Source: Escherichia phage vB_EcoM_Shinka | Sequence record: MZ502379.1 | Strand: one strand, 5' to 3' | Length of the DNA: 64,000 nucleotides | Shown: one piece after another, positions 1-64,000 of the stretch | How positions within the stretch are numbered: position 1 is the stretch's first letter | How the letters are laid out: each line of letters opens with the position of its first letter | Program-made: the position numbers and the translations under genes | Notes under the pieces: generated by a model | Told to the model about the DNA's origin: nothing | Database searches by the model: none | Seen by the model: the letters and a program-made list of their open reading frames with translations, nothing else

Positions 1-295
<295 letters not shown>

Positions 296-296
<1 letters not shown>

Positions 297-535
297 TGGA
301 AGGTTTAATTGAAGCTATTAAATCAAACGACCTCGTAGCCGCTCGTAAATTATTTGCTGAAGCCATGGCTGCAAGAACGATTGATTTAATTAAAGAAGAA
401 AAAATCGCTATCGCTCGTAATTTCTTAATCGAAGGTGAAGAACCTGATGACGAGGATGATGACGAAGACGAAGATAGTGATGATAAAGACGACAAAAAAG
501 ACAAAGACTCTGACGAAGACGAGGATGATGAATAA
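296..535 (+). CDS. 67: Prohead core protein gp67
   Basis: 79 aa with highly acidic D/E-rich C-terminal tail; T4 position between 20 and 68. Confidence 0.75.
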
Positions 536-960
536 TGCTTCTGATCCCTGAAACTCATGAATTAGTTCTCGAGAATGTCGAAGCACTTATTCCTGAAGCA
601 CAGGGTCGCTTTGACGAATTGTCTTCTGCTTTAAATAAAGACGATATAAATACAATTGTCGAGAATATGCTTGATGATGAAACTGATTTAGCGGTTGCAT
701 TAGCTTCTATTAATGAAAATATGCCGTTAAATGAATTTATCGTTAAACATGTTTCTGCCCGTGGTGAAATTACTCGCACTAAAGATCGCAAAACCCGCGA
801 ACGTAATGCATTTCAAACTACCGGGTTGTCTAAAGCAAAACGTAGACAAATTGCTCGTAAAGCTACCAAAACGAAGATTGCCAATCCAGCAGGTCAATCT
901 CGTGCTCAGCGTAAGCGTAAAAAAGCTCTTAAACGCCGTAAAGCATTAGGATTAAGCTAA
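535..960 (+). CDS. 68: Prohead core protein gp68
   Basis: 141 aa, basic C-terminus; T4 size and position. Confidence 0.75.
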
Positions 961-1598
961 TGAATGAACCCCAATTACTAATTGAAACTTGGGGTCAACC
1001 TGGCGAAATTATTGATGGCGTACCAATGCTTGAATCTCATGATGGAAAAGACTTAGGTTTAAAACCGGGTTTATACATCGAAGGAATATTCATGCAAGCG
1101 GAAGTCGTCAATAGAAATAAACGTCTTTATCCAAAACGTATATTAGAAAAAGCGGTAAAAGACTATATTAATGAGCAAGTTTTAACTAAACAAGCTCTCG
1201 GAGAATTAAATCATCCTCCACGCGCTAATGTTGACCCGATGCAAGCCGCTATCATTATAGAAGATATGTGGTGGAAAGGAAATGACGTATACGGACGAGC
1301 TCGTGTTATTGAAGGTGACCACGGTCCTGGAGATAAATTAGCAGCTAATATTCGTGCCGGATGGATTCCAGGAGTTTCTTCTCGTGGATTAGGTTCATTG
1401 ACTGACACAAATAAAGGTTATCGTATCGTAAACGAAGGATTCAAATTAACTGTAGGTGTTGATGCAGTATGGGGTCCAAGTGCTCCAGATGCATGGGTAA
1501 CTCCTAAGGAAATTACCGAATCACAGACGGCGGAAGCCGATACAAGTGCCGATGACGCCTATATGGCTCTCGCAGAGGCCATGAAAAAAGCGTTATAA
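960..1598 (+). CDS. 21: Prohead core protease gp21
   Basis: 212 aa, sequence recognised as T4 gp21 ([16 protein letters not shown]...). Confidence 0.9.
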   Translation: MNEPQLLIETWGQPGEIIDGVPMLESHDGKDLGLKPGLYIEGIFMQAEVVNRNKRLYPKRILEKAVKDYINEQVLTKQALGELNHPPRANVDPMQAAIIIEDMWWKGNDVYGRARVIEGDHGPGDKLAANIRAGWIPGVSSRGLGSLTDTNKGYRIVNEGFKLTVGVDAVWGPSAPDAWVTPKEITESQTAEADTSADDAYMALAEAMKKAL

Positions 1599-1628
1599 AT
1601 ATTATTATCTAAACAACAGGACTACAAA

Positions 1629-2438
1629 ATGCTTAAAGAACAACTGATTGCTGAAGCGCAAAAAATTGATGCTTCCGTTGCTCTTGATAGTATTTTCGAA
1701 TCAGTTAATATTTCTCCGGAAGCAAAAGAAACTTTCGGCACTGTATTCGAAGCTACCGTCAAGCAGCACGCCGTTAAATTAGCTGAATCTCATATCGCTA
1801 AAATTGCTGAAAAAGCAGAAGAAGAAGTAGAAAAAAATAAAGAAGAAGCAGAAGAAAAAGCTGAGAAGAAAATCGCTGAGCAAGCTTCTAAATTCCTTGA
1901 CCATCTTGCAAAAGAATGGCTCACTGAAAATAAATTAGCAGTAGATAAAGGTATCAAAGCCGAACTGTTTGAATCCATGCTTGGTGGATTGAAAGAGCTC
2001 TTCGTTGAACACAACGTTGTTGTTCCAGAAGAATCAGTTGATGTTGTAGCTGAAATGGAAGAAGAACTGCAAGAACATAAAGAAGAATCAGCTCGTCTGT
2101 TCGAAGAACTCAATAAGCGTGACGCATATATCAATTATGTGCAGCGTGAAGTGGCATTGAGCGAAAGTACTAAAGATCTGACTGAGTCTCAAAAAGAAAA
2201 AGTCTCTGCTCTGGTCGAAGGTATGGATTATTCAGATGCATTCTCAAGTAAATTGAGTGCAATCGTAGAAATGGTGAAGAAATCTAATAAAGATGAAAGC
2301 ACTATTACTGAGAGTATAAATACTCCTGATACTGAAGCAGCCGGACTGAATTTCGTCACTGAAGCTGTAGAAGATAAATCTGCACAAGGTGCAGAAGATA
2401 TTGTAAGTGTATATGCGAAAGTCGCATCTCGTTTCTAA
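1629..2438 (+). CDS. 22: Prohead scaffold protein gp22
   Basis: 269 aa, coiled-coil E/K-rich, T4 size and position. Confidence 0.85.
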   Translation: MLKEQLIAEAQKIDASVALDSIFESVNISPEAKETFGTVFEATVKQHAVKLAESHIAKIAEKAEEEVEKNKEEAEEKAEKKIAEQASKFLDHLAKEWLTENKLAVDKGIKAELFESMLGGLKELFVEHNVVVPEESVDVVAEMEEELQEHKEESARLFEELNKRDAYINYVQREVALSESTKDLTESQKEKVSALVEGMDYSDAFSSKLSAIVEMVKKSNKDESTITESINTPDTEAAGLNFVTEAVEDKSAQGAEDIVSVYAKVASRF

Positions 2439-2456
2439 TTTTAAAGGTTAACACAA

Positions 2457-4022
2457 ATGACTATCAAAACTAAAGCTGAACTTTTGAACAAATGGAAGCC
2501 ATTACTGGAAGGTGAAGGTTTACCGGAAATTGCTAATAGCAAACAAGCGATTATCGCTAAAATCTTTGAAAACCAGGAAAAAGATTTCCAGACAGCTCCG
2601 GAATATAAAGACGAAAAAATTGCTCAGGCATTCGGTTCTTTCTTAACAGAAGCTGAAATCGGTGGTGACCACGGTTACAATGCTACCAACATCGCTGCAG
2701 GTCAGACTTCTGGAGCAGTAACTCAGATTGGCCCAGCTGTTATGGGTATGGTACGTCGTGCTATTCCTAACCTGATTGCTTTCGATATTTGTGGTGTTCA
2801 GCCAATGAACAGCCCGACTGGCCAAGTATTCGCACTGCGCGCAGTATATGGTAAAGACCCAATCGCTTCCGGTGCTAAAGAAGCATTCCACCCAATGTAT
2901 GGTCCAGATGCAATGTTCTCTGGTCAGGGTGCTGCTAAGAAATTCGCTGCTTTGAAAGCAAGTGATACTCTTGAAGTCGGAACTATTTACACTCACTTCT
3001 TCCAGGAAACTGGTACAGTATATCTGCAAGCTACAGAAGTTAAACAAATTGATTCAAGCGCATCTGACGCAGACAAATTAGATGCTGAAATTAAGAAACA
3101 AATGGAAGCTGGTGTACTGGTAGAAATCGCTGAAGGTATGGCTACTTCTATCGCTGAACTTCAGGAAGGTTTTAACGGTTCTACCGATAACCCATGGAAT
3201 GAAATGGGCTTCCGTATCGATAAGCAAGTTATCGAAGCTAAATCTCGTCAGCTGAAAGCTGCTTACTCTATTGAATTAGCACAAGACCTTCGCGCTGTTC
3301 ACGGTATGGATGCTGATGCTGAACTGTCTGGTATTCTGGCTACCGAAATTATGCTGGAAATCAACCGCGAAGTTGTTGATTGGATTAACTACTCCGCTCA
3401 GGTTGGTAAATCTGGTATGACCCTGACTCCGGGTTCTAAAGCTGGTGTATTTGACTTCCAGGACCCAATCGATATTCGTGGTGCTCGCTGGGCAGGTGAA
3501 TCCTTTAAAGCTCTGTTGTTCCAGATTGACAAAGAAGCAGTTGAAATTGCTCGTCAGACTGGTCGCGGCGAAGGTAACTTCATTATCGCTTCCCGTAACG
3601 TAGTTAACGTTCTGGCTTCAGTTGATACTGGCATTTCTTATGCTGCACAGGGTCTGGCTACCGGCTTCAACACTGATACTACCAAGTCAGTATTTGCTGG
3701 TGTTCTGGGTGGTAAATACCGCGTATATATCGACCAGTATGCTAAACAGGATTATTTCACTGTAGGTTATAAAGGTCCGAACGAAATGGATGCTGGTATT
3801 TACTATGCTCCATATGTAGCTCTGACTCCGCTGCGTGGTTCCGATCCGAAGAACTTCCAACCGGTAATGGGATTCAAAACTCGTTACGGTATCGGTATCA
3901 ACCCATTTGCAGAATCCGCTGCTCAGGCTCCGGCTTCTCGCATTCAGAGCGGTATGCCTTCTATTCTGAATAGCCTTGGTAAAAACGCTTACTTCCGCCG
4001 TGTATATGTTAAAGGTATCTAA
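2457..4022 (+). CDS. 23: Major capsid protein gp23
   Basis: 521 aa, recognised T4 gp23 sequence (MTIKTKAELLNKWKPLLEGEG...). Confidence 0.95.
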   Translation: MTIKTKAELLNKWKPLLEGEGLPEIANSKQAIIAKIFENQEKDFQTAPEYKDEKIAQAFGSFLTEAEIGGDHGYNATNIAAGQTSGAVTQIGPAVMGMVRRAIPNLIAFDICGVQPMNSPTGQVFALRAVYGKDPIASGAKEAFHPMYGPDAMFSGQGAAKKFAALKASDTLEVGTIYTHFFQETGTVYLQATEVKQIDSSASDADKLDAEIKKQMEAGVLVEIAEGMATSIAELQEGFNGSTDNPWNEMGFRIDKQVIEAKSRQLKAAYSIELAQDLRAVHGMDADAELSGILATEIMLEINREVVDWINYSAQVGKSGMTLTPGSKAGVFDFQDPIDIRGARWAGESFKALLFQIDKEAVEIARQTGRGEGNFIIASRNVVNVLASVDTGISYAAQGLATGFNTDTTKSVFAGVLGGKYRVYIDQYAKQDYFTVGYKGPNEMDAGIYYAPYVALTPLRGSDPKNFQPVMGFKTRYGIGINPFAESAAQAPASRIQSGMPSILNSLGKNAYFRRVYVKGI

Positions 4023-4037
4023 TCTTTGACGATTTAA

Positions 4038-4060
4038 GGGACCTTCGGGTCCCTTTAGTT
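4038..4060 (+). terminator. Rho-independent terminator after gene 23
   Basis: GC hairpin gggaccttcgggtccc followed by T-run. Confidence 0.6.
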
Positions 4061-4070
4061 GTTTTTATGG

Positions 4071-4078
4071 TATAAATA
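4071..4078 (+). promoter_or_regulatory. T4-type late promoter (TATAAATA) for gene 24
   Basis: Exact TATAAATA about 30 nt upstream of gene 24 start. Confidence 0.6.
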
Positions 4079-4105
4079 AATCATATAAACCAAAAGGAAA
4101 GCGCA

Positions 4106-5389
4106 ATGGCTAAAATCAACGAACTTCTGCGCGAATCAACCACAACGAATAGCAACTCAATCGGTCGCCCAAATCTCGTTGCTTTGACTCGCGCTACCAC
4201 TAAATTAATATATTCTGACATTGTAGCAACGCAAAGAACTAATCAACCTGTTGCTGCTTTTTATGGTATCAAATACCTTAACCCAGACAATGAATTTACA
4301 TTTAAAACTGGTGCTACTTATGCTGGCGAAGCTGGATATGTAGACCGAGAACAAATCACAGAATTAACAGAAGAGTCTAAATTAACTCTCAATAAGGGCG
4401 ATTTATTCAAATATAATAATATCGTTTATAAAGTATTAGAAGATACACCATTTGCTGATATTGAAGAAAGCGATTTAGAATTAGCTCTTCAGATTGCAAT
4501 CGTTCTTTTAAAGGTTCGTCTATTTTCTGATGCTGCAGTAACAAGCAAATTTGAAAACTCTGATAGCGAAATTGCGGATGCTAGATTCCAGATTAATAAA
4601 TGGCAAACCGCAGTTAAATCTCGTAAACTTAAAACTGGCATCACAGTTGAATTAGCACAAGATTTAGAAGCAAATGGATTCGATGCTCCTAATTTCTTGG
4701 AAGATTTGCTTGCAACTGAAATGGCGGATGAAATCAATAAAGATATTCTGCAGTCTTTGATTACAGTGTCAAAACGTTATAAAGTTACAGGAATTACTGA
4801 TACTGGATTCATTGATTTGAGTTATGCATCTGCACCTGAAGCTGGTCGTTCATTATACCGAATGGTATGTGAAATGGTTTCGCATATCCAAAAAGAATCA
4901 ACTTATACAGCAACGTTCTGTGTTGCTTCAGCTCGTGCCGCTGCGATTCTTGCTGCATCAGGTTGGTTAAAACATAAACCAGAAGATGATAAATATCTTT
5001 CACAAAATGCCTATGGGTTCTTAGCTAATGGTTTACCGCTTTATTGCGATACCAACAGTCCATTAGATTATGTAATCGTTGGCGTAGTAGAAAATATCGG
5101 TGAAAAAGAAATTGTTGGATCAATTTTCTATGCTCCGTATACAGAAGGTCTCGACTTAGATGACCCTGAACATGTAGGTGCATTTAAAGTTGTTGTTGAT
5201 CCAGAAAGCTTACAGCCGTCTATCGGTTTATTAGTTAGATATGCTTTATCAGCAAATCCTTATACCGTAGCAAAAGATGAAAAAGAAGCAAGAATAATTG
5301 ATGGTGGAGACATGGATAAAATGGCGGGTCGTTCAGATTTGTCTGTTTTATTAGGTGTTAAATTACCAAAAATTATCATTGATGAATAA
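4106..5389 (+). CDS. 24: Capsid vertex protein gp24
   Basis: 427 aa, gp23 paralog, T4 size and position. Confidence 0.9.
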   Translation: MAKINELLRESTTTNSNSIGRPNLVALTRATTKLIYSDIVATQRTNQPVAAFYGIKYLNPDNEFTFKTGATYAGEAGYVDREQITELTEESKLTLNKGDLFKYNNIVYKVLEDTPFADIEESDLELALQIAIVLLKVRLFSDAAVTSKFENSDSEIADARFQINKWQTAVKSRKLKTGITVELAQDLEANGFDAPNFLEDLLATEMADEINKDILQSLITVSKRYKVTGITDTGFIDLSYASAPEAGRSLYRMVCEMVSHIQKESTYTATFCVASARAAAILAASGWLKHKPEDDKYLSQNAYGFLANGLPLYCDTNSPLDYVIVGVVENIGEKEIVGSIFYAPYTEGLDLDDPEHVGAFKVVVDPESLQPSIGLLVRYALSANPYTVAKDEKEARIIDGGDMDKMAGRSDLSVLLGVKLPKIIIDE

Positions 5390-5395
5390 AACAAA

Positions 5396-5420
5396 GGGAC
5401 CTTTCGGTCCCTTTTTATTT
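5396..5420. terminator. Bidirectional terminator between convergent genes 24 and rnlB
   Basis: Hairpin gggacctttcggtccc flanked by A-run and T-run. Confidence 0.6.
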
Positions 5421-6423
5421 AACTTACCAATTCAATCCAAGCCGGACGAAGTACATCTTGTACCATTTTAACTAATTCCTTTTTAATCAAAGAAGGATTA
5501 TCCGCTTGAGTTAGAGTAATACCTTCACGAGAAGTTTCTTCCAAAATATCTTGAACAGTTAGCCCCATCACCTTTCCAAAATCCTTTGGACCAATTTCGC
5601 CAATTTTAGAAATAACGTTATTTACTCGGTTTAGTGTAACGTAACAAGCTAAAATCCCCACCAATTTGTTATCAGCTTCTGACAGTTCAACTTTAGCTTT
5701 AATAGGCTTATCAGACTTTTTCTTTTCACTAAATTTAGAATTCTTGCATTTGATGGCTACACGATTGCGATTAGGCAGCCAAGAAGGATAACAAGGTTTC
5801 AATACATATCCTTCAGCGGTAAATACTTCGCCTTTGTCTTCAGCTTTCCAAACACATTTGTTAGCGTCAATTAAACCTGCATTATCTACGGTAAAATTAT
5901 AAGACGGAACAACAGAATCCAAATCATTTGGCAATTTAATAAGCTCTTCAAATTTACCGCGACCTAAAAGTGGAGCTATTTTAAATTTAAATGTATTGCA
6001 GAATGATTCCATCATATAATCGTCGACATAAGTCACATCGCCACTTTCTGTAGTGACAATAATGTCAAATACATAAAAATCTTTATCACCATAATCGACA
6101 TTCTTCTGAATGCCAGGTCCAGCGAATTCGCCAAATACTTGATAAGATACAACTGCTGAAGTTTCCATAATATCTTGTACTGCTTTAATGGAATCAGCGT
6201 AATTCTTTAGAATAATTTCATACCCAAAGAAATCTTCAGCAGGAAGAATAGGACCAGTACGTTTAGCGCAAGTTACTTTATCACGCTCAATAATCAATGA
6301 GAAATTTGTGCCGTGAATCTTTTCACGAGCTACCCACTCCCCACCAGTCAATCCCAAGCTGTAAAGTTTTTCAATGAATTTAGAATTGTAATGATTTTCA
6401 AGACTACTATACTTTTTAAACAT
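5419..6423 (-). CDS. rnlB: RNA ligase 2 (Rnl2)
   Basis: 334 aa, recognised T4 Rnl2 sequence; nucleotidyltransferase motif EKIHGTN. Confidence 0.9.
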
Positions 6424-6432
6424 AATTAATCC

Positions 6433-6711
6433 TCAAAATGTAATTTCTAACCAATCACCATCACGCTGATCACTATTAACTTTAAAGATGAATCCTTCTT
6501 TTCTCAGCCAATCACCAATTTCTTCAGTAATCAATTTATCACGAGCAATACAATAATAATTAAAATGTGTTTTACCCTGTTCAGCTGCTTTATTAGCAAG
6601 TTCCGAAAAATCTTTAATAAAACACTCTAGCTTAAACTGTTTACTTTTAAATGCTTTTTCGCGTAATTGATTAGCAAAAGATTCATTTTCATAAAGATCA
6701 TACTGTTCCAT
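6433..6711 (-). CDS. Hypothetical protein (T4 24.2-like by position)
   Basis: 92-aa ORF in track, same strand, tight spacing. Confidence 0.5.
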   Translation of the reverse strand: MEQYDLYENESFANQLREKAFKSKQFKLECFIKDFSELANKAAEQGKTHFNYYCIARDKLITEEIGDWLRKEGFIFKVNSDQRDGDWLEITF

Positions 6712-6714
6712 TTT

Positions 6715-6912
6715 TCACCTTTTATTAATATGTCTTTTTCTATAGACAACTTTTTCTCGAGTTTCAAATTTATTCTTAGCAGTCATAGCTCGAGCCCATA
6801 ATACAGCCACTTCTTTTGCCTGTAAGTTTAATTCACGAGCAATTTCAATGAATGACTTTCCAGACTCATGAAGAGTAAACACCACAACCTCAGTTCTCAT
6901 AATCAATCTCAT
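6715..6912 (-). CDS. Hypothetical small basic protein (T4 24.3-like by position)
   Basis: 65-aa ORF in track. Confidence 0.45.
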   Translation of the reverse strand: MRLIMRTEVVVFTLHESGKSFIEIARELNLQAKEVAVLWARAMTAKNKFETREKVVYRKRHINKR

Positions 6913-6967
6913 GTTATCGAGTTGATGCCATTATATACATCATTTTCTGAGTATGTTTTGTGTGCTT

Positions 6968-6994
6968 TCAAAATGAAGAAAGGGGCCGAAGCCC
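6968..6994 (-). terminator. Terminator downstream of hoc
   Basis: Hairpin ggggccgaagcccc followed by T-run on minus strand. Confidence 0.5.
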
Positions 6995-7007
6995 CTTATG
7001 ATTATGA

Positions 7008-8138
7008 TTATGGATAGGTATAGATGATACCAGTTTCTAAAGCAGTTTTATGAATGATGTATCCATTACGCGATTCTTGAACATCAACTTCTGGATAGTC
7101 TTTCATCATCTTCTGAAGAGTGTAACGATGTAGGTAATATTTACTATCTGGGTCGTCAGTTTTCCAATCTTTACCTTCTTCGGTCATTTTTTGGATTTCA
7201 TCCATAACCCACCAACCGCACCAGATATAAGCTGAAGTACGATGTGGAAGAGGATGAACATAAGGTAGTTCACCTTCTGGTTCTGGAGCAACTTTATCAG
7301 TTACCTGAACTTGACCTTCTGCTGTAATAGTTTTGCTATCGTAATCAGTTGCAGTAACAGTTGCAGTAACTTCAATAGTTTGACTTCCAATAGATGAGGT
7401 ATCAACGGTATATACATTAGTTGACCCTTCTACAGGAGAAGAATCTTTCTTCCACGAGTAAGTAATTTGTGCTGCGCCAGGTGCGCTAGTAACATTAGCG
7501 GTAAATGTAGCCGAAGCATCTTGCTGAACGTTAATAGAAGGAGGAGTCAATGTAACCTGTGGATTCATTGTCTTCTTATTAACTGTCAATGATACTTCAT
7601 TCGAAGTAACGCTCAGTGCATCATAATCTTTCGCTGTTACTTGAGCTACACACTTGATTTTTTTAACTCCACTTGCGGTAGGAGTGTAATTGAATGTAGC
7701 AGAAGTTGCTTCGACCACAGGAGAACCGTCAACGTGCCATTGATACGTAGCAGATGCGCCTGATGGTTGAGAAGCTAAAGCAGCAGTAAATTCAACAGCT
7801 GTTCCAATCACTCCAGCCGCAGGACTAGCAGGAGTTACAGCTAAGGTAGTCGTCTGTGTCTTATTTTGAACTGTGATAGTTGTTGTCGCTTCAGCCGTTT
7901 CCGGGCCTCCTTCAGAAAGTGTATTTGTTGCAACAACTTTAATTGTTTTTGTTCCAGCAGGTCCTTTTAACACATAATCAAAAGTTTCTGCCGATCCTAC
8001 TTGAGGAGCATCGTCTATACTCCATGCATAGGTAATAGTTCCACCTCCAGTTTCACCACTGGGTGTAGCAGTAAACTGCTTGGTTTCATCAATAACCCCT
8101 GTTGGTGTTTTAGGAGTTATATCAACTGTAAAAGTCAT
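7008..8138 (-). CDS. hoc: Highly immunogenic outer capsid protein Hoc (Ig-like domain repeats)
   Basis: 376 aa as in T4, T/S/V-rich repeated beta-sandwich-like segments. Confidence 0.85.
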   Translation of the reverse strand: MTFTVDITPKTPTGVIDETKQFTATPSGETGGGTITYAWSIDDAPQVGSAETFDYVLKGPAGTKTIKVVATNTLSEGGPETAEATTTITVQNKTQTTTLAVTPASPAAGVIGTAVEFTAALASQPSGASATYQWHVDGSPVVEATSATFNYTPTASGVKKIKCVAQVTAKDYDALSVTSNEVSLTVNKKTMNPQVTLTPPSINVQQDASATFTANVTSAPGAAQITYSWKKDSSPVEGSTNVYTVDTSSIGSQTIEVTATVTATDYDSKTITAEGQVQVTDKVAPEPEGELPYVHPLPHRTSAYIWCGWWVMDEIQKMTEEGKDWKTDDPDSKYYLHRYTLQKMMKDYPEVDVQESRNGYIIHKTALETGIIYTYP

Positions 8139-8147
8139 AAGTTATCC

Positions 8148-8828
8148 TTATTTTAATGTTACGAAAGAAGAGTTGCGTGTTTCACGAATTAAAACTGATC
8201 CATCACGATTAATGTAATAAATTAAGCTAAATAAAGTTTGGTGTGCTGACGCATGTTCAAAACTTGTTGGGTGAGATTTCCAATCAGGAGTTTCAGCAAT
8301 CCATTGATAAATCCACCAAGGAACAGTACAGAATCCTGGATTTTTTCCAATCAACTGAAGATTCGGGCTAAAGTTTTCCGGAAGAGTAAATACAGACGGC
8401 TTTTCAGATTCAATAATCTCAGCTACAGCCTGTTCAAATTTTTCTTCAACAAATGGAGTATCTTCAATCAAAACATCGGTATTTTCAGGAATTTTATCTG
8501 TTTCTACTACTTCAATTTTAATGTCAGATTTAACCGGAGAATCAATCAAAAGTGCTGCTTCTGGATTGACTTCTTCATCGTCATATTTTAACCCCTCTGC
8601 AGCATCAGCAGCATCAATTAAGTCTTTAATAGATAACCCATCAGTCTCCGGCATAGGTTCACTAGCGAGCTTCTGGAGGGCTTCTTCAATATCAACAACG
8701 ATATTATCAAAAGATTTATTCTTTTTGACCTTTATACCAAACTGTTCAGCATATTCAGCTAATTTAGCTTTAGCTTCTTTGTTATCATCAAGAGCCTTCA
8801 GCTCTGCAATATAATCTTTATCTATCAT
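8148..8828 (-). CDS. inh: Inh, inhibitor of prohead protease (by size and position)
   Basis: 226 aa acidic protein between hoc and uvsW as in T4. Confidence 0.65.
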   Translation of the reverse strand: MIDKDYIAELKALDDNKEAKAKLAEYAEQFGIKVKKNKSFDNIVVDIEEALQKLASEPMPETDGLSIKDLIDAADAAEGLKYDDEEVNPEAALLIDSPVKSDIKIEVVETDKIPENTDVLIEDTPFVEEKFEQAVAEIIESEKPSVFTLPENFSPNLQLIGKNPGFCTVPWWIYQWIAETPDWKSHPTSFEHASAHQTLFSLIYYINRDGSVLIRETRNSSFVTLK

Positions 8829-8841
8829 AATATTTCCTCAG

Positions 8842-8849
8842 TATAAATA
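8842..8849 (+). promoter_or_regulatory. Late promoter TATAAATA upstream of uvsW
   Basis: Exact TATAAATA about 30 nt upstream of ATG. Confidence 0.55.
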
Positions 8850-8878
8850 TAGATATATTTATTACATGGTATTTAGAC

Positions 8879-10390
8879 ATGACTGACATTAAAGTACATT
8901 TTTATGATTTTAGTCACGTGAGAATTGATTGTGAAGAAAGTACATTTCATGAACTCCGTGATTTCTTTAGCTTTGAAGCTGATGGGTATCGTTTTAATCC
9001 GAAGTACAGATATGGCCACTGGGATGGACGAATCCGTCTGTTAGATTATAATCGTCTTCTTCCATTCGGCTTAGTCGGGCAAATTAAAAAGTTCTGTGAT
9101 AACTTTGGCTATAAAGCCTGGATTGACCCACAAATTAACGAAAAAGAAGAATTATCAAGAAAAGATTTTGATGAATGGCTTTCTAAATTAGAAATCTATT
9201 CAGGAAATAAAAGAATTGAACCACACTGGTATCAAAAAGATGCAGTGTTCGAAGGATTAGTTAATCGTCGTAGAATTCTTAATCTTCCAACATCCGCTGG
9301 TAAATCGTTAATTCAAGCTTTGCTTGCGCGATATTATTTGGAAAATTATGAAGGTAAAATTCTTATCATTGTTCCAACAACTGCTCTGACAACTCAGATG
9401 GCTGATGACTTTGTTGACTATCGTTTATTCAGTCATGCAATGATAAAGAAAATTGGTGGCGGAGCATCAAAAGATGATAAATATAAAAATGATGCACCAG
9501 TCGTTGTTGGTACATGGCAAACTGTAGTTAAACAACCAAAAGAATGGTTCTCACAGTTTGGAATGATGATGAATGATGAATGCCATCTTGCTACAGGAAA
9601 AAGTATTTCATCTATCATATCAGGTTTAAATAACTGTATGTTTAAATTTGGTCTATCAGGTTCATTACGTGATGGCAAAGCCAATATCATGCAGTATGTT
9701 GGAATGTTTGGTGAAATATTTAAGCCAGTAACGACTTCTAAGTTAATGGAAGATGGACAAGTAACTGAGCTAAAAATTAATAGTATTTTTCTTCGCTATC
9801 CCGATGAGTTCACTACTAAATTAAAGGGAAAAACTTATCAAGAAGAAATAAAAATTATTACTGGGCTCAGTAAAAGAAATAAATGGATCGCTAAATTAGC
9901 TATTAAGCTTGCACAAAAAGATGAAAACGCTTTTGTCATGTTTAAACATGTATCGCATGGTAAAGCTATTTTCGATTTAATTAAAAACGAATACGATAAA
10001 GTTTATTACGTATCAGGGGAAGTTGATACCGAAACCCGCAATATAATGAAAACCTTAGCTGAAAATGGTAAAGGAATAATTATAGTAGCTAGTTATGGTG
10101 TATTTTCTACTGGTATTTCAGTTAAAAATCTGCATCACGTTGTTTTAGCGCACGGTGTTAAATCAAAAATCATTGTATTACAAACAATCGGTCGTGTATT
10201 ACGTAAGCATGGTTCTAAGACAATAGCAACAGTCTGGGATCTTATAGATGACGCGGGCGTCAAGCCAAAATCTGCTAATACGAAAAAGAAATATGTTCAT
10301 TTGAACTATCTTTTAAAACACGGCATTGATCGTATTCAGCGCTACGCAGATGAAAAATTTAATTACGTAATGAAAACAGTTAATTTATAA
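8879..10390 (+). CDS. uvsW: UvsW DNA/RNA helicase (503-aa ORF)
   Basis: Walker A LPTSAGKS and DExH-like NDECH motifs; T4 UvsW sequence. Confidence 0.85.
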   Translation: MTDIKVHFYDFSHVRIDCEESTFHELRDFFSFEADGYRFNPKYRYGHWDGRIRLLDYNRLLPFGLVGQIKKFCDNFGYKAWIDPQINEKEELSRKDFDEWLSKLEIYSGNKRIEPHWYQKDAVFEGLVNRRRILNLPTSAGKSLIQALLARYYLENYEGKILIIVPTTALTTQMADDFVDYRLFSHAMIKKIGGGASKDDKYKNDAPVVVGTWQTVVKQPKEWFSQFGMMMNDECHLATGKSISSIISGLNNCMFKFGLSGSLRDGKANIMQYVGMFGEIFKPVTTSKLMEDGQVTELKINSIFLRYPDEFTTKLKGKTYQEEIKIITGLSKRNKWIAKLAIKLAQKDENAFVMFKHVSHGKAIFDLIKNEYDKVYYVSGEVDTETRNIMKTLAENGKGIIIVASYGVFSTGISVKNLHHVVLAHGVKSKIIVLQTIGRVLRKHGSKTIATVWDLIDDAGVKPKSANTKKKYVHLNYLLKHGIDRIQRYADEKFNYVMKTVNL

Positions 10391-10415
10391 GGGCTTCGGC
10401 CCTTTGGAGAAAAAG

Positions 10416-10646
10416 ATGTTACTAGGATTTAAACAATTTCTTTATGAAGCTTCTATTGATGAATTTATGGGTAAAATTGCCTCTTGTCAAACATTAGAAG
10501 GTCTAGAAGAACTTGAAGCTTATTATAAGAAAAGAGTCAAAGAAACTGAATTAAAAGATACTGATGACATCTCTGTGAGAGATGCTTTGGCAGGAAAAAG
10601 AGCTGAATTAGAAGATTCAGACGATGAAGTAGAAGAAAGCTTTTAA
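10416..10646 (+). CDS. uvsW.1: UvsW.1 (76 aa from ATG), probable C-terminal part of UvsW
   Basis: Track ORF 10404..10646 starts at TTG; first ATG at 10416; acidic C-terminus. Confidence 0.65.
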   Translation: MLLGFKQFLYEASIDEFMGKIASCQTLEGLEELEAYYKKRVKETELKDTDDISVRDALAGKRAELEDSDDEVEESF

Positions 10647-10701
10647 ATTAAAAAAGGCCCAACCAAAAAGGAAGGGCCAAAACTATAGACTAAAGGTCAC
10701 A

Positions 10702-10869
10702 CTATAGCAAAAGTTGTGTTTCATTTAATTGTTCTTCCGAACTTTCTGAAACTGGTAGTTCTTTAATGTAATTATAGCAAGGCCCAGGATGTACAGGACC
10801 TTTGTCTGTTTCAACAACCAATGCAGAATCGATTGGAGTTTTACAGACAACACAAATCTTATCTGACAT
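10702..10869 (-). CDS. Small Cys-containing protein, 55 aa (below ORF-track cutoff)
   Basis: Hand-translated MSDKICVVCKTPIDSALVVETDKGPVHPGPCYNY...; strong SD GAGGAGA 5 nt upstream of ATG. Confidence 0.35.
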   Translation of the reverse strand: MSDKICVVCKTPIDSALVVETDKGPVHPGPCYNYIKELPVSESSEEQLNETQLLL

Positions 10870-10897
10870 GATTGTCTCCTCTGAATTATATATCTAT

Positions 10898-11122
10898 TTA
10901 TACAACTCTCATATGCATATCAATGCCCATATCTTTAGAATAAAAATATTCATCAAGATATCCAGCAAATTTTCCTTTAATATAAAGGACATCTTCACCG
11001 CACGGGTGATCGGCCAGGATACGAATATCCTGACGCTTGAGATTATACTTTTTCATTAAGAATTGAATTTCCGTTTCAAATTCTTCTTCATAATTAAAAG
11101 CATCATCAATGCTATATCTCAT
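10898..11122 (-). CDS. Hypothetical protein (uvsY.-2-like by position)
   Basis: 74-aa ORF in track. Confidence 0.5.
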   Translation of the reverse strand: MRYSIDDAFNYEEEFETEIQFLMKKYNLKRQDIRILADHPCGEDVLYIKGKFAGYLDEYFYSKDMGIDMHMRVV

Positions 11123-11535
11123 TATTTTCCAGCCTCAAATGCCCGCATGTCTTGAATATGCTTAATAGCAAATCCACGTGATTTGATAGCATCAAGAGCT
11201 CCGCTACAGAAATCTAATAAAATTCCCCAATATTGTAATGAAGTATCAACCTTTAAAACATCCTTATCAGCTGATAGAACTGTCTTCATTTCTGATTTCT
11301 CGTAACGATCCATACTAAATTCATCACCATCTCCTCGTCCCGAGTAGTAGTCTAATTTAGCTTTAAGAGCAACTTTTTTCTGTGCTTCAATTCTAAGCAT
11401 TTCCTTTTTAATACTTGAATGCTTATTAAGCCATTTACTATATAACATCACATTATTAGCTGCTTCATACTGTAATTTAGTCGAATCTATAAACACATCT
11501 TTCTTCAATTCTTCTTGAAGATCTTCTAATCTCAT
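11122..11535 (-). CDS. uvsY: UvsY recombination mediator
   Basis: 137 aa as in T4, position next to gene 25. Confidence 0.85.
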   Translation of the reverse strand: MRLEDLQEELKKDVFIDSTKLQYEAANNVMLYSKWLNKHSSIKKEMLRIEAQKKVALKAKLDYYSGRGDGDEFSMDRYEKSEMKTVLSADKDVLKVDTSLQYWGILLDFCSGALDAIKSRGFAIKHIQDMRAFEAGK

Positions 11536-11601
11536 ATTGTTCTCTATTCAATTGTTATTGGATGGACTTAGATTCATTATACCACGTTTATACGTGAAGC
11601 A

Positions 11602-12000
11602 TTATACTCTATTACTGGAAGCCAGTTGCAGTTTTATCTGCTCAATATCATCAGGGTTATCGATGACCGAAAAGCGTATTTCTACTATCAGAGTATAATC
11701 ATCATAAACGGGTATCACATTAACTGCTAATTTATCAATACGTGGCTCATAGTTTCTTACTGCGCTTTCGATATTGCGCTCAACCGTATCAGCAGTAAGA
11801 GGAGTCATATTTTCAAAAAGCTGATCTGATAAATCACATCCAAATTCAGGGTCAAACGGTCTTGAACCTTTTCTTGTTGTAATAATTCCCAAAAGACTGT
11901 TTTTAATTGACCTTAATCCAAGCGATCTGGAAACGTCTTTGTTCCAATCCATTTTCATTTCCGGGTCAATGTCAGAATAAAGCTTATTAATATTTGACAT
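11602..12000 (-). CDS. 25: Baseplate wedge protein gp25
   Basis: 132 aa, T4 size and position. Confidence 0.85.
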   Translation of the reverse strand: MSNINKLYSDIDPEMKMDWNKDVSRSLGLRSIKNSLLGIITTRKGSRPFDPEFGCDLSDQLFENMTPLTADTVERNIESAVRNYEPRIDKLAVNVIPVYDDYTLIVEIRFSVIDNPDDIEQIKLQLASSNRV

Positions 12001-12626
12001 TATAGTAACTCAAAGAACTCTTTGAGGCCTCTTATTACGTGAGCATGGGTTTTTCCACACTCTGGACACTTAATTGGAACAGCCAAATAAACAGTAGGCT
12101 TTAAAAGCATATCTTTTATAGCTACAATATCTGACTCTGTGATGATAGAATATAAATCTTCCAGTTCTTTTTCATTTAAGTCTTCAACTGGAATGCTTTC
12201 CCCGTTAGCATGAATCGTTTCTATACATGATACTATCATGTGGGCTATATTTTTATCATCAAAAATTTTAGGGTAATGGAATTTAATTTTAATGTCACCC
12301 AGTGTATACCAGAGGTCTTCTGGTGCATCTATTTGTGTATGTAATAGATTTATATGGGTTGGTATTTCAGTTCCACAGGTGCACTTCCAGGAGTTTTCGT
12401 GATTAACTTCTCCGAGAGAATGTGCCCATAAATGAATCAACAATAGTTCTGATTCTTGGCGGTTTAAATCTTTTGCATTTGTGCAGTCTTTGATTAGCTT
12501 TTTAACAATTACTTCTACGGAACCATTATTTTTGGCAGTAATAAGTTCTAGATATTCTTTAAGAGTAAATGCGCGACAATTGATTATTTTAGAACCAACT
12601 CTCACATCAAATTTGTATTCATACAT
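12000..12626 (-). CDS. 26: Baseplate hub protein gp26
   Basis: 208 aa, T4 size and position. Confidence 0.8.
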
Positions 12627-12648
12627 ATTTTAGCTCCTTTATTTATCA

Positions 12649-12660
12649 TATTTATAAATA
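12649..12660. promoter_or_regulatory. Overlapping divergent late promoters (TATAAATA on both strands) for genes 26 and 51
   Basis: Palindromic tatttataaata between divergent starts. Confidence 0.55.
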
Positions 12661-12677
12661 GAATAAAAGGAGCATCT

Positions 12678-13427
12678 ATGGCAAACATTATTCGTTGTAA
12701 ATTACCAGATGGTGTTCATCGTTTTAAACCATTTACGGTAGAAGATTATCGAGATTTTTTGTTAGTTCGAAACGATATAGAACATCGGTCACCACAAGAA
12801 CAAAAAGAAATAATTACTGATTTAATTGATGATTATTTTGGAGACTATCCGAAGACTTGGCAACCATTTATATTTTTGCAGGTATTTGTAGGGTCAATAG
12901 GTAAAACTAAAGTACCAGTCACATTCGTATGTCCAAAATGTAAAAAAGAAAAGACAGTTCCATTTGAAATATATCAAAAAGAATTAAAGGAACCTGTTTT
13001 TGATGTAGCTAATGTTAAAATTAAATTAAAGTTTCCTTCTGAGTTTTATGAAAATAAAGCAAAGATGATTACTGAAAATATTCATTCTGTTCAAGTAAAT
13101 GAAATATGGTATGATTGGAAGGAAATTAGTGAATCAAGTCAAATAGAACTAGTTGACGCCATCGAGATAGAAACATTAGAAAAAATTCTCGATTCAATGA
13201 ATCCTATTAATTTAACTCTACATATGTCATGCTGTAATAAGTACATTAAAAAATACACTGATATAGTAGACGTGTTTAAGCTATTAGTTAACCCAGATGA
13301 GATATTTACTTTTTATCAAATTAATCACACACTTGTAAAAAGTAATTATAGCTTAAATTCAATAATGAAAATGATTCCTGCTGAGCGCGGATTCGTATTA
13401 AAACTGATTGAGAAGGATAAACAATAA
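12678..13427 (+). CDS. 51: Baseplate hub assembly protein gp51
   Basis: 249 aa, T4 size and position. Confidence 0.8.
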
Positions 13428-14602
13428 TGAGTATGTTGCAACGCCCCGGATATCCAAATCTCAGCGTTAAATTATTTGATAGCTACGACGCTTGGAGTAA
13501 TAATAGATTTGTTGAATTAGCTGCTACTATTACCACATTAACTATGCGTGACTCTCTTTATGGTCGAAATGAAGGAATGCTACAATTTTATGATTCTAAA
13601 AACATCCATACAAAAATGGATGGAAATGAAATAATTCAGATTTCTGTAGCTAATGCAAACGATATTAATAATGTTAAAACACGAATTTATGGATGCAAGC
13701 ATTTTTCCGTGTCAGTAGATTCAAAAGGCGATAACATCATTGCTATTGAATTGGGAACTATTCATTCTATAGAAAATCTTAAATTTGGTAGACCGTTTTT
13801 CCCTGATGCAGGTGAATCTATAAAAGAAATGCTTGGCGTCATTTATCAAGACCGTACATTATTAACTCCAGCGATAAATGCTATAAATGCTTATGTTCCT
13901 GATATTCCATGGACTAGCACATTTGAAAACTATTTGTCATATGTCAGAGAAGTTGCTCTAGCTGTAGGAAGCGACAAATTTGTATTTGTGTGGCAAGACA
14001 TCATGGGAGTTAACATGATGGACTATGATATGATGATAAATCAAGAACCGTATCCAATGATTGTCGGTGAGCCATCTTTAATAGGTCAATTCATCCAAGA
14101 ATTAAAATATCCATTAGCGTATGATTTCGTTTGGTTGACTAAATCGAATCCTCACAAACGTGACCCAATGAAAAACGCTACTATCTATGCTCATTCATTT
14201 TTAGATTCTTCATTGCCAATGATTACTACAGGAAAGGGCGAAAACTCTATTGTAGTGTCAAGGTCAGGTGCTTATTCTGAAATGACTTATAGGAATGGAT
14301 ATGAAGAAGCTATTCGTCTTCAAACTATGGCGCAATATGACGGCTATGCTAAATGTTCTACTGTCGGTAATTTTAACTTGACTCCTGGTGTTAAAATTAT
14401 TTTTAATGATAGTAAAAACCAATTTAAAACAGAATTTTACGTTGATGAAGTTATCCATGAATTATCCAATAATAATTCAGTAACTCATCTATATATGTTC
14501 ACTAATGCAACGAAACTGGAAACAATAGACCCAGTTAAGGTTAAAAATGAATTTAAATCTGATACTACCACTGAAGAAAGTAGTTCTTCCAATAAGCAAT
14601 AA
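13427..14602 (+). CDS. 27: Baseplate hub protein gp27
   Basis: 391 aa as in T4. Confidence 0.85.
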
Positions 14603-15080
14603 AGAAGTTTCTATTCCTAAAATGGGTCTTAAACATTATAACATTTTAAAAGATGTTAAAGGTCCTGATGAAAATTTAAAACTTCTTATTGATTCTATTT
14701 GTCCGAATTTATCACCGGCAGAAGTTGATTTCGTTTCTATTCATTTATTGGAATTTAATGGAAAGATTAAATCTCGCAAAGAAATAGATGGTTATACTTA
14801 TGACATTAATGATGTTTATGTATGCCAAAGATTGGAATTTCAATACCAAGGAAATACATTTTATTTTAGACCGCCTGGAAAATTTGAACAATTTTTAACT
14901 GTGAGCGATATGTTATCCAAATGCTTGCTTAAGGTCAATGATGAAGTTAAAGAAATTAATTTTCTTGAGATGCCAGCATTCGTTTTAAAATGGGCAAATG
15001 ACATTTTTACAACTTTAGCAATTCCTGGCCCTAATGGTCCAATAACCGGAATTGGCAATATTATTGGATTATTTGAATGA
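14547..15080 (+). CDS. 28: Baseplate hub distal protein gp28
   Basis: 177 aa as in T4; overlaps gp27 3' end. Confidence 0.8.
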
Positions 15081-16849
15081 AAAAGCCACAAGAAATGCAA
15101 ACGATGCGTAGAAAAGTTATTTCAGATAATAAACCAACACAGGAAGCGGCTAAATCCGCTTCCAATACTTTATCTGGACTTAACGATATATCTACGAAAT
15201 TGGATGATGCTCAAGCTGCTTCTGAATTAATTGCTCAAACTGTCGAAGAAAAATCGAATGAAATAATTGGAGCAATTGACAATGTAGAAAGCGCAGTGAG
15301 TGATACTACTGCTGGTTCTGAGTTAATTGCTGAAACTGTTGAAATTGGCAACAATATTAATAAAGAAATCGGTGAATCGCTCGGGAGTAAATTAGATAAA
15401 TTAACGAGTTTATTAGAGCAAAAAATTCAGACAGCTGGAATTCAACAAACAGGAACCAGTTTAGCCACTGTTGAAAGCGCTATTCCTGTTAAAGTTGTTG
15501 AGGATGATACAGCTGAATCTGTGGGTCCTTTATTACCGGCTCCTGAAGCAGTTAATAATGATCCTGACGCTGATTTTTTCCCTACCCCTCAGCCAGTTGA
15601 ACCTAAACAAGAATCACCAGAAGAAAAACAGAAAAAAGACGCATTTAACTTAAAATTATCTCAAGCTTTAGATAAATTAACAAAGACTGTTGATTTTGGA
15701 TTTAAGAAATCCATTTCAATTACTGATAAAATATCAAGCATGTTATTTAAGTACACCGTCAGTGCTGCTATTGAAGCTGCTAAAATGACTGCAATGATAT
15801 TGGCTGTTGTTGTTGGAATAGACCTGTTGATGGTTCATTTTAAATATTGGTCAGATAAATTTTCACAGGCTTGGGATTTGTTTAGTACAGACTTTACTAA
15901 ATTCTCTAGCGAAACCGGAACATGGGGTCCTTTATTACAGAGCATCTTTGGTTCTATCGATGAAATTAAAAAATTCTGGGAAGCGGGAGATTGGGGTGGT
16001 TTGACGGTAGCTATTGTAGAAGGGCTTGGAAAGGTTCTTTATAATTTAGGTGAACTTATTCAGCTTGGAATGGCTAAATTATCTGCGGCAATTCTTCGAG
16101 TTATTCCTGGTATGAAGGATACCGCTGATGATGTAGAAGGAAGAGCACTAGAAAATTTCCAAAATACTACAAATGCTTCTCTTAGCAAAGAAGACCAAGA
16201 AAAAGTTGCAAATTATCAATATAAAAGAATGAATGGAGAACTTGGTCCGATAGCAAAAGGACTAGACAAAATTGCGAACTGGAAAACTCGCGCATCTAAC
16301 TGGATTCGTGGTGTTGATAATAAAGAAGCACTAACGACTGATGAAGAGAGAGAAGAGGAAGAAGAAAAATTAAAGCAACTTTCTCCGGAGGAAGCTAAAA
16401 TTGCTTTAATGAAAGCTAATGAAGCTCGTGCTGCTATGAATCGTTTTGATGAATACGCTAATTCGGCTGATATGAGTAAAGATTCAACAGTTAAATCAGT
16501 TGAAGCTGCCTATGAAGACCTTAAAAAACGGATGGATGACCCGGATTTAAATAATTCACCGGCAGTTAAAAAAGAACTTGCTGCTAGATTTTCTAAAATT
16601 GATGCTACTTATCAAGAACTAAAGAAAAATCAACCTAATGCCAAACCTGAAACTTCTGCTAAATCGCCAGAAGCAAAACAAGTCCAGGTAATAGAAAAGA
16701 ACAAAGCACAGCAAGCTCCTGTTCAACAAGCATCTCCTTCGATCAATAATACTAATAATGTTATTAAGAAAAATACTGTCGTTCATAATATGACACCTGT
16801 TACGAGTACAACTGCTCCCGGTGTATTTGACGCGACTGGAGTTAATTAA
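15077..16849 (+). CDS. 29: Tail tape-measure protein gp29
   Basis: 590 aa as in T4. Confidence 0.85.
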   Translation: MKKPQEMQTMRRKVISDNKPTQEAAKSASNTLSGLNDISTKLDDAQAASELIAQTVEEKSNEIIGAIDNVESAVSDTTAGSELIAETVEIGNNINKEIGESLGSKLDKLTSLLEQKIQTAGIQQTGTSLATVESAIPVKVVEDDTAESVGPLLPAPEAVNNDPDADFFPTPQPVEPKQESPEEKQKKDAFNLKLSQALDKLTKTVDFGFKKSISITDKISSMLFKYTVSAAIEAAKMTAMILAVVVGIDLLMVHFKYWSDKFSQAWDLFSTDFTKFSSETGTWGPLLQSIFGSIDEIKKFWEAGDWGGLTVAIVEGLGKVLYNLGELIQLGMAKLSAAILRVIPGMKDTADDVEGRALENFQNTTNASLSKEDQEKVANYQYKRMNGELGPIAKGLDKIANWKTRASNWIRGVDNKEALTTDEEREEEEEKLKQLSPEEAKIALMKANEARAAMNRFDEYANSADMSKDSTVKSVEAAYEDLKKRMDDPDLNNSPAVKKELAARFSKIDATYQELKKNQPNAKPETSAKSPEAKQVQVIEKNKAQQAPVQQASPSINNTNNVIKKNTVVHNMTPVTSTTAPGVFDATGVN

Positions 16850-16857
16850 GGAATAAT

Positions 16858-17952
16858 ATGGCAATTGTTAAAGAAATAACTGCTGATTTAATTAAAAAGT
16901 CCGGTGAGAAAATTTCAGCCGGACAGAGTACTAAATCAGAAGTAGGAACTAAAACATACACTGCCCAGTTTCCAACTGGGCGTGCTAGTGGTAATGACAC
17001 TACAGGGGACTTCCAGGTAACAGATCTATATAAGAATGGATTATTATTTACTGCATACAATATGTCATCTAGGGATTCTGGAAGTCTTAGATCGATGAGA
17101 TCTAACTACTCTTCTTCATCTTCGAGTATTTTACGTACAGCCAGAAACACTATCAGTAATACAGTATCAAAACTGTCAAATGGATTAATATCAGATAATA
17201 ATTCAGGAACAATAAGTAAAGCTCCTGTCGCAAACATTCTTTTACCGAGATCTAAATCTGATGTTGATACATCATCGCATAGATTTAATGATGTTCAAGA
17301 AAGTCTTATCAGCAGAGGCGGAGGTACTGCTACTGGTGTGCTAAGTAATATTGCTTCAACTGCAGTATTTGGAGCACTGGAAAGTATAACACAAGGTATA
17401 ATGGCTGATAATAATGAACAGATTTATACGACAGCCAGAAGTATGTATGGTGGTGCTGAGAATAGAACTAAAGTGTTTACATGGGATTTGACTCCACGTT
17501 CAACAGAAGATTTAATGGCTATTATTAATATCTATCAATATTTTAACTATTTTTCTTATGGTGAAACAGGCAAATCTCAATATGCTGCTGAAATAAAGGG
17601 GTATTTAGATGATTGGTATCGTTCTACGTTAATTGAACCTTTATCTCCAGAAGACGCAGCTAAAAATAAAACACTATTTGAGAAAATGACATCGAGTTTA
17701 ACTAACGTTCTAGTAGTTTCAAACCCGACAATTTGGATGGTGAAAAACTTTGGTGCAACATCTAAGTTTGATGGAAAAACGGAAATATTTGGCCCATGCC
17801 AAATACAGAGTATCAGATTTGATAAAACACCTAATGGTAACTTTAACGGATTAGCTATTGCTCCAAACCTCCCTAGTACATTTACTCTCGAGATTACTAT
17901 GAGAGAAATTATCACGTTAAACCGTGCTTCTTTATATGCGGGGACTTTTTAA
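16858..17952 (+). CDS. 48: Baseplate tail-tube cap protein gp48
   Basis: 364 aa as in T4. Confidence 0.85.
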   Translation: MAIVKEITADLIKKSGEKISAGQSTKSEVGTKTYTAQFPTGRASGNDTTGDFQVTDLYKNGLLFTAYNMSSRDSGSLRSMRSNYSSSSSSILRTARNTISNTVSKLSNGLISDNNSGTISKAPVANILLPRSKSDVDTSSHRFNDVQESLISRGGGTATGVLSNIASTAVFGALESITQGIMADNNEQIYTTARSMYGGAENRTKVFTWDLTPRSTEDLMAIINIYQYFNYFSYGETGKSQYAAEIKGYLDDWYRSTLIEPLSPEDAAKNKTLFEKMTSSLTNVLVVSNPTIWMVKNFGATSKFDGKTEIFGPCQIQSIRFDKTPNGNFNGLAIAPNLPSTFTLEITMREIITLNRASLYAGTF

Positions 17953-18917
17953 TGTATTCTTTAGAGGAATTTAATAATCAAGCAATAAACGCAGATTTCC
18001 AACGTAATAATATGTTTAGCTGCGTTTTTGCAACAACTCCATCAACTAAAAGCTCTTCGTTGATAAGTTCAATTAGCAACTTTTCTTATAATAACTTGGG
18101 CCTAAATTCAGATTGGTTAGGATTAACTCAAGGTGATATTAATCAGGGAATTACTACGCTAATTACAGCTGGCACACAAAAACTGATAAGAAAATCAGGA
18201 GTCAGTAAATATCTTATTGGTGCCATGAGTCAACGTACAGTTCAAAGTTTATTAGGCTCATTTACAGTTGGTACATATTTAATTGACTTCTTTAACATGG
18301 CATATAACTCATCTGGATTGATGATATACTCTGTAAAAATGCCAGAGAATAGATTATCCTATGAAACTGACTGGAACTATAATTCTCCTAATATTCGTAT
18401 AACTGGGAGAGAATTAGACCCTTTGGTTATTTCATTCAGAATGGATTCAGAAGCTTGTAACTATCGTGCAATGCAAGACTGGGTTAACGCTGTTCAAGAC
18501 CCAGTAACTGGACTGCGTGCTTTGCCACAAGATGTCGAGGCAGACATTCAGGTTAATCTTCATGCTCGTAATGGATTACCTCATACTGCTGTGATGTTCA
18601 CCGGATGCATTCCGGTGTCAGTGAGCGCTCCTGAGTTATCATACGATGGAGATAACCAAATAACTACATTTGATGTTACTTTTGCGTATAGAGTCATGCA
18701 GGCTGGAGCGGTTGATAGACAAGCTGCGCTTGAGTGGCTTGAATCTGCTACTATAAATGGCATTCAAAGCGTTCTCGGAAATAGCGGAGGTGTTACTGGA
18801 CTATCTAATTCGCTTTCACGACTTAGTAGATTAGGAGGAACTGCAGGAAGCATTTCAAACATTAATACTATGACAGGAATTGTCAATTCGCAAAGTAAAA
18901 TATTAGGAGCAATATAA
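17952..18917 (+). CDS. 54: Baseplate tail-tube initiator gp54
   Basis: 321 aa, T4 size and position. Confidence 0.85.
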   Translation: MYSLEEFNNQAINADFQRNNMFSCVFATTPSTKSSSLISSISNFSYNNLGLNSDWLGLTQGDINQGITTLITAGTQKLIRKSGVSKYLIGAMSQRTVQSLLGSFTVGTYLIDFFNMAYNSSGLMIYSVKMPENRLSYETDWNYNSPNIRITGRELDPLVISFRMDSEACNYRAMQDWVNAVQDPVTGLRALPQDVEADIQVNLHARNGLPHTAVMFTGCIPVSVSAPELSYDGDNQITTFDVTFAYRVMQAGAVDRQAALEWLESATINGIQSVLGNSGGVTGLSNSLSRLSRLGGTAGSISNINTMTGIVNSQSKILGAI

Positions 18918-18920
18918 CAA

Positions 18921-18946
18921 TGGGGACCGAAAGGTCCCCATATTTT
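18921..18946. terminator. Bidirectional terminator between gene 54 and the alt block
   Basis: Hairpin ggggaccgaaaggtcccc with T-run. Confidence 0.6.
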
Positions 18947-19236
18947 TATTTACGGAATGAAATAAAAGCAGCAACTGAAGCAACTAAACTGTCTTCAATA
19001 TAAACTTCAATTTTTACCGGAGCTTCTGACTCAAATTTACCTGTTACTACACCTTGGAAAATGCTTTCAGTCTGTTCTGGCTTTGAAAAATTTTCAGAAG
19101 GAAAAATTCCGAACTTTTTATCTGTTCCAAAAATTTTGATAAATTCGTCGTAAACCGCTTCATTAAAAGCGTTATCAGCAGGAATAACGCCTTCAACTAC
19201 AAGTTCTTGACCTAAAAAGCGTAAAGAAGATTTCAT
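18946..19236 (-). CDS. Hypothetical protein (alt.-3-like by position)
   Basis: 96-aa ORF with SD GAGGAA and early promoter directly upstream. Confidence 0.5.
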   Translation of the reverse strand: MKSSLRFLGQELVVEGVIPADNAFNEAVYDEFIKIFGTDKKFGIFPSENFSKPEQTESIFQGVVTGKFESEAPVKIEVYIEDSLVASVAAFISFRK

Positions 19237-19243
19237 TTTGTGT

Positions 19244-19297
19244 TCCTCATGTTATGTCAGTAAGACTACTATAACACAACACGAGGGACTTGTAAAC
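19244..19297 (-). promoter_or_regulatory. T4-type early promoter plus leader/SD; copy 1 of an exact 54-bp repeat
   Basis: Minus strand reads GTTTAC, 18-nt spacer, TATAGT, then leader with GAGGA; identical to 35182..35235. Confidence 0.55.
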
Positions 19298-21354
19298 TAC
19301 ATTTTGAACTTTTTAGACATTCCGTTGATGTTAACCAAAGAAGCTAAGATTTGAGAAACTTCATTTTCCTCTTCTTTTGATTCTTCTACAAGGAATTGAT
19401 TAAATCCAGCCATTGGACGAACTTCACCAGTTTCCATTAGATGGTCTCCATCATATACTGATTCTTCTAATTGTTCAGAAGGAGGAACGATTGTACCTTC
19501 GATTAGATACTTGTTATAAGCAGTTTCTTTCATAAAGTACGTACTTACTTTATTAATCTTCAGTAAAATTCCACGCGGTAGAATAACTTCAGCTTCTGAT
19601 GGAAATCCTGATAAATGACCTGGAACGATAACTTTGATTCGCTCAGCTCCTTTAATTACCATACCCACACTAGTTTCAGCATCTTCATTAGCATATGTAG
19701 AATGACTACCCATATGCATCAAATCTTCTGCATCAACGGAACCTTCTCCTTCACCAGAAAATACTGCTCCGGAATCATCTAGAGCCATATAGTTTTTACC
19801 ATGCTCACCGAAGATATTTGGTTTAAGCGATGTGGATACGAAGTTCTTGAAATAGAACATTTTGTTTTCAATGTTATGACGCAAAGTTTTAAATGTAACT
19901 TCTTGTCCACGGTAAAGTGTAGTTCCTGGAGGAAGAACTGAACCTTTAGCGAATGCAGAATCCAACGTCTCGATGTGCTTAATAGCTCGTTCCATATATT
20001 CTTCACGGGTAGAATCTGGTTTACCCAAAAGGAACGAGTTCATTTCAACATATGAATCTGCACAATAATCTTCAATTACATCAGATTCAGCCTGAGTCAG
20101 TCCTTTTGGAGCTACTTCGGTGCTTGCGTATTCATATGCCTGGGCAGCAGATTCATTAATCAATTTATAAATGCCATTCATGACAAATTGAATAATAGCT
20201 GTCTTTTCATCTGGTGTGGTTTTAGAACCTTTAACTAAATCATTAATAATTTTCTTAATAACATCAAAGCTATTAGAAATATTAATGTCAGCAAGATCGC
20301 TTAAAATTTTATCAGTTTTATAATCAAAGAATTCTTTATTCTTTAAATATTCTTGAGAACCTTGATATGTTATATCGCTCTGCAACTTGATAGATGGATC
20401 ACGTAAACGTGCATGGGCCAATGCAATATGATTTCGGAAGCTTTCTAGTTCATAATCGTTAGATTTAAAACGAGAAGCACTTCTCATACCACCGATAGCT
20501 CCTTTGCTGAAGTTTGAACCAATCTGAATAACGCCAGAGTTCATTGGTCCTTCTGCTTTATATACCGGAACTTTAGATTCAAACTCTTGATATTTCTTAG
20601 CAGCGAAGCTATCACCCTGAAGTGAAGCATCAACAGTAGAATATTGAGCTTGTGCTGCTAATCGACGACTAATTTTAGTTTTCTGAATAACAGCTTGGTC
20701 CGTGCGCTTATCATTTTCTAAAGCAATAGAAGCAGCAACAGCGACAGCTTTAGGAACAGCATTACCTGTTTTAACATCTACATAAACATCACCGACCTTT
20801 GATTCAACTTTTGTGAATAACTCAGTTGAAATAGGAGGTACACCTGGAATGTCTTCTAAATTGGCATTTTTACGGTAAACCATAATATATGCGTACTTTT
20901 TATCATAGTCCCAGATTTCCTTTAAAAGAACATATCGACCTGCTCCTTTAGTACGTACTAAACGGTCAGCAATAACTTGCATTTGACGAGCTGCGCCATT
21001 TGTTTTACTCTTTAGTACGCGGAATAGGCATGCGTCGATTTTATACTGCTTCATTGTTTGAAGAGCAGTATCAAAAACAGCATTAATGACGCCAATTGGA
21101 TTTCCACCCAAGTTTCTAAGCTTAACCAGCGATAATTTCTCGTTGACACCTATCATTACGATATGCATCATTTTATCGCCTGGCTTAACGTTTTTATTTG
21201 TATCACCACCAGAGGTGTATGTACAAAATCTAAATCCAGGAAGCACGCTTTCTTCGCCGGCTTGGATAGCAAAAATTTGTGGTATTTTATGCTTAGGATT
21301 TAAGTTAACAACCGGCGCCGAAGCGCCGTCAAATAATTCTGTAATAAGTTCCAT
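19297..21354 (-). CDS. Alt-like NAD-protein ADP-ribosyltransferase, paralog 2 (685 aa)
   Basis: C-terminal R-S-E ART motifs (LYRG, FVSTSL, EAEV); N-terminus MELITELFD shared with the neighbouring paralog. Confidence 0.8.
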   Translation of the reverse strand: MELITELFDGASAPVVNLNPKHKIPQIFAIQAGEESVLPGFRFCTYTSGGDTNKNVKPGDKMMHIVMIGVNEKLSLVKLRNLGGNPIGVINAVFDTALQTMKQYKIDACLFRVLKSKTNGAARQMQVIADRLVRTKGAGRYVLLKEIWDYDKKYAYIMVYRKNANLEDIPGVPPISTELFTKVESKVGDVYVDVKTGNAVPKAVAVAASIALENDKRTDQAVIQKTKISRRLAAQAQYSTVDASLQGDSFAAKKYQEFESKVPVYKAEGPMNSGVIQIGSNFSKGAIGGMRSASRFKSNDYELESFRNHIALAHARLRDPSIKLQSDITYQGSQEYLKNKEFFDYKTDKILSDLADINISNSFDVIKKIINDLVKGSKTTPDEKTAIIQFVMNGIYKLINESAAQAYEYASTEVAPKGLTQAESDVIEDYCADSYVEMNSFLLGKPDSTREEYMERAIKHIETLDSAFAKGSVLPPGTTLYRGQEVTFKTLRHNIENKMFYFKNFVSTSLKPNIFGEHGKNYMALDDSGAVFSGEGEGSVDAEDLMHMGSHSTYANEDAETSVGMVIKGAERIKVIVPGHLSGFPSEAEVILPRGILLKINKVSTYFMKETAYNKYLIEGTIVPPSEQLEESVYDGDHLMETGEVRPMAGFNQFLVEESKEEENEVSQILASLVNINGMSKKFKM

Positions 21355-21357
21355 GAT

Positions 21358-23445
21358 TTATCCTTGAACGAACTTGTAAGGCATGTTTGTAATATCTATG
21401 CAAGACGCAATAATTCCAAGAGATGATTCTGCTTTCTGTTTAACATTTGATGAAACAAATGATGCAAAGTCAACTCTGTCTTCTATTTCACCTGTCATTG
21501 CAACTACTTCGCCGGTTTCCATTAAACGGTCACCGTCATAAATTACCGATTCGGTGAGTTCTTCGGTGGTCATAACTTCAGCTTGAATGAGTTTTGTATT
21601 GTTAGATGTTGTTCCGTCATTATTAGAAGCATCAGTTATTTTATTAACTTTGACCATCAATCCGCGCGGTAGAATAACTTCAGCTTCTGTTGCTATTCCG
21701 AGACTTCCTGGATATACAACATTAACTTTATGTGCGCCGTCAATTGCCCATCCTATTTGAACTTTAACGTATTCAGGATTTTCTTTATACGCTCTTATTT
21801 CGTTTGGATTAATAGTTATTCCTTCTTCATTTTTATCAACTGTTAATTCATTGCGAGCTTCTGGTTCTAAAAGACCAATACCAGCATGTGTAATTCCAAA
21901 ACGTCCAAAAATGATAGGAGTTAAAGAAGTAGATACAAAATTTCTGAAATAGAACACTTTATTTTTAACTAGCGCTTCATATATAGGAGCAGTCATACTT
22001 TGAGCACGATAAACTGTAATGCCTTCCGGTATACGGTCACCATTTTCAAAAGCTGAATCTAAATTATTTATAGCAGATTCAATTTCTTTTTCACTCATTG
22101 CATCATATCGTTCTGGATTGTAACGACCTAAAAGAAGATTATTAATGTCTGTATATCCTGAGCCACAATATTCTCTAATGCCGCGCTTTTGTGATGGAGT
22201 ATATTTAGAACCATCACGGGCAATAGTAATATCAATCATTGGACCAGCACCAATTCCAGAAAAACTATAAATCATTCGTTTGAGGAATTTAGTTTTTGCT
22301 GCATTCCAGGCATTTTTAGTTATTTCTCCCCAGACTTCATCTGGCTGCCCTTTACGAGTTTTATTATGTTTATCAAGCCAATTATCTTTATATTCTTCAA
22401 AGAATTTATTAATAGCTGCTGCGTATTTCTCTAAACATTTTATTGAAGTAGTTGGTTCATTTTTTATCGCGTTAAAAATTACATCTTTAATTTTTTCTGA
22501 AACTTCATCAACCTCACTTTTTGAAAAGAATTTATAGTCATAGTGAAGTTCATTCGCAGTTCCTTCGGCAATAATTTTTGCTGCCTTAATTTTAGAAGCT
22601 AATGAATTAATTCCAAGCTTCATTTCTTCTGCTTCGGGAATTAAAGGAGCGGTAGCAGGTTTATTGAAATTAGCTGCGGTAGATTCATACTTATGGAATA
22701 ATTCACTTTCAAATCTAGAAGATTCTAATGATTGACTTTGTGCAATTGCTCTACGGGAAATTTTAACTTTAACGATTACAGCTTGGTCAGAACGTTTATC
22801 ATTTTCTTGCGCAATAGATGCAGCAATTGCCTCATTTTTAGTTACTTGAGCTCCAGTATCTTTATTGATATAAACATCACCGACCTTCGATTCAACTTTA
22901 GTAAAGAGCTCGGTACTAATTTCCGGAACTCCTGGAATGTCTTCTAGTGATACATTTTTGCGATGTATAAGAATATATGCATACTTTTTATCGTAATCCC
23001 AGAGTTCCTTAAGAAGGACGTATCTGCCACCTGAACGACTACGGATAAGTCTATCAGCAATAACTTGAATTTGTCGAGCTTGGCCAGCAGTTTTAGACTT
23101 AAGAATACGAAGCATACAAGCATCAATTTTATATTGACGCATAGTTTGCATTGCAACAGTAAAAACTGAATTGATATAATTAATTGGGCTTGGACCAAGA
23201 CCTTTTAATTTAGCAATTGAACCTTTAGCAGTTAATGTAAAAGGAACAATATGCATCATTTTATCGCCCATTTTTAAATCGCGATTAGTATCACCTCCAG
23301 ATGTATAGGTACATAAACGAAAGCCTGGTTGTTCAATTGCGTCATCAACATGAACTGAAAAAATTTGTGGTATTTTCTTCTTTGGATTTAAGTTTGTAAT
23401 CGGAAGAGTAGTATCTTCGTCAAATAATTCTGTAATAAGTTCCAT
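21358..23445 (-). CDS. alt: Alt-like NAD-protein ADP-ribosyltransferase, paralog 1 (695 aa from second Met)
   Basis: R-S-E motifs (VYRAQ, FVSTSL, EAEV); N-terminal MELITELFDE; late promoter upstream. Confidence 0.8.
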   Translation of the reverse strand: MELITELFDEDTTLPITNLNPKKKIPQIFSVHVDDAIEQPGFRLCTYTSGGDTNRDLKMGDKMMHIVPFTLTAKGSIAKLKGLGPSPINYINSVFTVAMQTMRQYKIDACMLRILKSKTAGQARQIQVIADRLIRSRSGGRYVLLKELWDYDKKYAYILIHRKNVSLEDIPGVPEISTELFTKVESKVGDVYINKDTGAQVTKNEAIAASIAQENDKRSDQAVIVKVKISRRAIAQSQSLESSRFESELFHKYESTAANFNKPATAPLIPEAEEMKLGINSLASKIKAAKIIAEGTANELHYDYKFFSKSEVDEVSEKIKDVIFNAIKNEPTTSIKCLEKYAAAINKFFEEYKDNWLDKHNKTRKGQPDEVWGEITKNAWNAAKTKFLKRMIYSFSGIGAGPMIDITIARDGSKYTPSQKRGIREYCGSGYTDINNLLLGRYNPERYDAMSEKEIESAINNLDSAFENGDRIPEGITVYRAQSMTAPIYEALVKNKVFYFRNFVSTSLTPIIFGRFGITHAGIGLLEPEARNELTVDKNEEGITINPNEIRAYKENPEYVKVQIGWAIDGAHKVNVVYPGSLGIATEAEVILPRGLMVKVNKITDASNNDGTTSNNTKLIQAEVMTTEELTESVIYDGDRLMETGEVVAMTGEIEDRVDFASFVSSNVKQKAESSLGIIASCIDITNMPYKFVQG

Positions 23446-23468
23446 CATAGCCTCTCTAGTGTTTATTC

Positions 23469-23476
23469 TATTTATA
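23469..23476 (-). promoter_or_regulatory. Late promoter (TATAAATA on minus strand) for the alt paralog pair
   Basis: Minus-strand TATAAATA about 21 nt upstream of the alt start; preceded by hairpin aaaggcccgaaggccttt. Confidence 0.5.
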
Positions 23477-23497
23477 AAATTAAAGGCCCGAAGGCCT

Positions 23498-23686
23498 TTA
23501 ATAATCTATTGGTAAGAGAGTACGATATATTTCAAACTTTGGACCTTTTTCATAGGCATCAAATGTTTCTGTAAATTTATTATAAGCATATGCATCTACA
23601 AATTCGAGAATGACTTGTGATACAGAAGTAGAAACATCTCCACCTTCTTTTTGAGCAATGACAATTGTTTCTAAGTAAGCTTTCAT
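23498..23686 (-). CDS. Hypothetical protein
   Basis: 62-aa ORF overlapping ligase stop by 4 nt. Confidence 0.4.
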   Translation of the reverse strand: MKAYLETIVIAQKEGGDVSTSVSQVILEFVDAYAYNKFTETFDAYEKGPKFEIYRTLLPIDY

Positions 23687-25146
23687 AGACCAGTTACCTC
23701 ATGAAAATCACCAAATACATCCTCGAACGTATTAGCTTTAGTTTTATCTTCACGTAAACGAATCGCAATCGGAAGAAATAATTTAACGTAATCAGTGCGA
23801 CCATCAGATTTTAACCAACCGTTGCATTCGCACTCTAGAATTTTTCCAATATAATAATTTTGATTTTCCATAATGCGAGTACGATCAAGTTCATGCGATT
23901 TTACACCGGCTTTATCTTTTAAGCCTGAACCAGCATTTACTTTAATTTTTCCACACTCTGATTCAAGAACGAAACCACCTGCTTTAGTAGGGTCTTTACG
24001 GTGAGGATAAATTCCTACAATTTTTAAATCAACATCAATTACTTCTTTGAATTTATAGAGATTTTTTGAACGAGCATTTTCCCATAATCCATCGATATTT
24101 TTGAGAATAATACCTTCAAGACCTTGGTCAATATACTTTTTGTAAATTACCTTAGCTTCATCTATGTTATTTACTAATTGGTTTTCAATTAAAATTACTT
24201 TATCATAGCCTGATGTCATTTGTTCTAGTTTAGAAAAACGTACATCATATTTTAAACGAAATGCTGGAAGACCATATATTTCTACTAATGGAACATAGTC
24301 CCAGACCTGAAACTTCATGCATTGTGCTTCTTTTTCAGAAATGGTTCCCTTTAAAGATTTATTGGCGATGCCATTAGATGCAGTACGTGATTCAGCTACT
24401 TCGGCGAATTCTTTAGCTTTACTAATTTCAGGATAAGCATCAAAAAGAAAATCTAGGCCTTCTGGTTCCTTTTCAACTTGCTCATGGTATACCAATTCGC
24501 CATCAATTAACACACCTTCTGGATGAATCTGGCGGGCTTCAGCGGTCATTTTGATTAACTCTTCCTTAAGAAGATCTAATCCTAGATATTCATTACCAGC
24601 TCGTGATAAAAGACGGACATCATCTAATTCATCACCTCTAACTTCAGCAAAACACCGAGCTCCATCTGCTTTTAATTGTGCAAAGGCTGGAAATTTGATA
24701 TTCTTACTAATGCCTTTTTCATCATAAGAACTTGCGAGCATTTGAGGTTGTTCAGGAATTAAACCTGGCCAAACTTTGTTTGCAATAGATACTGAAGCAC
24801 CACATTCAAGGTCTCGCATCATCACTCGACGCAAAACTTCAACATCATCTTTTTTACCATCGGTGATGTATCCAGTTAATTCCTCAATCGCCGCATTTCC
24901 AGTCAATTTCCGAGTAGCTAACGTGAATTCAATGAAGTCAAGCATATCGGTAAGAGTCAACATTCCAAAACTCTGGGTAGCAATACCAGGTTTAGGCCAT
25001 TTCTTGATATAATACTGTAACCCACGAGAATAAGTCAGACGATATACTCGTTTAAGCAATTCATTATCTTTATTCTTTTCAAGAATTGCTTGCTTCTGCT
25101 TAGTTGAACCAATAGATGCTATTTCGTTCAGAATTTTAAGAATCAT
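23683..25146 (-). CDS. 30: ATP-dependent DNA ligase gp30
   Basis: 487 aa, recognised T4 ligase sequence; adenylation motif LKADGAR. Confidence 0.95.
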   Translation of the reverse strand: MILKILNEIASIGSTKQKQAILEKNKDNELLKRVYRLTYSRGLQYYIKKWPKPGIATQSFGMLTLTDMLDFIEFTLATRKLTGNAAIEELTGYITDGKKDDVEVLRRVMMRDLECGASVSIANKVWPGLIPEQPQMLASSYDEKGISKNIKFPAFAQLKADGARCFAEVRGDELDDVRLLSRAGNEYLGLDLLKEELIKMTAEARQIHPEGVLIDGELVYHEQVEKEPEGLDFLFDAYPEISKAKEFAEVAESRTASNGIANKSLKGTISEKEAQCMKFQVWDYVPLVEIYGLPAFRLKYDVRFSKLEQMTSGYDKVILIENQLVNNIDEAKVIYKKYIDQGLEGIILKNIDGLWENARSKNLYKFKEVIDVDLKIVGIYPHRKDPTKAGGFVLESECGKIKVNAGSGLKDKAGVKSHELDRTRIMENQNYYIGKILECECNGWLKSDGRTDYVKLFLPIAIRLREDKTKANTFEDVFGDFHEVTGL

Positions 25147-25412
25147 TGTTCATCCTTTAGAGTTTGGTTTACAGCTCTATTATAAATCAATTCATCATTA
25201 AGCTCAGTCAAAGACCTGTGGTACGTTGTTCTAACTTTATTTCCTTGCATCCAGTGCTTGACGTAAATGAAACCTTGCTCTACACATTTTTTAAAAATTC
25301 GTTCGTCTTTTTGAGCTCGGAATTCTGGATTGCATCTAAAAAATTGATTTACGTGACCGTAATCACGTGTAGTATTACCTTCATTTTCATAAATAGTGTG
25401 AACGACAAACAT
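25143..25412 (-). CDS. Hypothetical protein (30.1-like by position)
   Basis: 89-aa ORF in track. Confidence 0.5.
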   Translation of the reverse strand: MFVVHTIYENEGNTTRDYGHVNQFFRCNPEFRAQKDERIFKKCVEQGFIYVKHWMQGNKVRTTYHRSLTELNDELIYNRAVNQTLKDEQ

Positions 25413-26248
25413 TAGAATGCTCCTTGGAAAATATTATCACCACTAGTAGGTCTATTATACAAATACTCTATGCCACCAGGTTTAATATAGTTCCATGTCT
25501 GAAACGGATGCGTCTGATATGGATGATATGGATGATATGGATTAAATCCAGGAGTTCTCCAGGTAGTGTTCCAAGGAAAAGAATCGTTTTTAATCATCTT
25601 TTCAATTACATCTTTTATAGCTTTTTCACTATCAAAACTTTCTTTATTTTCCTTCGGTGAAAAAAGCTTATTTTCTACATCATTCCATGTATAAACTCGC
25701 TGAGCAGTTTTTGGAATATTGTCACGCTCTCCTCGAGCCATCCAATAAACAGGAACATTTAATATTTCACTCGCATGATCGCAATGGTGAGCGAGATCGT
25801 CAATATAACAAATCACGTTATATTTCTCTTTTGCCTTTTTAAACAACTCTTCTTTTGAAGAATCATGACCACACATCAGTACTTCTGAGAAGGCACCAGG
25901 AAAAAGAGCGTTTAAATTAAATTGACGATTCAGCAGAGCGTCAATAGAATCACCCAATGCTGTAACAGCTACAAAATTATAATCTTCTTTTAATTTGTTA
26001 ATTACACACAGAGCATCTTTATATGGAGACAAGTAACGAATAAAATCTGAACGATTGTATTTTTCAATTAGCTTGACGCCAAGTTCTTCGTCACAATTAA
26101 AGAGTTTACCTGGAGAAATAAATTTCTCATCCTGGATCATTTTTAAAATATGTTCTAACGGAAGATTATATTTCTGAGCAAAATAAGGAAGACCTGATTG
26201 CCAGCTTAAACATACTCCATCAATATCAGTTAAAATAGTAGGCTTCAT
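25412..26248 (-). CDS. Hypothetical protein with N-terminal HAD-like DxDG motif (30.2-like by position)
   Basis: 278 aa; LTDIDGV near N-terminus; C-terminal HPY repeats from a 9-bp tandem repeat. Confidence 0.5.
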   Translation of the reverse strand: MKPTILTDIDGVCLSWQSGLPYFAQKYNLPLEHILKMIQDEKFISPGKLFNCDEELGVKLIEKYNRSDFIRYLSPYKDALCVINKLKEDYNFVAVTALGDSIDALLNRQFNLNALFPGAFSEVLMCGHDSSKEELFKKAKEKYNVICYIDDLAHHCDHASEILNVPVYWMARGERDNIPKTAQRVYTWNDVENKLFSPKENKESFDSEKAIKDVIEKMIKNDSFPWNTTWRTPGFNPYHPYHPYQTHPFQTWNYIKPGGIEYLYNRPTSGDNIFQGAF

Positions 26249-26709
26249 AGAGAGTCTCTTAATAGGTTTAACACATCAATAAATTCAGCTTCGGTTAGTA
26301 TTGTATCATCTTTTGTTAGACCACTAGCCATGCTGTGCTTCAAAACTTTTCCTTTCGAGGCTTGTAATGCATCACGAAAGCCCTTGTTTTGAATCGCTGC
26401 TTCAAAATATGCATTTGTGTATAATTCTTTCCACGCCGGGGAGTATCTTGAAAATGGAACTCCAAGCCAGAAGAGGGTCCCACGGTCCTGAGCTCTAGCA
26501 TAAGACCTTCCAGCTTGTTGAGCGGCAAGCCCGGATAACCCAAATATACGACGTTGTTGTTCAACGTTTTTCACCTTGCATCCTTGGAGGAATCCTTCAA
26601 GACCTCCAAATTGAATACCATCCATAACGAAAGGCCAATGGGCGAAATTACTTAATGCACATGATGGCCACCTAAAATTACTTCTAATCTCTAACTCAGA
26701 CATTTTCAA
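26245..26709 (-). CDS. NADAR/YbiA-like (DUF1768-like) protein (30.3-like by position)
   Basis: LSNFAHWPFVMDG block and downstream AAQQAGRS match YbiA-family hallmarks from memory. Confidence 0.5.
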   Translation of the reverse strand: MKMSELEIRSNFRWPSCALSNFAHWPFVMDGIQFGGLEGFLQGCKVKNVEQQRRIFGLSGLAAQQAGRSYARAQDRGTLFWLGVPFSRYSPAWKELYTNAYFEAAIQNKGFRDALQASKGKVLKHSMASGLTKDDTILTEAEFIDVLNLLRDSL

Positions 26710-26902
26710 TGCTTATAATTTCAACATCAGCCCAATGACCATAGTTTGGTAGACGAAATTCAACTGGCCAGTCACTGCCTTTTTCTAATATAATAGACTC
26801 AATTTGTGGTTCTTCATGTTCATCGGTATATGGATTTTTATCTGTTACTTTATATGTGACCTTAATGTACTGAATTCCAAAAATCTTATTAATTATATTC
26901 AT
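26696..26902 (-). CDS. Hypothetical protein
   Basis: 68-aa ORF in track. Confidence 0.4.
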   Translation of the reverse strand: MNIINKIFGIQYIKVTYKVTDKNPYTDEHEEPQIESIILEKGSDWPVEFRLPNYGHWADVEIISIENV

Positions 26903-27096
26903 ACTAATTCCTTTAATCCGTAGATAGGAGATAATTCATCACCCATACGAAGGTCTTCATTTCCATCTACCCAGGAAACAATATAAGCCTCTTTTATTTG
27001 AATACCACTCCATTTAAATGGAGGTAAAACCTTAGAAATTAATCCAGGTATACCAACTCCCTTTAATTCAACGGTTTGACCTAAAAAGAATTTCAT
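26899..27096 (-). CDS. Hypothetical protein
   Basis: 65-aa ORF in track. Confidence 0.4.
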   Translation of the reverse strand: MKFFLGQTVELKGVGIPGLISKVLPPFKWSGIQIKEAYIVSWVDGNEDLRMGDELSPIYGLKELV

Positions 27097-27434
27097 TAAA
27101 ACCTCATCTGAAAACCGTGCGATTTAACATTACCGCCGCCAATATCAGAGATATTAATTTCGCGCGCAATTGAAGGGTCAATGTCAATTTCGCGATTGAG
27201 TTTAGTGATAGCTAAAGTATCACGCCCATTTACAGTACGGAACTCTAAAGGACAAACCACATCAACGTAGTTTTTAATAGATTCGCTAGTAGGTTGCAAA
27301 TGAGCAGGAAGGTCTTTGGGCGCCTTTGAGAAAACCACTTCACAGAAATTTTTACGGGTATCAAAATAAGTAGTCATAAACATAACATTTTCCTCAGTAA
27401 GGGGCCAAAGCCCCTCATTTATTTTAAATATCAA
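27096..27434 (-). CDS. Hypothetical protein
   Basis: 112-aa ORF in track. Confidence 0.45.
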   Translation of the reverse strand: MIFKINEGLWPLTEENVMFMTTYFDTRKNFCEVVFSKAPKDLPAHLQPTSESIKNYVDVVCPLEFRTVNGRDTLAITKLNREIDIDPSIAREINISDIGGGNVKSHGFQMRF

Positions 27435-27789
27435 ATTCGTTAAGAACTACATCAAAGATTGCTTCAAGATGCTCAGGTTTAGCTCTGTTACTCAGAATAT
27501 GACGAATCCAAGTTTTAACCAAAAGCTTGCGATTAACGCCATTCCAGCAAGGATGAGTCCCTAAATCGCGTTCACGGAAATCATCATCCAGAGCGATTTT
27601 AAAGTTGGAACCTTCCATCGTGATTGAAACCGTGATACCGTTTTCAAATCGCATATAAACGTAATTAGGAGTCATATACTGCTCAATTTCGCATACTGAT
27701 CCATTTTGATGTTTCCAAAGGCAAATAGTATCAATAGAACCTGCAATACCATTAGAAACATATTTACGTTCAAAGTTGATGTAGTTCAT
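27424..27789 (-). CDS. Hypothetical protein
   Basis: 121-aa ORF in track. Confidence 0.45.
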   Translation of the reverse strand: MNYINFERKYVSNGIAGSIDTICLWKHQNGSVCEIEQYMTPNYVYMRFENGITVSITMEGSNFKIALDDDFRERDLGTHPCWNGVNRKLLVKTWIRHILSNRAKPEHLEAIFDVVLNEFDI

Positions 27790-27857
27790 TTTTATTCTCC
27801 AAGATGTTTAATTGCGGTACAGGTATATAATATCATATCCTGTACCAAAGTAAACAA

Positions 27858-28190
27858 TTATTTTACTACTTTCCAATGCTGCATGTCAAGTTTACCAACT
27901 TTTTTCATCTTCTCAATTAAGCGTTCGGCACGTTGGCGAGCTGTAACATAATACCATTCACCTAATTCATTTTGTTCAATTTTTCCAACGATTACTGTAT
28001 TCAATTCATAAATCCAACCAGTAAAGAAATTATGAACTTGAATTGTAAAGGTGAAATCTGTTCCCATACCTTCTGTTGTTTCTACTTCAATAATATCACC
28101 TTCAACTGCCATTAAGAACCACATAGTTTCATCATATTTACCATTGAAGCATTTAGTTTTAACTGCAGCGTTCAGATTAATCGTTTTCAT
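27858..28190 (-). CDS. Hypothetical protein with early promoter upstream
   Basis: 110-aa ORF; GTTTAC/TAGTAT-like promoter and SD GGAG at 28200-28250. Confidence 0.45.
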   Translation of the reverse strand: MKTINLNAAVKTKCFNGKYDETMWFLMAVEGDIIEVETTEGMGTDFTFTIQVHNFFTGWIYELNTVIVGKIEQNELGEWYYVTARQRAERLIEKMKKVGKLDMQHWKVVK

Positions 28191-28269
28191 TTTATTCTCC
28201 TTTGTTTGTGTAAGATAATACTATCACAAAGGAACCATACTGTAAACAACTTTATGCAATCTTTGGAAA

Positions 28270-28295
28270 ATAAAAAAGGACTCCCGAAGGAGTCC
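28270..28295 (-). terminator. Terminator
   Basis: Hairpin ggactcccgaaggagtcc followed by T-run on minus strand. Confidence 0.5.
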
Positions 28296-28300
28296 TCAAC

Positions 28301-28477
28301 TTATGCTTTCTGCTTACCAAAACGAGAAGCATCATCTCGAAGAACCGCACGTGCTCGGCGCATGATCTTCTCAACAGTTTGATTGATACGAGAGTTCGAC
28401 CCACGCTTGTAGCCAGCGCGTTTAGAATCACCAACTTTCTTTTCAACTGCTTTCTTTGCTTTAGCTTGTTTTGCCAT
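28301..28477 (-). CDS. Small basic protein (58 aa from internal ATG; 30.9-like by position)
   Basis: MAKQAKAKKAVEKK... lysine/arginine rich; track ORF extends to 28519 in same frame. Confidence 0.4.
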   Translation of the reverse strand: MAKQAKAKKAVEKKVGDSKRAGYKRGSNSRINQTVEKIMRRARAVLRDDASRFGKQKA

Positions 28478-28721
28478 TATAAATTCTCTTTTAAATGAAA
28501 ATGCAGGACTTATTGGCATTGCCTGCGCAAGCCCTCAAGGGGAACATAGGTTTTTGGATATTTAACGACCAGGATAACCATAAACCCGTCATCATTCACA
28601 TTCAAGAGGTACACCGTAAAACTGCCGGGGTCTTAAAACTATAATGATTCGCAAATCATTAATCAGACAGTTCGACGGCTCCTCGATTTAGCTCACACTA
28701 AGGCAGTGAATCTCCAATAAA

Positions 28722-28970
28722 TTACTTCAATGTTACCACAAAGTGACGAACTGCTTTTCGCGCAGCAGAAGCCAAAGGCTTAGCATATTTAAGTTCATCT
28801 TTTTCCTGAAGCTCAGCAGCTAATGCAGTTTGAGCAGGATTCAGATGTTTGAAATAACGCAGGATTTCAAGAGCTTCGGCTTCAACATCAATAGATGCGC
28901 CATAGTTTTCGTGACCATTATTCCATGCGTTTCGTTGCAGTTCAAGAGCGTGTTGTAATTGTTTAATCAT
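28722..28970 (-). CDS. Hypothetical 82-aa protein, possibly rIII (size and position only)
   Basis: 82 aa equals T4 rIII length; lies between 30.x block and gene 31. Confidence 0.45.
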   Translation of the reverse strand: MIKQLQHALELQRNAWNNGHENYGASIDVEAEALEILRYFKHLNPAQTALAAELQEKDELKYAKPLASAARKAVRHFVVTLK

Positions 28971-29117
28971 TTAAAAATTCTCGTTAGAGATTAAAACTCG
29001 GTAGTCACGTTCTTCTGAATTTCATCTTCTTTCGACAGATCTCTCAGTTGTAGACTACCACATAGAATTGTTCGGTTAACTTATTATTCCGACACCCAAT
29101 TCATATTATTATTTATA

Positions 29118-29453
29118 TCACTTATAAAGACACGGAATAGCTTTATAGTGACAGGTAACGAATTTTTGTTTAATTTCTTTTGGCTGCTTAAGACCCAGAG
29201 CTACAAAAGGATGCGGAACATTTCGAATTTGACCAACTGGAAGAGAAGTCAAATCGCCAACTTCGCAGAAACCTTCAGGAACATCAGGACCGACAGAGTG
29301 AACTACACACAGTTCAGGAACTTCACCTTGAACACGTTTACCGATAATAAGTCCTGATTCTGTAACTTCTTCATCACCGGCTTGTGCAGGTTCAGAAACT
29401 AAAATAACATATTCACCGACAGCACGAATTGGTAGCTGTTGTACTTCAGACAT
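29118..29453 (-). CDS. 31: Co-chaperonin gp31 (GroES analogue for capsid folding)
   Basis: 111 aa, recognised T4 gp31 sequence ([26 protein letters not shown]...). Confidence 0.85.
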
Positions 29454-29509
29454 CGTTTTTCCTTTTTGTTAACAGATGAATTAATAATAACAAATAATTC
29501 TTAAAGCAT

Positions 29510-29818
29510 TTATTTACCAATAAATTGAAGCAAATGCTCAACTTTCATACCATTAACGGAAATCAATTTGTCAATAGAAAAACCTCGCCATGCACCAAGC
29601 TCAACATCAAATACCGGAATCATGTCAGTAGATTCTTTCCGAGTAGATTCAGTCAATTTGCCAGTTTGCATGGTTGGCATAAAGTCCGCGTCGCGAGTAC
29701 CTTTCATAACACGAATAGTACCGTCAGACTTTTCAAAAACTACGTTTGAAACACCCATGGACAATTTAGTTTTCAAAATTTCACGAATTGCTACTTTCTG
29801 CTCAGTTGTCAGTTTCAT
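29510..29818 (-). CDS. Hypothetical protein
   Basis: 102-aa ORF in track. Confidence 0.45.
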   Translation of the reverse strand: MKLTTEQKVAIREILKTKLSMGVSNVVFEKSDGTIRVMKGTRDADFMPTMQTGKLTESTRKESTDMIPVFDVELGAWRGFSIDKLISVNGMKVEHLLQFIGK

Positions 29819-30055
29819 TTATTTACCTATTACAGTTTTAATATGAGTTGTTCCACGTTCTTTAAGGGTGGAAAGTAATTTTTGGCATTTTTCTAAATCA
29901 GATTTCCAACTATATGGTCTATCAATACAAACCCATTCTGACTTATAATACTGCTTCCATTTAGAGAAAAAATATTTCTTATACTCTACAGCAAATGAAA
30001 TGTTCTCGTTGGAATAAGAACTAATTGCTGTGAGTTGTACCAAACGAAATTTCAT
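29819..30055 (-). CDS. Hypothetical protein
   Basis: 78-aa ORF in track. Confidence 0.4.
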   Translation of the reverse strand: MKFRLVQLTAISSYSNENISFAVEYKKYFFSKWKQYYKSEWVCIDRPYSWKSDLEKCQKLLSTLKERGTTHIKTVIGK

Positions 30056-30636
30056 TATTCACCACAGAATTCGTTGATATTTTCCCAGTTTAACTTATTC
30101 AAGTTTTTCTTAGGAACATTAAACACTTCAATACCTGCATTTCGCAGAATATCATCCCAGCCAGGTTTATTTTTATCATATGTTTCGCAATAAACCAGCT
30201 TTTTAATACCAGATTGAGCTATCGCTTTTGCACAATCTGGACAAGGAGAAAGTGTTACATACATAGTAGCACCTTCAATAGAAGAGCCATTTCGTGCAGC
30301 AAACAAAATCGCATTTAGTTCAGCATGAATTTCATTTTTAGATGACCATTCCGAGTGAGCACTACGATGTTCTTTCGCCAAGACAAAACGATCAGTTGAA
30401 CCAAATGATACGCATTCAGGCTTATGACCTTGAATGATAGTATGTTTAGGCTTATTCAATAACCAACCTTGCTCAGCAGCATAATCACAACAGTTCACAC
30501 CCCCTGCGGGTGAACCATTATACCCAGTAGAAATAATACGTCCATTCTTTTCAATTACTGCTCCTACCTTCCAGGAGCAACATTTTGATTCTTGTGATAC
30601 TAAATATGCAATTTGAAGTACTGTACTCGCTTTCAT
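30055..30636 (-). CDS. cd: dCMP deaminase
   Basis: 193 aa as in T4; zinc motifs HAE...PCPDC. Confidence 0.9.
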   Translation of the reverse strand: MKASTVLQIAYLVSQESKCCSWKVGAVIEKNGRIISTGYNGSPAGGVNCCDYAAEQGWLLNKPKHTIIQGHKPECVSFGSTDRFVLAKEHRSAHSEWSSKNEIHAELNAILFAARNGSSIEGATMYVTLSPCPDCAKAIAQSGIKKLVYCETYDKNKPGWDDILRNAGIEVFNVPKKNLNKLNWENINEFCGE

Positions 30637-30971
30637 TTCATAATCACCAGATAAGCAGATTTAGCAGTTTCAACACGATAAATTTCGTGACGAAGTTTAG
30701 TTATACTTTTAATAACAGAACTAATTATATTCTGCCCATCTTTAAAGCGGTTTTTCTTATCAATAAAAATTGCGCCAACCATCTTTTTGTGAAGCTCAAC
30801 TGGATACTTCGTCACAATAATAGCATCATACACAGAAGGATGAATACTATTCACTAGAGTGTCATTCATTAAAGTTATTCTAATGAACTGTACTGTTTCA
30901 GAGTCAAGCGCTCTATGATCGCCAGTATCATTTTCAAGACAATTATCAATTATATCAGTTAAATTCATCAT
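30633..30971 (-). CDS. Hypothetical protein (cd.x)
   Basis: 112-aa ORF in track. Confidence 0.4.
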   Translation of the reverse strand: MMNLTDIIDNCLENDTGDHRALDSETVQFIRITLMNDTLVNSIHPSVYDAIIVTKYPVELHKKMVGAIFIDKKNRFKDGQNIISSVIKSITKLRHEIYRVETAKSAYLVIMK

Positions 30972-31204
30972 AGTACGCCATACACCCTTTGTGCTTCAAC
31001 TAATCCATCAAAATCCAGTTTAAGATGCGATATTTGATCGCCATCACCTGGATTCACAATTACTAATACTGAACGAGGAGTTTCGGTAATAACACGAACC
31101 GACGTTTCAGGAAATCGTTCAGAAACCTTATTTACTAATTCCTGTGCAAATAGTTTAACTTTTTCTTGGAATTCTTTAACAGTAATTGGTTTTTCACTTA
31201 GCAT
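30968..31204 (-). CDS. Hypothetical protein (cd.x)
   Basis: 78-aa ORF in track. Confidence 0.4.
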   Translation of the reverse strand: MLSEKPITVKEFQEKVKLFAQELVNKVSERFPETSVRVITETPRSVLVIVNPGDGDQISHLKLDFDGLVEAQRVYGVL

Positions 31205-31725
31205 GTTGATCCCAGCTCCTTACTTTCAACGTTTTTAACTAATTTGACAGAAACTAATTCAGCATCTTGAGTAATCATTACCGGACCTTCTTCATACTCT
31301 TCAAGATATTCTAGAGCTTTATTTTTAGCTTCTTCCTTCGTATCAGTTTGAGCATAGATATAAAACATACAACCAGTAATACCTACTACTTTCCACTTAA
31401 TTTCTTTATCAGTTTTAATTTCAAATTTACTGGCAGAATCATCTTTTTGAACTTCTTCGAAAAAAGAATATTCTAACATATAAGCAATTGAAAATAACGG
31501 GCTAACTTTATAGGATTCGCCCATTACATCAACAGCTTTATACCAGCAGTCATCAATTTCGCGTTTAATGCTAATAACATTTTTCGCAGGATCTATTTTT
31601 ACTTTAAATGAATTTTCCCCAATAAACTGGGCAATTCGTTTATTAGCCCCGCAAGTTTCATTAAAAATATCTTTATACCCAGTTTTAAAGCGATAAACCT
31701 TATCTTCTTCAAACCATTCGCTCAT
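31198..31725 (-). CDS. Hypothetical protein (cd.x)
   Basis: 175-aa ORF in track. Confidence 0.45.
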   Translation of the reverse strand: MSEWFEEDKVYRFKTGYKDIFNETCGANKRIAQFIGENSFKVKIDPAKNVISIKREIDDCWYKAVDVMGESYKVSPLFSIAYMLEYSFFEEVQKDDSASKFEIKTDKEIKWKVVGITGCMFYIYAQTDTKEEAKNKALEYLEEYEEGPVMITQDAELVSVKLVKNVESKELGSTC

Positions 31726-31786
31726 TTCAATTTCCTCGTTTGTTTTGGTAGAGCTATAATATCACAACTCTACCGTAAAGTAAACT

Positions 31787-32062
31787 TTAAATTGCTTTGA
31801 ATTCTGATGTCTGTGATTCAAAGCGAATATCGCCTTTGATGACTAGCTCAGCATCAAGACCGAATACGACAATGATATGCGCGGAACCTGGATACAACGT
31901 GATGGCAACAGAATCCACCTGGTCTGGAAGCAAAGTGTTCAATACATGAGTCACTTGAGCATGGATTCGAAGCTCAGCTGCGTTATCAAGTTTTTCAAAC
32001 ATATTATTAGCGATAATTTGGCTAAACACTACTTCTACGATTTTAGAGTAAGTCGGAAACAT
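31787..32062 (-). CDS. Hypothetical protein (cd.x)
   Basis: 91-aa ORF in track. Confidence 0.4.
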   Translation of the reverse strand: MFPTYSKIVEVVFSQIIANNMFEKLDNAAELRIHAQVTHVLNTLLPDQVDSVAITLYPGSAHIIVVFGLDAELVIKGDIRFESQTSEFKAI

Positions 32063-32064
32063 AT

Positions 32065-32265
32065 TTACCTCACATAATTTTCTTCAAGCCAATCAATAAC
32101 ATCCAAAGCGTTATCAAAAGTTGCGCCATCTACTTTGTCTTCTGTTTCATAATCAAGAACATCTAGGCCTACTCTTCCGTCAACAATAGGCCATAGACAA
32201 AATAGATATTTCTTTTCTTTTTCAATTTTATCACAAAGACGATAAATCTTTTCTAGGTTATTCAT
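32065..32265 (-). CDS. Hypothetical protein (cd.x)
   Basis: 66-aa ORF in track. Confidence 0.4.
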   Translation of the reverse strand: MNNLEKIYRLCDKIEKEKKYLFCLWPIVDGRVGLDVLDYETEDKVDGATFDNALDVIDWLEENYVR

Positions 32266-32454
32266 ACGTTTTCCATGGTAAAGGCAGTTTAGTTTTCTTT
32301 ACTACTAGTTCAACATCAGGATTCTTTTCTCTTAATTTAAGGCATTCCTCCCAAGCTCTGATTTCACTAGTGAATACACAAAATTGCCCATTACTAGTAC
32401 CAACTAAACCACTATTTACAATAACAATAGACCAAGTTTCATGATGCCACGCCA

Positions 32455-32455
<1 letters not shown>
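32258..32455 (-). CDS. Hypothetical protein
   Basis: 65-aa ORF in track. Confidence 0.4.
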
Positions 32456-33680
<1,225 letters not shown>

Positions 33681-33683
33681 TTA

Positions 33684-33914
33684 TTATTTCTCAACCAATG
33701 ATTGAATATAATCATGCAAGTCTTTAGATGCTTTACCCCACTTATTTTGGTATTCATTTTTAAGATTAGCCCGAGATTGAGCTAATAAAACATCATTAGT
33801 TGGAGGTAAAGATTCTAACCGTTGAATCTGGCGTCCATAAATCATTGCAGCCATCTCGGATTCATAAATCAATCCTTTGAGATGTTCAAATTGATGCCAT
33901 GAAATCATTTGCAT
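33684..33914 (-). CDS. Hypothetical protein
   Basis: 76-aa ORF in track. Confidence 0.4.
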   Translation of the reverse strand: MQMISWHQFEHLKGLIYESEMAAMIYGRQIQRLESLPPTNDVLLAQSRANLKNEYQNKWGKASKDLHDYIQSLVEK

Positions 33915-34204
33915 TTATCCTCTTTTAACTCTTGACGATAATAACATATCATAGTTTTCTGATCATGTACATATCGTTTTACATCATTAAGCCAAATGCG
34001 AAATTCCTGGGAATCTTCAAATGGCATACCGACCCAAGCTTTACCATCAATAACTTTAACTTGCCAAGATAGTTTAGCTTCATCATATGACTTTATTTGT
34101 ACAGGCCAATTAGGATGAACTGTTTCTTTCTTTACTTCTAGAGGCTTTGTCGAACAACCAACTAGAAGACCAATAGATAATATTACTGCTGATAGTTTAA
34201 TCAT
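33905..34204 (-). CDS. Outer-membrane spanin (o-spanin) lipoprotein
   Basis: 99 aa; signal peptide with lipobox LLVGC|S; overlaps i-spanin gene end. Confidence 0.55.
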   Translation of the reverse strand: MIKLSAVILSIGLLVGCSTKPLEVKKETVHPNWPVQIKSYDEAKLSWQVKVIDGKAWVGMPFEDSQEFRIWLNDVKRYVHDQKTMICYYRQELKEDKCK

Positions 34205-34554
34205 TTAGAAAGGTCCTGGATGTCTTCTGCGAACTTGTTGAAGGAGTTGTTGATTTGTTTTTCAACCAATCCTGGCTTATGAGCCACCACATCCGCCTTC
34301 TTTGCGTCTTTGCGCAGTTTTTCATTTTCACGCTCAATAGCAGCAATTGCCTCACGATTTTTATTATTCATCGCATCAATATAATTATACTGAATTCGCA
34401 AATTATTTAATGCTAAAGCGTTTTCATTGGCCGTTTTTGTAATTTCTACAACAGACGTTTCTAATCTTTCAATTTTATTTTTTAAAATTAAAGAAGTTCC
34501 GCCCAATGCAATTACAATTAATAGCAAGCCTGCTGTCGTATTACTTAATTGCAT
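34201..34554 (-). CDS. Inner-membrane spanin (i-spanin)
   Basis: 117 aa; N-terminal TM helix then coiled-coil periplasmic domain; directly upstream of o-spanin. Confidence 0.55.
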   Translation of the reverse strand: MQLSNTTAGLLLIVIALGGTSLILKNKIERLETSVVEITKTANENALALNNLRIQYNYIDAMNNKNREAIAAIERENEKLRKDAKKADVVAHKPGLVEKQINNSFNKFAEDIQDLSK

Positions 34555-35178
34555 AAAGTTTTAATAACCTCTATAATATCGTCTTGAGAAAGACCGTTAA
34601 TTAAAATATGATGTTCAGCCGGAGATTTAGAAATTTTAAAGCATGCCTCAACATCTTCTGCCATATCCGATGCGCTACGATTTGGATTACTAATTCCAAG
34701 ACGATGTTTTCCCGTTAAAGGATTAACGATGATATAGCATTTCAGCCGGAGATTTAGAAATTTTAAAGCATGCCTCAACATCTTCTGCCATATCCGATGC
34801 GCTACGATTTGGATTACTAATTCCAAGACGATGTTTTCCCGTTAAAGGATTAACGATGATATAGCATTTACAGTTGTTAATATGAACATTAGGTTGAGTC
34901 TGATTAATGAACACATCGCAATCATATTTCGCAAGCTGATTTTCTAAAAAGACTTTCATCTCCTCAACCGCATCAGGAAGCATATCACGGGCTTGCTCAA
35001 GACGACGATTTCGATATTCTTTAATGGTCGTTTTCCGCTTGACTTGCTTAGCTAAATCTTTCTTAAGATCGGTGATATATCCAACTCGACGATTTCCTTT
35101 AAATACAGAAATCCCATCTGTAGTATCACCGTATGCTTCAACGACCATTTCAGTAGTAATAAGCTGCAAATCCATCAT
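34545..35178 (-). pseudogene. alc: alc (host-transcription inhibitor) disrupted by a 127-bp tandem duplication
   Basis: Two overlapping ORFs (34723..35178 and 34545..34826) share an identical 43-aa segment in different frames; collapsing the duplication restores one ORF of about 167 codons at the T4 alc position. Confidence 0.6.
34614..34869. repeat. Perfect head-to-tail tandem duplication, 2 x 127 bp
   Basis: Copy 1 about 34614..34742 and copy 2 about 34741..34869 read as identical; junction shares short cag microhomology. Confidence 0.85.
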
Positions 35179-35181
35179 AAA

Positions 35182-35235
35182 GTCCTCATGTTATGTCAGT
35201 AAGACTACTATAACACAACACGAGGGACTTGTAAA
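35182..35235 (-). promoter_or_regulatory. T4-type early promoter plus leader/SD upstream of alc; copy 2 of the exact 54-bp repeat
   Basis: Identical to 19244..19297. Confidence 0.55.
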
Positions 35236-35239
35236 CAGC

Positions 35240-36827
<1,588 letters not shown>

Positions 36828-36835
36828 AATAAAAT

Positions 36836-36849
36836 GGGCCTTGCGGCCC
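36836..36849 (-). terminator. Hairpin between nrdB and denA
   Basis: gggccttgcggccc stem-loop. Confidence 0.45.
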
Positions 36850-36854
36850 ACTCC

Positions 36855-38033
36855 TTAAAAATATTTTTTAAAACTCATCATAACTTTATCATCAACATCA
36901 TTATCAATCTGTGCTACAAGGTAAGATGACAGTTCTACTTCTTGCGGTGCAGATTGAACATTATCAGAATTAAGGTATTCACGAATCCAAGGATATGGAT
37001 GTTTAACCGGAGCATCGGTAATTGGACATGGAAGACCACACTGTTTCATACGAGATACAGTTAAGTAATCAATAAAGCTCCACATGCTATTTGTATTTAA
37101 TCCAGGAACATCGCCATCTTTAAATAAATGAACTGCCCAATCTTTTTCTTGGCGGTTAACTTCCATGAAAATATCAACTGCTTCTTGTTCACACTCTTGA
37201 GCAATTTTAACCCATTCATCGCCATCAGTACCGGATTGAAGTTGACGAATAATATATTGGGTGCCTTTAAGGTGAAGCTGCTCATCACGTGCAATGAACT
37301 TCATAATCTTGGCATTACCTTCCATGATTTCCATGTTCTTGTGGAAGTTAAAGGTACATGCAAAAGATACATAAAAGCGGATAGCTTCCAATGCGTTGAT
37401 TACGTGCAGGCAGAGGTAAAGAGATTTCATTAGTGCTCGTTTAGCTTCGGCTTCTTGTTTAATAGCTCGATTTAAACGAAAATCAGCATCAGGAGATTCT
37501 TTAGCTAGTTCTACAAATTCTTTAGCATTTTCCCATTCACGGGTCTTCTTAAGAACATCATCGTAATAGCGACCAATGGACTCGGCGCGTTTCATAATAT
37601 CTTCATCTAATACAATCTCATCAAATACTTTTGACGGATCAGTATAAAGATTTCGCATAATATGAGTGTATGAACGACTGTGAATAGTTTCGCTGAAAGT
37701 CCATGTAGCAACCCATGTATCAAGGCTTGGATCTGAAATTAACGACATAAGTACAGCAGACGGCGCACGACCCTGAATGCTATCCAAAAGTGATTGATAC
37801 TTCAGGTTATTAGTAAAAATATCTTGCTGATATTGAGGAAGCTTGTTAAATTGTGCAGCATCCATCATTAAGTTTACTTCTTCAGGACGCCAGAAAAATG
37901 ATAACTGCTTTTCGGTTAAATCTTCAAAAACTTTATGGCGTTGAATATCATAACGCGCAATACCAAGACCTGAACCGAAGAACATAGGTTCTTTTAAAAC
38001 ATCAACTGGATTTGTATTAAAAACTGTGCTCAT
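36855..38033 (-). CDS. nrdB: Ribonucleotide reductase beta subunit NrdB (continuous, no intron)
   Basis: 392-aa uninterrupted ORF, recognised NrdB sequence. Confidence 0.9.
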   Translation of the reverse strand: MSTVFNTNPVDVLKEPMFFGSGLGIARYDIQRHKVFEDLTEKQLSFFWRPEEVNLMMDAAQFNKLPQYQQDIFTNNLKYQSLLDSIQGRAPSAVLMSLISDPSLDTWVATWTFSETIHSRSYTHIMRNLYTDPSKVFDEIVLDEDIMKRAESIGRYYDDVLKKTREWENAKEFVELAKESPDADFRLNRAIKQEAEAKRALMKSLYLCLHVINALEAIRFYVSFACTFNFHKNMEIMEGNAKIMKFIARDEQLHLKGTQYIIRQLQSGTDGDEWVKIAQECEQEAVDIFMEVNRQEKDWAVHLFKDGDVPGLNTNSMWSFIDYLTVSRMKQCGLPCPITDAPVKHPYPWIREYLNSDNVQSAPQEVELSSYLVAQIDNDVDDKVMMSFKKYF

Positions 38034-38084
38034 AAATTTTCCGCTTAGTTAATAGATAGTGACTCGTCCGTGAGTCAAATTATA

Positions 38085-40349
38085 TCATAATTTACAGGAT
38101 GAACAATCTTCAGCTTTTGGAGTTTCTATTTCATAATCATCAGTACCAGAACCGTCGCGGGTATTATGATAATAGAAATTTTTTCCGCCAAAATACCAAA
38201 AATACAAAAGGTCATCAATCATTATTGACATTGGAACCTTTCCTTTTGGAAAAATCTGCGGGTCATAATATGTATTTGCTGAAGCTGATTGACATACCCA
38301 TTTAAGCATAATAGCTACCTGCGTAAGATAAGGTTTATTACCTTTCTTAGCTAATTTCCACGTATAATCATAGAGGTCTATGTTATGCTCAATATTGGGC
38401 ACGACTTGATTAAAGGAACCCTCTTTTGATTCTTTAACAGAGACTGGTCCACGTGGAGGCTCGATACCGTTTGTACTGTTAGAAACTTGTGAAGATGACT
38501 CACATGGCATAAGTGCTGATAATGTGCTATTACGGATGCCAAAGAGCTTAAGGTCTTCCCGCAGCGACGACCAGTCACAAACGTATTTTGGAGCTGCGAT
38601 TTGGTCAATCTTTTTATTGTACCAGTCGATAGGTAATTCGCCTCGAGACCAACGAGTGTCTGAATAATATTCGCAAGGTCCTTTTTCTTTGGCGAGCTTA
38701 ATGGATGCTTTAATGAGTCCATACTGCAATCTCTCAAATAGTTCATGTGTTAAATCGTTAGCATCTTCATAAGAAGCAAAGTTACTTGCCAGCCAAGCTG
38801 CATAGTTGGTAACACCTACACCGAGGTTACGACGCTTTTTAGCTTTTTCTGCTTCAGGAACTGGATATCCTTGGTAATCCAACAGATTATCAAGAGCACG
38901 AACTTGAACTTCTGCCAATTCATTAATTTTATCTTGGTCTTGCCAGTCAAAATTATCTAGTACGAATGCAGAGAGAGTACACAATCCAATTTCAGCATCA
39001 GGACTATTCACATCATTTGTTGGAATAGCAATTTCACAACACAAGTTACTCTGACGAATAGGCGCCTTTTCACGAATAAACGGAGTATAGTTATTCGTAT
39101 TATCAATGAACTGCACATAAATCCTTGCGGTTCCTGAACGTTCAGTCATGAGCAATTCAAATAGTTCACGGGCTTTAATACGCTTTTTACGAATATTAGG
39201 GTCTTTTTCTGCTGCTTCGTATAATTCACGGAAACGGTTTTGGTCTTTAAAATAAGAATAATAAAGCTCGCCACCCATTTCATGCGGACTGAACAAAGTA
39301 ATGTAATCGTTCTTTCCGAATCGTTCCATCATCAAATCATTCAGCTGAACACCATAATCCATATGACGAATGCGGTTTTCTTCTACGCCTTTGTTATTTT
39401 TCAAAACGAGAAGATTTTCAACTTCCAAATGCCAAATAGGATAATAAGCAGTAGCAGCGCCGCCACGAATTCCACCCTGTGAGCATGATTTAACAGCAGT
39501 CTGAAAATGTTTCCAAAAAGGAATAACACCAGTATGACGCACTTCACCCATGCCAATCTTAGAACCTTCGGCACGAATCATACCAACGTTAATACCAATT
39601 CCAGCACGTTTGGAGATATATTCAACAATTGAAGCGGAAGCCTTGTTGATAGACTTCAGCGAATCACCTGCCTCAATAACAACGCATGAACTAAATTGCC
39701 GAGTTGGAGTACGACAACCGGCCATAATAGGAGTTGGCAATGAAATCTGTCGAGTAGATACTGCTTCATAAAAACGAATAACATGTTTTAATCTATCAAC
39801 AGGTTCATCTTGATGCAATGCCATTCCAATAGTCATAAATGCAAACTGTGGAGTTTCATAAATTTGACCAGTGGTTTTATCTTTAACTAAATATTTTTCT
39901 TTTAATTGCATCGCCCCGGAATAAGTAAATTCCATATCCCGTTCGTGCTTAATTTTTGATTCTAAAAATGTAATTTCTTCTGCTGAATATTTTGACAACA
40001 ATTCAGGGTCATATTTACCTTCATTTACACAGTAAGAAATATGGTCAATAAATGAACGTGGTTCATACTGCCCATAAACATGCTTACGAAGAGCGAACAT
40101 TAAACAGCGTGCAGCTACATATTGATAATCAGGCTCTTCAACCGAAATAGAATTCGCAGCGGCCTTAATGACAATAGTCTGAATATCATCAGTTGTCATT
40201 CCATCACGGAGATAAGATTTAATATTTTCATATAATTCATAAGGATCTACTGATGTTCCTTCAGCTGCCCAAGATAAAACTTTAATAATTTTTTGCGGGT
40301 CAAAGCTCTGAGAAACACCACTACTTTTGATAACATTAATTAATTGCAT
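38085..40349 (-). CDS. nrdA: Ribonucleotide reductase alpha subunit NrdA
   Basis: 754 aa as in T4. Confidence 0.95.
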   Translation of the reverse strand: MQLINVIKSSGVSQSFDPQKIIKVLSWAAEGTSVDPYELYENIKSYLRDGMTTDDIQTIVIKAAANSISVEEPDYQYVAARCLMFALRKHVYGQYEPRSFIDHISYCVNEGKYDPELLSKYSAEEITFLESKIKHERDMEFTYSGAMQLKEKYLVKDKTTGQIYETPQFAFMTIGMALHQDEPVDRLKHVIRFYEAVSTRQISLPTPIMAGCRTPTRQFSSCVVIEAGDSLKSINKASASIVEYISKRAGIGINVGMIRAEGSKIGMGEVRHTGVIPFWKHFQTAVKSCSQGGIRGGAATAYYPIWHLEVENLLVLKNNKGVEENRIRHMDYGVQLNDLMMERFGKNDYITLFSPHEMGGELYYSYFKDQNRFRELYEAAEKDPNIRKKRIKARELFELLMTERSGTARIYVQFIDNTNNYTPFIREKAPIRQSNLCCEIAIPTNDVNSPDAEIGLCTLSAFVLDNFDWQDQDKINELAEVQVRALDNLLDYQGYPVPEAEKAKKRRNLGVGVTNYAAWLASNFASYEDANDLTHELFERLQYGLIKASIKLAKEKGPCEYYSDTRWSRGELPIDWYNKKIDQIAAPKYVCDWSSLREDLKLFGIRNSTLSALMPCESSSQVSNSTNGIEPPRGPVSVKESKEGSFNQVVPNIEHNIDLYDYTWKLAKKGNKPYLTQVAIMLKWVCQSASANTYYDPQIFPKGKVPMSIMIDDLLYFWYFGGKNFYYHNTRDGSGTDDYEIETPKAEDCSSCKL

Positions 40350-40666
40350 AAGTCCTCAACTTGAAAATCGTCTTTAAACAGTCGGTTAACTATATGAGCT
40401 ATTATATCACCATGACACGGCTTTGGTTTACATGTGCATCCTAGCCTCATTCCACGTAAAGGCTCTAAATGTGCTTTAGTTATTTCTCCGGATTTAATTC
40501 GACGTATAAAATCTTTTTTGAATAATTCAATGGCAGCCTCCCGGCTGCCAGCATCTTTACCGACGTAATTTCCCCAAAATGTACCACGGTGAATATTAAC
40601 ATCAAAGTCGGATTTATATTTATTCACTACCTGGCATAGACGGCCCGCGCGGTGATAATTCGTCAT
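40340..40666 (-). CDS. Hypothetical protein with C-x-C...C-H-G-D motif (DUF4326-like)
   Basis: 108 aa; [15 protein letters not shown] motif. Confidence 0.45.
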
Positions 40667-40883
40667 ATTGTTTTTCCGTTAAAACAGTAATATCATAGTA
40701 ACAATCAGAAGAAGTTTTAACTGTAGAAATTTTATTATCAAAATACTCACGAGTCATTTTATGAGTATAATATTTTTTGCCATAAATGATAATAGGCTGA
40801 TTTGGTCCTGGAACTTCTAACTCACTTGGGTTAGGAAGTGTAAAAAGAACTACACCAGAAGTATCTTTAAATCGTAAAATCAT
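40620..40883 (-). CDS. Hypothetical protein
   Basis: 87-aa ORF in track. Confidence 0.4.
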
Positions 40884-40906
40884 AAATCCTCACAATTAAA
40901 TTAAAA

Positions 40907-41218
40907 TTACACCGCCATTTTTCCTTTCAAGACGCCGTGGGACTGATAATCTTTGAGAACGAAATCTTTAGGCCTGAGTTTAAGAATGTATTCCAATTGT
41001 TCTTTAGTAGAAAGATAGCGGAATTTATAAGGCAATCCGCCTATTACCAGTTCACAAAGCTCTTTAGGTTCACGACGCAAAATTTCTTTACATTGTTCTA
41101 CGTGATTCATATAGATATGAGTATTACCACCGGAAAATATCAAATCTCCCGGAATAAGATTACACATCTTAGCTACAATATGAACTAACGTAGCATATGA
41201 TGCAATATTAAATGGAAG
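40907..41218 (-). CDS. td: Thymidylate synthase, exon 2
   Basis: Encodes LPFNIASYATLVH...KGKMAV; joins exon 1 to give a 286-aa TS. Confidence 0.85.
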   Translation of the reverse strand, partial: LPFNIASYATLVHIVAKMCNLIPGDLIFSGGNTHIYMNHVEQCKEILRREPKELCELVIGGLPYKFRYLSTKEQLEYILKLRPKDFVLKDYQSHGVLKGKMAV

Positions 41219-41538
41219 CATTATGTTCAGATAAGGTCGTTAATCTTACCCCGGAATTATATCCAGCTGCATGTCACCATGCAGATCAGACTATATCTCC
41301 AACTTGTTAAAGCAAGTTGTCTATCGTTTCGAGTCACTTGACCCTACTCCCCAAAGGGATAGTCGTTAGGCATTTATGTAGAACCAATTCCATTTATCAG
41401 ATTTTACACGATAAGTAACTAATCCTGATGAAATTATTAAAGGGTAGTCCTACAATTTAGCACGGGATTGTCTACTAGAGAGGTTCCCCGTTTAGATAGA
41501 TTACAAGTATAAGTCACCTTATACTCAGGCCTCAATTA
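41219..41538 (-). ncRNA. Group I self-splicing intron in td, lacking an intact homing-endonuclease ORF
   Basis: 320 nt between TS exons; begins with in-frame UAA after exon-1 Gly codon, ends ...cauaaug; sequence matches T4 td intron core as I recall it; no ORF over 20 codons. Confidence 0.8.
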
Positions 41539-42086
41539 ACCCAAGAAAACATCTACTGATCGTTGATACCACTGCAAATCCAAATAGCCATTACGCACAT
41601 TAAACTGATAGAACATATGACAAGGCGGTAATGCCATCTGCTTGAGTTCAGCTGGATTCCATGCTGAAACAATTTGACGCCTATCATTTGGCAATTTTTT
41701 AATACGATCAATAACTTCTATAATTTGGTCTACACCGCCAAAATCACGCCACTGTTTTCCATAAATTGGACCAAGTTCACCGCTATGGTATCCTAAATCT
41801 TTTGCTTGATTTTCGTAATTTTCATCCCAGACTGTTTTGCCTTGAATTAATGAATTATGTTGAATTAATCGCAAATCATTGACATTTGTGCTTCCCGATA
41901 AAAACCAAAGCAGCTCAGCAATGCAAGCTTTCCAGGCGAGCTTCTTAGTTGTTACTGCAGGAAAACCTTTAGTTAAATCCCAGCGTAATTTAGTACCGAA
42001 CAAAGCAATTGTTCCTGTGCCTGTTCGGTCATCGGTTTCGTAGCCATTTTCCAGGATATCTTTAATTAAAAATTGGTATTGTTTCA

Positions 42087-42087
<1 letters not shown>
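41539..42087 (-). CDS. td: Thymidylate synthase, exon 1
   Basis: 183 aa from MKQYQ to DVFLG; active-site PPCH present; track ORF begins at an upstream TTG. Confidence 0.85.
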
Positions 42088-43116
<1,029 letters not shown>

Positions 43117-43126
43117 ATTATTTTCC

Positions 43127-43369
43127 TTAAACAGACTTTTTCACAATTTTCCAATCAGCTTTAAACTGCTCGACGTCAGAATGGTAAATCCAGAATCCTG
43201 CGCTTTCTCCATCCTCATAAAGAGGGCATCTATCACATTCATCTTCCCATCCCATATCACGCAAAAGATGTTCAGCTTTTTCAACAAGTTCAGAATCTTT
43301 ACCGATGATATTAAAATACCATTTACCTCTAACTTCCGAATCTTTGATGCTCTGGCGTTGTAATCTCAT
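43127..43369 (-). CDS. Hypothetical protein (frd.2-like)
   Basis: 80-aa ORF; early promoter-like sequence at about 43392-43424. Confidence 0.45.
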   Translation of the reverse strand: MRLQRQSIKDSEVRGKWYFNIIGKDSELVEKAEHLLRDMGWEDECDRCPLYEDGESAGFWIYHSDVEQFKADWKIVKKSV

Positions 43370-43423
43370 TTTATTCTCCTTAGTTGATAGGGTAATAGTA
43401 TCACACTACTACCCTTCTGTAAA

Positions 43424-43732
43424 CTACTTTTTGAAAGTTTTTCGCAAAAGTTCAATGATTTCATCTACATTGTTTTCGTCTACAATGCAGTGAATTTTTG
43501 TTACACCAGAAACCAGGTCTTTGACTTCATCTTCTTCAGAAGTCGGTTCTTTATATTCTCGGAAACAATAAAACTCTTCTTCACTAAGTTCAAAATAATC
43601 ATCACCCATACCATCATCATTATAGATTTCACCATTAGCACAAATGATTTCGGTTACATAATCAAAGCCATCTAAACTTGATATTGATTTAACTTCAAAC
43701 CAACCACCATTTTCTTGAATGATGCCGACCAT
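43424..43732 (-). CDS. Hypothetical acidic protein (frd.3-like)
   Basis: 102-aa ORF in track. Confidence 0.45.
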   Translation of the reverse strand: MVGIIQENGGWFEVKSISSLDGFDYVTEIICANGEIYNDDGMGDDYFELSEEEFYCFREYKEPTSEEDEVKDLVSGVTKIHCIVDENNVDEIIELLRKTFKK

Positions 43733-43854
43733 ATTAGCATTTGATGAACTAATATCAATGAAAGATTTAATACGGTGTGGATTTAACTCGTATTTTTGCC
43801 GATTTCCATTTTGATTTTCCTCATTTTAATAGGGGCTTAATAGCCCCTTGATAA

Positions 43855-44118
43855 TTATTGTTCAATCATTCCCATGTAAAATTCTGTGTCTTCAGCATCC
43901 ATACCATCACAATATTCATTAGCCATAAAGCGGGTGAGGTCTTCAAGAGGACCTTCAATAACGATTTGAATACTCCAAAACTTAGAATCTTGCACGCTTG
44001 TGATACTAAGTTCAGGATAACGATTACGAATAATCTCTTCAATATATTCAAAATCAACGATGTCAATATCAACTTTAGCCATATTATTTTCCTCTTTAAT
44101 CATCAGCAGTATTGCCAA
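43855..44118 (-). CDS. Hypothetical protein
   Basis: 87-aa ORF; early promoter-like sequence at about 44123-44155. Confidence 0.45.
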
Positions 44119-44179
44119 TAGTTGTATAGTACCATGGAAGAACAGGGATGTAAACAGTTTTGTGAAAAAATTTTGAAAT

Positions 44180-44206
44180 AAAAAAGGGGACCCTAGAGGT
44201 CCCCAA
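44180..44206 (-). terminator. Terminator downstream of gene 32
   Basis: Hairpin ggggaccctagaggtcccc followed by T-run on minus strand. Confidence 0.5.
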
Positions 44207-44226
44207 TTAATTAGTAATATAATCTA

Positions 44227-45135
44227 TTAAAGGTCATTCAAAAGGTCATCCAGGTCCGTGTCATCAGCACTAGATGAACTGCCAGAGCTTGAGCTCATAA
44301 AATCATCTTCAGTTTTTGTATTGAAGTCATCAACATTGAATGCATCCAAATCATCAGCAACTTTATCAGCTTTCTTAGCAGCAGTTGCAGCGGCACCGCC
44401 CATCACAGCAGTTCCCATAACTTGACCGAATTTAGTATTCAGTTCTTCAAATGATTTGAATTTATCTTTAGAAGTCATTTCAGAAAGGTCAACCATTTGT
44501 TCGAACAGTTCTTTCTGGAAAGATTCATCATCAATGTTTGGAATCGCAGATTGATTCAGGAATTTAGATTCGTCGTAGTTACTAAATCCAGAAACCTGTT
44601 TAACTTTCAGTACAAAGTTAGCACCTTCCCACGGACAAGTTACATCAACCGGAGTTTCACCCATTTCAACATCAACCGCAATCATCGCGTTGATTTTATC
44701 CCAGATTTTCTTACCGAAACGATATTTAAATACTTTACCTTCATTTTCTGGAGCAGCTGGGTCTTTTACAACAAGAATATTAGCCCAGTAAGAAGTTTTA
44801 CGTTTAACAAGACTGTACTCTTTATTGTCAGTGTTGTACAGATCATTTTTACTGATGTACTGACATACTGGGCAAGAATCGTAATCACCATGGGTAGATG
44901 AACATGTTTCAATATACCATTTACCATTTTTCTTGAAACCGTGATTTACAAGAATTGCGAATGGTGCTTGTTCATCATTTTTAGACGGAAGAAAACGAAT
45001 TACTGCTTGACCGTTACCCGCATTGTCGAGTTTCAGTTTCCACTCGCCTTTATCTTCAGAAGAAAAACCACCTTTATTTCCAGCCAGTTTAGCCATTTGT
45101 GCAGCGAGTTCAGCAGTAGATTTACGTTTAAACAT
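44227..45135 (-). CDS. 32: Single-stranded DNA-binding protein gp32
   Basis: 302 aa, recognised T4 gp32 sequence incl. acidic C-terminus. Confidence 0.95.
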
Positions 45136-45167
45136 TTTTATTTCCTTTTTAATTTAATTAACAGTTG

Positions 45168-45202
45168 GTGCTATGACGATGTATGACCTCATAGCTGGTC
45201 AG
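45168..45202 (-). promoter_or_regulatory. Gene 32 translational operator with 5' H-type pseudoknot
   Basis: mRNA UGACC-A-GCUAUGA-GGUCA-UACAUCG-UCAUAGC forms two interleaved stems, followed by A/U-rich leader. Confidence 0.5.
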
Positions 45203-45234
45203 TGAGATAATTATAATCTATTTATAATAAGCAA

Positions 45235-45888
45235 TTAATACTTGCAAGATTTCACAGTTTCAATGAAAACATTTTTAGCTTTCTGTGAATCAATATTTAA
45301 AATTTTTCTATAAGCCTTTAACTTTATAGAATAATTATTCCAGACTAAATTATCAGTCTGTTCATCGTGTTTATCAATTATATTTAAAAACGAATCAAGC
45401 AAGATAAACGTTTCAAACGAAATTATATTCGATTGAAGTAGTTTAAAAATATAACTTGACTGAACCTTTGGATTATATTCAAAGATTTCTTTAAAAGCAG
45501 AAACTTCAACTTTCTTACTAAAATAATAAATGTTGCGAATATCTTCTTCAAACTTAAATTTAATTTGCTTTAAGCGTCCGATATATTCACGATAAAACAC
45601 AAGTGCATCAGCGTCAGAGATGTCGCCAATCCAAGCATCCTGGTTAGCAACAAGATTGCTTATAAAGATTAAAGCAAGTTCCTTTAATTTATATTTTTCT
45701 GATAACTTCTGGAAAAAATACTTATCCCTTCGCTTTTGATAAGCGGCATCAGACACCCGCATGCACCAATTATACTTAATTACATCATACTTTCCATTCA
45801 TATGTTGTTTTATCATTAAGTATAATTTATAAACTGATTTACCATCAATGTATCTTTCACCACCAGCAGGCATGCGGAGTTTAATCAT
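45235..45888 (-). CDS. 59: Helicase loader gp59
   Basis: 217 aa as in T4. Confidence 0.9.
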   Translation of the reverse strand: MIKLRMPAGGERYIDGKSVYKLYLMIKQHMNGKYDVIKYNWCMRVSDAAYQKRRDKYFFQKLSEKYKLKELALIFISNLVANQDAWIGDISDADALVFYREYIGRLKQIKFKFEEDIRNIYYFSKKVEVSAFKEIFEYNPKVQSSYIFKLLQSNIISFETFILLDSFLNIIDKHDEQTDNLVWNNYSIKLKAYRKILNIDSQKAKNVFIETVKSCKY

Positions 45889-46223
45889 AGTAGAAAATCT
45901 AATGTATTAGTTTTTTCACAACGAACAACAGAAGGACGCAAAAGATTTTCGTCGATAGCTTCTGACTGAATTTTTTCAATTATACCCGAAGGAATAAATT
46001 TAGCAAATTGAGTTTCAGGAATAGAGTTTTCTTCCAAGAATGCTGTCGTAGCTTCAAGATAACTCATTCCAAATTCTTCTACCATTTTTTCAATAATAAA
46101 TCCATTTTCTTGGCGGTCAAGAAGCTTTGCAATTTCATCCTTTTCTTTCTTAATTGAAAGTTCTTTTTCTGAAAGCCCGGCCTCATCGACCGGGCGAATA
46201 TCATTTAGAGAAAACTGTGTCAT
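45885..46223 (-). CDS. 33: Late transcription co-activator gp33
   Basis: 112 aa from MTQFSL (track ORF starts 3 codons upstream). Confidence 0.8.
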   Translation of the reverse strand: MTQFSLNDIRPVDEAGLSEKELSIKKEKDEIAKLLDRQENGFIIEKMVEEFGMSYLEATTAFLEENSIPETQFAKFIPSGIIEKIQSEAIDENLLRPSVVRCEKTNTLDFLL

Positions 46224-46470
46224 AAAGTTCAACTACCTCTTCAGTTTCAGCTTCAAACACATCACGGTTATCTTTATGATACAAAGCTAATAGACGATTA
46301 AACATCTTACCATCAACGCCAAGTTCATCTTTAGCACGAATTCGAATATCTTTAATCAATTCATTATAACCAGAAATTTTCAGTTTATGATCAGATGCTT
46401 CTTTAATAAATTTAGCCAAGTCTTCGCCATGGATAGCTTCATCAAATTCAACCATTTCTTTTTTAGCCAT
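46201..46470 (-). CDS. dsbA: Double-stranded DNA-binding protein DsbA
   Basis: 89 aa as in T4. Confidence 0.8.
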   Translation of the reverse strand: MAKKEMVEFDEAIHGEDLAKFIKEASDHKLKISGYNELIKDIRIRAKDELGVDGKMFNRLLALYHKDNRDVFEAETEEVVELYDTVFSK

Positions 46471-46478
46471 TATTCACC

Positions 46479-47396
46479 TCAAAATTCATTAATGCTATTA
46501 GTTAATTTAGAAAGACCCGCTTTTACAAAATATGAATAAATTTTGCCGCGCGGTGGTAATTTATATGAATTATAGTAATTCACAATGTTTGAAGCAATAT
46601 TATCAGGAATATAATCAAAATCAATTAGAACTAAATTTTCTTTATAACGATTATATTCAGATTCTGTGAGAAGCACCTTAGCTTGCTCACGGTCATTAGC
46701 AATAGCTTCAACAATAGAGGTTTTCATTGAAGGAGTTCGTTCACCTTCAACTCTGGTAAACCAAAAGTCAGATCGTACTTTAACTGAAGCAACGTTATCC
46801 TTTTTGTCGCCTTTAAGGATTTTAGTCATACAGTCAATTTCAGCAGAACCGCTTTTAATTTTAACCCATTTCTTGTGCATCGGTGACCATTGCTTAACAT
46901 TTGGATATTTGTGAAGTTGAGTAAAGTCACCATCCGATGAAATGATTAAAATCTTGTGTCCTTCTAAAGAGAACTTTTTAACAAGAACAGCAATGTGGTC
47001 ATCTGCTTCATACTTATCAATATCCATAACAATGTATGGCATATAAGCTTTTAATTCATCTATAACTTTATGACTGGATTCAAAATAACCTTCCCAGTCC
47101 CAAGTAGATTCTTCTCGTGCTTTTCCACGGTTTTTCTTATAATAATAAGCGAAATCACGACGCCAGTATCCAGATTTCGCGTTATCAATACATAGTACAA
47201 TTTTAGTGTATCCAAGCGTTTTTGCTTTTTTGACATTAAACTTAATTGAGTTCAATATCAAATGACGAACCATTGATAAATTAATTTTTTCTTTATCTGG
47301 GAAGTTTACCAGAGCAGTTGAAAGAGCAATTTGACTAAAGTCAATAAAGCAAATTCCTTCTTTGTAATCTTCATCCAGCATCATTTCTAAATCCAT
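46479..47396 (-). CDS. rnh: RNase H (5'-3' exonuclease, FEN family)
   Basis: 305 aa from MDLEMM (track ORF starts 5 codons upstream). Confidence 0.9.
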   Translation of the reverse strand: MDLEMMLDEDYKEGICFIDFSQIALSTALVNFPDKEKINLSMVRHLILNSIKFNVKKAKTLGYTKIVLCIDNAKSGYWRRDFAYYYKKNRGKAREESTWDWEGYFESSHKVIDELKAYMPYIVMDIDKYEADDHIAVLVKKFSLEGHKILIISSDGDFTQLHKYPNVKQWSPMHKKWVKIKSGSAEIDCMTKILKGDKKDNVASVKVRSDFWFTRVEGERTPSMKTSIVEAIANDREQAKVLLTESEYNRYKENLVLIDFDYIPDNIASNIVNYYNSYKLPPRGKIYSYFVKAGLSKLTNSINEF

Positions 47397-47458
47397 ATGA
47401 ACCTCGTTCAATTAGTGAGATTTCTATTATATACTATCTAAATCTTAAAGTAAACAGG

Positions 47459-47466
47459 TATAAATA
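47459..47466 (+). promoter_or_regulatory. Late promoter TATAAATA for gene 34
   Basis: Exact TATAAATA 35 nt upstream of gene 34; overlaps a divergent early promoter for rnh. Confidence 0.6.
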
Positions 47467-47500
47467 CTTATTATTGAAAACACAATAGGAGCCCGGGAGA

Positions 47501-50500
47501 ATGGCCGAGATTAAAAGAAAGTTCAGAGCAGAAGATGGTCTGGACGCAGGTGGCGATAAAATAATCAATGTAGCTTTAGCTGATCGTACCGTAGGAACTG
47601 ACGGTGTTAACGTTGATTACTTAATTCAAGAAAACACAGTTCAGCAATATGATCCAACTCGTGGATATTTAAAAGATTTTGTAATCATTTATAATAATCG
47701 TTTTTGGGCAGCAACGGATAATATTCCAAAACCTGCTGGAAATTTTAATAGAATTCGTTGGAAAGCATTACGTACTGATGCCGTATATACAACCGTATCA
47801 TCTGGACCATATCAATTAAAATCCGGAGAAGCAATTTCAGTAGATACATCAGTTGGCAATGACATTGAGTTTACTTTACCACCTTCTCCGCTTGATGGAG
47901 AAACCGTAATAATTCAAGATATCGGTGGAAAACCTGGCATAAATCAGGTTAAAATAAATTCTTCAAATCAGAGTATTGTCAATTTTAGAGGTGAACAGGT
48001 ACGTTCAGTTTTAATGACTCATCCAAAGTCACAGATGGTATTCATTTTTAATAATCGTTTGTGGCAAATGTATATTGCTGATTATAGCAGAGAAGCTGCG
48101 ATTGTTACTCCATCGACTGCATATCAAGCACAATCTAATGATTTTATCGTACGTAGATTTACTTCTGCCGCACCGATTAATGTTAAACTTCCAAGATTTG
48201 CCAATCATGGAGATATCATTAATTTCGTTGATTTAGATAAATTAAATCCACTTTATCATACAATTGTTACGACATATGATGAAACAACGTCAGTGCAAGA
48301 AGTTGGAACTCATTCCATTGAAGGCCGTACATCGATTGACGGTTTCTTGATGTTTGATGATAATGAGAAATTGTGGAGATTGTTTGACGGGGATAGTAAA
48401 GCACGTTTACGCATTATAACAACTAATTCTAATATTCGTCCAAATGAAGAAGTTATGGTATTTGGTGCGAATAACGGAACAGCTCAGACAATTGAACTTC
48501 AGCTTCCGACTGATATTTCTGTTGGTGATACTGTTAAAATTTCCATGAATTACATGAGAAAAGGACAAACAGTTAAAATCAAAGCTGCTGGTGAAGATAA
48601 AATTGCTTCTTCAGTTCAATTGCTGCAATTCCCAAAACGCTCAGAATATCCACCTGAAGCTGAATGGGTAACAGTTCAAGAATTAGTTTTTAACGGTGAA
48701 ACTAATTATGTACCAGTTTTGCAACTTGCTTATATAGAAGATTCTGATGGAAAATACTGGGTTGTACAGCAAAACGTTCCAACAGTTGAAAGAGTCGATT
48801 CTTTAAATAATTCTACTAGAGCAAGATTAGGCGTAATTGCTTTAGCTACACAAGCTCAAGCAAATGCTGATTTAGAAAATTCTCCGCAAAAAGAATTGGC
48901 AATTACTCCAGAAACGTTAGCTAATCGTACTGCTACAGAAACTCGCAGAGGTATTGCAAGAATAGCAACTACTGCTCAAGTGAATCAGAACACCACATTC
49001 TCTTTTGCAGATGACCTTATCATCACTCCTAAAAAGCTGAATGAAAGAACTGCTACAGAAACTCGCAGAGGTGTCGCTGAAATTGCTACGCAGCAGGAAA
49101 CTAATACAGGTACTGATGATACTACAATCATCACTCCTAAAAAGCTTCAAGCTCGTCAAGGTTCTGAAACATTATCGGGTATTGTAACTTTTGTATCTAC
49201 CGCAGGAGCTACTCCAGCTTCTAGTCGTGAATTAAATGGTACGAATGTTTATAATAAAAACACTAATAATTTAGTTGTTTCACCTAAAGCTTTGGATCAG
49301 TATAAAGCTACTCCAACGCAACAAGGCGCAGTAATTTTAGCAGTTGAAAGTGAAGTAATTGCTGGACAAAGCCAAGAAGGATGGGCAAATGCGGTTGTAA
49401 CGCCAGAAACGTTACATAAAAAGACATCAACTGATGGAAGAATTGGTTTAATTGAAATTGCTACGCAAAGTGAAGTTAATACAGGAACTGATTATACTCG
49501 CGCAGTCACTCCTAAAACTTTAAATGACCGTAGAGCAACTGAAAGTTTAAGTGGTATAGCTGAAATTGCTACGCAAGTTGAATTCGACGCAGGCGTCGAC
49601 GATACTCGTATCTCTACACCATTAAAAATTAAAACCAGATTTAATAGTACTGATCGTACTTCTGTTGTTGCTCTATCTGGATTAGTTGAATCAGGAACTC
49701 TCTGGGACCATTATACCCTTAATATTCTTGAAGCAAATGAGACACAGCGTGGTACACTTCGTGTAGCTACACAAGTTGAAGCTGCTGCAGGAACATTAGA
49801 TAATGTTTTAATAACTCCTAAAAAGCTTTTAGGTACTAAATCTACCGAATCGCAAGAAGGTGTTATTAAAGTTGCAACTCAGTCTGAAACTGTAGCTGGA
49901 ACGTCAGCAAATACTGCTGTATCTCCAAAAAATTTAAAATGGATTGTGCAGAGTGAACCTACTTGGGCAGCGACTACTGCGATAAGAGGTTTTGTTAAAA
50001 CTTCGTCTGGTTCAATTACATTCGTTGGTAATGATACAGCTGGTTCAACACAGCCATTAGAATCATATGAGAAAAATGGTTATGCAGTATCACCATATGA
50101 ATTAAATCGCGTATTAGCAAATTATTTGCCATTAAAAGCAAAAGCCGTAGATAGTAATTTATTAGATGGTCTAGATTCGCTCCAGTTCATTCGTAGGGAC
50201 ATTGCACAAACAGTTAATGGTTCACTAACCTTAACCCAACAAACGAATCTGAGTGCCCCTCTTGTATCATCTAGTACTGCTACATTCGGTGGATCAGTTT
50301 CAGCAAATAGTACATTAACTATTTCTAATACTGGAACGGCAACTCGTCTGATTTTTGAGAAAGGACCTCAAACTGGAACAAACCCGGCTCAAACGATGAC
50401 AGTCAGAGTGTGGGGAAATCAATTTAGTGGGGAATCAGACACAACACGTTCTACCGTATTTGAAGTTAGTGATGAAACGTCTAGTCATTTTTATTCTCAG

Positions 50501-51370
50501 CGTAATAAAGCTGGAAATATAACATTTAATATCAACGGTACAGTAACACCGATAAATGTTAATGCTTCAGGAACATTGAATGCGAATGGCGTTGCTACAT
50601 TTGGTAATTCAGTCACTGCAATTGGTGAAATTATTTCTCGAAGCGCAAATGCTTTCCGTGCTATTAATGGAAATTATGGTTTCATTATTCGTAATGACGG
50701 GTCAGTAACGAATTTTATGCTTACTGCATCAGGCAATCAAACTGGTGGATTTAATGGATTACGTCCATTGTCCATTAATAATCAATCTGGGCAGGTCACA
50801 ATTGGTGAAAGCTTGATCATTGCTAAAGGTGCTACTATAAATTCAGGTGGTTTAACTGTTAACTCGAGAATTCGTTCTCAAGGTGTTAAAACATCTGATT
50901 TATATACCCGTGCGCCGACATCTGATACTGTAGGATTCTGGTCAATTGATATTAACGATTCAGCCACTTATAACCAGTTCCCGGGTTATTTTAAAATGGT
51001 TGAAAAAACTAATGAAGTGACTGGGCTTCCATACTTAGAACGTGGCGAAGAAGTTAAATCTCCTGGTACATTGACTCAGTTTGGTAACACACTTGATTCA
51101 CTTTACCAAGATTGGATTACTTATCCAACAACTCCAGAAGCGCGTACCACTCGTTGGACGCGTACATGGCAGAAAACCAAAAACTCTTGGTCAAGTTTTG
51201 TTCAGGTATTTGACGGAGGTAACCCTCCTCAACCTTCAGATATAGGAGCAATCCCATCTGATAATGGAATAATAGGTAATCTTACTATTCGCGATTTCTT
51301 GCGAATTGGTAATGTTCGCATTATTCCTGACCCAGTGAATAAAACTGTTAAATTTGAATGGATTGAATAA
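47501..51370 (+). CDS. 34: Long tail fibre proximal subunit gp34
   Basis: 1289 aa as in T4. Confidence 0.9.
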   Translation: MAEIKRKFRAEDGLDAGGDKIINVALADRTVGTDGVNVDYLIQENTVQQYDPTRGYLKDFVIIYNNRFWAATDNIPKPAGNFNRIRWKALRTDAVYTTVSSGPYQLKSGEAISVDTSVGNDIEFTLPPSPLDGETVIIQDIGGKPGINQVKINSSNQSIVNFRGEQVRSVLMTHPKSQMVFIFNNRLWQMYIADYSREAAIVTPSTAYQAQSNDFIVRRFTSAAPINVKLPRFANHGDIINFVDLDKLNPLYHTIVTTYDETTSVQEVGTHSIEGRTSIDGFLMFDDNEKLWRLFDGDSKARLRIITTNSNIRPNEEVMVFGANNGTAQTIELQLPTDISVGDTVKISMNYMRKGQTVKIKAAGEDKIASSVQLLQFPKRSEYPPEAEWVTVQELVFNGETNYVPVLQLAYIEDSDGKYWVVQQNVPTVERVDSLNNSTRARLGVIALATQAQANADLENSPQKELAITPETLANRTATETRRGIARIATTAQVNQNTTFSFADDLIITPKKLNERTATETRRGVAEIATQQETNTGTDDTTIITPKKLQARQGSETLSGIVTFVSTAGATPASSRELNGTNVYNKNTNNLVVSPKALDQYKATPTQQGAVILAVESEVIAGQSQEGWANAVVTPETLHKKTSTDGRIGLIEIATQSEVNTGTDYTRAVTPKTLNDRRATESLSGIAEIATQVEFDAGVDDTRISTPLKIKTRFNSTDRTSVVALSGLVESGTLWDHYTLNILEANETQRGTLRVATQVEAAAGTLDNVLITPKKLLGTKSTESQEGVIKVATQSETVAGTSANTAVSPKNLKWIVQSEPTWAATTAIRGFVKTSSGSITFVGNDTAGSTQPLESYEKNGYAVSPYELNRVLANYLPLKAKAVDSNLLDGLDSLQFIRRDIAQTVNGSLTLTQQTNLSAPLVSSSTATFGGSVSANSTLTISNTGTATRLIFEKGPQTGTNPAQTMTVRVWGNQFSGESDTTRSTVFEVSDETSSHFYSQRNKAGNITFNINGTVTPINVNASGTLNANGVATFGNSVTAIGEIISRSANAFRAINGNYGFIIRNDGSVTNFMLTASGNQTGGFNGLRPLSINNQSGQVTIGESLIIAKGATINSGGLTVNSRIRSQGVKTSDLYTRAPTSDTVGFWSIDINDSATYNQFPGYFKMVEKTNEVTGLPYLERGEEVKSPGTLTQFGNTLDSLYQDWITYPTTPEARTTRWTRTWQKTKNSWSSFVQVFDGGNPPQPSDIGAIPSDNGIIGNLTIRDFLRIGNVRIIPDPVNKTVKFEWIE

Positions 51371-51378
51371 GAGGTATT

Positions 51379-52494
51379 ATGGAAAAATTTATGGCAGAGT
51401 TTGGACAAGGATATGTTCAAACGCCATTTTTATCGGAAAGCAATTCAGTAAGATATAAAATAAGTATAGCGGGTTCTTGCCCGCTTTCTACAGCAGGACC
51501 ATATGTTAAATTTCAGGATAATCCCGTTGGAAATCAAACATTTAGCGCAGGTCTTCATTTAAAAGTTTTTGACCCTTCTACAGGAGCATTAGTTGACAGT
51601 AAATCATATGCTTTTTCTGCTTCAAACAATACAACATCTGCCGCTTTTGTCAGTTTCATGAATTCTTTGTCAAACAATAGACTTGTTGCTATATTAACTA
51701 GCGGAAAGGTTAATTTTCCTCCTGAAGTGGTATCTTGGTTAAGGGGAGCAGGAACTTCAGTTTTTCCATCAGATTCAGTATTGTCAAGATTTGACGTGTC
51801 ATATGCTGCTTTTTATACTTCTTCTAAAAGAGCTATTGCATTAGAGCATGTTAAACTAAGTAATAGAAAAAGCACAGATGATTATCAAACTATTTTAGAT
51901 GTTGTATTTGATAGTTTAGAAGACGTCGGAGCTACAGGATTTCCTAAAAGAACATACGAAAGCGTTGAGCAATTTATGTCTGCGGTTGGAGGAACTAATA
52001 ATGAAATTGCGCGATTGCCAACTTCAGCTGCTATAAGTAAACTTTCTGACTACAATTTAATTCCTGGTGATGTTCTTTATCTTAAAGCACAACTATATGC
52101 TGATGCTGATTTACTTGATCTTGGAACTACAAATATATCTATTCGTTTTTATGATGCATCAAATGGATATATTTCCTCGACCCAAGCTGAGTTTACTGGA
52201 CAGGCTGGGTCATGGGAATTAAAGGAAGATTATGTAGTTGTTCCTGAAAATGCAGTAGGATTTACGATATATGCACAAAGAACTGCCCAAGCAGGTCAAG
52301 GCGGCATGAGAAATTTAAGCTTTTCTGAAGTATCAAGAAATGGCGGCATTTCAAAACCTGCCGAATTTGGCGTCAACGGTATTCGCGTTAATTATGTCTG
52401 CGAATCGGCTTCACCTCCAGATATAATGGTACTTCCTACACAAGCCTCTTCTAAAACTGGCAAAGTGTTTGGGCAAGAATTTAGAGAAGTTTAA
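51379..52494 (+). CDS. 35: Long tail fibre hinge protein gp35
   Basis: 371 aa. Confidence 0.85.
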   Translation: MEKFMAEFGQGYVQTPFLSESNSVRYKISIAGSCPLSTAGPYVKFQDNPVGNQTFSAGLHLKVFDPSTGALVDSKSYAFSASNNTTSAAFVSFMNSLSNNRLVAILTSGKVNFPPEVVSWLRGAGTSVFPSDSVLSRFDVSYAAFYTSSKRAIALEHVKLSNRKSTDDYQTILDVVFDSLEDVGATGFPKRTYESVEQFMSAVGGTNNEIARLPTSAAISKLSDYNLIPGDVLYLKAQLYADADLLDLGTTNISIRFYDASNGYISSTQAEFTGQAGSWELKEDYVVVPENAVGFTIYAQRTAQAGQGGMRNLSFSEVSRNGGISKPAEFGVNGIRVNYVCESASPPDIMVLPTQASSKTGKVFGQEFREV

Positions 52495-52500
52495 ACTGAG

Positions 52501-52523
52501 GGAGCCTTCGGGTTCCCTTTTTC
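52501..52523 (+). terminator. Terminator after gene 35
   Basis: Hairpin gggagccttcgggttccc followed by T-run. Confidence 0.55.
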
Positions 52524-52525
52524 TT

Positions 52526-52533
52526 TATAAATA
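52526..52533 (+). promoter_or_regulatory. Late promoter TATAAATA for genes 36-37-38
   Basis: Exact TATAAATA 24 nt upstream of gene 36. Confidence 0.55.
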
Positions 52534-52556
52534 ATATTAAAATAAAGGGGCATATA

Positions 52557-53207
52557 ATGGCTGATTTAAAAGTAGGTTCAACTGTAGGTGGATCTGTCAT
52601 TTGGCATCAAGGAAATTTTCCATTGAATTCAGCCGGTGACGATGTACTCTACAAATCATTTAAAATATATTCAGAATATAATAAACCGCAGGCAGCTGAT
52701 AACGATTTCGTTTCTAAAGCTAATGGTGGTACTTACACCGGTCCAATTACTATTAATTACGGGGTAAATAGTTATCTTCAATTAAGTAATAATGAAACCC
52801 CCATTCGAATTCGTTCTGGTGGCGGCACTGGTAATACTCTTGTAGTTGGCGGCTCTTCCGGTGGTATTAGTTTTAGACCTGCAGGTAGTGAAATCACTAC
52901 TGGACAAATTACTATTACACCAGAAGGTTTGACAACATTTACCAGGGCTGTAACGGCTCCATCGGTAACTGTTACATCTACTCCTTCCGCAGCATCTGAT
53001 GTTACTCGCAAAGATTATGTTGATGGAGCAATAAATACTGTTACAGCAAATGCAAACTCTAGGGTATTACGCTCTGGAGACACTATGACAGGAAATTTAA
53101 CTGCGCCAAACCTTTTTTCACAGAATCCTGCATCTCAACCTTCACACGTTCCACGATTTGACCAAATCGTAATTAAGGATTCTGTTCAAGATTTCGGCTA
53201 TTATTAA
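52557..53207 (+). CDS. 36: Long tail fibre distal connector gp36
   Basis: 216 aa. Confidence 0.85.
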
Positions 53208-53215
53208 GAGGACTT

Positions 53216-56164
53216 ATGGCTACTTTAAAACAAATACAATTTAAAAGAAGCAAAACTGCAGGTCAACGTCCTGCTGCTTCAGTATTAGCCGAAGGTGAAT
53301 TGGCTATAAACTTAAAAGATAAAACAATTTTCACAAAAGATGACTCAGGTAGTGTTATAGAATTAGGTTTAAAATATGGAGGAACTATAAATGGGTCTTT
53401 AGAGGTTACAGAAAATATAACTGGAACTTTAATTGGAAATTCTAGCACAGCTACTAAATTGCAAACACCTAGGAAAATTAATGGTATATCTTTTGATGGG
53501 TCAAAGGACATTACCTTAACTCCATCTGACATAAATGTCAATAGCACAACATTTATAAAAAATAATGGCGAATTACCTACTGATGCTAATTTAGATACGT
53601 ATGGGCCCATTGAAGAATATCTTGGTGTTTGGTCGAAATCTACTTCAACAAATGCGCAACCAGCAAATAAATTCCCAGAAGAAAATGCCGTAGGTGTACT
53701 AGAAGTATTTGTGGCCGGCCAATTTGCTGGCACTCAGCGTTATACTGTAAGATCTGGTAACGTCTATATTCGTTCCTTATCTGCTAAATGGAATGGCGTC
53801 GATGGTCCATGGGGTGTGTGGCGTAATGTTCAAGCGTCAACTCGTCCACTTTCACAAACGATTGACCTTGATAGCTTGGGAGAATTAGAACATTGTGGCT
53901 TATGGAGAAACAGTTCAAGCGCAATCGCATCATTTGATCGCCATTATCCAGAAGAAGGATCAGCCGCACAAGGATTTTTAGAAATATTTGAAGGTGGTTT
54001 ATACACAAGAACGCAGCGTTATACTACCCGCATGGGTATGGTTTATACTCGTTGTCTCGCTGCTGCATGGGATGCTAGTGCACCTAAGTGGGAGGAATGG
54101 AAGCAGGTTGGTCATGGCACACCAGCGACTTTCTATGACGGAGATCTGAATGATTTTAAAACTCCTGGATTATATAATATTTTAGGCACTGATGCCGTTA
54201 TTAACTGTCCTACCGGTGAAGGTTTGCCGACTGTTATTGTTGGTTTGCTGGAAGTTAAACAGCGTGCTTCTGGCGGTGCTATTTTCCAAAAATTTACTAC
54301 TGCCGGAACGGGTGCAACTACTCGCGATCGTATTTTTGAGCGTGCATATACTGGTGGTGTGTGGGGTGCATGGAACGAAGTATATACATCTTACTCTCTG
54401 CCAATTACTTTAGGTATGGGTGGTATTAAAGCTCAATTAGCGGAGTTAGATTGGCAAACATTTGATTTTGTTCCTGGTAGTATGTTTAGCGTTCCTTTGA
54501 ACAAAATAAAGAATATGCCAGCAAATATGGATTGGGGCACGATTGACGGAAACTTGGTTATGTTTTCTGTCGGTCCTAGCGAACACACTAGCACAGGGCG
54601 TACTGTTCAGGTTTGGCGTGGTACTGTATCCCAGACAAACTATCGTTATTTTGTCGTTCGTGTGTTCGGTAATTCTGGAAATAGAACTTGCACAGTTCGC
54701 CGTGTTGTTCTTGAAGACGGATCACATACTTGGACTGCTCAACAAAACTTTAGGGGATTGCTGAATATCACTGCTGCTGTTAATCTTGGTGCTAATCAGA
54801 AAATTTCACTTGCTCCAGGAGCATATATTCAAGCCCCTGCTAGCGGTTCTGGTTCTAATACTTACGCAAATCAGAATATTACCATTGCGCCATTATATCA
54901 GGCTATTGACGATTCAAATAAAAGCCAGTTTGCGCCAATTGTTAAACAGAAAAACACTGCAACAAATATTACTATGGCTTCTGGTATGGATATTGCTAGT
55001 TCAGAATATCGTATCGTTGCTCAGGGTGATTTATCCGCTACTGGAACTACAGCCACTGAATTAGCTACATGGCGTTTCTTGCCATCGGGCCGATTCATGT
55101 CACAAAGTCGAGTTTATGCTGGCGCAGCATTCTTGAACACTGATGGTAACATCAGTGGTTCAATCTGGAAGAAATATAACAATGCAACCAATTTAGATGC
55201 TGCCTTGAATACTCGCCTAGGTAAAGGCGGTGATACGATGACAGGTCGGTTAACAATCAATGCACCTAATGATTCTATTGTATTATCAACAACTGCTAGT
55301 AATTCTTTGCATATTCGCGGTGACATAGACGGGACTGGTAACTGGTATATTGGCAAGGGTGGTGCTGATAATTCGCTAGCATTTTATAGCTATGCTTCTC
55401 AGGCGGCAGTATATATCACAAACAATGGTGAGATTGCGTTAAACCCGCAAAATACCGCAATGGTTAACGTTAACCGTGACCGTGTACACATTAACGGTTC
55501 TGGATGGATTGCTAGACAACCGGGTGATTGGGACAACCAATGGCGAGTAGAAGCTCCATTATTCGTTGATCATGGTTATGTTGGTCAAGATAGTTATTAT
55601 CCTATTCTTAAAGCAAGAAGCGTTATAACCAATCAAGGATATAGCACCGCTGTTGACTTTGGTATGCGTCGTATTCCATCACAGTGGGGGCAAGCAATCA
55701 TTCGTGTCGGATCCACGGAGGCTTCTCCTGATGCTGGACACCCACAAGCTGTGTTTGAATTCCATCATGATGGATTCTTTTATACACCAGGAAATGGTAG
55801 CTTTAGCGATGTGTATATTCGTTCCGATGGTCGTCTTAAGATTAATAAAAAAGAGCTAGAAAACGGAGCACTTGAAAAAGTATGCCGACTGAAAGTTTAT
55901 ACATACGATAAGGTTAAGTCTATTAAAGATCGTAGCGTTATTAAACGTGAAGTTGGTATTATTGCTCAGGACCTTGAAAAGGAATTACCGGAAGCTGTGT
56001 CTAAAGTTGAAGTTGATGGTTCTGATGTTCTGACAATTTCTAACTCCGCTGTAAATGCTCTTTTAATTAAGGCTATCCAAGAAATGAGCGAAGAAATTAA
56101 AGAATTAAAAACGCCTTTCTTCACTAAAATTGCTCGCAAAATTAGTAATTATTTTAAATTCTAA
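53216..56164 (+). CDS. 37: Long tail fibre distal subunit gp37 with C-terminal intramolecular chaperone domain
   Basis: 982 aa; C-terminal 110 aa carry S74-type chaperone motifs ([29 protein letters not shown]). Confidence 0.9.
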
Positions 56165-56170
56165 CAACAA

Positions 56171-56186
56171 GGGGCTTTGCCCCTTT
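56171..56186 (+). terminator. Hairpin after gene 37
   Basis: ggggctttgcccc followed by ttt. Confidence 0.5.
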
Positions 56187-56196
56187 GGAGATAATT

Positions 56197-56979
56197 ATGG
56201 CAGTAGTTGGTGTTCCCGGTTGGATTGGAAGTTCATCCGTAAATGAAACGGGTCAGCGCTGGATGAGTCAAGCGGCTGGTCAATTAAGATTGGGTGTTCC
56301 TTGCTGGATGAGTCAATTTGCAGGTCGCTCACGAGAAATAATTCACACGCTTGGAGCAGACCATAACTTCAATGGTCAATGGTTCCGAGATAGATGTTTT
56401 GAGGCAGGTAGTGCACCTATAGTGTTTAATATCAATGGAGATTTAGTATCATATTCTAAAGATGTTCCTTTATTCTTCATGTATGGAGATACACCCAATG
56501 AATATGTTCAGTTGAATATACACGGCGTAACGATGTATGGTCGTGGCGGTAATGGCGGTAGCAATAGTCCTGGCTCAGCTGGGGGTCATTGTATTCAAAA
56601 TGATATTGGTGGGAGACTAAGAATTAATAATGGCGGAGCTATTGCAGGCGGCGGTGGCGGCGGTGGCGGCGGATATTATTCTCCTTTTTCACAAATGAGA
56701 TTGACCTTTGGCGGCGGCGGTGGGCGTCCGTTTGGTGCACCTGGCGGATCTATTGATATGCAATCAGGAGCGACTGGCGGTACTATTTCTGCACCTGGCT
56801 CAGGATCCGTGAATGGTATCTATAATGGTGGAAACGGTGGTGAAGTAGGTTCCGCGGGAGGTAGATGCAATATTCGCGGTCAAGGATCTGAATATAATGG
56901 CGGCGATGCTGGTTATGCCGTCATAGGGTCCGCTCCAACGTGGATAAATGTTGGAGCAATATATGGTCCAAGAGTATAA
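56197..56979 (+). CDS. 38: Receptor-binding adhesin gp38, T2/T6 type with glycine-rich motifs
   Basis: 260 aa from ATG at 56197 (SD GGAG upstream; track start is TTG at 56185); several Gly-rich blocks separated by variable segments. Confidence 0.85.
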
Positions 56980-57009
56980 TTTGAATAAATATCCTTAAAA
57001 GGAGGGTCT

Positions 57010-57666
57010 ATGGCAGCACCTAAAATATCATTTTCGCCCTCTGATATTCTGTTTGGTGTTCTAGATCGCTTGTTCAAAGATAACGCTACCGGGAAAGTTC
57101 TTGCTTCCCGGGTAGCTGTCGTAATTCTTTTATTTATGATGGCGATTGTTTGGTATAGGGGAGATAGTTTCTTTGAGTACTATAAGCAATCAAAGTATGA
57201 AACATACAGTGAAATTATTGAAAAGGAAAGAAATGCACGCTTTGAATCTGTCGCCCTGGAACAACTCCAGATAGTTCACATATCATCTGAGGCAGACTTT
57301 AGTGCGGTGTATTCTTTCCGCCCTAAAAACTTAAACTATTTTGTTGATATTATAGCATACGAAGGAAAATTACCTTCAACAATAAGTGAAAAATCACTTG
57401 GAGGATATCCTGTTGATAAAACTATGGATGAATATACAGTTCATTTAAATGGACGTCATTATTATTCCAATTCAAAATTTGCTTTTTTACCAACTAAAAA
57501 GCCTACTCCCGAAATAAACTACATGTACAGTTGTCCATATTTTAATTTGGATAATATCTATGCTGGAACGATAACCATGTACTGGTATAGAAATGATCAT
57601 ATAAGTAATGACCGCCTTGAATCAATATGTGCTCAGGCGGCCAGAATATTAGGAAGGGCTAAATAA
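57010..57666 (+). CDS. t: Holin T
   Basis: 218 aa; single N-terminal TM; recognised T4 T sequence. Confidence 0.9.
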   Translation: MAAPKISFSPSDILFGVLDRLFKDNATGKVLASRVAVVILLFMMAIVWYRGDSFFEYYKQSKYETYSEIIEKERNARFESVALEQLQIVHISSEADFSAVYSFRPKNLNYFVDIIAYEGKLPSTISEKSLGGYPVDKTMDEYTVHLNGRHYYSNSKFAFLPTKKPTPEINYMYSCPYFNLDNIYAGTITMYWYRNDHISNDRLESICAQAARILGRAK

Positions 57667-57939
57667 TTATTTGTTCGTATACATTTCTAGATATCGATAT
57701 ACACCCTCAAAACCCTCGTTGAATTCGTCGATGAGGGTTTTCTTATCTTCCTGAGTTAATTCAGAAACAATTTTACGAAATGAATTCTGATTTAACTTTC
57801 TACCTTCATGCGTTACTCCAATCTCATTAAGAAATGCAATAAAATTAGCACGATTCTCAACAATATCTTCTCTGGAAAATTTAATCAAAATAGATGCAAC
57901 AGTAATAATTTCACGAACTGTATCAATGTTTTTATTCAT
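57667..57939 (-). CDS. asiA: Anti-sigma70 factor AsiA
   Basis: 90 aa, recognised T4 AsiA (MNKNIDTVREIITVASILIKFSREDIVENRANFIAFLNEIGV...). Confidence 0.9.
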   Translation of the reverse strand: MNKNIDTVREIITVASILIKFSREDIVENRANFIAFLNEIGVTHEGRKLNQNSFRKIVSELTQEDKKTLIDEFNEGFEGVYRYLEMYTNK

Positions 57940-58100
57940 TAACTATACCACTCAATTAGTTGACTTTGTTATAATATCATCAGACGCTTGATTTGTAAAC
58001 TGGTCTGTGTTATTTTCTTCAAAAATTTTTTCTACGAATTCCTTGAACGACTCGCGTTCCTGAGCTACATTATGCTCGATTACCTTTTCAAGATTATGAC

Positions 58101-58379
58101 TCATTCGAAATAATCTTCAATTTCGTAATCATGGACATAAATCATTATAGTTTCTAATACATCATCAATACTTTTTCCTGGAGCTGGAATTACGTAAAAA
58201 TATCCTGCTTTTGAGAGGTCTTTATAAGTTCCAATCAAGAAATCATTATTCTCAAGATGTAGTTCTTCAACTAATTCATTAACAATTGAGTGGTATAAAT
58301 TTGGTAGAAACTTATATAGCTTTTCTAGAATATCAATTTTAATTGTGTATTGAACCACGGACTGAGAATCAATAATCAT
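58101..58379 (-). CDS. arn: Arn anti-restriction (McrBC inhibitor)-like protein
   Basis: 92 aa, acidic; size and position between asiA and motA. Confidence 0.55.
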   Translation of the reverse strand: MIIDSQSVVQYTIKIDILEKLYKFLPNLYHSIVNELVEELHLENNDFLIGTYKDLSKAGYFYVIPAPGKSIDDVLETIMIYVHDYEIEDYFE

Positions 58380-58456
58380 AGACCTTCCCCTTATGTTTCT
58401 GTTTGCGATTAGATTCTTTAAACGCTTTCTTCTTATCCTTATGGACAGAAGCTTTA

Positions 58457-58681
58457 TTAAAATTGTGTTTTGCGACTAAATTGTTCATAGTGCTGAATTA
58501 CCTCTCTCAAACACTTGCATGTGAATGAAAACTTTTTAGCTACACCACATTCAAATATATGTTCTCTTAAATCGCGTGTATCGGTATATCCCATCTCAAC
58601 AATAAAATGCCGTATTAGATTTTTATCTTTATCATTGAGAGAATTAAAATAATCAGATTTTGAATTAATTTCCCTGGCCAA
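58457..58681 (-). CDS. Hypothetical protein
   Basis: 74-aa ORF in track. Confidence 0.4.
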   Translation of the reverse strand: MAREINSKSDYFNSLNDKDKNLIRHFIVEMGYTDTRDLREHIFECGVAKKFSFTCKCLREVIQHYEQFSRKTQF

Positions 58682-58961
58682 ATTGAATCACCTTCAGTTG
58701 ACGTTTTAGTTCTTTTATCATTTCTTCGTTCATCGCAATATAAAGATCGCGTAAAGCAGGTTTTAACATTCCATTTACTGGAGAACTAAATGGACATACA
58801 TAATCTTTTCCTACGAGCTTTTTGGTGAATTCCATATCACAGAACTGAAATGCCGGTTCATTGGCATAAATTCCCCAATTAGTTGACATCATTTTATTGG
58901 CATATTCCAACGCCTGGATTTGATTCTTAATTCCATCAATTTGAAACTTTTTAATATTCAT
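58665..58961 (-). CDS. Hypothetical protein
   Basis: 98-aa ORF in track. Confidence 0.4.
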   Translation of the reverse strand: MNIKKFQIDGIKNQIQALEYANKMMSTNWGIYANEPAFQFCDMEFTKKLVGKDYVCPFSSPVNGMLKPALRDLYIAMNEEMIKELKRQLKVIQFGQGN

Positions 58962-59422
58962 TAGTAAAGGTCCTCAGAGTAAAGTTCTTTTTCACTACCA
59001 CCGCGTTCAATACGTACTTGTCCGGCGTAAGTTGCAATAATCATTGCTTCTTCACGTGTCCAGTAATTGCTATACTGATCAATAAACCCTTGGTCATCAT
59101 CACAAACTTGCTGAGTAACTAATTGGGGTTTAACTACATCTAAAACTTCTGCCATATCTTTAGAATAATGACGAGCACCTGGAATAATAAGAGTTCGTCC
59201 ATCTTTTAATTTAAAGCGATTTGCTGCGCAAACAATTCGTCGTTGATACTTTTGATTTTCATCCCAGTACGCAGTCTGCCAACAGATTTCAGGAACTTCA
59301 TCTAAAACATTTTGTTCTGTATATTCACCACCGTAAGAAGCTAATTTAGCAGCCAGACTTTCCGGAGTCTCACGCGACAAAGCTTTATCTAACAGAGCTA
59401 AACGTTCTTTAAAAGTTTTCAT
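58961..59422 (-). CDS. Hypothetical protein
   Basis: 153-aa ORF in track. Confidence 0.45.
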
Positions 59423-59748
59423 TTAAACCATCCTTTAATACGTTGCCACAAAGTTTTCTGTTGAGCTTTGTTAACACCAATTGAGCGAATAACTGGTTGA
59501 GATTCCTGGAATTCTTTATAATCAGCAAGGTAAATTTCGTAAGCTGAATCCGTAAAGGAACTTATAGCTGCCATGAAATTATTGCGAATACCTACTGGAG
59601 CATCTTTACTTTCACGAATAATCATGTATTTGCCAGTCTTAATCTTTACGATAGTTCCAAGATAAGCTCCGTGGTACCAGATATCCCACCCCTCTTGAGT
59701 GGGTTCTGCGCAACGACGAAGTTCATTGATAATTTCTAACTTGTTCAT
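59419..59748 (-). CDS. Hypothetical protein
   Basis: 109-aa ORF in track. Confidence 0.45.
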
Positions 59749-59758
59749 TATTTATTCC

Positions 59759-60394
59759 TCACAGTTCAGATGCTACGGTGATTACAGCTTCAATGTTTTC
59801 TGCCGAGCGTTTAATGTCAAGATACACATTACCGTTTTTAGCGATTTTACATGACATTCCGATATCAGTAAATTTCTGAATATGATGTTCCATCATTTTG
59901 TATCCAAAAATTCGCATATTTCCATTGTTGTTAATTTCAAAATTACGAATTCCGTGAGTGCGTTTTTCTAAAATAGCGAGATAATTACTACGATAAGTTT
60001 CAACCTTTTTAAGAACAAATCCATTTTCATCTAAAAGTTTTAACATGAGGTCTTTATCTTCTTCCATATCAGAAGTAATCTCACGAGCTTTACGAGTTGC
60101 TCGTTTTTTCAGCAGTTCCGGAGCATTTTCCTGTGCGTATAAAGTTGCTGCATTTGAAATAATATCCTGAGCTTCACCAGTAATGATTAATCCATCACCA
60201 GATTTCTCCACCAGGCCTTTTTTAATCAATACCCCAATATTACTATTAACTACTGCGTTACCTAAATCTGGATGCACCTCACGAACTTCTGCAGCTGTAA
60301 TGAAATCTTTCTTAGCAATGGTAATTAAAATCGCAGCAGTTTTTTCATTCAGAACATCGTTAGAAGCTTTGATGATGTAAGTTACTTTAGACAT
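59759..60394 (-). CDS. motA: Middle-transcription activator MotA
   Basis: 211 aa as in T4. Confidence 0.85.
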   Translation of the reverse strand: MSKVTYIIKASNDVLNEKTAAILITIAKKDFITAAEVREVHPDLGNAVVNSNIGVLIKKGLVEKSGDGLIITGEAQDIISNAATLYAQENAPELLKKRATRKAREITSDMEEDKDLMLKLLDENGFVLKKVETYRSNYLAILEKRTHGIRNFEINNNGNMRIFGYKMMEHHIQKFTDIGMSCKIAKNGNVYLDIKRSAENIEAVITVASEL

Positions 60395-60432
60395 TTTCTA
60401 ATCTCCGTAATTCTGTATCAGTAGTTGATAGT

Positions 60433-60465
60433 TGTATAGTACCACAGTATGCTTTGGTTGTAAAC
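60433..60465 (-). promoter_or_regulatory. T4-type early promoter upstream of motA
   Basis: Minus strand GTTTAC ... TATAGT-like with A-rich upstream element. Confidence 0.45.
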
Positions 60466-60490
60466 CGTTTTGTGAAAAAAATTTTTAAAA

Positions 60491-60517
60491 TAAAAAGGGA
60501 GAGCCGAGGCTCTCCCT
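60491..60517 (-). terminator. Terminator
   Basis: Hairpin gggagagccgaggctctccc followed by T-run on minus strand. Confidence 0.5.
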
Positions 60518-60521
60518 AAAA

Positions 60522-60671
60522 TTACTGCATGACTGTGATAACTGTCATGATAACACGTTGAATGCCGAACGCAAGAAGACCTCCTGCTACGGCTGGAACA
60601 ACACCTACCCCCGCTAGTAAAATGCCGCCAGATACTAATGCTGCGCTTGTAATACCTATAAATGGACTCAT
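60522..60671 (-). CDS. Small two-helix membrane protein, 49 aa (below ORF-track cutoff)
   Basis: Hand-translated MSPFIGITSAALVSGGILLAGVGVVPAVAGGLLAFGIQRVIMTVITVMQ; ATG overlaps gene 52 stop as ATGA. Confidence 0.4.
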   Translation of the reverse strand: MSPFIGITSAALVSGGILLAGVGVVPAVAGGLLAFGIQRVIMTVITVMQ

Positions 60672-61996
60672 TTGATTTCCTCTAAATCTTTAGTGTATTC
60701 TGTAACTACATCAGTAGTTTTCCAATATTCGTTTTCTTCTTTCTTAGCTTTAGCTTCTTCAGCAAGTTTCTTTGCTTCATCGGAAGTCATATGAAAAATA
60801 TTCATTCCGACTAGTTTATCAACATAAGAAGAATACATATCAATTTTAGAAAGTTCTTCGGTCAGTTCTTTGCGAGTTTTACCTTGCACAACAATTTCAC
60901 CTGAAATTACTTTCTTAATGAAATGCGCCTTGGCAAAGGCTAAACGAAATGCTGATTCAGTTTCTTTAATTTTGTTATCAATTCGTTTTTGGACATAAGT
61001 TTTACGAACTTCAACGAAGTCTTTGATTAAATCAACTACGTTATCGTAAACTTGCAGCTTTCCTTTCTCATTAATGACTGTAATATTCTGGGAACGACGC
61101 TCAATCAACCCGAAGTCTTTCATGATTTTTGCATGGCGTTCTTCTTCATTATCGCTCAAAGAGTATTCTTTTCGGAATTTAACTTTGAAGCCAAAGCCAT
61201 GCTCACCACAAGCATCATCCCATGTAATGAAGCCTTTATCTTCAAGCGGGTCTAAGATTTTACTCACATAAGTTTCACGATCATACTTATATGGAATCTC
61301 AGTGATATGCATTTGAGTTCGTGAAGTAAACTTATATGTTCCACGAATTTCATATTGCCCATCAATTTCAACGACTTCACCACGAAATTCTGGGAATTCT
61401 ACCTTCGGTTTAGTTACTTTCTTTCCTTGAAGAGCTTGCAGTACAGCTTTCTTGACAGAAGAAACACTATGAGGAAGAATGTAAGTTGCATAACCAGTTG
61501 CAATACCGGAAACGCCATTAAGAAGAACAGTAGGAATAATAGGCAAATAGAAAGCAGGCGGAATGTGTTCTTTATCTTGATGTACTGGAGCATATTCAGT
61601 ATCTTTATATACGTTATAGAAATTTTTACTTACACGAGCAAAAATATAACGACTTGCCGCTGCTTTTTGAACGGTACGAGAACCGAAGTTTCCTTGACCA
61701 TCTAACAGAGGAAAGTTATTATTCCAAGTATTAGCCATCAAAGCACCTGCGTCTTGTGCAGAGTTTTCACCATGATGATATCCAAGGTCTGCTACACCAC
61801 CTGCAATAGAAGCGAGTTTGTGAAACTTATCTTTATTTCCTCGTGCCAAATCAAGAGCTCGAGCAATAACAAATCGTTGAACTGGCTTAAATCCATCAAT
61901 CATATTTGGAATAGCACGATTTTCAACCGTGTACATAGCATAAGCCAATGCTTCATTATCAATGATACTTTTTAAATCACGATTATTCAGTTGCAT
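60668..61996 (-). CDS. 52: DNA topoisomerase II medium subunit gp52
   Basis: 442 aa as in T4. Confidence 0.9.
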   Translation of the reverse strand: MQLNNRDLKSIIDNEALAYAMYTVENRAIPNMIDGFKPVQRFVIARALDLARGNKDKFHKLASIAGGVADLGYHHGENSAQDAGALMANTWNNNFPLLDGQGNFGSRTVQKAAASRYIFARVSKNFYNVYKDTEYAPVHQDKEHIPPAFYLPIIPTVLLNGVSGIATGYATYILPHSVSSVKKAVLQALQGKKVTKPKVEFPEFRGEVVEIDGQYEIRGTYKFTSRTQMHITEIPYKYDRETYVSKILDPLEDKGFITWDDACGEHGFGFKVKFRKEYSLSDNEEERHAKIMKDFGLIERRSQNITVINEKGKLQVYDNVVDLIKDFVEVRKTYVQKRIDNKIKETESAFRLAFAKAHFIKKVISGEIVVQGKTRKELTEELSKIDMYSSYVDKLVGMNIFHMTSDEAKKLAEEAKAKKEENEYWKTTDVVTEYTKDLEEIK

Positions 61997-62000
61997 AAAT

Positions 62001-62141
62001 TTACCATACTAGTGAATGTAGTGCCATAATAACATCAGAAATGAAAAGCACGACTTGAATTAATCCGAACATTATTCCGTAATATAATGCTATCAATAAA
62101 ATAGCAAGGGCTAATGAATAGCCCAAGATTTTCTTAATCAT
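62001..62141 (-). CDS. Small hydrophobic membrane protein, 46 aa; possibly ac by position
   Basis: Hand-translated MIKKILGYSLALAILLIALYYGIMFGLIQVVLFISDVIMALHSLVW. Confidence 0.45.
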   Translation of the reverse strand: MIKKILGYSLALAILLIALYYGIMFGLIQVVLFISDVIMALHSLVW

Positions 62142-62299
62142 TAGTAGATAACAACACAAATGTTAAATATGCACACATACCCTGAGCTAAAGCTTGCGAA
62201 AACACACTGCTGGCATCAATACAGATAGTTAAAACACATGCTACTATCTAACAAATAAATGAAATAACTCCTAATAATTTTGCGATATTCATATTTTCC

Positions 62300-62380
62300 T
62301 CACTGGCGTCCGAAGACGCCTTTAGTTTTAAGATTATTACGATAGAACTGCATCACGTGTTCGTTGTGGAAATTACTCAT
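62300..62380 (-). CDS. stp: Stp peptide (26 aa; activator of host PrrC anticodon nuclease)
   Basis: Hand-translated [26 protein letters not shown] matches T4 Stp as I recall it; below ORF-track cutoff. Confidence 0.75.
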
Positions 62381-62838
62381 TAATACGCCTGCAAAACGAA
62401 TTTAAAATTATCAGCCAACATACGGTTCATTTCTTCAAGTGTTTGATACTCAGAATGATGATTACGAGTAAACGCTAAAGCTAACTGTCCTTTTCCAAAT
62501 CCCGTCGTCAGAGGTTTCATCTTAGAAGCAGGCAGATAAAATACTGTGTATACCATATTGTTATTTGCAATAGTACGTGCAAGCTGAGACCGACGTTGAC
62601 GAATATGACTTAGAACCGCACTGAATCCTTGCTTAGAACGCTGATTACCTACATAAAATCGTGCAGACACACATGGATTACTAAATGGACGACCATCTAA
62701 TTTACTTACTAAAAAGTAAAATCCAGGTTTAGATAAAATGTCTTTATGCGGAGTTCCCAAAAACCATTCACCGCCCTTGATTGTGCCAATAACAGTAGCG
62801 CCTGCATTATTCAGATCAGTAACAGTCATGTATTTCAT
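62380..62838 (-). CDS. Probable nucleoid disruption protein Ndd (size and position)
   Basis: 152 aa from MKYMTV with SD GAGGAA; track ORF extends 16 codons upstream; lies after ac and stp as in T4. Confidence 0.6.
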
Positions 62839-62898
62839 ATTAATTTCCTCTAAATTATTTTCTACTCCAAGGCCGCATGAATACACGCGGCCATTAAA

Positions 62899-63114
62899 TT
62901 AATCGTCGCAGTCGACGCTCAATTCCCAAAACTCTTCTACGGTATAAGTTTCAGTATCATTTTCAATACAGAAACGTTCATTACTGTTATTTGCTAAAGT
63001 AGCGTTAACTGTCATTTTCTCGCTGGTGCTCTTAAGAGGTGAAATACGAATTAACTGATCACCACTATCCAAGCAAAAAATTTCGCCAACTTTTACATCT
63101 TTAAAAATTTTCAT
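62899..63114 (-). CDS. Hypothetical protein
   Basis: 71-aa ORF in track. Confidence 0.4.
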   Translation of the reverse strand: MKIFKDVKVGEIFCLDSGDQLIRISPLKSTSEKMTVNATLANNSNERFCIENDTETYTVEEFWELSVDCDD

Positions 63115-63229
63115 AATTCACCTCAGGGAGTATAAAATCCAAATGCAGTTGTTGACCATCCCATCCAATATGGGAAATTTGCACCAATGTAAAACATAAG
63201 AATATAAAACCAACCACTCAGCAAATTCA

Positions 63230-63448
63230 TCATTTTACACCATTCCAAATTGTTTCAACCACGGATTTTAAACCATTTTGATGAATATCCATTCCGACTA
63301 CCGTCATCAAATAAATTCCAACTACAACTGAACCTAAGGCAAAAATCAGCATGAAAATGAATAAAGCCGGAAAAATATTATCGAAAAACCATTCAATAAA
63401 TGTAAACGCAGTGCTTTTACGCTTCATATTTTCCTCACATAAATCCAA
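63230..63448 (-). CDS. Hypothetical membrane protein
   Basis: 72-aa ORF, hydrophobic helix. Confidence 0.4.
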   Translation of the reverse strand: MDLCEENMKRKSTAFTFIEWFFDNIFPALFIFMLIFALGSVVVGIYLMTVVGMDIHQNGLKSVVETIWNGVK

Positions 63449-63683
63449 AGTAAACGTTTAATACATCAATCATTAAAACGATTGGGAATATACTCAAAAC
63501 TATTAGTATTATAACTACATTCCATATAGCTTTAACAATCTTTTTCATTTTCTGTTCCTCCGTAGTTGATAGGGTAATAGTACCACGGAAGAACAGTCTT
63601 GTAAACAACTTTTTTAAAAATATTCGTAATAAATGTGAATACCAATCACTACTGCCGAAACTTGTGCAACCCACCATGCACAC
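63435..63683 (-). CDS. Hypothetical membrane protein
   Basis: 82-aa ORF, hydrophobic C-terminal helix. Confidence 0.4.
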   Translation of the reverse strand: MCMVGCTSFGSSDWYSHLLRIFLKKLFTRLFFRGTITLSTTEEQKMKKIVKAIWNVVIILIVLSIFPIVLMIDVLNVYFGFM

Positions 63684-63791
63684 GCAATAAGTACAGAATT
63701 CAAAATTTTCATAATAACCTCATCACAAAAGTAAATGTTAAACAAATTACTGGAATACTAATTAACCAAACAAAACACCAACATAATGAAC

Positions 63792-63998
63792 TCATAGTTC
63801 AATCTCAACGATTTCCAAGTGTTTTTGTTTTATTGCCTTTTTAACACAATCATGGACTAAATATGACCATGAATCATTATATTCTCCATTAACTAATCGT
63901 TGGAGATCTTCACGTGATGATAAGTAAGGTTGATCTGATTCCCATTTTGATAAAAATACTGCAGTAAAAATATCTTCTTCATCTGTAGTTGAAGTCGT
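63792..63998 (-). CDS. Hypothetical protein, C-terminal part (start outside window)
   Basis: Minus-strand frame open from window edge to stop at about 63792. Confidence 0.35.
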   Translation of the reverse strand, partial: TTSTTDEEDIFTAVFLSKWESDQPYLSSREDLQRLVNGEYNDSWSYLVHDCVKKAIKQKHLEIVEIEL

Positions 63999-64000
63999 AA

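Follow-up and report, generated by a model that had tools for sequence, protein, structure and literature searches.

The Alt protein of phage T4 modifies Arg265 of the α subunit of RNA polymerase, and the prohead protease of the same phage is gp21. Alt is itself cleaved by gp21 at ITE-6 and LTE-619 (PMC5694885), about 40 copies of it are carried per T4 head and injected with the DNA (PMC9026906), and its gene was found by experiment to be a late gene (PMC9697503). The window analyzed here, a 64,000-nt stretch of Escherichia phage vB_EcoM_Shinka (MZ502379.1), derives from a T2/RB32-like Tequatrovirus, and the region under study is its alt locus, sharing 97.7% nucleotide identity and an equal gene order with RB32, RB33, and T2. 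A sequence-only reading had proposed two Alt-like genes in this region and had left room for both being annotated orthologs with known roles. Annotation is indeed in place in T2, RB32, and hundreds of other phages, where the two genes are entered as "Alt-like RNA polymerase ADP-ribosyltransferase," whereas Alt alone has a known role; no functional study or target study of the second alt copy turned up in the literature search. Given this annotation in hundreds of phages, and alt duplications noted in print in 2006 (PMC1524935), the gene pair is already known and adds little as a finding. Judged by substitution patterns, what is added here is the age of the duplication and the mosaic nature of the alt alleles.

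All features described below lie on the minus strand. The two tandem open reading frames of 696 and 685 aa were present as first read, with 3 nt between the TAA stop codon of the upstream gene and the ATG of the downstream one. The upstream gene, alt (21358..23448), is a T2/RB32-type allele that opens with ATGATG and encodes 696 aa from the first ATG (MMELITELFDE...). Its true start is probably 23445, giving 695 aa, because the T4 alt annotation uses the second ATG, the experimentally based numbering of the ITE-6 cleavage site fits that codon, and the Shine-Dalgarno sequence read at 23451..23456 (GAGAGG) lies 5 nt before the second ATG (23445) and 2 nt before the first (23448). In the 695-aa numbering, the landmarks of the upstream protein are ITE 4-6, R480, STS 505-507, EAE 587-589, and LTE 630-632. 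The downstream gene (19297..21354), named alt.-2 in RB32, encodes a second full-length Alt paralog of 685 aa (MELITELFDG...) with ITE 4-6, R482, STS 507-509, EAE 587-589, and LEE 629-631, and its Shine-Dalgarno sequence (AAGGA, 21361..21365), also read from the sequence, falls within the final codons of alt. The downstream neighbor, outside the paralog pair, is alt.-3 (18946..19236; 96 aa, DUF5498), whose product is 100% identical to T4 Alt.-3. Right after the stop codon of the downstream paralog and before alt.-3 is a candidate early-type sigma-70 promoter-like site (19268..19296; GTTTACA, 17 nt, TATAGT), identified by consensus match only, with 10 of 12 consensus positions and a TG extension. 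The site, which is still present in T4 across the deletion junction described below, suggests that alt.-3 may have its own promoter besides any read-through from a late alt unit.

The late-type box and hairpin reported before the first gene were both confirmed. The hairpin (23479..23502) has a UUCG loop on a 10-bp stem, with a U-run after it (minimum free energy, -14.5 kcal/mol; z, -1.98), and overlaps the stop codon of the small upstream gene alt.1. It probably terminates the early gene 30/alt.1 transcript; it was absent from the list returned by a simple terminator scan. A conserved terminator upstream of alt has been described (PMC1524935). The T4 late-promoter box TATAAATA, putative here, occupies 23469..23476 (read 23476..23469), 23 nt before the probable start codon, and the hairpin, the box, and their context are identical to those before T4 alt. 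The octamer showed no enrichment across the window (14 copies versus 9.0 ± 3.1 expected), and the box is counted because of its position and its identity with the region upstream of T4 alt, not because of the octamer alone. A further copy of TATAAATA lies inside the upstream alt (22072..22065). Because of this second copy and the lack of enrichment, a single promoter for the pair is not established.

Both genes were shown by profile and motif comparison to encode Alt-family mono-ADP-ribosyltransferases of the arginine type (R/S-T-S/E-x-E), as the sequence-only reading had proposed. PHROG 802 matched the upstream protein over residues 1-695 of 696 (E, 3.4e-273) and the downstream protein over 1-685 of 685 (E, 9e-256), and the Pfam family PF03496 (ADPrib_exo_Tox) matched at 1.4e-37 and 4.4e-20, respectively. 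The YRA/YRG, FVSTSL, and EAEVILPRG motifs were found in the pair by alignment, with no loss of catalytic residues; the R, S, and E-x-E columns (R482, S507, E587, and E589 in downstream numbering) were invariant across 57 diverse family members, and sequence matches in the PDB aligned the catalytic Arg and the E-x-E. The AF2 model of the downstream paralog (pLDDT, 81.6) retrieved Vis, Certhrax, C3, CDTa, and VIP2 in Foldseek (TM-score on target, about 0.6), and the modeled protein has the C3/VIP2-type ART fold. An architecture of N-terminal domain, ART domain, and tail was common to 52 of 110 family representatives.

The conserved N-terminal third and divergent middle noted earlier were borne out by a three-way alignment, in which identity was 56-75% over residues 1-240, about 20% over residues 241-440, and 33-49% over the ART domain and tail; the two paralogs matched each other in BLASTP at 41% identity (E, 5e-164). 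In the downstream protein, a family-specific N-terminal α/β domain (aa 1-240; 20635..21354) precedes a hypervariable, all-helical middle region delimited by alignment and model (aa 241-420; 20095..20634), for which no Pfam match was found, and an ART catalytic domain recognized by PF03496 and Foldseek (aa 421-620; 19495..20094), which contains, at about aa 518-560, a variable insert of low model confidence. Between the paralogs, dS ranged from 1.1 to 1.6 throughout and is saturated, so that, on this measure, the alt duplication is old. Despite saturated dS, the N-terminal domain was under purifying selection between the paralogs (dN, 0.29; dS, 1.44; dN/dS, about 0.2). By inference, we propose this domain as a head-core targeting or delivery module.

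Comparison with T4 Alt (gpAlt, NP_049811; 682 aa) placed the upstream gene at the corresponding site, with alt.1 on one side and the alt.-1/-2/-3 group on the other, and the two proteins have in common the R/STS/ExE residues and the cleavage motifs ITE-6 and LTE. The N-terminal domain of the upstream protein (aa 1-238; 22732..23445) is about 100% identical to that of T4 Alt and the C-terminal propeptide 88-95% identical, whereas overall identity is only 69%, with 11-36% in the middle region and 50-74% in the ART domain. The upstream protein is 97-99% identical to the annotated Alt of Sf22, Shfl2, and others. Against T4 alt, dS was 0.10 and dN 0.002 in the N-terminal domain, and dS was 1.3-1.4, and thus saturated, in the effector core. 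Because of this difference in dS, the upstream gene is read as a positional ortholog of T4 alt with a replaced core, a T2-type allele. By the same measures, alt alleles are mosaic: the N-terminal domain and C-propeptide are near-identical, and the effector core between them has been swapped and is highly diverged.

The downstream gene is orthologous to RB32 alt.-2 (YP_803136; 99.1% amino acid identity). Against RB32, dN/dS was 0.044 for the downstream gene and 0.058 for the upstream gene, and by these ratios of about 0.05 both are under strong purifying selection. A full second gene (core with at least 90% nucleotide identity) was found in about 401 phage records, and in about 400 genomes the copy is almost invariant, at no less than 95% identity; a T4-type deletion was found in 91 records (T4 and 90 others). 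Approximately four-fifths of sequenced relatives with the region keep a second, strongly conserved and apparently packageable ADP-ribosyltransferase, and T4 is atypical in this respect. The sequence-only reading had asked whether T4 has an intact second copy; alignment showed that it has none, only the remnants alt.-1 (61 aa) and alt.-2 (67 aa). The products of these fragments (NP_049810 and NP_049809) are 95-96% identical to residues 1-56 and 62-116 of the downstream protein, versus 58-62% identical to the upstream protein, and at the nucleotide level the fragments show about 95% identity to the first ~350 nt of the downstream gene. The loss in T4 involved a 1-nt frameshift and a deletion of about 1.69 kb between imperfect 9-bp repeats, located by the T4 comparison as CTAAAGAGT (left copy, 21007..21015) and CTAAAAAGT (right copy, 19308..19316, 11 nt before the end of the 685-aa frame). 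The alignments show the downstream gene to be the intact form of T4 alt.-1 plus alt.-2. In the T4 GenBank note, alt.-1/alt.-2 are called "a duplication of the first part of gene alt"; our comparison shows them instead to be what is left of a full-length paralog.

T4 capsid-targeting sequences that have been defined experimentally are short propeptides of internal proteins; for Alt itself, the literature search turned up no experiment that addressed its targeting to the capsid. Both window proteins retain ITE-6 and an L-x-E motif before SV(I)YDGD. In the downstream protein, the predicted C-terminal gp21 motif L-E-E (aa 629-631; 19462..19470) aligns with LTE-619 of T4 Alt. The cleavage contexts are kept family-wide, as (L/I)-x-E|(L/V)F at the N-terminus and (L/I)-x-E|S(V/I)Y at the C-terminus, with the P1 Glu conserved in 90% or more of the 57 members compared. 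The predicted mature proteins comprise residues 7-632 (70.1 kDa) for the upstream gene and 7-631 (69.2 kDa) for the downstream gene, the latter followed by an acidic C-propeptide of 54 aa. Tripeptides of the L/I-x-E type are short, and others are found elsewhere in either protein. Packaging of both proteins, which the sequence-only reading had likewise offered as inference, is suggested indirectly by these motifs and by the conserved N-terminal domain; the literature search found nothing on the downstream protein in virions, cleaved, injected, or enzymatically active.

We consider it probable, taking all steps together, that both genes form a late unit and that both products are packaged, trimmed by gp21, and injected to act on distinct arginine targets. 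Both genes would be transcribed late as one unit from TATAAATA at 23476..23469, and the second would be translated from its own Shine-Dalgarno sequence, 3 nt past the first stop codon. The precursors (about 76-78 kDa) would be taken into the prohead core by way of the 240-aa N-terminal domain, the terminal propeptides, or both; gp21 would trim each after Glu-6 and after the L-x-E preceding SV(I)YDGD, to about 69-70 kDa, and the mature pair would leave the head together with the DNA. Once in the new host, each enzyme would ADP-ribosylate arginines with NAD+, the upstream enzyme as the RNA polymerase α "alteration" enzyme, or as one of its allelic variants, and the downstream enzyme as an accessory effector that T4 manages without. 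Judged by sequence divergence, the two enzymes most probably modify different sets of host proteins, because they have almost nothing in common in the helical middle (about 20% identity), in the ART insert, and in the stretch before E-x-E; identity in the ART domain is 33-45%.

The same likeness of catalytic motifs, N-terminal domains, and cleavage motifs, together with a presumed shared operon, could also mean that the second copy is a redundant duplicate of Alt, directed at RNA polymerase α and only raising the injected dose, and that T4 does without it is what would be expected of a redundant gene. We regard this as unlikely: the duplication is old by its saturated dS, the middle region at about 20% identity is unalignable, the ART insert and the segment before E-x-E differ between the paralogs, and the near-invariance of the copy in about 400 genomes, with its dN/dS of 0.044, is more in keeping with a distinct function under selection. 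Since T4 grows well without the second gene, the function of that gene is dispensable on laboratory hosts. That T4 and the 90 other records hold only a frameshifted, truncated remnant might likewise suggest a decaying pseudogene; for the window this is already refuted, and highly improbable, given an uninterrupted frame of 685 codons with all catalytic residues kept, the low dN/dS against RB32, and the intact gene in about 400 records.

It is also conceivable, if rather doubtful, that only the upstream Alt is injected and that the downstream protein is left unpackaged and acts late inside the producing cell, for example, on host or phage proteins while particles are being assembled. The literature search yielded no virion proteomics for the second paralog, and the shortness of the L/I-x-E tripeptides, with their occurrence elsewhere in both proteins, would fit such a role. 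However, the cleavage contexts at both ends are conserved across the family, including the P1 Glu, the N-terminal domain has a dN/dS of about 0.2 between the paralogs, and the AF2 model of the downstream paralog is disordered at residues 630-659, exactly around the C-terminal site, as expected of a protease-accessible linker.

Beyond the preferred account of two injected enzymes, we tentatively suggest that the alt locus could be a modular "injected effector cassette," in which a conserved head-delivery frame surrounds a recombining, hypervariable effector core and the second effector has its own host target. The frame would consist of the 240-aa N-terminal domain and the cleavable C-propeptide, and the core of the helical target-recognition region and the ART domain; Tequatroviruses would mix at least three types (T4-type Alt, T2-type Alt, and Alt.-2 cores), with most injecting two. 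T4 Alt reportedly regulates the MazF toxin negatively, according to the title of a published report, and by analogy the second target might perhaps be a defense or toxin-antitoxin component. Loss of its gene from the model phage T4 would explain why the second effector went unnoticed. Weak BFVD fold matches to the N-terminal domain included proteins annotated with Zeta-toxin, deaminase, and ParB/Srx domains, and, going only by these matches, the fold might also deliver enzymes of other kinds in phages that are not related. Should the two enzymes have different host targets, the T-even takeover in the first seconds of infection would be broader than the T4-based picture, and the frame and variable-core layout of alt would then be another arena of the phage-host arms race, parallel to that in which internal proteins block GmrSD-type restriction enzymes.

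Among known ADP-ribosyltransferases, C3bot, Vis, Certhrax, VIP2, iota Ia, and CDTa (PF03496) have in common with the pair the ART fold, the R-S-E triad, and an arginine-type E-x-E ARTT. The degenerate ART fold that serves as an N-terminal adaptor in the binary toxins VIP2, iota Ia, and CDTa was not found in the Alt paralogs. ModA and ModB of T4, proteins of about 200 aa made early after infection, are, like the Alt pair, phage-encoded R-S-E transferases from the same phage group. They have been grouped with Alt in the Alt/VIP2 clade and, unlike Alt, are not injected from the head (PMC5512222).

Two large ORFs lie in tandem on the minus strand of the window, an upstream alt ORF of 696 aa (21358..23448; MMELITELFDE...) and a downstream Alt paralog of 685 aa (19297..21354; MELITELFDG...), with 3 nt between them. 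The sequence-only reading had proposed a pair of Alt-like paralogs with a common N-terminus, and this was borne out by the coordinates, by BLASTP of the two proteins against each other (41% identical along their entire length; E 5e-164) and by the matches of both to the Pfam ADP-ribosyltransferase exoenzyme family PF03496 (1.4e-37 and 4.4e-20). A three-way alignment with T4 Alt reproduced the conserved N-terminal third (56-75% identity at residues 1-240) and the divergent middle (about 20% at 241-440) described in that reading, with 33-49% identity between the window paralogs in the catalytic domain and tail. Every motif quoted in the sequence-only reading (YRA/YRG, FVSTSL, and EAEVILPRG) was found. 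The upstream gene opens with ATGATG (23443..23448, minus strand), leaving two candidate ATGs, and start calls differ among records (RB32, 697 aa; the first ATG in the window, 696 aa; the second ATG by T4 convention). Because the second ATG lies 5 nt from a GAGAGG Shine-Dalgarno sequence, is the start annotated for T4 alt, and fits the experimentally numbered ITE-6 cleavage site, translation probably begins at 23445, giving a protein of 695 aa.

Both paralogs matched PHROG 802 over their whole length. An exhaustive search covering 1.84 billion representative proteins returned a compact Alt family of 112 clusters (E below 1e-30 for 57), whose members are mostly 600-710 aa long. The C-terminal R-S-E motifs claimed from the sequence alone correspond to catalytic columns that were invariant in 57 diverse aligned members, namely R482, S507 (the first serine of S-T-S), and E587 and E589 of E-x-E in the downstream numbering; M1, Y430, D465, and the P-R-G following E-x-E were also invariant. 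In the downstream protein as modelled by AlphaFold2 (pLDDT, 81.6; pTM, 0.75), the C-terminal part forms an ADP-ribosyltransferase (ART) domain matching Vis, Certhrax, C3, CDTa, and VIP2; no solved Alt structure was found by sequence or by fold, the fold search yielding generic ARTs only. All full-length homologs from the protein search (P0001-P0120) carry precomputed Pfam PF26846 besides PF03496, the former presumably being an Alt-specific region. A distant relative, P0213, strings five to six ART domains together in a single chain of 1718 aa.

The second copy is under strong purifying selection, with a dN/dS of 0.044 against its RB32 ortholog (0.058 for the upstream gene), and this value, the family match, and the retained catalytic residues exclude pseudogene status for the copy in the window. 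Nei-Gojobori estimates were made by region, between the paralogs and against T4. Between the paralogs, dS was saturated in every region (1.1-1.6), and the duplication is therefore old. Recent gene conversion, as an explanation of the common N-terminal third, was ruled out by the saturation of dS in the N-domain itself (dN, 0.29; dS, 1.44), so that the conservation of this third reflects purifying selection. The comparison of upstream alt (window 21358..23445) with T4 alt (L003 2455..4503) gave a different profile along the gene: a dS of 0.10 and a dN of 0.002 in the N-domain (aa 1-238), a dS of 1.33 in the middle region and 1.41 in the ART domain, and a dS of 0.23 in the C-terminal tail, with only 11-74% amino acid identity across the middle region and ART domain. 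Lineages appear to have exchanged the effector core while keeping the frame around it. With the upstream protein as tblastn query, 289 records matched at 95-99% and another 211 at 60-80%, the latter band including the sampled T4-type alleles (about 70%); records matched by the downstream protein lay only at or above 90% or below 60%, except for one at 80-90%.

The late-type TATAAATA box and hairpin that had been noticed ahead of the first gene were located at 23476..23469 and 23502..23479 (minus strand), respectively, the hairpin having a 10-bp stem and a UUCG loop, and the same hairpin and the same box precede alt in T4; a conserved terminator upstream of alt has been noted previously (PMC1524935). 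The small gene alt.1 (62 aa; 23498..23686, minus strand) has hits to Pfam PF24647 'Phage blade protein' (2e-29) and to PHROG 1976, a group of unknown function, and its stop codon falls inside the stem of this probable terminator hairpin. The TATAAATA octamer is not enriched within the window (14 observed against 9.0 +/- 3.1 expected). A second copy at 22072..22065 (minus strand), inside the upstream alt coding sequence and about 710 nt before the start of the downstream gene, might serve as a late promoter within the gene; as a dedicated promoter of the second gene it was set aside as probably a chance match, because it lies within the coding sequence for ...AINN... and the T4 sequence differs there. 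A terminator scan found no terminator-like site on the minus strand between the two paralog genes, and the AAGGA Shine-Dalgarno sequence of the downstream gene sits within the last codons of alt. The simplest reading of this arrangement would be one late transcription unit covering both paralogs. Immediately past the downstream gene, a site resembling an early-type promoter (GTTTACA, 17 nt, TATAGT; 19296..19268, minus strand) suggests that alt.-3 may also have a promoter of its own. This gene (18946..19236, minus strand; 96 aa, DUF5498) encodes a protein 100% identical to T4 Alt.-3, and mutations extending the C-terminus of T4 Alt.-3 allow escape from CmdTAC defence (bioRxiv 10.1101/2024.02.24.581662). 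Between the converging alt.-3 and 54 genes, a perfect 9-bp stem with six G-C pairs and T-runs on both sides (18920..18941) resembles a bidirectional terminator.

In T4, Alt is expressed late (PMC9697503), enters the prohead core in about 40 copies (PMC9026906), and is cut by the prohead protease gp21 after ITE-6 and LTE-619, with removal of a 63-residue C-terminal propeptide (PMC5694885). Both window paralogs keep ITE at positions 4-6 as well as an L-x-E directly before SV(I)YDGD (LTE at 630-632 in the upstream protein, LEE at 629-631 in the downstream one). The predicted sites belong to contexts conserved throughout the family, (L/I)-x-E|(L/V)F at the N-terminus and (L/I)-x-E|S(V/I)Y at the C-terminus, and the P1 glutamate of each is present in at least 90% of family members. 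In the downstream model, disorder is seen precisely around the C-terminal cleavage motif (residues 630-659), and the predicted mature masses are 70.1 kDa (upstream) and 69.2 kDa (downstream). The kept motifs and the disordered C-terminal site support, without proving, packaging and injection of both paralogs. A search of the open-access literature for a role of the second copy, or for its occurrence in virions, gave annotation-level mentions only, and no virion proteomics addressing it was found; the word 'Alt' is absent from a 2026 Klebsiella phage proteomics paper, and a 2025 paper on injected T-even proteins covers the internal proteins Ip1-3 and leaves Alt out (PMC12373910).

Pfam and NCBIfam gave no significant domain in the N-domain (aa 1-240) or the helical middle region. 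Modelled alone (window 20629..21354), the N-domain was predicted confidently (pLDDT, 87; pTM, 0.84), and it is not a degenerate ART domain, unlike the adaptor of VIP2, iota Ia, and CDTa. Its best Foldseek matches in the viral predicted-structure library BFVD were Alt homologs; in the weaker ones (E 1e-7 to 1e-4; TM, 0.4-0.55), the targets are large and uncharacterised and come from unrelated phages of Erwinia, Dickeya, Vibrio, and Agrobacterium. The domain annotations of some of these proteins include Zeta-toxin, (cytidine) deaminase, or ParB/Srx. Fusion of the N-domain to non-ART effectors was not borne out at the sequence level, where it is nearly always joined to an ART domain: of 110 representatives, P0217 (541 aa) alone had an N-domain and no detectable ART, and the ART matches of P0200 and P0229 were degenerate. 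A more general delivery role for the N-domain is thus no more than a lead, resting on weak BFVD fold matches.

Megablast with 18900..23750 matched 543 phage records, 341 of which cover the region; RB32, RB33, T2, and relatives were best (about 97.7%), placing the window in Tequatrovirus by sequence. In the RefSeq record of RB32, the genes follow one another in the direction of transcription as 30 (DNA ligase), alt.1, alt (697 aa), alt.-2 (685 aa; 'apparent insertion in alt.-2; similar to alt'), and alt.-3, with gene 54 next on the opposite strand; in many records both large genes bear the label 'Alt-like RNA polymerase ADP-ribosyltransferase'. Whereas the window has a full-length second gene, T4 alt (682 aa) is followed by the short ORFs alt.-1 (61 aa) and alt.-2 (67 aa), which answers the question left by the sequence-only reading: T4 has no intact second copy, only these fragments. 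They share 95% and 96% identity with the downstream protein (over its residues 1-56 and 62-116, respectively), against only 58-62% with the upstream protein. In the DNA comparison, a 1-nt deletion in an A-run near window 21178 splits alt.-1 from alt.-2, and T4 lacks about 1.69 kb, the deletion ending in a 9-bp imperfect direct repeat (CTAAAGAGT, 21015..21007; CTAAAAAGT, 19316..19308; both minus strand). These two deletions identify the T4 fragments, at the DNA level, as the leftover of a full-length paralog rather than the old 'duplication of the first part of gene alt' given in the T4 GenBank note. That note describes the remnant and not how it arose. The part missing from T4 is present in 401 phage-collection records, and the deletion junction in 91, many of them T4 laboratory isolates. 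The pair is thus real and its initial interpretation essentially right, and it was already known: T2, RB32, and about 400 further genomes have it annotated, the T4 remnant has long been noted, and paralogous alt duplications, one of them full-length in Aeromonas phage 44RR, were described in 2006 (PMC1524935). To these known systems, our analysis adds the origin of alt.-1/alt.-2 by deletion, the family-wide conservation of both predicted gp21 sites, which the two paralogs share, the strong purifying selection on the second copy, and the apparent constant-frame, variable-core mosaic of alt alleles.

Follow-up and report, generated by a model that had tools for sequence, protein, structure and literature searches.

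The alc gene in the 64-kb window (the whole stretch of DNA that was analysed) is interrupted by a perfect head-to-tail duplication of 127 bp. This feature is most probably non-biological, an assembly or finishing error recognizable as a perfect tandem repeat of two copies with a period equal to the k-mer of an assembler. We consider it highly likely that the duplication is an untrimmed SPAdes overlap, left behind where the assembly was closed or re-opened, rather than a feature of the phage.

The repeat was located at 34614..34869 with Tandem Repeats Finder (period 127, 2.0 copies, 100% matches, 0 indels, score 512), and it was the single array with a score of at least 60 in the whole window. 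A perfect 127-bp tandem duplication had already been described in the initial annotation, and a base-by-base self-comparison at an offset of 127 agreed with the repeat finder on it, with unbroken identity over 129 nt (34614-34742 = 34741-34869). This match corresponds to the 127-nt unit plus a boundary ambiguity of 2 nt (TT). The first copy of the unit occupies 34614..34740 and is the downstream one on the minus strand, on which alc is encoded. The second copy (34741..34867) abuts the first with nothing between them, and the TT at 34868-34869 also matches the start of the unit. The junction created between the two copies is novel and is represented by the 24-mer GATATAGCATTTCAGCCGGAGATT, and the native boundary sequences of the unit are ...ATATGATGTTCAGCCGG... 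and ...GATATAGCATTTACAGTTG... A perfect repeat of 127 nt in 64 kb cannot be due to chance. In terms of coding content, the unit covers Alc residues about 104-146.

As 127 is not divisible by three, alc seems to be frameshifted and split into two ORFs of 151 and 93 aa within a locus that, as written, spans 34545..35178 on the minus strand. The upstream fragment (34723..35178, minus strand) encodes Alc 1-146 and then five out-of-frame codons (MLYHR), its C-terminal end reading ...SPAEMLYHR before the stop. It matched the PF17527 profile at positions 1-155 of 177 with 262.7 bits and was 100% identical to the Alc of UPWr_E2 across the aligned part. The downstream fragment (34545..34826, minus strand) is a mechanical ORF with a TTG start and no evident start signals of its own. 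Its final 65 residues correspond to Alc about 104-168 in the native frame, and its PF17527 match (116.7 bits) covered profile positions 112-176 of 177. The 43-aa peptide KCYIIV...SKSPAE is found in both ORFs, read in different frames, as (35178-34826) mod 3 = 1, and HHILINGLSQDDIIEVIKTLCN, a stretch of 22 residues, is in frame only beyond the lower-coordinate copy, that is, in the downstream ORF. All of these details (both ORFs, their common peptide, the MLYHR ending and the last 22 codons) had been noted beforehand and hold, and the frameshift logic behind them was exact. As written, the locus offers no single uninterrupted frame of ~165-170 codons, the break falling after residue 146; such a frame appears when one unit is removed, leaving 507 nt or 168 codons plus the stop. 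The initial annotation was therefore right that removal of one copy restores a single ORF, and its length of about 167 codons has to be corrected to 168. The annotation of T4 alc begins at the second Met.

The collapsed ORF matched PF17527 (Phage ALC protein) with 303.8 bits, against a cut-off of 25, over profile positions 1-176 of 177. In tblastn searches its product was 100% identical to the Alc of ECP2301, UGKSEcP1, SH-1 and ECO95 1-6-1, and it shared 98.2% identity with the Alc of a T4-derived record. The full-length profile match and an identity of 98.2-100% to known Alc proteins bear out the proposal that the gene is alc, and the alignment of the reconstituted protein to T4 Alc, which had been suggested as a check, gave the expected match. 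The position proposed for the gene, between the spanin genes and rnlA, was likewise found to be correct. Downstream lies an intact pseT.3 (34201..34554, minus strand; inner-membrane spanin, Rz-like), which is 99.1% identical to its UPWr_E2 counterpart over the full length and overlaps the alc stop by 10 nt. Upstream lies an intact rnlA (35240..36364, minus strand; RNA ligase 1), 100% identical to that of UPWr_E2. Beyond rnlA lies denA (36417..36851, minus strand; endonuclease II, EndoII), whose 144-aa product is intact and 99.3% identical to that of UPWr_E2 over the full length. The order pseT.3 - alc - rnlA is also that of the annotated relatives Kha5h and UPWr_E2 and of the contigs fetched in the searches described below.

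A 54-bp early-promoter and leader cassette at 35183..35236 (minus strand) abuts the alc ATG and consists of GTTTAC, 17 nt, TATAGT and a GAGGA Shine-Dalgarno sequence. We take its GTTTAC/TATAGT arrangement to fit the T4 early-promoter consensus. Thus alc retains intact expression signals, the early promoter being predicted from this consensus. An identical 54-bp cassette is found at 19244-19297 (minus strand), upstream of a 685-aa gene (19297..21354) that lies beside alt. The 54 bp also precede alc in Kha5h and UPWr_E2, of which UPWr_E2 has a second copy, like the window.

The window comes from a Tequatrovirus that is not T4 itself, and its nearest records are ~97.7% identical over 20 kb. Among relatives, the duplicated form of alc was not seen. 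A query of 1101 nt mapped onto 972-975 nt, the single-copy length, in all 40 matches listed, and alc was continuous, defined as one stretch spanning at least 80% of the protein, in 1135 of the 1136 phage records that encode an Alc homologue. Contigs with an exact PseT or NrdB match were fetched from NCBI genomes, ENA metagenome scaffolds and Logan read-based assemblies, and the 11 that cover alc (3 of them from Logan) all carry it intact, at 167 or 168 aa. The exact PseT match came from three contigs, all of other phages at 96-98.7% identity; for the exact NrdB match, nine contigs among 10 of 18 cover alc, with the gene intact in 9/9. Relatives reached in IMG/VR through PseT were at most 96% identical, and the best match in a nucleotide search with the gp37/38 region was 96.6%. 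A gene-by-gene comparison with UPWr_E2 over ~47 kb identified alc as the sole broken conserved gene, so that the sequence is otherwise clean.

The novel junction itself was equally absent elsewhere. A 72-nt probe centred on it had no match in 50,697 phage records, in E. coli complete genomes or in PLSDB plasmids, and the junction 24-mer had no exact match in IMG/VR, in 185,579 species (one genome each) or in JGI metagenomes. The 151-aa truncated product was absent, by exact look-up, from the 153 billion gene calls of a large assembly collection. A Logan contig (L005) that ends at window position 34619, 6 nt into the unit, was considered as a graph branch at a real duplication and rejected, because an identity of only 98.7% to the window assigns the contig to another phage, and because a branch at k=31 should run ~30 nt into the unit and not 6. 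EC.W15-4 has been reported as the single Tequatrovirus 'lacking alc' (PMC12115623). Its record (PP500713.1) was rejected as a parallel, being a truncated 152-kb record from gp54/gp48 that is unrelated to the window; it was deposited as 'complete' despite the absent alc region. One ENA protein (P0018), on a 697-nt contig, was a chimera of an Alc N-terminus and a ribosome-recycling-factor fragment.

The period of the repeat is itself informative. SPAdes allows k-mers of up to 127, the value with which its default k series for long Illumina reads also ends, and its output for a genome that closes in the graph repeats the first k bases at the end of the contig. The genomes of T4-like phages, being circularly permuted with terminal redundancy, assemble as circles. 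With 127 as the largest k, SPAdes would leave a 127-nt overlap between the ends of such a circle-assembling contig, or between contigs adjacent in the graph. If these ends were joined without trimming, for example on rotation to a conventional start, the overlap would turn internal. The product would be a perfect head-to-tail 127-bp repeat of exactly two copies at an arbitrary position, here inside alc, and the actual phage would carry an ordinary alc of 168 codons. We infer both an assembly with SPAdes at k = 127 and an untrimmed joining of the contig ends or of two contigs.

Artificial end overlaps of 127 bp on SPAdes phage contigs, which are to be trimmed, have been described in several studies (PMC7372960, PMC5923482, PMC8104045), and the length of the repeat was tied to the k-mer in PMC7372960 and PMC5923482. 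In the case of phage U136B, 'terminal repeats of 127 bp' were removed and the genome was then 'reopened to be syntenic' with a reference (PMC8104045). The re-opening of such genomes is routine: roughly one in three of the 40 relatives listed has the locus where the T4 convention places it (132-135 kb, plus strand). The literature found documents the terminal form of the overlap alone, and no report of an explicit internal-duplication form was found.

What an untrimmed overlap would leave is what the window contains: a period of exactly 127, the SPAdes maximum; two copies, no more and no fewer, that are adjacent and identical; and a junction that is missing from independent assemblies of relatives across six collections. 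On a rough estimate, the artefact is favoured by about two orders of magnitude before priors, a length of 127 being the modal one for an artefact and one of hundreds for a spontaneous event. It is also favoured by the intact promoter and Shine-Dalgarno sequence, by the collapsed protein being 100% identical to orthologues that look functional and by the lack of any other sign of decay. The initial annotation had left the choice between a genuine alc-null variant and an assembly artefact; the coincidence of 127 with the SPAdes maximum k-mer favours the latter and not the former.

The boundaries of the duplication also bear on its origin. Its end points share 2 nt (TT) only, and at least 2 extra matching bases were present in 17% of simulated random 127-bp joins in this genome, so this microhomology is at chance level and gives no clear sign of slippage between direct repeats. 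It may count against a genuine and very recent 127-bp duplication within alc, produced by replication slippage or illegitimate recombination and fixed in the sequenced stock, which we regard as unlikely. The duplication is, nevertheless, present in the sequence as given, and in a gene whose promoter and Shine-Dalgarno sequence remain intact. In addition, alc is dispensable for T4 growth, and T4 can be grown without it in the laboratory. T4-type phages do form tandem duplications via illegitimate recombination, and a neutral lesion can become fixed in an isolate through plaque purification. Mutations of alc are also known to have arisen spontaneously, as in T4GT7 (PMC12115623). Against these points, a real event would have had to hit exactly the length of the SPAdes overlap, which is improbable, yet possible, and the two copies show zero divergence. 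The absence of the junction from all other sequences in the six collections and the intact alc of essentially all relatives likewise count against a real lesion. Perfect tandem repeats of ~127 bp are, moreover, unstable in T4, which is highly recombinogenic, and we know of no selection for alc loss in a phage with hmC DNA, nor is any evident here.

The consequences that a real lesion would have can be anticipated from the segment that is lost. Its 22 residues belong to the best-conserved parts of the family: in homologues with as little as 38% identity, L150, N152, I159 and C167 do not vary, and D157, E161, I163 and L166 hardly do. An AlphaFold2 model of Alc built from the homologue alignment (mean pLDDT 92.3) places the lost residues in the C-terminal domain, as a beta-strand (148-154) and the terminal helix (156-167), with pLDDT values of 91-97 by 10-residue block. 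Since the lost segment is conserved and is modelled as a strand and a helix, a real lesion would almost certainly be a null allele: its product, transcribed from the intact early promoter and consisting of Alc 1-146 followed by MLYHR, would leave the phage functionally alc-null. Alc would then no longer terminate transcription of the host (dC) DNA, and the other T4 shutoff functions would remain. That the window represents a natural alc-null, wild Tequatrovirus retaining denA and, presumably, hmC DNA strikes us as improbable. Such a wild T-even phage without the Alc arm of host-transcription shutoff would be a modestly to moderately interesting natural knockout. The loss might be due to drift, among other causes, or might have been selected by a host function that detects the shutoff of transcription, and both host takeover and the frequency of generalized transduction might change. 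No usable literature linking Alc to a defence triggered by transcription shutoff (ToxIN) was found.

The same Alc model provided a separate structural observation. It has a small hairpin at the N-terminus, one very long helix (35-81) and an alpha/beta domain at the C-terminus, and its best matches among solved structures were to the 'double-wing' DNA-binding C-terminal domain of T4 MotA (1kaf, 5jlt). Foldseek gave a probability of 0.99-1.0, a target-normalised TM of 0.54-0.55, an E of about 9e-3 and 14% identity for this pair. A kinship of the two proteins was unsupported by sequence profile comparison (hhalign probability 0.2%), and the fold resemblance, which comes from a predicted model, is a weak one that may serve as a lead only. 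This lead is notable because Alc is said to contact neither DNA nor RNA (PMC2988021) and because no solved Alc structure was found. MotA is encoded at 59759-60394 in the window.

In classical dC-DNA strains of T4, alc mutations occur together with lesions in 42, 56 and denB, often joined by one in denA. The initial annotation had brought up alc loss as the classical adaptation to unmodified cytosine. On this reading, the phage would be a dC-DNA-adapted strain like T4dC/T4GT7 in which alc loss was selected to free the late transcription of unmodified-cytosine DNA. We give this possibility hardly any credence. Growth of T4 with unmodified cytosine classically requires alc loss (PMC2988021, PMC12115623), as Alc terminates E. 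coli RNA polymerase on dC-DNA and not on hmC-DNA by a mechanism that is not known (PMC2988021); the passage of PMC2988021 that treats this dC-specific termination credits it to Kashlev et al. 1993. In T4GT7, amber mutations affect 42 and 56, a deletion extends from rIIB to gene 52, and alc has mutated spontaneously; the deletion of T4GT7-type strains removes ndd and denB (PMC12115623). The phage studied here is not T4, however, its nearest relatives at ~97.7% being environmental Tequatroviruses. It also has an intact denA, an intact ndd at 62380..62886, and both motA and gene 52. Since ndd and gene 52 are present, no region-D deletion of the T4GT7 type reaches them. No joint loss of the hmC pathway and the dC nucleases was found within the window, which runs from the head genes to ndd and leaves 42, 56, denB and the glucosyltransferases outside. 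With denA and ndd intact in a phage of environmental type, the link to unmodified cytosine drawn in the initial annotation found no support in the window. No description of the classical alc alleles at the molecular level was found in the literature consulted (PMC12115623).

Further differences from UPWr_E2 (PP418986.1) were observed along the window. The distal long-tail-fibre gene gp37 is a single ORF of 982 aa (53216-56164, plus strand), and the corresponding region of UPWr_E2 (43596-46932) is annotated as two CDSs of 699 and 406 aa. The adhesin gene gp38 (56185-56979) has only 68.8% identity to its UPWr_E2 counterpart, and its exact sequence was found nowhere on record by exact look-up. 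An Alt-like RNA-polymerase ADP-ribosyltransferase gene (21358-23448, minus strand) is only ~70% identical to the UPWr_E2 counterpart in a genome that otherwise shows 97-99%; by sequence comparison this locus appears to be a locally divergent or exchanged module. The adjacent gene at 19297..21354, encoding the 685-aa Alt paralogue, is 99% identical. UPWr_E2 also contains homing-endonuclease genes in the nrdB/nrdA gap (27058-27789) and in the gene 32/59 gap (34981-35613), and both are missing from the window (about 38034-38084 and about 45136-45234). In T-even phages, mobile endonucleases usually show such presence/absence polymorphism.

The main value of the feature lies in quality control. Taken at face value, it would suggest a T-even phage that is naturally alc-null, a rarity, and gene callers would report two spurious fragments of Alc, a well-studied host-shutoff factor that is mechanistically unresolved. 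As alc is used as a marker for low generalized-transduction risk in the choice of T4-like therapy phages (PMC12115623), a false 'alc-broken' call could misclassify a phage. A simple and general screen for such errors would be to look for perfect tandem repeats of two copies with a period that matches an assembler k-mer (127, 99, 77 or 55).

The feature can be compared with four known systems. The gene itself resembles T4 Alc (alc/unf, PF17527) in its end-to-end profile match, its 98.2% identity and its neighbours pseT.3 and rnlA. It differs in being split by a frameshifting duplication of +127, the first ORF being without the last 22 residues. With the spontaneous alc mutants of dC-DNA T4 strains (T4GT7, T4 beta-alc) it shares an alc that is inactivated, on paper; in contrast to those strains, it belongs to a phage other than T4 that has kept denA and ndd intact (42, 56 and denB lie beyond the window). 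Tandem duplications of T-even phages generally arise between short direct repeats and are unstable. The feature is similar to those formed by illegitimate recombination in that a short internal segment is repeated head-to-tail, but here the boundary homology is 2 nt and the length equals an assembler constant. The SPAdes end overlap differs in one respect, as the documented repeats lie at contig ends and were trimmed, whereas the repeat in alc is internal and would need an additional joining step. Otherwise the correspondence to that overlap is close: a repeat of exactly 127 bp, perfect, in two copies and at an arbitrary position, in a genome of the type that assembles as a circle.

Follow-up and report, generated by a model that had tools for sequence, protein, structure and literature searches.

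A 320-nt td group I intron in a T4-like phage retains only the 3′ end of the I-TevI reading frame

Introduction

The thymidylate synthase gene (td) of phage T4 is split by a 1016-nt intron that encodes the homing endonuclease I-TevI. In Escherichia phage vB_EcoM_Shinka (sequence record MZ502379.1), td is interrupted by 320 nt only, which raises the question of what this short segment is, how it is related to the full-length introns and whether td can still be expressed. The decay of homing-endonuclease genes inside functional introns is part of their textbook life cycle (PMC5009752). A stretch of 64,000 nt of this genome (the window) was analysed here, starting from a sequence-only reading in which the segment was taken for a td intron that had lost most of its endonuclease gene. 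The best explanation, and a very probable one, is that this is the td self-splicing group I intron of a T4-like phage from which the I-TevI gene was removed by a single 696-nt deletion in the L6a loop.

Results

The td locus and its neighbourhood

The window is part of a T4-like (Tequatrovirus) genome, for which vB_EcoM-101112UKE3-1 (MZ234013; hereafter UKE3-1) is the best public match over 24 kb, with 97.4% identity. Both the list of open reading frames and the reading of the sequence place td and its intron on the minus strand, where the gene order is frd (42290..42871), a 68-aa ORF, td, nrdA.2, nrdA.1, nrdA (38085..40349), nrdB (36855..38033), a GIY-YIG endonuclease gene that is probably denA, and the RNA ligase gene. 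Exon 1 of td (42087..41539, minus strand) comprises 183 codons and ends in GAT GTT TTC TTG GGT (DVFLG) at 41539. An in-frame UAA at 41538-41536 opens the intron (41538..41219, minus strand) and CAUAAUG closes it, the terminal G being at 41219. Exon 2 (41218..40907, minus strand) opens with CTT CCA TTT AAT, the LPFN of LPFNIASY, and runs to the stop codon. These boundaries are the ones proposed in the sequence-only reading, which had td split after the Gly of DVFLG and resumed at LPFN. Both exons are open, and the spliced translation of 286 aa aligns over residues 1-286 with T4 thymidylate synthase (PDB 1TIS, E 8.7e-191), with 271 of 286 residues identical and no gap at the exon junction between SVDVFLG and LPFNIASY. 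The intron thus sits at the canonical td insertion site, at the same exon-junction position as in T4, and the expected ligated junction reads GUUUUCUUGGGU followed directly by CUUCCAUUUAAU (in RNA, UUGGGU followed by CUUCCA).

The neighbouring nrdB gene is a single uninterrupted ORF of 392 aa on the minus strand; together with the occurrence of one Rfam group I match in the whole window, this bears out the earlier observation that nrdB is intronless here. It is separated from nrdA by 51 nt, so that no mobE/hef-type endonuclease gene lies between them. At this position the closest relative, UKE3-1, has a 243-aa homing endonuclease gene, and T4 has mobE. The td-nrdA-nrdB block of the window is free of endonuclease genes, with no I-TevI, none between nrdA and nrdB, and no nrdB intron. 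A separate feature of the window is a perfect 127-nt tandem duplication in alc that is absent from the 8 closest relatives, and some caution about the assembly of the window is therefore reasonable.

The group I ribozyme core is complete

The interruption is a td group I intron. The Rfam covariance model RF00028 (group I intron) matched 41548..41267 on the minus strand, scoring 66.9 bits where the gathering threshold is 50 (E 8.5e-15) and covering model positions 1-253 of 253, and this was the sole Rfam group I intron match in the 64-kb window. The sequence-only reading, which likened the segment to the T4 td intron core, had named such a search as a check; the full-model match agrees with that assignment, as does the comparison with the full-length, T4-type intron of phage fFiEco06, from which the window intron differs at 3 of the 320 retained positions. 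The canonical td structure was then written onto the intron, and all 79 of its 79 pairs, from P1 to P9.2, were standard; they include the P3/P7 pseudoknot, the P4-P6 domain, P7.1 (3 bp) and P7.2 (5 bp). The ribozyme core has therefore been kept, as had been supposed.

All elements described below lie on the minus strand. In P1 (41525..41544), the 6 nt at the 3′ end of exon 1 (UUGGGU) pair with the internal guide sequence at intron nt 9-14, so that exon U(-1) faces intron G9 in a U.G wobble at the 5′ splice site; at the other end, the intron terminates in AAUG at 41219. The 5′ part of the ribozyme (intron nt 1-94, 41445..41538) contains the 3′ strand of P1, P2, the 5′ strand of P3, P4, P5 and the 5′ strands of P6 and P6a, and is identical to T4-type introns except at position 94. 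It is followed by a new, short L6a loop of 58 nt (nt 95-152, 41387..41444), which by structure mapping stands in for the ORF-bearing loop of about 750 nt of the full-length intron. The 3′ strands of P6a (nt 153-162) and P6 (nt 168-169) occupy 41370..41386 and derive from I-TevI codons W239 to A245. P7 (nt 175-180 with 245-250) encloses P7.1, P7.2, the 3′ strand of P3 and P8 at 41289..41364, a region in which both the P3/P7 pseudoknot and the P7.1/P7.2 insertion of the IA type have been preserved. The peripheral helices P9, P9.1 and P9.2 (nt 255-309, 41230..41284) were assigned from structure mapping, the pair check and the variant alignment. The intron has the traits of the IA td type, namely the extra P7.1/P7.2 helices between P7 and the 3′ strand of P3 and the insertion between UUGGGU and CU; the T4 td intron belongs to subgroup IA2. 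The first base pair of P6, G78:C865 in T4 numbering (PMC2729099), becomes G78:C169 here, since T4 C865 maps to C169 (865-696=169).

A minimum-free-energy fold recovered P2, P3, P4, P5, P6/P6a, P7.1, P7.2, P8, P9 and P9.1 (z = -2.6), with P6a at 10 bp. Nine distinct natural td introns, the full-length ones trimmed to the retained part, were aligned, and standard pairs were found in 99.9% of the pair cells, versus 29-44% in controls in which the 3′ partners were slid by 1-3 columns. Across these nine variants, 6 pairs vary on one side and stay paired, 1 cell is unpaired, and one compensatory change (A-U to U-A in P8) is present in phage e11/2. Natural variants of P1 also retain pairing through changes on both strands (a U-A/U.G swap, and an exon G to A change giving A-U). 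The td intron sequences are 98% identical, which weakens the shuffle control for covariation, and its outcome, in which 49 of 500 shuffles reach the observed score, serves as a consistency check and not as proof.

A 696-nt deletion leaves codons 224-245 of I-TevI

The part of the endonuclease gene that is still present extends over 41434..41366 on the minus strand and consists of codons 224-245 and the UAA stop. Its translation, ISSGLVTYRVKSDKWNWFYINA, agrees at every residue with positions 224-245 of the I-TevI annotated in T4 and fFiEco06, and a tblastn search of the window with I-TevI returned the same residues as a 22/22 match (E about 2e-9), so that the suspected C-terminus of I-TevI is indeed encoded there. 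The same search revealed no further I-TevI segment anywhere in the 64 kb; weak matches near 28.0 kb and at 58.5-59.0 kb were rejected, as they are not GIY-YIG genes. An intact endonuclease ORF with its GIY-YIG domain, linker/zinc finger and C-terminal DNA-binding domain is absent, codons 1-223 and the start codon having been deleted.

Alignment with 1016-nt introns sets the loss, previously put at about 0.7 kb, at 696 nt, all within the L6a loop. Intron nt 1-105 are fused to the last 215 nt of the full-length intron, and the deleted stretch begins 26 nt before the I-TevI start codon and ends with codon 223. The junction, at the boundary of intron nt 105 and 106 (41433..41434, minus strand), joins CCCUUUAAUAA to UUUCAUCAGG and was mapped on the full-length introns of fFiEco06, T4, TuIa, SQ17, AV118 and PTE-Eco05. 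Exact microhomology at the junction amounts to 2 nt, AA. Slippage between TTTAA repeats was considered and discarded, both because of this short microhomology and because the predicted product, CCCTTTAAAATTTC, differs from the observed sequence. The deletion looks like the outcome of illegitimate recombination in an A/T-rich stretch, and not of slippage between long repeats.

The remnant is not a gene, since its frame lacks a start codon and is closed by a stop 5 codons upstream, and in phage 235Ecol030PP the frame is broken by a 1-nt deletion. This break also shows that no coding constraint acts on the remnant; substitutions are present in it in other carriers. In the full-length intron, the last 20 nt of the I-TevI ORF contribute to P6a, P6 and P7 (PMC3073962), and in the window the last codons of the remnant, UGG UUC UAC AUA AAU GCC, form the 3′ strands of P6a and P6. 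Because the final nucleotides of the ORF (about 20) are part of the P6a/P6 core, any viable deletion must keep them. The other nucleotides of the remnant, about 45, lie in the new L6a loop, outside the core helices. The statement that the intron contains no ORF longer than about 20 codons was too strict, as mechanically called ORFs of 20-33 codons (ATG, GTG or TTG starts) overlap it on both strands; none of them resembles I-TevI, and they are regarded as spurious.

Distribution and annotation of the 320-nt allele

Megablast detected td in about 657 phage records, and the 3′ part of its intron is present in 212 records. The exact deletion junction is contiguous in 16 public phage records: C2-3, 101112UKE3-1, PYps55T, MLP2, UPWr_E2, Pinarejo, SYGD1, U115, ESh30, HP3 (two records), HP3.1, HP3.2, L14, Elenatom and 235Ecol030PP. 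These records come from different laboratories, hosts (E. coli, Shigella and Yersinia) and countries. The 320-nt intron of the window is 100% identical to that of MZ234013, and a 520-nt query consisting of the intron and 100 nt of each exon was found at 100% identity in MZ234013, MT515756, OK148441 and PP418986. A search of IMG/VR with the exact junction 20-mer gave 0 matches. In all four 320-nt carriers whose annotation was examined (4/4), td is entered as two separate 'thymidylate synthase' CDS with no intron marked; two of these, UKE3-1 and Elenatom, also list three hypothetical proteins within the intron.

An independent deletion in the same loop

A different short form of the td intron, of 445 or 446 nt, is present in 7 records, which include G28, e11/2 (vB_EcoM_112), F1 and FN. 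These introns have an in-frame deletion of 570-571 nt between exact 9-nt repeats, CATTTTAAA, both of which encode RHFK; the I-TevI start codon is retained and the product is a 55-aa stub. This deletion is an event independent of the 320-nt one. Like the window intron, the 445/446-nt introns are natural, have a gutted I-TevI gene, an intact core and an intact spliced td, and the right-hand endpoints of the two deletions lie within a few nucleotides of each other. They differ in that their deletion is in frame at 9-nt repeats, the start codon is kept and a 55-aa stub remains.

Origin and mosaic backgrounds

The differences from T4-type introns that flank the junction are A94 and TCA TCA instead of TCG TCT (nt 94, 110 and 113). 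Full-length introns of 1016 nt that carry A94 and TCA TCA were found in TuIa (AY262157) and in the Mosigvirus phages SQ17, AV118 and PTE-Eco05. The I-TevI of TuIa, SQ17 and AV118 is 88.6% identical to that of T4, and that of PTE-Eco05 is 87.8% identical. TuIa had been considered as a partial endonuclease deletion on account of its shorter GenBank record (1517 nt versus 1877), but the record has shorter exons; the intron measures 1016 nt and its ORF is intact, with 245 codons. Compensatory 'healing' of L6a after the deletion (G94A, TCG to TCA and TCT to TCA, both codon changes improving an AUCAG/CUGAU hairpin) was dismissed, since the full-length introns of TuIa, SQ17, AV118 and PTE-Eco05 already carry all three changes. 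A graded build-up of substitutions within the class of 98.6% identity was also rejected: every short form examined has both substitutions, and the extra mismatch is nt 128.

Six 320-nt (or 319-nt) copies were compared, from the window, UKE3-1, 235Ecol030PP, HP3, Elenatom and C2-3 (the last over a 100-nt junction query), and all have the same junction together with A94 and TCA TCA. Three linked substitutions in six copies point to a single origin of the 320-nt allele, the parent being an intron of the TuIa/Mosigvirus type, which shares these bases with every 320-nt copy compared. This putative parent is of full length with an intact 245-codon ORF, whereas the window intron is of the T4/fFiEco06 type except at nt 94, 110 and 113, so that its TuIa-type patch measures at most 73 nt. 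HP3 and Elenatom are of the TuIa type also at nt 13, 14, 54 and 128 and of the T4 type at nt 6, 146, 187, 253 and 290, and the background of the 235Ecol030PP intron is intermediate. The exons vary as well: exon 1 of HP3 departs from that of the window at 24/300 positions, and exon 2 of 235Ecol030PP does so at 79/300. By these comparisons, the 320-nt allele is now in at least three intron/exon backgrounds. Since both intron and exon backgrounds differ between carriers, homologous recombination has moved the deletion between intron alleles.

Discussion

Splicing and mobility of the shortened intron

The 320-nt intron is in all likelihood still competent for splicing, a view that leans on its sequence and on laboratory constructs whose deletion endpoints differ from those seen here. 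Its core is complete and nearly the same in sequence as the core of working full-length introns. An intact td of 286 aa is encoded by each of the eight short-intron sequences examined (8/8), namely the window and four others with introns of 319/320 nt, and three with introns of 445/446 nt. Measured against the window, exon 2 shows as many as 79/300 nucleotide differences in the 320-nt carriers and as many as 101/300 in those with 445/446-nt introns. The preservation of td in all eight despite this divergence of 26-34% argues for continuing purifying selection and is hard to explain unless td is expressed. The gene is dispensable for T4 on thyA+ hosts, and the isolation of viable phages is therefore no proof of splicing. 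Shortening of P6a is compatible with self-splicing in td constructs (PMC2729099), and the td intron retains activity even after circular permutation within the part of P6a that holds the ORF (PMC8554844).

The RNA would splice by the usual two transesterifications, as in T4: exogenous G would attack after the P1 U.G pair, and the freed 3′-OH of exon 1 would then attack after the terminal G at 41219. Ribosomes on unspliced RNA would be halted by the in-frame UAA with which the intron opens. As the I-TevI enzyme is absent, autonomous homing is excluded and the intron would not promote its own spread; it could still enter intronless td alleles by ordinary recombination, and, by analogy with trans homing of the T4 nrdB intron (PMC2790892), a co-infecting phage that provides I-TevI could allow it to be copied into an intronless allele once that allele has been cleaved. 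The intron occupies and splits the I-TevI target site, so the td allele that carries it should not be cleavable by the I-TevI of a co-infecting phage. Loss of the ORF would also end the conflict between I-TevI translation and intron folding. Early translation of I-TevI impairs td splicing (PMC2988022), and because premature translation has this effect, being without the ORF may cost the phage nothing or give it a slight advantage.

Alternative explanations

Inactivation of the intron would give a different picture of the locus, with td a split pseudogene that is tolerated because the host supplies thymidylate. This is very unlikely. That td is non-essential on thyA+ hosts is compatible with it, and the new 58-nt L6a loop is a sequence context outside the laboratory constructs; against this, the pairs of the core are all intact, P6a/L6a tolerates shortening and even circular permutation, and the open exons, close to T4 thymidylate synthase in the window, yield an intact td in each short-intron sequence. 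Slighter still is the chance that the I-TevI tail was kept for a function of its own beyond its overlap with the core, whether that of a small peptide that binds DNA or that of a regulatory element in the RNA or DNA. The tail includes about 45 nt more than the core needs, its residues are part of the DNA-binding region at the C-terminus of I-TevI, and the region of the right-hand endpoint (TTTTAAAA/TTTTGAAA, just before codon 224) is common to two independent deletions. The missing start codon, the in-frame stop 5 codons upstream, the frameshift in 235Ecol030PP and the substitutions in other carriers nevertheless speak against a peptide, and an A/T-rich, recombination-prone site, at which the 445-nt form used its exact 9-nt repeat, explains the common endpoint more simply.

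It could also be asked whether the polarity of change is the reverse, with an ancestral td intron that was never invaded by a homing-endonuclease gene and the full-length form derived from it. Group I introns are thought to have been ORF-less ancestrally and to have been invaded later (PMC3073962), and the core is complete without the ORF. This reading is scarcely credible and is effectively refuted by the 22 consecutive I-TevI codons retained at 100% amino acid identity, about 45 nt of which lie in L6a outside the core helices; by the retained parts, which match full-length introns at all but 3 positions, those 3 being the alleles of an extant full-length lineage; and by the second, different deletion with its 9-nt repeat signature in the same intron. 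Least probable, to the point of being negligible, is an assembly or laboratory artefact, either a collapsed repeat or a contaminating engineered td construct. Laboratory ORF-deletion constructs of td are in wide use, and the alc duplication calls for some caution about the assembly, but the identical junction recurs in the 16 records across laboratories, hosts and countries and in three sequence backgrounds, its haplotype is of the TuIa type and not the T4 sequence used for constructs, and no repeat at the junction is long enough to collapse in assembly. The locus is thus best read as a td group I intron stripped of its endonuclease gene by a deletion.

Relation to known introns

The window intron and the T4 td intron (1016 nt, with I-TevI) share the host gene, the insertion site after the Gly of DVFLG, the UAA start, the CAUAAUG end and the core at every paired position. 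Within the retained 320 nt they differ at four positions close to L6a (a 1-nt indel and nt 94, 110 and 113) and at the unpaired nt 253; the T4 record NC_000866.4 has one extra T in L6a. Unlike its T4 counterpart, the window intron is without 696 nt (the region upstream of the ORF and I-TevI codons 1-223), without a GIY-YIG domain and without the capacity for autonomous homing. Laboratory td ribozymes of roughly 250-400 nt that lack the I-TevI ORF self-splice in vitro and in vivo (PMC2729099, PMC8554844). Such constructs were engineered from T4 and have other endpoints, whereas the 320-nt allele occurs naturally, carries a junction of the TuIa type and is in circulation among wild phages.

Comparable decay is known from other introns. 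In the T4 nrdB intron, I-TevIII is defunct through an internal deletion, and the intron is still inheritable by means of another endonuclease in trans (PMC2790892). Both are T-even group I introns with an endonuclease gene hit by an inactivating internal deletion; the nrdB case differs in the intron, the host gene and the endonuclease family (HNH), and much more of the ORF is retained there. In the group IA intron IVS6 of nrdF in the Bacillus cereus group, the GIY-YIG gene of I-BthII lies in P6a, and the full-length endonuclease gene was kept in 2/11 strains found by sequencing (PMC2248736). Its remnant in strain AH187 would give 37 aa, of which 33 align with the C-terminal part (PMC2248736). 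IVS6 resembles the window intron in having a GIY-YIG gene in P6a of a group IA intron and a remnant that is mainly C-terminal, but it resides in a bacterial chromosome, its intron sequence is unrelated and its remnant retains the first 3 codons. Sandegren & Sjoberg (2004) reportedly found inactivating deletions in several intron endonuclease genes of T-even phages. In the literature searched, no paper on a natural I-TevI-less td intron or on the 320-nt td allele was found.

Implications

A more ambitious interpretation, which we consider rather unlikely, is that the endonuclease-free td intron is a favoured, 'domesticated' allele that is spreading through Tequatrovirus by short-patch recombination. 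If so, td would stay immune to cleavage by I-TevI while shedding the cost of I-TevI, both its interference between translation and folding and 0.7 kb of genome, and this would explain why one ancient deletion is found on a patch of at most 73 nt in several otherwise unrelated intron/exon backgrounds.

The 320-nt td allele is an ordinary case of selfish-gene decay inside an intron, of a kind that is thoroughly known, and it leaves current understanding unchanged. The annotations of td records with the 320-nt intron could be corrected. At least two independent natural 'mini' td introns, of 320 and 445 nt, outline what L6a tolerates, which is useful for td intron engineering, and the mosaic pattern of the 320-nt carriers shows that intron alleles of co-infecting T-even phages recombine over very short patches.

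Natural variants of the td intron

The td introns of phages G28, e11/2 and F1 carry an in-frame deletion of 570-571 nt in the gene for I-TevI, the homing endonuclease of this group I intron. The deletion lies between exact CATTTTAAA repeats, both copies of which encode RHFK, and leaves an intron of 445/446 nt (positions 1446-1890 of locus L003 from G28, and likewise in loci L009 from e11/2 and L010 from F1) with a 55-amino-acid I-TevI stub that is labelled 'homing endonuclease' in RefSeq records. This deletion is a second natural event, independent of the one that gave rise to the 320-nt allele. The 20-nt junction of the latter, CCCTTTAATAATTTCATCAG, occurs in 16 GenBank phage isolate records, and no exact match to it was found in 2.9 million IMG/VR viral contigs.

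The 320-nt intron is unannotated in MZ234013 (phage UKE3-1, the closest relative) and PP925844 (phage Elenatom), and in both records td is entered as two separate 'thymidylate synthase' coding sequences. Moreover, three hypothetical proteins are called within the intron in these records (positions 3104-3427 of the MZ234013 locus and 1401-1724 of the PP925844 locus). The corresponding ORFs span 32-33 codons and are probably spurious gene calls.

Phages TuIa, SQ17 and AV118 harbor an I-TevI variant whose ORF is intact and which differs from that of T4 at 28 of 245 residues. This divergent variant and its intron are found in Mosigvirus (SQ17, AV118) and also in phages classified as Tequatrovirus. 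All three phages carry a G-to-A substitution at exon position -4, which turns a G.U pair of helix P1 into A-U, so that the P1 guide pairing is kept. Near nt 93, in the distal P6a/L6a region, the T4 RefSeq record NC_000866.4 reads GGACTTGCCC, which makes its intron 1017 nt long, whereas all other td introns examined have one T fewer, reading GGACTGCCC or GGACTACCC, and the full-length ones among them measure 1016 nt.

Gene content around td and in alc

The window contains a perfect tandem duplication within alc, whose product inhibits transcription of the host, with a unit of 127 nt and copies at 34614-34740 and 34741-34867 (minus strand; 34614-34867 in all). As the unit length is not divisible by three, alc is split into two ORFs of 151 and 93 amino acids, which have an identical stretch of 42 amino acids in common. 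The eight best public relatives lack the duplication, the 701-nt query spanning 574 nt in them. It may be either an alc-null allele that occurs in nature or an error of assembly.

A 68-amino-acid ORF occupies the interval between frd and td (42087-42293, minus strand). It is present in fFiEco06 and UKE3-1 as well. T4, in which frd directly overlaps td, lacks it, and HP3 and Elenatom have a different ORF of approximately 115-119 amino acids in its place. The 68-amino-acid ORF seems to be an optional neighbour of the intron-bearing td. The spacer between nrdA and nrdB is occupied in T4 by mobE and nrdB.1, and in MZ234013 by a gene for a 243-amino-acid homing endonuclease, whereas in the window it comprises only 51 nt (38034-38084). 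The entire td-nrdA-nrdB block of the window is therefore free of homing-endonuclease genes.
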